Virus record (IMG/VR): IMGVR_UViG_3300020050_013619
Coordinates: 64,001 to 76,229 of that record
Reading direction: 5' to 3' (one strand)
From: a virus
Taxonomy: Duplodnaviria; Heunggongvirae; Uroviricota; Caudoviricetes
Length of the DNA stretch: 12,229 bases
How positions within the stretch are numbered: the stretch's first letter is position 1; each line of letters begins with the position of its first letter. A model generated the notes under the pieces. That model searched no databases, had not been told where the DNA came from, and saw only the letters and a list, made by a program, of their open reading frames with translations. Shown one piece after another: positions 1 to 12,229 of this stretch. Position numbers and translations under genes: made by a program.

Positions 1-867
1 TTGGGATTTATCAAAATGAGACTAAAGGGAATGCCTGCAAAAAAGCATTTTAAGGTAGATGATGAGTGCGAGTTAAACATAATGAAAGCAATGCAAGAGT
101 GGGTTAGTGTTGATTTTACAGTTTCGACCAAAAGTAGAAACAAGAACAGCCCAAAAGTAGAAACAAGTTTCGACCAAAAGGACGAACATGTTTCGACCAT
201 AAGTACAAACATGTTTCGACCAAAGGGAGTGATATACAAGAAAGAAATAAAAGAAGAGAATACAAGAAATGAAGACAATACTTCTTCCCAAAAAATTTTG
301 ACAAATTTTTCGGATTCTGAAATTTTAGAAAAACCAGTCGCAGCCGAAAAAGAAAAAAAAGAAAAAAAAGTTGCGGCAAAAAAAGAAAAGAAAACACCTG
401 ACCCAGCAACCCGACCACACCTGCATGACGGATTCATCAAAATCTATGAGGAGATGCACGAGCAGTTGACAAAAACCAAAATACCCAACACAAAATGGAA
501 GCAGCAAGTCAGAGGTATTGAGGGGCTTAGAATTGCCATCATCGAATCGGCAGAAAATTTTAGAAAGGACAACAATCATGCAATGCCAACCGATGATGAG
601 ATTTTAAGCACATTTAGAAATTTTGTCCGAAAAGCATGGCTTGTTTCTGACGCATACAATCAAGGGCAGTTTTCGCCTAACCATCTGAACAATAATTTCA
701 TTTCATTCACCAACAAAATTCGTAATAACAACAATGGAAAAGCTAATAACAACCAATCCGACAAACTCACAGTTGAGCAACGCGAAACCCTCAACATGTA
801 TAAGCCCTCAAAGCCTGTCTTTACAAGCACAGACTTTACGCCAACAAATTTTGGCAATGTCGGATGA
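1..867 (+). CDS. Phage replication initiator-like protein, 5'-truncated (lambda O-type layout)
   Basis: Open from the window edge; the first residues (GFIKMRLKGMPAKKHFKVD) resemble the end of an initiator wHTH; internal iteron array followed by a Lys/Glu-rich linker, a C-terminal helical domain and an Asn-rich tail overlapping the next gene. Confidence 0.65.
   Translation: MGFIKMRLKGMPAKKHFKVDDECELNIMKAMQEWVSVDFTVSTKSRNKNSPKVETSFDQKDEHVSTISTNMFRPKGVIYKKEIKEENTRNEDNTSSQKILTNFSDSEILEKPVAAEKEKKEKKVAAKKEKKTPDPATRPHLHDGFIKIYEEMHEQLTKTKIPNTKWKQQVRGIEGLRIAIIESAENFRKDNNHAMPTDDEILSTFRNFVRKAWLVSDAYNQGQFSPNHLNNNFISFTNKIRNNNNGKANNNQSDKLTVEQRETLNMYKPSKPVFTSTDFTPTNFGNVG
121..226 (+). repeat. Iteron array (23-bp period), probable replication origin
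   Basis: GTTTCGACCA at 121, 167, 190 and 213, plus a degenerate unit at 144; consensus about GTTTCGACCAAAAGTAGAAACAW; dyad AAACATGTTT at 207-216; followed by an A-rich tract (about 230-395). Confidence 0.8.
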
Positions 868-2104
868 TGTGACCATTCACAAGTTGTCACAAGAGCAATT
901 TCTACGGAGTGGGTCAAAACTTTTGAGTGATCCGCGATTGGGCAATGTTCGCACTGACTACGATTCGATTTTCTCGCTCGTTGGTGATATTTGCCTCAGT
1001 GGTACATCAGTCCAGCAAATGGCTGTATCCGATGCCTTTGGACTTGATGCAGTTATATCAATGCCTGAATTGAAGCGTTATGCCACAACAAACGAGCGTG
1101 TTTCAAACATTATCAAATGGCTTGAAGTGCATCTGATTGACTTAGCCGCTTTTTTTGGCACAAAAGCATCTGGCGCAATGTCAGAGTTTGCTTGGCAATT
1201 GTACTCTGATTACGGTGGTTTAACCATTCTGGATTTCGTCAAATTCTTTGCAATGTGCAAAAAACGCACATTTGTGTCCGAATTTGAGCATGTCCAAACG
1301 CAGGGTATTAATCCTGACCTTATTCAAAAATGGTTGGAAAAATACTGCGACAAGCGCGAAGACGTGATTCAAGGCTTGCAATCCGATGTCAATACCTATA
1401 AGGTTTTTGATATTGAGAAAGCCGATAGAAACACTGCTGAACATGATGAGTTCAAGGCTTTACAGGCAAAAGCCGTTGCTATGCGCAAGGCTTACGAGGC
1501 TAAGTATGTCGAAAGCTATATGAGGCTGGTTAATTTGGACGGTCAGGAATTTCAAATACGCGATACTCGCCCAACATCGGACGCTGCGGCAAGAATGCTG
1601 CTTAATTTCCTCATTAATTTTGTCACATTTGACGAAGATGAGGCAATGAGATTGATTCGCCAAATTGGAGAACGCCTTGAAGTAGAATTCAATAATCTTT
1701 TGCCGCAGGAAAAAGCATATTTTGAACAGCAAGGCATTACGCTTGCCGTTCACAAACAGCAAGAAGCTACAAAGACAGTTGCCATGTTTATGCGCCGTTT
1801 GCGCAAAATGGGACCCATTGCGCTGTTGTCAAATGCCATGCAAGATAAATTCAATAGAAACCCTATTGAATTTACAAAGTCACTTGGTTTTACTGCGCAC
1901 GATGGCAAATATCCAACACAGTGCCGCCAATTGGCTAAATCGCTTGAAAAGTCTTTTTCGATTGATTACATTGGCTATTTGCGTGTAGCTGTTGGACAGC
2001 CGTTGCCACCACTTGATATGCCTGACTACCTCATTCAAAGAGCCTTGCACTTTTTAACAATCAAAGGCTTTGAAACGCCCGTAGATGAATTAAAAAATAT
2101 TTGA
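734..2104 (+). CDS. Hypothetical protein downstream of the initiator, possibly a helicase-loader/replication partner (alternative start ATG 857)
   Basis: 456-aa ORF in the position of lambda P/DnaC-type genes; the segment AWQLYSDYGGLTILDFVKFFAMCK...INPDLIQKWLEKYCDKR resembles small conserved Bacteroidota phage proteins found after initiators (DUF6633-like, from memory). No Walker A motif is visible. Confidence 0.5.
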   Translation: MEKLITTNPTNSQLSNAKPSTCISPQSLSLQAQTLRQQILAMSDDVTIHKLSQEQFLRSGSKLLSDPRLGNVRTDYDSIFSLVGDICLSGTSVQQMAVSDAFGLDAVISMPELKRYATTNERVSNIIKWLEVHLIDLAAFFGTKASGAMSEFAWQLYSDYGGLTILDFVKFFAMCKKRTFVSEFEHVQTQGINPDLIQKWLEKYCDKREDVIQGLQSDVNTYKVFDIEKADRNTAEHDEFKALQAKAVAMRKAYEAKYVESYMRLVNLDGQEFQIRDTRPTSDAAARMLLNFLINFVTFDEDEAMRLIRQIGERLEVEFNNLLPQEKAYFEQQGITLAVHKQQEATKTVAMFMRRLRKMGPIALLSNAMQDKFNRNPIEFTKSLGFTAHDGKYPTQCRQLAKSLEKSFSIDYIGYLRVAVGQPLPPLDMPDYLIQRALHFLTIKGFETPVDELKNI

Positions 2105-2127
2105 TTTATTTTCTATCAACTATTTTT

Positions 2128-2170
2128 TTATTTAATAATTTCTGTTAATTTTGTGACAGAAATTAAATAA
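2128..2170 (+). promoter_or_regulatory. Bacteroidota-type -7 element (TAATTTTG, 2146-2153) inside an inverted repeat
   Basis: Exact TAnnTTTG match lying between the arms AATTTCTGT (2137-2145) and ACAGAAATT (2156-2164), with outer arms TTATTT/AAATAA; about 40 nt upstream of ATG 2193. No clear -33 TTTG. Confidence 0.4.
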
Positions 2171-2192
2171 TTAAAGTTCAACGGAATATCGA

Positions 2193-2681
2193 ATGTCAAG
2201 TAATCAAACAAGTACACAAGCTACTCTTTCAATTGGTATTGACCCCGACACAGTCAAATCGGGCGTAGCTGTTTGGAATGGCAAAGAGTTCATTGATTTG
2301 ATGGCATTGGATTTTTGGAGCACCATACAATGGTTGCTTGATAATCGGCAAAATATCCGATTGGTTAAGGTTGAGGGTGGCTGGTTGAATGAATCTAACT
2401 GGCATCTAACTTATAGAAATGCTAAAACAGGCAAAATAGAGACCGCAGGTCCTGAAAAAGCCGCTTCAATGGGTGTTGACTTAGGGCGAAACCAGCAGAC
2501 AGGACTTTTATTGGTCGAGTTTCTTGAAAAATTCAATTTCCCTTTTCAAGTTGTTAGACCCCTCAGTAATAACTGGTGGGCAGAGGATAAGCAAAGGAAA
2601 TTCAATAAAATTACAGGTTGGACTAAGCGAAGCAATCCCGAAAAGCGAGATGCCGCGATGCTGGTTTTTGGAATGAAGTAA
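2193..2681 (+). CDS. Phage RuvC-like Holliday junction resolvase
   Basis: N-terminal IGIDPD..SGVAVW (RNase H strand 1 Asp), central VKVE and C-terminal RDAAML match the RuvC-type acidic catalytic pattern; 162 aa. Confidence 0.65.
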   Translation: MSSNQTSTQATLSIGIDPDTVKSGVAVWNGKEFIDLMALDFWSTIQWLLDNRQNIRLVKVEGGWLNESNWHLTYRNAKTGKIETAGPEKAASMGVDLGRNQQTGLLLVEFLEKFNFPFQVVRPLSNNWWAEDKQRKFNKITGWTKRSNPEKRDAAMLVFGMK

Positions 2682-2729
2682 TTCTATCTTTTTTTAAAAA
2701 TATCTTAAATATCTTAAAAATTTCTGACA

Positions 2730-3038
2730 ATGAAAAAAAGTAAAGTCAATAACGATGCCGTAAAGAAAGCGGTGCTTGCGTTTCGTGCAGTCAACCACAA
2801 GCTCCGTCAACAAATCATTGATGTATTACAAGAAGCAGAGGCAAACAATCAAAAAATCACTGTGACCGATTTGTATATCAAATTGCGCCTTGAGCAATCC
2901 GTTGCCTCACAACATCTGGCTATTCTGCGCCGTGCAAAAGTTGTTACAACTGAGCGAAGCGGCAAATTTATCCACTATCGTGTGGATACGGAACGCATTG
3001 ATGCCATCAATGAGGCGGCTGAAAAATTGGTCGGCTAA
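2730..3038 (+). CDS. ArsR/SmtB-family winged-helix transcriptional regulator
   Basis: FRAVNHKLRQQII...TVTDLYIKLRLEQSVASQHLAILRRAKVVTTERSGKFIHYRV is the canonical ArsR HTH plus wing (SQHL..L...G....Y). Confidence 0.9.
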   Translation: MKKSKVNNDAVKKAVLAFRAVNHKLRQQIIDVLQEAEANNQKITVTDLYIKLRLEQSVASQHLAILRRAKVVTTERSGKFIHYRVDTERIDAINEAAEKLVG

Positions 3039-3431
3039 ATGATTTGGGGCTATGTCTATGTCATGCGTGGGGTAACACTGCGCTCCAAAATTGGCATAAC
3101 AAAATACCCTTACGCTCGGCAACGAAACGTGGACAAAACAACCAGAGGCGATATACGCATAGTCGTTTGCTATCGGTTTGTTTTCCCACGTTTTGTTGAG
3201 GGGTTACTACACACTGTATTTTCGGCTTTTCGAACACGTGTCAATGGGAGTGGAGGTACGGAATATTTTTGGTTGCCGTATCCAATTACAGCATTTATAC
3301 TAACCTTAACTTGGTTTATTTCGCTACTCCTATCTATTTTATCCGTGTTTTTTTGCATTATCTTATACCAAAGCAATGGTAGTATAGATAATGCCTTAGA
3401 AAAAATATTAGAGATTATTAATAATTTATAA
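3039..3431 (+). CDS. T5orf172/GIY-YIG-like domain protein with a C-terminal transmembrane segment
   Basis: GYVYV..KIGIT...R...VEGLLH..F...R....GGTEYF matches the T5orf172/MUG113 pattern; then hydrophobic ITAFILTLTWFISLLLSILSVFFCIILY. ATG immediately follows the ArsR stop codon. Confidence 0.65.
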   Translation: MIWGYVYVMRGVTLRSKIGITKYPYARQRNVDKTTRGDIRIVVCYRFVFPRFVEGLLHTVFSAFRTRVNGSGGTEYFWLPYPITAFILTLTWFISLLLSILSVFFCIILYQSNGSIDNALEKILEIINNL

Positions 3432-3436
3432 AACAA

Positions 3437-5989
3437 ATGCAACTTCGCCCATATCAACTGTTAGCTATTGGTCAAACCTTGAGTAAGTTGGCAACGGATG
3501 ATTCTGTGATGCTGCAACTCCCAACAGGTGGAGGCAAATGTCTTGCGAAAGGAACGCCCATCTTAATGTTTGATGGTACTATTAAAAACGTTGAGGATAT
3601 TATCATCGGTGATTTATTAATGGGTCCAGATAGTAAGCATAGAGTCGTAAAATCAGTTTGCACTGGCAGAGAAATGATGTATGAAGTTAAGCCAGCAAAA
3701 GGCGATACTTACGTTGTCAATGAAAGCCATATTCTTAGTTTGCGTTTAACTGGCAATAAGTGTAAGACTTACTGTAATGGAAAAGGGTACAACTCGGGCG
3801 ATATAGCCAATGTTTCAATTAAAGAATATTTGAATTCAAGTAAAACCTTTAAGCATTGTGCTAAAGGTTGGCGTACTGGCGTAGATTTTCCTAAGAACGA
3901 TAATACGCTACCTTTTGAGCCTTATTTTTTAGGCGTATGGCTCGGTGACGGATTTGGAAAGTGCGGGTCTTTCACAACTGGCGACCAAGAAATAAAAGAC
4001 TATTTGATAGAATATGCAAGTAGGAATGACTTGTCAGTAAGAGAAGAATATAACAGCGAAAATTCTATAAATCTGCATCTTATTGATAATGTTTGTCGAT
4101 TTAATAAAGGGTGTACCATAAATAATTTATTGAAGGAGCATCGTTTGTATAAAAACAAGCATATCCCACTTCTATATAAAACTGCTTCAAAAGAAGATAG
4201 ATTACAATTATTAGCGGGCATATTAGATACTGATGGGTATTATGACGCAAAGTGCTATGGCTTGACTTTTAAAAGTGAAAGACTACTTGATGATACAATT
4301 TTCATTGCTCGGTCATTGGGGTTTGCTGCTTACAAAAAACAGGTCAGAAAAATGTGTCACAACAACATGGTTGAAGGCACTTATTTTTCTTGTTGCATTT
4401 CAGGTGATATTGATAAAATACCTTGTAAAGTAGCACGAAATAAAGCCAATCCAAGAAAACAGAAAAAGAACGTTTTGAATGTTGGAATATCCGTCACACC
4501 TGTTGGTGTCGGTGACTATTTTGGTTTTGAATTAGAGGGTGCTGATAGGCTGTTTTTATTAGGTGATTTTACAGTTACGCACAATACGGTCATAATGGGC
4601 GAAATTGTACGCCGTTGTGTACTTAAAAACTATCCTGTCCTTATTCTTGCCCACCGAGAGGAACTTTTAACCCAGCCGCAAGACAAGTTTTTTCACCAAT
4701 TTGGTATTTACAGTGGCATCATTCAAGGGGGGCGACCAAAGCAATTGAGTTTGCCTGTTCAGATTGCATCAGTAGCCACATTTGTTGGCATGGTGCGAAA
4801 GGGATTTCAAAAGCAGTTCAAAGTCATCATTGTTGATGAGGCGCATCACTGCGAGGCGGAAACCTACATCGAAATCATAGAAGCTTATCCAGGTGCAAAG
4901 CTCATCGGATTGACCGCCACGCCTTACCGTCTTGACGGTACAGGTTTTACCGAGCGTTTTAAATCACTTGTCCAAGTGATAACAGTCAAGGAGTTGGAAT
5001 CGCAAGGCTTTTTGATTCCAGCCGATATGTTTGTCAATAAGATGGACACATCGGGTCTGAAAGTCAAAAAAGGTGAGTACGATGCGGCACAAGTCGGTGC
5101 CATGTTGTCGGAATACCAAGTGTTGGCAGACATGGTACAATCGTGGCGTGACCATGCCAACGGCAAAAAGACGATTTGTTTTGCGTCAACCATTGAGCAA
5201 TCAAACCTGATTGTTGAATACTTCAATACCTGCGGTATACCATCTGCACACGTTGATGGTTCATCAAAAAACCGTGAACAGATTTTCAAGGATTTAAAAA
5301 GCGGAAAAATACTGATGGTATCCAACGTCGGCATTGCTACTGAGGGGTTCGATGAACCATCGGTGGAATGCGTGATGCTGCTGCGCAAAACAAAATCCTT
5401 ATCGCTGTATTTGCAAATGGTGGGTCGTGGTTCTCGTCCATTCACCAATAAAACAACAGGTGTCAAAAAAGAAGTTTACACGCTCTTGGACTTTGCGGAC
5501 AATTGGGTGGAACATGGACTACCCAATGACGAGATTGACTGGGAAGCCTACTTCAAGGGCAGTGACAAAAAGAAAAAGAAGAAAAAAGACAAAGAGGAAG
5601 ATGAAGATGGTAAACAGTATGTGTTAAAACTTGATGATGGCAAAGAAGTGACGGTTAAACTATCCGACATGCCTAAAGATATCCGAGGTGTTTCGCTGGT
5701 TCGTATCATCAAAGCGGACAGAAAAACCATTAAGACCAAAGAGCAAAAAATATTTGATAGTGTTTTTAATACAACCATCAGGTTAAAACACAAGCCGTAT
5801 GCCGCCTTTTATCGTTGGCGTGAACGCATGATGAGCGATGAAAGAGAGCCTACTATTGAAGATTTCTTTTACGTTGCACAAATGCTCAATCTGTACAAGT
5901 ATTGGGCATACGACCAAAAGGATTTGTACGATAAAGAATTAAAAAGCAAAACAGACATTCAAAATCAAGTCGCAGAGCAAGCGGCTTAA
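3437..5989 (+). CDS. SF2 DEAD/DEAH-type helicase (RadD/UvsW-like) precursor containing an intein
   Basis: Q motif LRPYQ; Walker A PTGGGK|T split by the intein; Ia LAHREEL; II DEAHH; III TATP; IV ICFASTIEQS; V NVGIATEGFD; VI QMVGRGSR. Spliced product would be 501 aa. Confidence 0.92.
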   Translation: MQLRPYQLLAIGQTLSKLATDDSVMLQLPTGGGKCLAKGTPILMFDGTIKNVEDIIIGDLLMGPDSKHRVVKSVCTGREMMYEVKPAKGDTYVVNESHILSLRLTGNKCKTYCNGKGYNSGDIANVSIKEYLNSSKTFKHCAKGWRTGVDFPKNDNTLPFEPYFLGVWLGDGFGKCGSFTTGDQEIKDYLIEYASRNDLSVREEYNSENSINLHLIDNVCRFNKGCTINNLLKEHRLYKNKHIPLLYKTASKEDRLQLLAGILDTDGYYDAKCYGLTFKSERLLDDTIFIARSLGFAAYKKQVRKMCHNNMVEGTYFSCCISGDIDKIPCKVARNKANPRKQKKNVLNVGISVTPVGVGDYFGFELEGADRLFLLGDFTVTHNTVIMGEIVRRCVLKNYPVLILAHREELLTQPQDKFFHQFGIYSGIIQGGRPKQLSLPVQIASVATFVGMVRKGFQKQFKVIIVDEAHHCEAETYIEIIEAYPGAKLIGLTATPYRLDGTGFTERFKSLVQVITVKELESQGFLIPADMFVNKMDTSGLKVKKGEYDAAQVGAMLSEYQVLADMVQSWRDHANGKKTICFASTIEQSNLIVEYFNTCGIPSAHVDGSSKNREQIFKDLKSGKILMVSNVGIATEGFDEPSVECVMLLRKTKSLSLYLQMVGRGSRPFTNKTTGVKKEVYTLLDFADNWVEHGLPNDEIDWEAYFKGSDKKKKKKKDKEEDEDGKQYVLKLDDGKEVTVKLSDMPKDIRGVSLVRIIKADRKTIKTKEQKIFDSVFNTTIRLKHKPYAAFYRWRERMMSDEREPTIEDFFYVAQMLNLYKYWAYDQKDLYDKELKSKTDIQNQVAEQAA
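3539..4585 (+). mobile_element. Intein (349 aa) with a LAGLIDADG homing endonuclease
   Basis: Starts CLAKGT (Cys1, TGT at 3539); block B VVNESHILSL; endonuclease blocks YFLGVWLGDG and LLAGILDTDG; block F YFGFEL...LFLL; ends VTHN, followed by Thr(+1) at 4586. Lower GC than the extein (hand count 34/120 at 4081-4200 versus 61/120 at 5041-5160). Confidence 0.95.
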
Positions 5990-6011
5990 TAAATTAAATA
6001 CTAATATAAAC

Positions 6012-6446
6012 ATGATTATAAAAAATAAAATATTGGGCATTGACTCAAATGATGTACTGAAATGCAGTGACAAAACACAGCTTGTTGCATGGATGGATGC
6101 CATTGATTTGCAATTGGCAGGATTGAAAACGGTAAGAGACAGACTAAAAAGAGGTGTTGCCCAAACAGGTGACTATCAAGAAAGTTTCGAAACTTACTCG
6201 AAAAGAGAAGCCGTGATAAAATATCAAGGTCTTTTGATTCGCCAAATCCAACGGCGGTTGGGTGATATTCGAGATAATAAAAGCAAAACACGTTCACATA
6301 CGTATGAACGGCATTTTATGCTTGCCTGCAAGCGTCGGTTGAGTGATGATTTATTTTTATCGCTTTGCGATGAAGCACATGAAATGGCTAATCAAGAGGA
6401 AAATCAAGATGCTAATCGGGAGAACTTGGAGCAAATTAGCTGGTAA
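6012..6446 (+). CDS. Hypothetical protein (144 aa, helical/coiled-coil character)
   Basis: Fills the gap after the helicase on the same strand; A-rich leader; no recognisable motif. Confidence 0.7.
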   Translation: MIIKNKILGIDSNDVLKCSDKTQLVAWMDAIDLQLAGLKTVRDRLKRGVAQTGDYQESFETYSKREAVIKYQGLLIRQIQRRLGDIRDNKSKTRSHTYERHFMLACKRRLSDDLFLSLCDEAHEMANQEENQDANRENLEQISW

Positions 6447-6485
6447 TTAATAATCAATAATCAATTTTAAAATAAAGTCAAAGCA

Positions 6486-6722
6486 ATGAGCAATAGAACA
6501 TCAGTGATTCAAGAAATTAAGCGCGAGCAAACGATGCGCCGTAAAGTTTGGAAAATGTCTGGAGGGTTCTTCACCAATATCAAAGAGCGAACGCAGTATG
6601 ATAATTTGCAGATGGCGCATGATGTCCTGTCGGTTATGACGGATGGTGAGTTTGAGCGATACAAACAGTTGGTGGCTCGGAAGCAGAGTGCGGAAAATCA
6701 TAACGATAAAAAACTTTTTTGA
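6486..6722 (+). CDS. Hypothetical protein (78 aa)
   Basis: A-rich leader; TGA directly abuts the ATG of the next gene (6723). Confidence 0.7.
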   Translation: MSNRTSVIQEIKREQTMRRKVWKMSGGFFTNIKERTQYDNLQMAHDVLSVMTDGEFERYKQLVARKQSAENHNDKKLF

Positions 6723-7445
6723 ATGCCATTGTCCATTATTGAAAATATAGACTGTATGTTGGGTATGAAAAAGTACCCATTCAAATACTTTGATTGGATC
6801 ATTGCTGACATTCCATACGGTTTAAACGTTGCAAAAATGGCATATACACAGGAGGTAAAAAATACGGTAAAGCAAAAGAACGGAAACCGATTGAAGATAC
6901 CAAAAGAAAAATATGCTCAGAAAAATTGGGATGCCGAAGTACCAAGTCAAGCCTATTTTGATGAAATTAGGCGTATCTCATATAACCAAATAATCTTTGG
7001 AGTTGAATACGTTGATTGGGAAGGATTGGGTAGTGGTCGTATAAAGTGGGATAAATGCGTACCTGATAAACTATCATTCAAAGGTTATGAAATGGCTTAT
7101 TGTAGTGCCATTGAGCATACTGAAGAGATAAAGCTATTATGGTCAGGTATGAGACAGGCTAAAAGTATTTATGAGCCAACTATTCAACAAGGCAATAAGA
7201 GGCTGAACGAAAAGCGCATACACCCGACACAAAAACCTAAATTGTTGTACGAATTGATTTTTAAAAGATTTTGTAAAACGGGTGATAGAATACTTGACAC
7301 GCATTTAGGTAGTGGTAATAGTCGCATTGTTGCTTATAAAATGGGCTTTGATTTTGTCGGTCTTGAAATTGATAAGGATTATTTTGATGCAAGTGAAAAG
7401 CTGTTTAATGATTCGATTTCAATGCCACTGTTTGATAAAAGATGA
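6723..7445 (+). CDS. Orphan beta-class N6A/N4C DNA methyltransferase 1
   Basis: Motif IV variant IIADIPYG, HPTQKP, motif I variant ILDTHLGSG, and GLEIDKDYF; catalytic motif precedes the SAM-binding motif (beta order). Confidence 0.88.
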   Translation: MPLSIIENIDCMLGMKKYPFKYFDWIIADIPYGLNVAKMAYTQEVKNTVKQKNGNRLKIPKEKYAQKNWDAEVPSQAYFDEIRRISYNQIIFGVEYVDWEGLGSGRIKWDKCVPDKLSFKGYEMAYCSAIEHTEEIKLLWSGMRQAKSIYEPTIQQGNKRLNEKRIHPTQKPKLLYELIFKRFCKTGDRILDTHLGSGNSRIVAYKMGFDFVGLEIDKDYFDASEKLFNDSISMPLFDKR

Positions 7446-7492
7446 TTGCCCCCTCAGTAAAAGTTATTTTTCACTTATTAAACTAATCAAAA

Positions 7493-7708
7493 ATGAGAGG
7501 TACAGAGCTAATAACAGATGAAGTGATTACAAAAACAACCGATACTTTAAAAACAGTCATCGCAGATTTTTTCCCGCAACAGTCAGGTTGGTTTTTCCCT
7601 CCCACTTCGGTCACTAAAGATGTGATAAAATTAGAATTGCCCGATGGTATTGGCACGGTGTCTATTATCGTGCAGTATTTAGAAGAAGATAATAAACCCC
7701 CTCAGTAA
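7493..7708 (+). CDS. Hypothetical protein (71 aa); the stop codon lies in a CCCCTCAGTAA motif
   Basis: A-rich leader AAACTAATCAAAA; ends ...KPPQ* encoded by CCC CCT CAG TAA. Confidence 0.6.
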   Translation: MRGTELITDEVITKTTDTLKTVIADFFPQQSGWFFPPTSVTKDVIKLELPDGIGTVSIIVQYLEEDNKPPQ

Positions 7709-7740
7709 AACATAATATCAAACTCAAATCAATAAAAAAA

Positions 7741-8250
7741 ATGAAATTTAAAATCAATAAAGGAACAGAACTTTTTGAAAAGTTTCAGCAACTAAAGCAG
7801 GATATTCAAAGAGTCAATAAGGAAGCCACAAAATTGGTTGAATCTTTTGGTTATACAAGATATTGCATTGCGCCGCATTGTTTAGCTGGCGGTATTGGTG
7901 CAATTGAGATTCTGAGCGTACCACTAAATGACCGTAAAAAATGGGTGCGTGTATCGAAGCAAAATAGTCAACTTTGGATGCCAAGACAGAACAGAGAGAA
8001 TGCCGAATTGATTGACGAAATTAAGAGATTGCCAAAACTTGATTACGCTGAATTGAATGACTTGATTGGGTTTAAAGCAGGTGCGACAAATTCGTTCGGT
8101 TGGGCAACGCATCCAGGTGTTATTTGGCGCGATGAATACATTCTCATTGAAATGGCAGATGGGCAGATATACGAGCCATGCGATGGTATGGTAGAAATTT
8201 TGACATCGGAATACCAAAGACTGAAAAATCAAGTAGCGACCCCTCAGTAA
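7741..8250 (+). CDS. Hypothetical phage protein (169 aa); the stop codon lies in a CCCCTCAGTAA motif
   Basis: Strong A-rich leader; ends ...ATPQ* encoded by ACC CCT CAG TAA. Confidence 0.8.
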   Translation: MKFKINKGTELFEKFQQLKQDIQRVNKEATKLVESFGYTRYCIAPHCLAGGIGAIEILSVPLNDRKKWVRVSKQNSQLWMPRQNRENAELIDEIKRLPKLDYAELNDLIGFKAGATNSFGWATHPGVIWRDEYILIEMADGQIYEPCDGMVEILTSEYQRLKNQVATPQ

Positions 8251-8290
8251 CTCGGCTTTTAAAATGTGTTTTATAAATTATCCTTTTGAT

Positions 8291-8321
8291 GCCACTGTGC
8301 GCTTGCATGGTGGCTTTTTTT
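8291..8321 (+). terminator. Rho-independent terminator
   Basis: GCCACTGTGC-GCTT-GCATGGTGGC (10-bp stem with two G-U pairs) followed by T7. Confidence 0.75.
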
Positions 8322-8405
8322 GCTTAGAAAAAATACTACTCAATTATTTATTTTTTCTTTAAGTTGCTGCCGTTAAAAAATCTCTATCAACAAAAGAATC
8401 GGCAA

Positions 8406-9641
8406 ATGTTCAAACTAAGTCAGATTAAAACAAAGGCAAGAAACCCACGCAAAATAGACCCTGCAAGCATGGAACGGCTCAAAACGTCCGTGCTGTCTTT
8501 TTCTAAAATGCTGCCTTTGCGCCCCATTGTATATGACACCAAAACAGGCGAAATATTGGGCGGTAATCAGCGATATTTAGCCATTCTGCAATTGATAGAA
8601 ATGCCCGAAGAAACATTTGCGCATCTTTCAGCACCCGACAGGGATTTATGGCTTACAATAAAAGAAAAACGGGCAATACCCGACGATTGGGTGAAATCCG
8701 CAAGCGAATTATCGGCGGAGGAAAAACGCCGTTTTGTTGTTGCCGATAATGCCAATTTTGGTGAGTGGGATATGGAGCTTTTGAAAGAAGATTTTGACTT
8801 TTTGGAGCTTCAAAATTGGGGTATTGATTTGGAAATGCCTGATTTTGGTAGTGATGATACTGAGGGGGGTGATGGCGATAATTCAAAAACGACACCTACT
8901 GCCGAAGAAGATGATTTTGACGTGCCTGTTATTGAGGAAGTAAAGACGGATATTCAAGTTGGAGATTTGTTTGAGATTGGGCGGCATCGGTTGTTGTGTG
9001 GGGATTCGACGGATAAGGAAAGTATTGAAAGGCTAATAGATGGGGAAAAGTGTGATTTGCTTACTGACCCACCTTATGGTATTTCTGCAAATAAACAAAC
9101 ATTAGGTAGCGGTAAAAAAGATTTTTATAGAGGCGATAATTGGGATATTGAAGTACCTAATTTCTTTTATATACTTGATTTTGTTGAAAAAGCAATAGTA
9201 TGGGGTGGTAATTATTTTGCGGACAAACTGCCGATAAATAATGATTGGTTATGTTGGCACAAAAAAAATGATGGTCTTAGTTTTAGTGAATTTGAATTAG
9301 CGTGGTCTAATATTGGTAAAAATTGCAGGATATTAAGTCATCATTGGAGTGGCGAAAAGAAATTGCATCCAACTATGAAGCCTGTTAAAGTAATGGGATG
9401 GTGTATTGAATTCTTAGAAGAAGATACACGTATATTAGATTTATTCCTCGGCAGTGGCTCAACAATGGTTGCCGCACACCAATTAAACCGCAAATGTTTT
9501 GGACTTGAGTTAGACCCGAAATACTGCGAAGTCATTGTCACCCGCATGATAAAACTTGACCCGACCTTAACAATCAAGCGAAATGGCATAGACGAGACAG
9601 AAAAATGGCTGTCTAAAATAACCAAACTCCAAAACAATTAA
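8406..9641 (+). CDS. ParB-like N-terminal domain fused to a beta-class DNA methyltransferase (MTase 2)
   Basis: ParB-like NPRKI...LRPIV...ILGGNQRY...DN; acidic linker; GDLFEIGRHRLLCGDST; TDPPYG; HPTMKP; LDLFLGSGST; GLELDPKYC. ATG 8406 is preferred over TTG 8364. Confidence 0.88.
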   Translation: MFKLSQIKTKARNPRKIDPASMERLKTSVLSFSKMLPLRPIVYDTKTGEILGGNQRYLAILQLIEMPEETFAHLSAPDRDLWLTIKEKRAIPDDWVKSASELSAEEKRRFVVADNANFGEWDMELLKEDFDFLELQNWGIDLEMPDFGSDDTEGGDGDNSKTTPTAEEDDFDVPVIEEVKTDIQVGDLFEIGRHRLLCGDSTDKESIERLIDGEKCDLLTDPPYGISANKQTLGSGKKDFYRGDNWDIEVPNFFYILDFVEKAIVWGGNYFADKLPINNDWLCWHKKNDGLSFSEFELAWSNIGKNCRILSHHWSGEKKLHPTMKPVKVMGWCIEFLEEDTRILDLFLGSGSTMVAAHQLNRKCFGLELDPKYCEVIVTRMIKLDPTLTIKRNGIDETEKWLSKITKLQNN

Positions 9642-9693
9642 CATAACATCAATTATTTGTAAACAATAAAGCCTACTCTATCAACTGAAATAA

Positions 9694-10164
9694 ATGAATG
9701 AAGAAATAGAACTAAACGGTTTTTCACAAGACGATTTGGCGCGCATGTCGGATATGTACGTCCGTGGCGAGAATATTCACAAAATCGCCAATGAACTGAA
9801 TCTCTCGGACGTTGAAATACTGAGGGGTCTGCAATTGGTCTATGAAAGCCTGCAAAAAGCTGTGCCTTTCAAGTTTGACAATGCCATGATTATGCAGTTG
9901 TCAAAATTAGATAAAGCAGAAAGTGAAGCATGGAAAGCGTGGGATTCATCCAAAGAAGCCAAAGTCAAGAAGTCCAGCAAAGCAACAAAGGTTGCTGGTA
10001 AAAGAAAAAAATCAAGCGACGAAGATAATGACGGCGATGGCAACATGAAGCCTGATTCAATGGAACAATCGCAGGTCACGGAGCAACGTGACGGTTCGCC
10101 CGCTTTCTTGGGCATTGTCGTTAATTGCGTTCGGACACGGTTGGAGATTTTGAGGCTGAAATAG
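9694..10164 (+). CDS. HTH protein resembling a phage terminase small subunit
   Basis: N-terminal HTH-like MYVRGENIHKIANELNLS, then KLDKAESEAWKAWDSSK, a charged low-complexity stretch and GSPAFL...R..IL; sits after a ParB-MTase, where TerS genes commonly lie. Confidence 0.5.
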   Translation: MNEEIELNGFSQDDLARMSDMYVRGENIHKIANELNLSDVEILRGLQLVYESLQKAVPFKFDNAMIMQLSKLDKAESEAWKAWDSSKEAKVKKSSKATKVAGKRKKSSDEDNDGDGNMKPDSMEQSQVTEQRDGSPAFLGIVVNCVRTRLEILRLK

Positions 10165-10246
10165 ATGATTCTCTTAGTAGTCGATAACGTTCCGCTTGAC
10201 GATATTGCCCTTTGGTTGGGCATTGTGGGAGGGGTTTGCAAAAAAT

Positions 10247-10293
10247 AGGCGGTAGTGGATTGTTACCTGCTGCCTTTTTTCTTTCTTTTTTTT
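10247..10293 (+). terminator. Possible terminator (bulged stem plus long T tract)
   Basis: AGGC-GGTA ... TACC-tgct-GCCT followed by TTTTTCTTTCTTTTTTTT; the stem is imperfect. Confidence 0.4.
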
Positions 10294-10356
10294 GAATTTA
10301 GTACCCCTCAGTATTTTATTAATTTTCAATGAGTTATATTAGTAAATGAAAAATAA

Positions 10357-10383
10357 ATGTAATTATTTTAAAAATAATTACAT
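10357..10383. promoter_or_regulatory. 13-1-13 perfect inverted repeat, probable operator
   Basis: ATGTAATTATTTT-A-AAAATAATTACAT, ending 7 nt before TTGACA at 10391. Confidence 0.55.
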
Positions 10384-10390
10384 AAAAGTA

Positions 10391-10420
10391 TTGACAAGTC
10401 AAAATAAACCCTTGTCTTTG
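10391..10420 (+). promoter_or_regulatory. Probable promoter for the two small ORFs
   Basis: TTGACA at 10391-10396 and TGTCTTTG at 10413-10420 (one mismatch to TAnnTTTG), 19 nt after TTG; overlapping dyads TTGAC-AA-GTCAA and GACAAG...CTTGTC. Confidence 0.5.
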
Positions 10421-10477
10421 TGAGGTCAAAAGGAAATGACAATAACAAAATTCTTAAATCATTAAAATTGAAAAATT

Positions 10478-10687
10478 ATGTCTAAAGTAACTTATTCTCA
10501 AGTATTAAATCTTATTACAACAGAGGAAAAAAAAGTATATGCAAAAGTTGCAAAACGTGAAAACCTCGCATCTTTAAAAGAATTTATTAATGCAACTGTT
10601 GTTGCAGTAAATGATAATAAAGGAACAATTGAAGATGCCGAAGCAATTATTCACGATTCACTAAGAAACATCATTCCGTTTGCATAA
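10478..10687 (+). CDS. Hypothetical protein (69 aa)
   Basis: A-rich leader AAAATTGAAAAATT; TAATG overlap with the next ORF. Confidence 0.7.
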   Translation: MSKVTYSQVLNLITTEEKKVYAKVAKRENLASLKEFINATVVAVNDNKGTIEDAEAIIHDSLRNIIPFA

Positions 10688-10902
10688 TGAATAAAGCCTT
10701 TATTCTCCAAATCAAAGAGTCAAACGCCTTTTACTTGTTTGGCTCTTTGGTTCAACTTTTTGCTGAACACGGTGAAATTATTGAGCGTAAAATCAGAACG
10801 CTTCGCAATATAGATTTTGACTTAAAAGATTATGAAGATAACCACGTCAAAATTATGCAACGACCTATTGTTCGTTCTAAACACCGTGACAATTTTTTAT
10901 AG
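10687..10902 (+). CDS. Hypothetical small protein (71 aa) with a YLFGSL motif and basic C-terminus
   Basis: Coupled to the upstream ORF by a TAATG overlap; resembles, from memory, small Bacteroidota phage proteins with a conserved FGS motif. Confidence 0.65.
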   Translation: MNKAFILQIKESNAFYLFGSLVQLFAEHGEIIERKIRTLRNIDFDLKDYEDNHVKIMQRPIVRSKHRDNFL

Positions 10903-10986
10903 TTCCCACGATGCCCTTTTCGGTTGCAGGGAACGTCTGCATTGCTGAACACCGCTTTTTGGGTGGGGTTTAGTGTGTTGGCATTT

Positions 10987-11030
10987 AAAAAGCGGTTTGC
11001 AGCAATGCTTTGTTAGCCGCTTTTTTTCTT
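10987..11030 (+). terminator. Rho-independent terminator whose 5' arm can alternatively pair upstream
   Basis: GCGGT...GCCGC stem (10992-10996 with 11016-11020) extended by further weak pairs, followed by TTTTTTTCTTT and preceded by an A5 tract. Confidence 0.6.
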
Positions 11031-11084
11031 TAAAATATATGTTTTTTTTCTTTTACACCCCCTCAGTATTTCGTATCTTTAAGC

Positions 11085-12071
11085 ATGATTTTAAGCGAAA
11101 ATAAAGTATATCACATGAACAATTTAGAGGGAATGAAACTAATCCCTTCTAAGTCTGTCGGCTTAATAGTTGCCGACCCACCGTACTATAAAGTGAAAGG
11201 TGATTTTGATTTTGTCTTTAAAAGTTTTGATGAATACCTTGAATTTATGGAAGCACAAGCAAAGGAATACAAGCGCATTTTAGCGGATAATGGTACTTTG
11301 TTTGTTTATGGTCACGCTAAAAGAATTGCTTACGTTCAAGTCATATTCGACAAGTATTTTAATCTTGAAAACAATATTGCTATTGAGTTCAACCGACAAA
11401 CTAAAAAAGGGGTGTATGATTTTAGATGTTTTGCGCCTGTCTCTGAACGCCTTTTGATGTACTCAAATGAGATTGAAATGACGGGTTTAGAAATGATAAA
11501 ATTAGATGTTCAAAACTTTAAGCCTTTGCGTCAATATTTTGAGTATTTGCAAAAGTCTATCAATTTGGGATTAAAAAAGATAAATGAACATTTAGGGCAT
11601 AGAAAAGCAGAGCATTGTTTTTATTGGAATACTACTCAATGGGATTTACCAACAGAGCAAACCTATGACCAATTGATAGAAATGTTTAGGATTGATTTAT
11701 TAGAAGGCTTTAAGACATACGAAGAATTAAGGCAGACATACGAAGAATTAAGGCAGACATACGAAGAATTAAGGCGACCTTTCAATAATTTCATGGGGCT
11801 TTTTGACATTATGAGTTTTGACCAAGAGGCACATATCACAAGGCATTACGACCACGATACAGTAAAACCCGAAACATTGACAAGAGCGTTAATTTTAACG
11901 TGTTCACGTCCAAATGATTTAGTAGTTGTTCCTTTTTCGGGAAGTGGAACAGAACACGCAATGGCAATTAAAGAAGGTCGTAGGAGCATAGCCTTTGACA
12001 TTGAAAAGAAATACGTTGATATGTCAAATAAACGGGCAAATGTTCATTTAATGTCACCCGCTTTATTTTGA
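11085..12071 (+). CDS. Orphan beta-class N6A/N4C DNA methyltransferase 3 with a large insertion in the target-recognition region
   Basis: IVADPPYY, HDTVKP, VVVPFSGSGTE, AFDIEKKYV; about 150-aa central region containing a heptad repeat. Confidence 0.9.
   Translation: MILSENKVYHMNNLEGMKLIPSKSVGLIVADPPYYKVKGDFDFVFKSFDEYLEFMEAQAKEYKRILADNGTLFVYGHAKRIAYVQVIFDKYFNLENNIAIEFNRQTKKGVYDFRCFAPVSERLLMYSNEIEMTGLEMIKLDVQNFKPLRQYFEYLQKSINLGLKKINEHLGHRKAEHCFYWNTTQWDLPTEQTYDQLIEMFRIDLLEGFKTYEELRQTYEELRQTYEELRRPFNNFMGLFDIMSFDQEAHITRHYDHDTVKPETLTRALILTCSRPNDLVVVPFSGSGTEHAMAIKEGRRSIAFDIEKKYVDMSNKRANVHLMSPALF
11713..11775 (+). repeat. 3 x 21-bp perfect in-frame tandem repeat (TYEELRQ)
   Basis: AGACATACGAAGAATTAAGGC at 11713, 11734 and 11755. 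Confidence 0.95.
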
Positions 12072-12130
12072 TTTACTTCGGTTTTTTTTTTTTATTTTTA
12101 TTGCGGCTAACTTGCACATATACGCAACTC

Positions 12131-12178
12131 ACCGCACTACAAAACAATGATTACCATTGTTTTGTAGTGCGGTTTTAT
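12131..12178. terminator. Perfect 19-bp hairpin, probable terminator
   Basis: ACCGCACTACAAAACAATG-ATTAC-CATTGTTTTGTAGTGCGGT followed by a short T-rich tail, about 60 nt after the MTase 3 stop. Confidence 0.6.
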
Positions 12179-12229
12179 TAAATTTGCAAAATGAGTAAAT
12201 TAAGCGAGTTTTACGACCCGAAAAGCCGA

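Follow-up and report, generated by a model that had tools for sequence, protein, structure and literature searches.

A hyperabundant asymmetric 10-mer with most genomic hallmarks of DNA uptake sequences in a Saprospiraceae clade and in a myovirus

The asymmetric 10-mer CCCCTCAGTA, which recurs throughout the genome of a myovirus, shows most of the genomic hallmarks of DNA uptake sequences, and it does so in the Bacteroidota. Uptake sequences have been experimentally defined in two proteobacterial families only, and a survey from late 2025 concurs (10.1101/2025.10.24.684340). A literature search with the word and its complement matched only unrelated primers. No description of the word was found, and no publication turned up that reports an uptake sequence for Saprospiraceae or for Bacteroidota at large. 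By analogy with the uptake sequences of Neisseriaceae (DUS) and Pasteurellaceae (USS), we put the chances slightly above even that CCCCTCAGTA is an uptake or self-marking word of the hosts that has been acquired by the phage.

The window, the whole stretch of 12,229 nt of phage DNA that was analysed, holds nine exact copies of CCCCTCAGTA (Table 1), whereas 0.01 are expected from dinucleotide-preserving shuffles and none of 200 shuffles reached nine. The original prediction had described nine perfect copies in both orientations, and every one of them was recovered in place; its estimate of about 0.01 expected copies agrees with the shuffles, while its GC content of about 36% has to be corrected to a measured 38.2%. 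Inspection of the open reading frames bore out each of the contexts that it had given (RPLS, ATEG, DTEG, ILRG, PPQ-stop, TPQ-stop and intergenic). It had called the gene with the RPLS copy a resolvase, which holds, but the product is a Holliday-junction resolvase according to PHROGs and not a site-specific one. Three of the nine copies are intergenic, and the T-E-G of helicase motif V (5338..5347) is written with the rare codon set ACT GAG GGG. The window contains just two one-mismatch variants, CCCCTCAATA at 516 and CCCATCAGTA at 4228, which are possibly decayed copies of CCCCTCAGTA. Around the window copies there is no flank conservation past position -1, indicating that CCCCTCAGTA is not part of a longer repeat. 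No near-identical phage was found when the window was compared with GenBank phages by megablast, and an exact-protein look-up of the methyltransferase gave no match.

Table 1. Exact copies and one-mismatch variants of CCCCTCAGTA in the window. L220 is a near-identical variant contig.
Feature	Position	Strand	Match	Context
Holliday-junction resolvase gene copy	2559..2568	+	exact	ORF 2193-2681; codes P-L-S (RPLS)
SF2 helicase gene copy	5338..5347	-	exact	intein-bearing gene 3437-5989; T-E-G of motif V (GIATEGFDEP)
Intergenic copy	7450..7459	+	exact	4 nt past stop of methyltransferase gene 6723-7445
ORF-end copy	7698..7707	+	exact	final codons and stop (P-P-Q-stop) of ORF 7493-7708
ORF-end copy	8240..8249	+	exact	final codons and stop (T-P-Q-stop) of ORF 7741-8250
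Methyltransferase linker copy	8858..8867	-	exact	D-T-E-G in variable acidic linker, gene 8364-9641
ORF-internal copy	9818..9827	-	exact	I-L-R-G in ORF 9694-10164; same place in L220
Intergenic copy	10304..10313	+	exact	directly after T-run; same place in L220
Intergenic copy	11059..11068	+	exact	17 nt upstream of start of methyltransferase gene 11085-12071
One-mismatch variant CCCCTCAATA	516..525	-	G to A at position 8	
One-mismatch variant CCCATCAGTA	4228..4237	-	C to A at position 4	

The enrichment extends beyond the window, as the original prediction needed it to do, to the full phage genome and to thousands of copies in each host genome. The 76,229-bp phage genome carries 35 copies (24 on the plus and 11 on the minus strand; 0.46 per kb) against a third-order Markov expectation of 0.04, and 21 control words of the same composition are all absent from it. 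The window is somewhat denser than the rest of the phage (0.74 versus 0.41 copies per kb), although nine copies seen against 5.6 expected is not a significant excess. Phage copies occupy both strands and every stop-free reading frame, and they shape the encoded proteins: 11 of the 14 phage TEG tripeptides are encoded by ACTGAGGGG, and PLS occurs 17 times where 4.3 occurrences are expected. Genes of the phage itself have the word written into them, at a density between about half that of the host and the full host level.

Within the family Saprospiraceae (Bacteroidota), the word is hyperabundant in a single GTDB genus, where 22 of 33 species have 2,840-6,948 copies per genome (0.46-0.95 per kb) and the remaining 11 are at background with 1-39 copies. 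The 7.3-Mb host genome G001 contains 6,948 copies of CCCCTCAGTA versus three of the reversed word, which numbers 0-8 per host genome, and a 161-kb host contig contains 162 copies versus a Markov expectation of 0.16. In samples of 150 and 300 Saprospiraceae genomes, counts outside this clade were at background even with one mismatch allowed, and no one-mismatch variant of CCCCTCAGTA was enriched among the 300 genomes. A search for dialects in three motif-free congeners revealed no dispersed hyperabundant 10-mer of any kind. These bacteria are uncultured and are known as metagenome bins only. Of the 33 genomes of the genus, 29 have a chromosomal gene that matches the ArsR-type gene of the phage at 69-77% DNA identity, and the Saprospiraceae subclade rich in CCCCTCAGTA is likely to comprise the phage's hosts. 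Flank preferences of the phage copies are those of the host copies, and they recur around the 25 and 28 copies on two unrelated viral contigs, one of them with an integrase. We conclude that CCCCTCAGTA is not an invention of the phage and that the host is its origin; the word can serve as a precise host tag for uncultured viruses. Among 20 viral contigs picked out by an inverted pair of the word, 18 turned out to be chance hairpins with no further copies.

This distribution bears directly on the idea that the word is the site of a phage-encoded function, be it a methyltransferase target or the site of a nicking or packaging enzyme or of a regulator. Three N6/N4 methyltransferase genes in the window, together with a C5 methyltransferase gene elsewhere in the phage, and the position of several copies at gene boundaries would suit such a function. 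However, host chromosomes that do not carry this phage have thousands of copies, two unrelated viral contigs share the word, and its occurrence inside genes and in both orientations is a poor fit to promoters or terminators. Moreover, other metagenomes supplied 47 homologous methyltransferase loci, 234 kb in all, of which 46 are without the word. The phage-only protein site that had been proposed at the outset fails on the host chromosomes and on these loci alike; we consider a phage-specific site extremely improbable, and it is ruled out by the host distribution. At the position of the linker copy (8858..8867), neither TEG nor the word was present in any of the 36 metagenome homologues whose match spans the linker. 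The relatives of the helicase in viral contigs were loci of only 25-28% identity, which is too distant for a comparison of sites.

The word is strand-symmetric in the hosts, with 81 copies on each strand of the 161-kb contig and 116 plus and 125 minus copies over 400 kb from a second species. Orientation is flat across bins, without polarity, a runs test gives 113 runs versus 121 expected, and there is neither a switch in orientation nor a link to GC skew. This symmetry contradicts the replichore-polarised option of the original prediction, under which the word would be a Chi-like recombination hotspot or a KOPS-like sequence that guides a translocase, placed in one orientation with respect to replication. 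Like Chi of E. coli (GCTGGTGG) and KOPS (GGGNAGGG), which are read by DNA-processing machines, CCCCTCAGTA is a short, asymmetric and over-represented word; it is abundant in both chromosome and phage, and phages that lack recombination control of their own are known to carry Chi. Chi and KOPS, however, are strongly co-oriented with replication, whereas CCCCTCAGTA is unpolarised in the hosts and mixed in orientation in the phage, and its enrichment of about 1000-fold at one copy per kb is far above that of either. We hold out very little prospect for a polar signal of this type, which the orientation data rule out. Of the roles suggested originally, namely uptake, recombination or protein loading, an uptake-like one is thus retained for a word that is genome-wide, unpolarised and hyperabundant in the host clade, and the polar recombination signal is dropped together with the phage-only protein site.

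Host copies are spaced more evenly than chance, with coefficients of variation of 0.69 and 0.72 versus 0.99 for random placement (P<0.0002), and one-mismatch variants are rare, at about one per seven exact copies. The extended consensus is M-CCCCTCAGTA-T (A or C at -1, T at +1). Beyond these two positions the information in the flanks of phage and two hosts is about zero, save for a weak A/T enrichment at -7/-6 and at +11 to +13. Raw repetition alone might be taken to suggest a fragment of a longer repeat, a miniature mobile element, the end of an insertion sequence, or an artefact of assembly or sequencing. Against this, the flanks are uninformative past one base on each side, copies stand in frame within conserved protein motifs whose reading frames a 10-bp insert could not have kept, and sites are shared between assemblies made independently in different studies and between orthologous positions across species. 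The probability that we attach to such an origin is negligible, and the data contradict it. REP, MITE and insertion-sequence ends were rejected as well, there being no longer conserved element around the word in the phage or the two hosts. Iterated words of the HIP1 type (GCGATCGC, cyanobacteria) are similar in having about one copy per kb, quasi-regular spacing and clade-wide conservation, but HIP1 is palindromic and recognised by DNA methylases, whereas direct reading of CCCCTCAGTA shows that it is asymmetric and so rules out an iterated palindrome.

Most host copies (81%) lie inside open reading frames, and all five stop-free frames are used. The TEG tripeptide is 4.3-fold over-represented in the host, with 46 of 53 occurrences encoded by ACTGAGGGG where codon usage predicts 0.7%; over-representation of TEG, PLS, PSV, LRG and PQY ranges from 2.6- to 6.5-fold, and the word accounts for most of their occurrences. 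Motif-bearing species with approximately 65% protein identity share sites in comEC and comEA. The original prediction had suggested looking for different codons in other lineages, and the comEC and comEA orthologues of motif-free species indeed have both other codons and other residues at these sites. We conclude that a force acting on the DNA itself maintains the word on both strands at a density of about one copy per 1-2 kb, and that codon usage and amino-acid sequence yield to this force, which keeps individual sites across diverged species.

These features parallel those of known uptake sequences. The DUS of Neisseriaceae (the 10-mer GCCGTCTGAA and its dialects), for which the minor type IV pilin ComP is the receptor, is likewise an asymmetric 10-mer present about once per kb on both strands and confined to one clade; it too lies in genes in several frames, distorts codons and proteins, and has few one-mismatch variants. 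The USS of Pasteurellaceae (Hin-USS core AAGTGCGGT; Apl-USS ACAAGCGGT) shares with CCCCTCAGTA hyperabundance, strand symmetry, even spacing, over-represented encoded tripeptides, sites conserved between species and, roughly one turn of the helix downstream, a weak AT-rich signal. Over-representation of tripeptides that derive from uptake sequences is documented (PMC2817400). The differences are also clear. CCCCTCAGTA is unrelated to DUS in sequence, belongs to another phylum and has no dialects in the sampled genomes; compared with USS, its AT-rich flank signal is very weak. About half of DUS and USS copies are in terminators (10.1101/2025.10.24.684340), whereas CCCCTCAGTA lies predominantly in coding DNA with no terminator association and no enrichment of inverted pairs: close inverted pairs number one among 162 sites and none among 241, where approximately four to five are expected by chance, so that the pairing in terminators considered earlier was not borne out.

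Analysis of the competence genes of the host genus showed that ComEC is present in 32 of 33 genomes, DprA in 31 and ComFC in 32, and that a membrane-anchored ComEA-like protein with four helix-hairpin-helix repeats is encoded next to comEC. By contrast with DUS and USS, the machinery that those systems use is missing, since the secretin (PF00263) was found in none of the 33 genomes and a PilB-type ATPase (PF00437) scored above cut-off in only three; a receptor of the ComP type is therefore not possible. ComEC, DprA, ComEA-like and ComFC proteins are found in motif-bearing and motif-free species alike, and the comEA-like gene diverges no more between the two groups than does comEC. As the 11 motif-free species hold the same competence genes, these genes do not explain the word and were discarded as its explanation. 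The lack of pilus ATPase and secretin, the shared competence genes, the unenriched inverted pairs, the missing dialect in motif-free relatives and the absence of lysogeny genes from the phage were all counted against an uptake function.

An alternative that we consider possible, if rather doubtful, is that CCCCTCAGTA is a host-wide self-marking or binding word kept by an intracellular process and not by biased uptake. The process might rest on a sequence-specific protein that binds DNA and is abundant in the cell, on a nuclease or defence system by which word-bearing DNA is left intact, or on sequence-directed repair or conversion, and whatever DNA replicates in these cells, that of a virulent phage included, would be pushed or selected to carry the word. 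This would be the simplest account of a phage that lacks lysogeny genes and has 0.46 copies per kb and a distorted protein composition. It would also accommodate hosts that lack type IV pilus and secretin, motif-free sister species with the same competence genes, and inverted pairs that are not enriched, and HIP1, the function of which is still debated, provides an example of a hyperabundant short word without an established uptake role (PMC13756078). However, repair and binding systems are not known to enrich an asymmetric 10-mer, invariant at all ten positions, approximately 1000-fold; a candidate protein was not found; and the even spacing, the conservation of sites and the distorted proteome match exactly what has been documented for uptake sequences (PMC2817400). 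In addition, the density is only 0.16 copies per kb on one mobile-element-like contig from a host bin, which indicates that carriage is not obligatory for resident DNA.

Under the uptake reading, the DNA-import apparatus of the host would prefer fragments with the word, and imported alleles that carry it would replace alleles that do not, a form of molecular drive by which the genome would fill evenly with copies. The outer-membrane step and its receptor would have to differ from the pilin receptors of DUS and USS. As a precedent among the Bacteroidota, Riemerella shows natural competence and a preference for its own DNA (PMC7965970). The phage would gain copies because its DNA joins the same exchange: lysis would free motif-bearing phage fragments for single-strand import into cells that are infected then or later, and the imported strands could be annealed into replicating phage genomes. 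The phage encodes a Sak4-like annealase as well as the Holliday-junction resolvase, and both could help in this step. Exchange with motif-rich prophages would be a second possible route. A word of this kind in Bacteroidota that lack the pilus machinery would mean that sequence-biased exchange of self DNA, or some other genome-wide self-marking, has evolved more than twice. With 22 species that have the word and 11 that do not in one genus, it would also make an outer-membrane DNA receptor of Bacteroidota directly searchable.

There is precedent for such acquisition. Temperate phages of Pasteurellaceae (Haemophilus, Aggregatibacter) accumulate USS up to host levels, and likely-lytic ones are USS-poor (PMC6776037). 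The present phage is similar in that it probably infects a host with a hyperabundant word and has gained a density like that of the host, a sign of long co-evolution by which the host can be identified. Those phages are temperate, however, whereas this one is a myovirus in which genes for integration or partition were not detected: six-frame searches of its genome revealed no tyrosine integrase, serine recombinase, ParA (AAA_31) or ParB_N domain. Its portal gene, moreover, is missing from 32 of the 33 host bins, and the phage thus appears to be virulent. An apparently virulent phage that has the word also prompts one to ask whether phages can be pulled into the DNA exchange of their hosts or can exploit it.

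A more specific and speculative proposal, which we think unlikely, is that Saprospiraceae have independently evolved a pilus-independent, sequence-specific DNA exchange that operates through another outer-membrane receptor and in which a virulent phage takes an active part. If so, cells would import word-bearing phage DNA and recombine it as they do their own, allowing receptor-independent gene exchange between phage genomes or escape from a self/non-self check, and the phage copies would be under selection in the phage and not merely inherited from the host.

The original prediction counted nine perfect copies of the asymmetric 10-mer CCCCTCAGTA in the window, and all nine are present where it placed them (six on the plus strand, three on the minus) against an expectation of 0.01 from dinucleotide-preserving shuffles. 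The gene contexts assigned to them were also correct, with the refinement that the ‘resolvase’ is a Holliday-junction resolvase. Only two one-mismatch variants accompany the exact copies, and the likeness between flanks is limited to an A or C at position -1; the lack of common bases beyond this indicates that the word stands alone and does not form the core of some longer repeat. The window is the final 12.2 kb of a viral contig of 76,229 bp, which has 35 exact copies (24+/11-) against 0.04 expected under a third-order Markov model; none of 21 control words of the same composition occurs in it. These copies are found in the genes of every module, including those for terminase, portal, helicase, methyltransferases and resolvase. 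They run with or against transcription and occupy every frame in which the TGA of the complement is not read, and their spacing tends towards evenness (coefficient of variation 0.75, P=0.06). The flanks, the preserved reading frames and the recurrence of copies across independent assemblies rule out a repeat fragment or artefact.

When one genome per prokaryotic species was scanned with an inverted pair of CCCCTCAGTA as query, matches came almost exclusively from Saprospiraceae metagenome bins, five of which hold 3,055-6,948 exact copies each, versus 0-5 of the reversed word. Within the GTDB genus of the best of these five, uncultured Saprospiraceae that are the likely hosts, 22 of the 33 species are motif-bearing, with 2,840-6,948 copies (0.46-0.95 per kb), and the other 11 have 1-39. 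Counting across phage and host, the check that the original prediction had proposed, therefore finds the word in both, and this host distribution rules out a phage-specific protein site. Among 150 and 300 sampled species of the family, counts exceed background only in this clade, also with one mismatch allowed. No other dispersed hyperabundant 10-mer was seen in the three motif-free congeners examined, and no dialects of the word were found in these congeners or, as one-mismatch variants, in the sample of 300. The 39 copies belong to an otherwise motif-free species, G180, are several-fold above its neighbours and could reflect imported DNA or mis-binned contigs. A useful link to the host is the phage ArsR-type gene (Table), taken for this comparison as window 2766-3009, which has 69-77% DNA identity to a chromosomal gene in 29 of the 33 genomes and, from this similarity, looks host-derived; phage genes are also preceded by Bacteroidota-type promoter boxes.

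The anatomy of the word was analysed in a 160,904-bp contig of one host species (162 copies, 81+/81-) and 400 kb of a second (241 copies, 116+/125-). Binned at 10 or 40 kb, both sequences are unpolarised and show no link to GC skew, and runs of like orientation are as numerous as expected; a polar signal of the Chi/KOPS type is ruled out by orientation. Spacing is more even than chance (coefficients of variation 0.69 and 0.72 vs 0.99, P<0.0002). An A or C precedes approximately 95% of copies (position -1) and a T follows approximately 60% (+1), beyond which the flanks carry no more than about 0.1 bit, save for weak A/T enrichment at -7/-6 and +11 to +13. One-mismatch variants are about one-seventh as frequent as exact copies. 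Copies lie within ORFs in 81% of cases, against a coding density of 85%, and use all five open frames. The terminator pairing anticipated for a DUS-like word did not materialise, as there is no association with terminators and close inverted pairs are not enriched in the two sequences (one and none, where about 4-5 are expected).

We conclude that the force maintaining the word acts on DNA and not on protein. The tripeptide TEG is 4.3-fold over-represented in the host and is encoded by ACTGAGGGG in 46 of 53 cases, where codon usage predicts 0.7%; PLS, PSV, LRG and PQY behave likewise. The phage proteome is similarly distorted, with 11 of 14 TEG encoded by the word and 17 PLS against 4.3 expected. 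Six word sites in comEC and the comEA-like gene occupy the same aligned positions in four or all of the five motif-bearing species compared, whose proteins are only about 65% identical, whereas at these positions the codons of five motif-free orthologues are unrelated and the residues differ (for example, IPLSIV vs LATMVF). The phage DTEG copy sits in a variable acidic methyltransferase linker, where none of 36 metagenome homologues with matches spanning the linker has T-E-G or the word, and 47 homologous methyltransferase loci (234 kb) are word-free except for one contig of a near-identical phage variant.

To our knowledge, uptake bias coupled to recombination is the sole mechanism that yields a signature of the type left by the DNA uptake words of Neisseriaceae (DUS) and Pasteurellaceae (USS). 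The features of CCCCTCAGTA in combination match that published signature (PMC2817400, PMC3630211, PMC3458573): roughly 1000-fold enrichment, strand symmetry, even spacing, use of all frames at a cost to protein, positional conservation and restriction to a clade. Naturally competent Bacteroidota that favour their own DNA, by a mechanism not yet known, are described (PMC7965970). Literature searches turned up no description of this word or of a Bacteroidota uptake sequence, in keeping with its original designation as undescribed, and a late-2025 survey reports uptake sequences only in Neisseriaceae and Pasteurellaceae (10.1101/2025.10.24.684340).

The host genus encodes ComEC, DprA, ComFC and a membrane-anchored ComEA-like protein, with a comFC-comEC-comEA operon in some species, and these genes are equally present in motif-bearing and motif-free species. 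The ComEA-like protein (about 390 aa, anchored at its N-terminus) has four tandem HHH_3 (helix-hairpin-helix) repeats, where a single DNA-binding module is usual. None of the 33 genomes has a secretin and almost none a PilB-type ATPase, so the pilin-receptor mechanism of known uptake systems cannot apply. The missing type IV pilus secretin, dialects and terminator association set the word apart from DUS and USS, and a serious though rather unlikely rival is that selection or drive within the cell maintains it on whatever DNA resides there. On the uptake reading, we propose that the Sak4-like annealase, which the phage encodes alongside its resolvase, could anneal single-stranded phage fragments, once imported, to genomes undergoing replication.

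The phage, a myovirus carrying genes for terminase, portal, protease and sheath, looks virulent, since six-frame domain searches detected no integrase, serine recombinase, ParA or ParB and its portal gene was not found in 32 of the 33 host-genus bins; the contig is an estimated 93% complete, so a lysogeny gene may lie in the missing sequence. USS accumulates in temperate Pasteurellaceae phages and likely-lytic ones are USS-poor (PMC6776037), whereas here a virulent-looking phage carries the word. Two unrelated viral contigs also carry it (Table), with the flank preferences of the phage. A 44-kb host-bin contig (G161:C20, L189-L191) has only seven copies (0.16 per kb); six of its genes, among them two methyltransferases with 33-48% identity, are shared with the phage. 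This contig may be a mobile element that arrived more recently.

Table. Positions of phage features and of related viral and host loci.
Feature	Position	Detail
ArsR-type HTH gene	window 2730-3038	
Small T5orf172 / MUG113 domain gene	window 3039-3431	between ArsR gene and intein-bearing helicase
SF2 helicase gene	window 3437-5989	intein near N-terminus
Intein, Hint domain	residues 35-104	
Intein, homing-endonuclease domain	residues 253-327	
Helicase motifs	from residue ~384	after intein
N6/N4 DNA methyltransferase genes	window 6723-7445, 8364-9641, 11085-12071	three within 5.4 kb
C5 methyltransferase, large	genome 2920-4701	
IMG/VR contig, unrelated to phage	L173+L174	36.8 kb; 28 copies, 0.76 per kb; portal, tape-measure, terminase, integrase genes
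IMG/VR contig, unrelated to phage	L175+L176	26.5 kb; 25 copies, 0.94 per kb
comFC-comEC-comEA locus, motif-bearing host genome	L267:924-4990 (G001:C7)	orthologous loci L268-L280

The load of three N6/N4 and one C5 methylases is unusually heavy for a single phage. L220:1-1447, on the metagenome contig of the near-identical variant, aligns to window 9006-10460 with 99-100% identity from about 9445 onwards and approximately 65% upstream, a breakpoint inside a methyltransferase gene which indicates that recombination exchanged the upstream part of the enzyme. A second word, TCAACGGAATATCAA, is repeated throughout the phage genome (for example at window 2180, genome 66180), mostly no more than about 35 nt ahead of a start codon. 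Of the 20 copies of its 9-base core AACGGAATA, 19 precede a start and point in the direction of the gene, and these sites stand downstream of Bacteroidota-type TAnnTTTG boxes.
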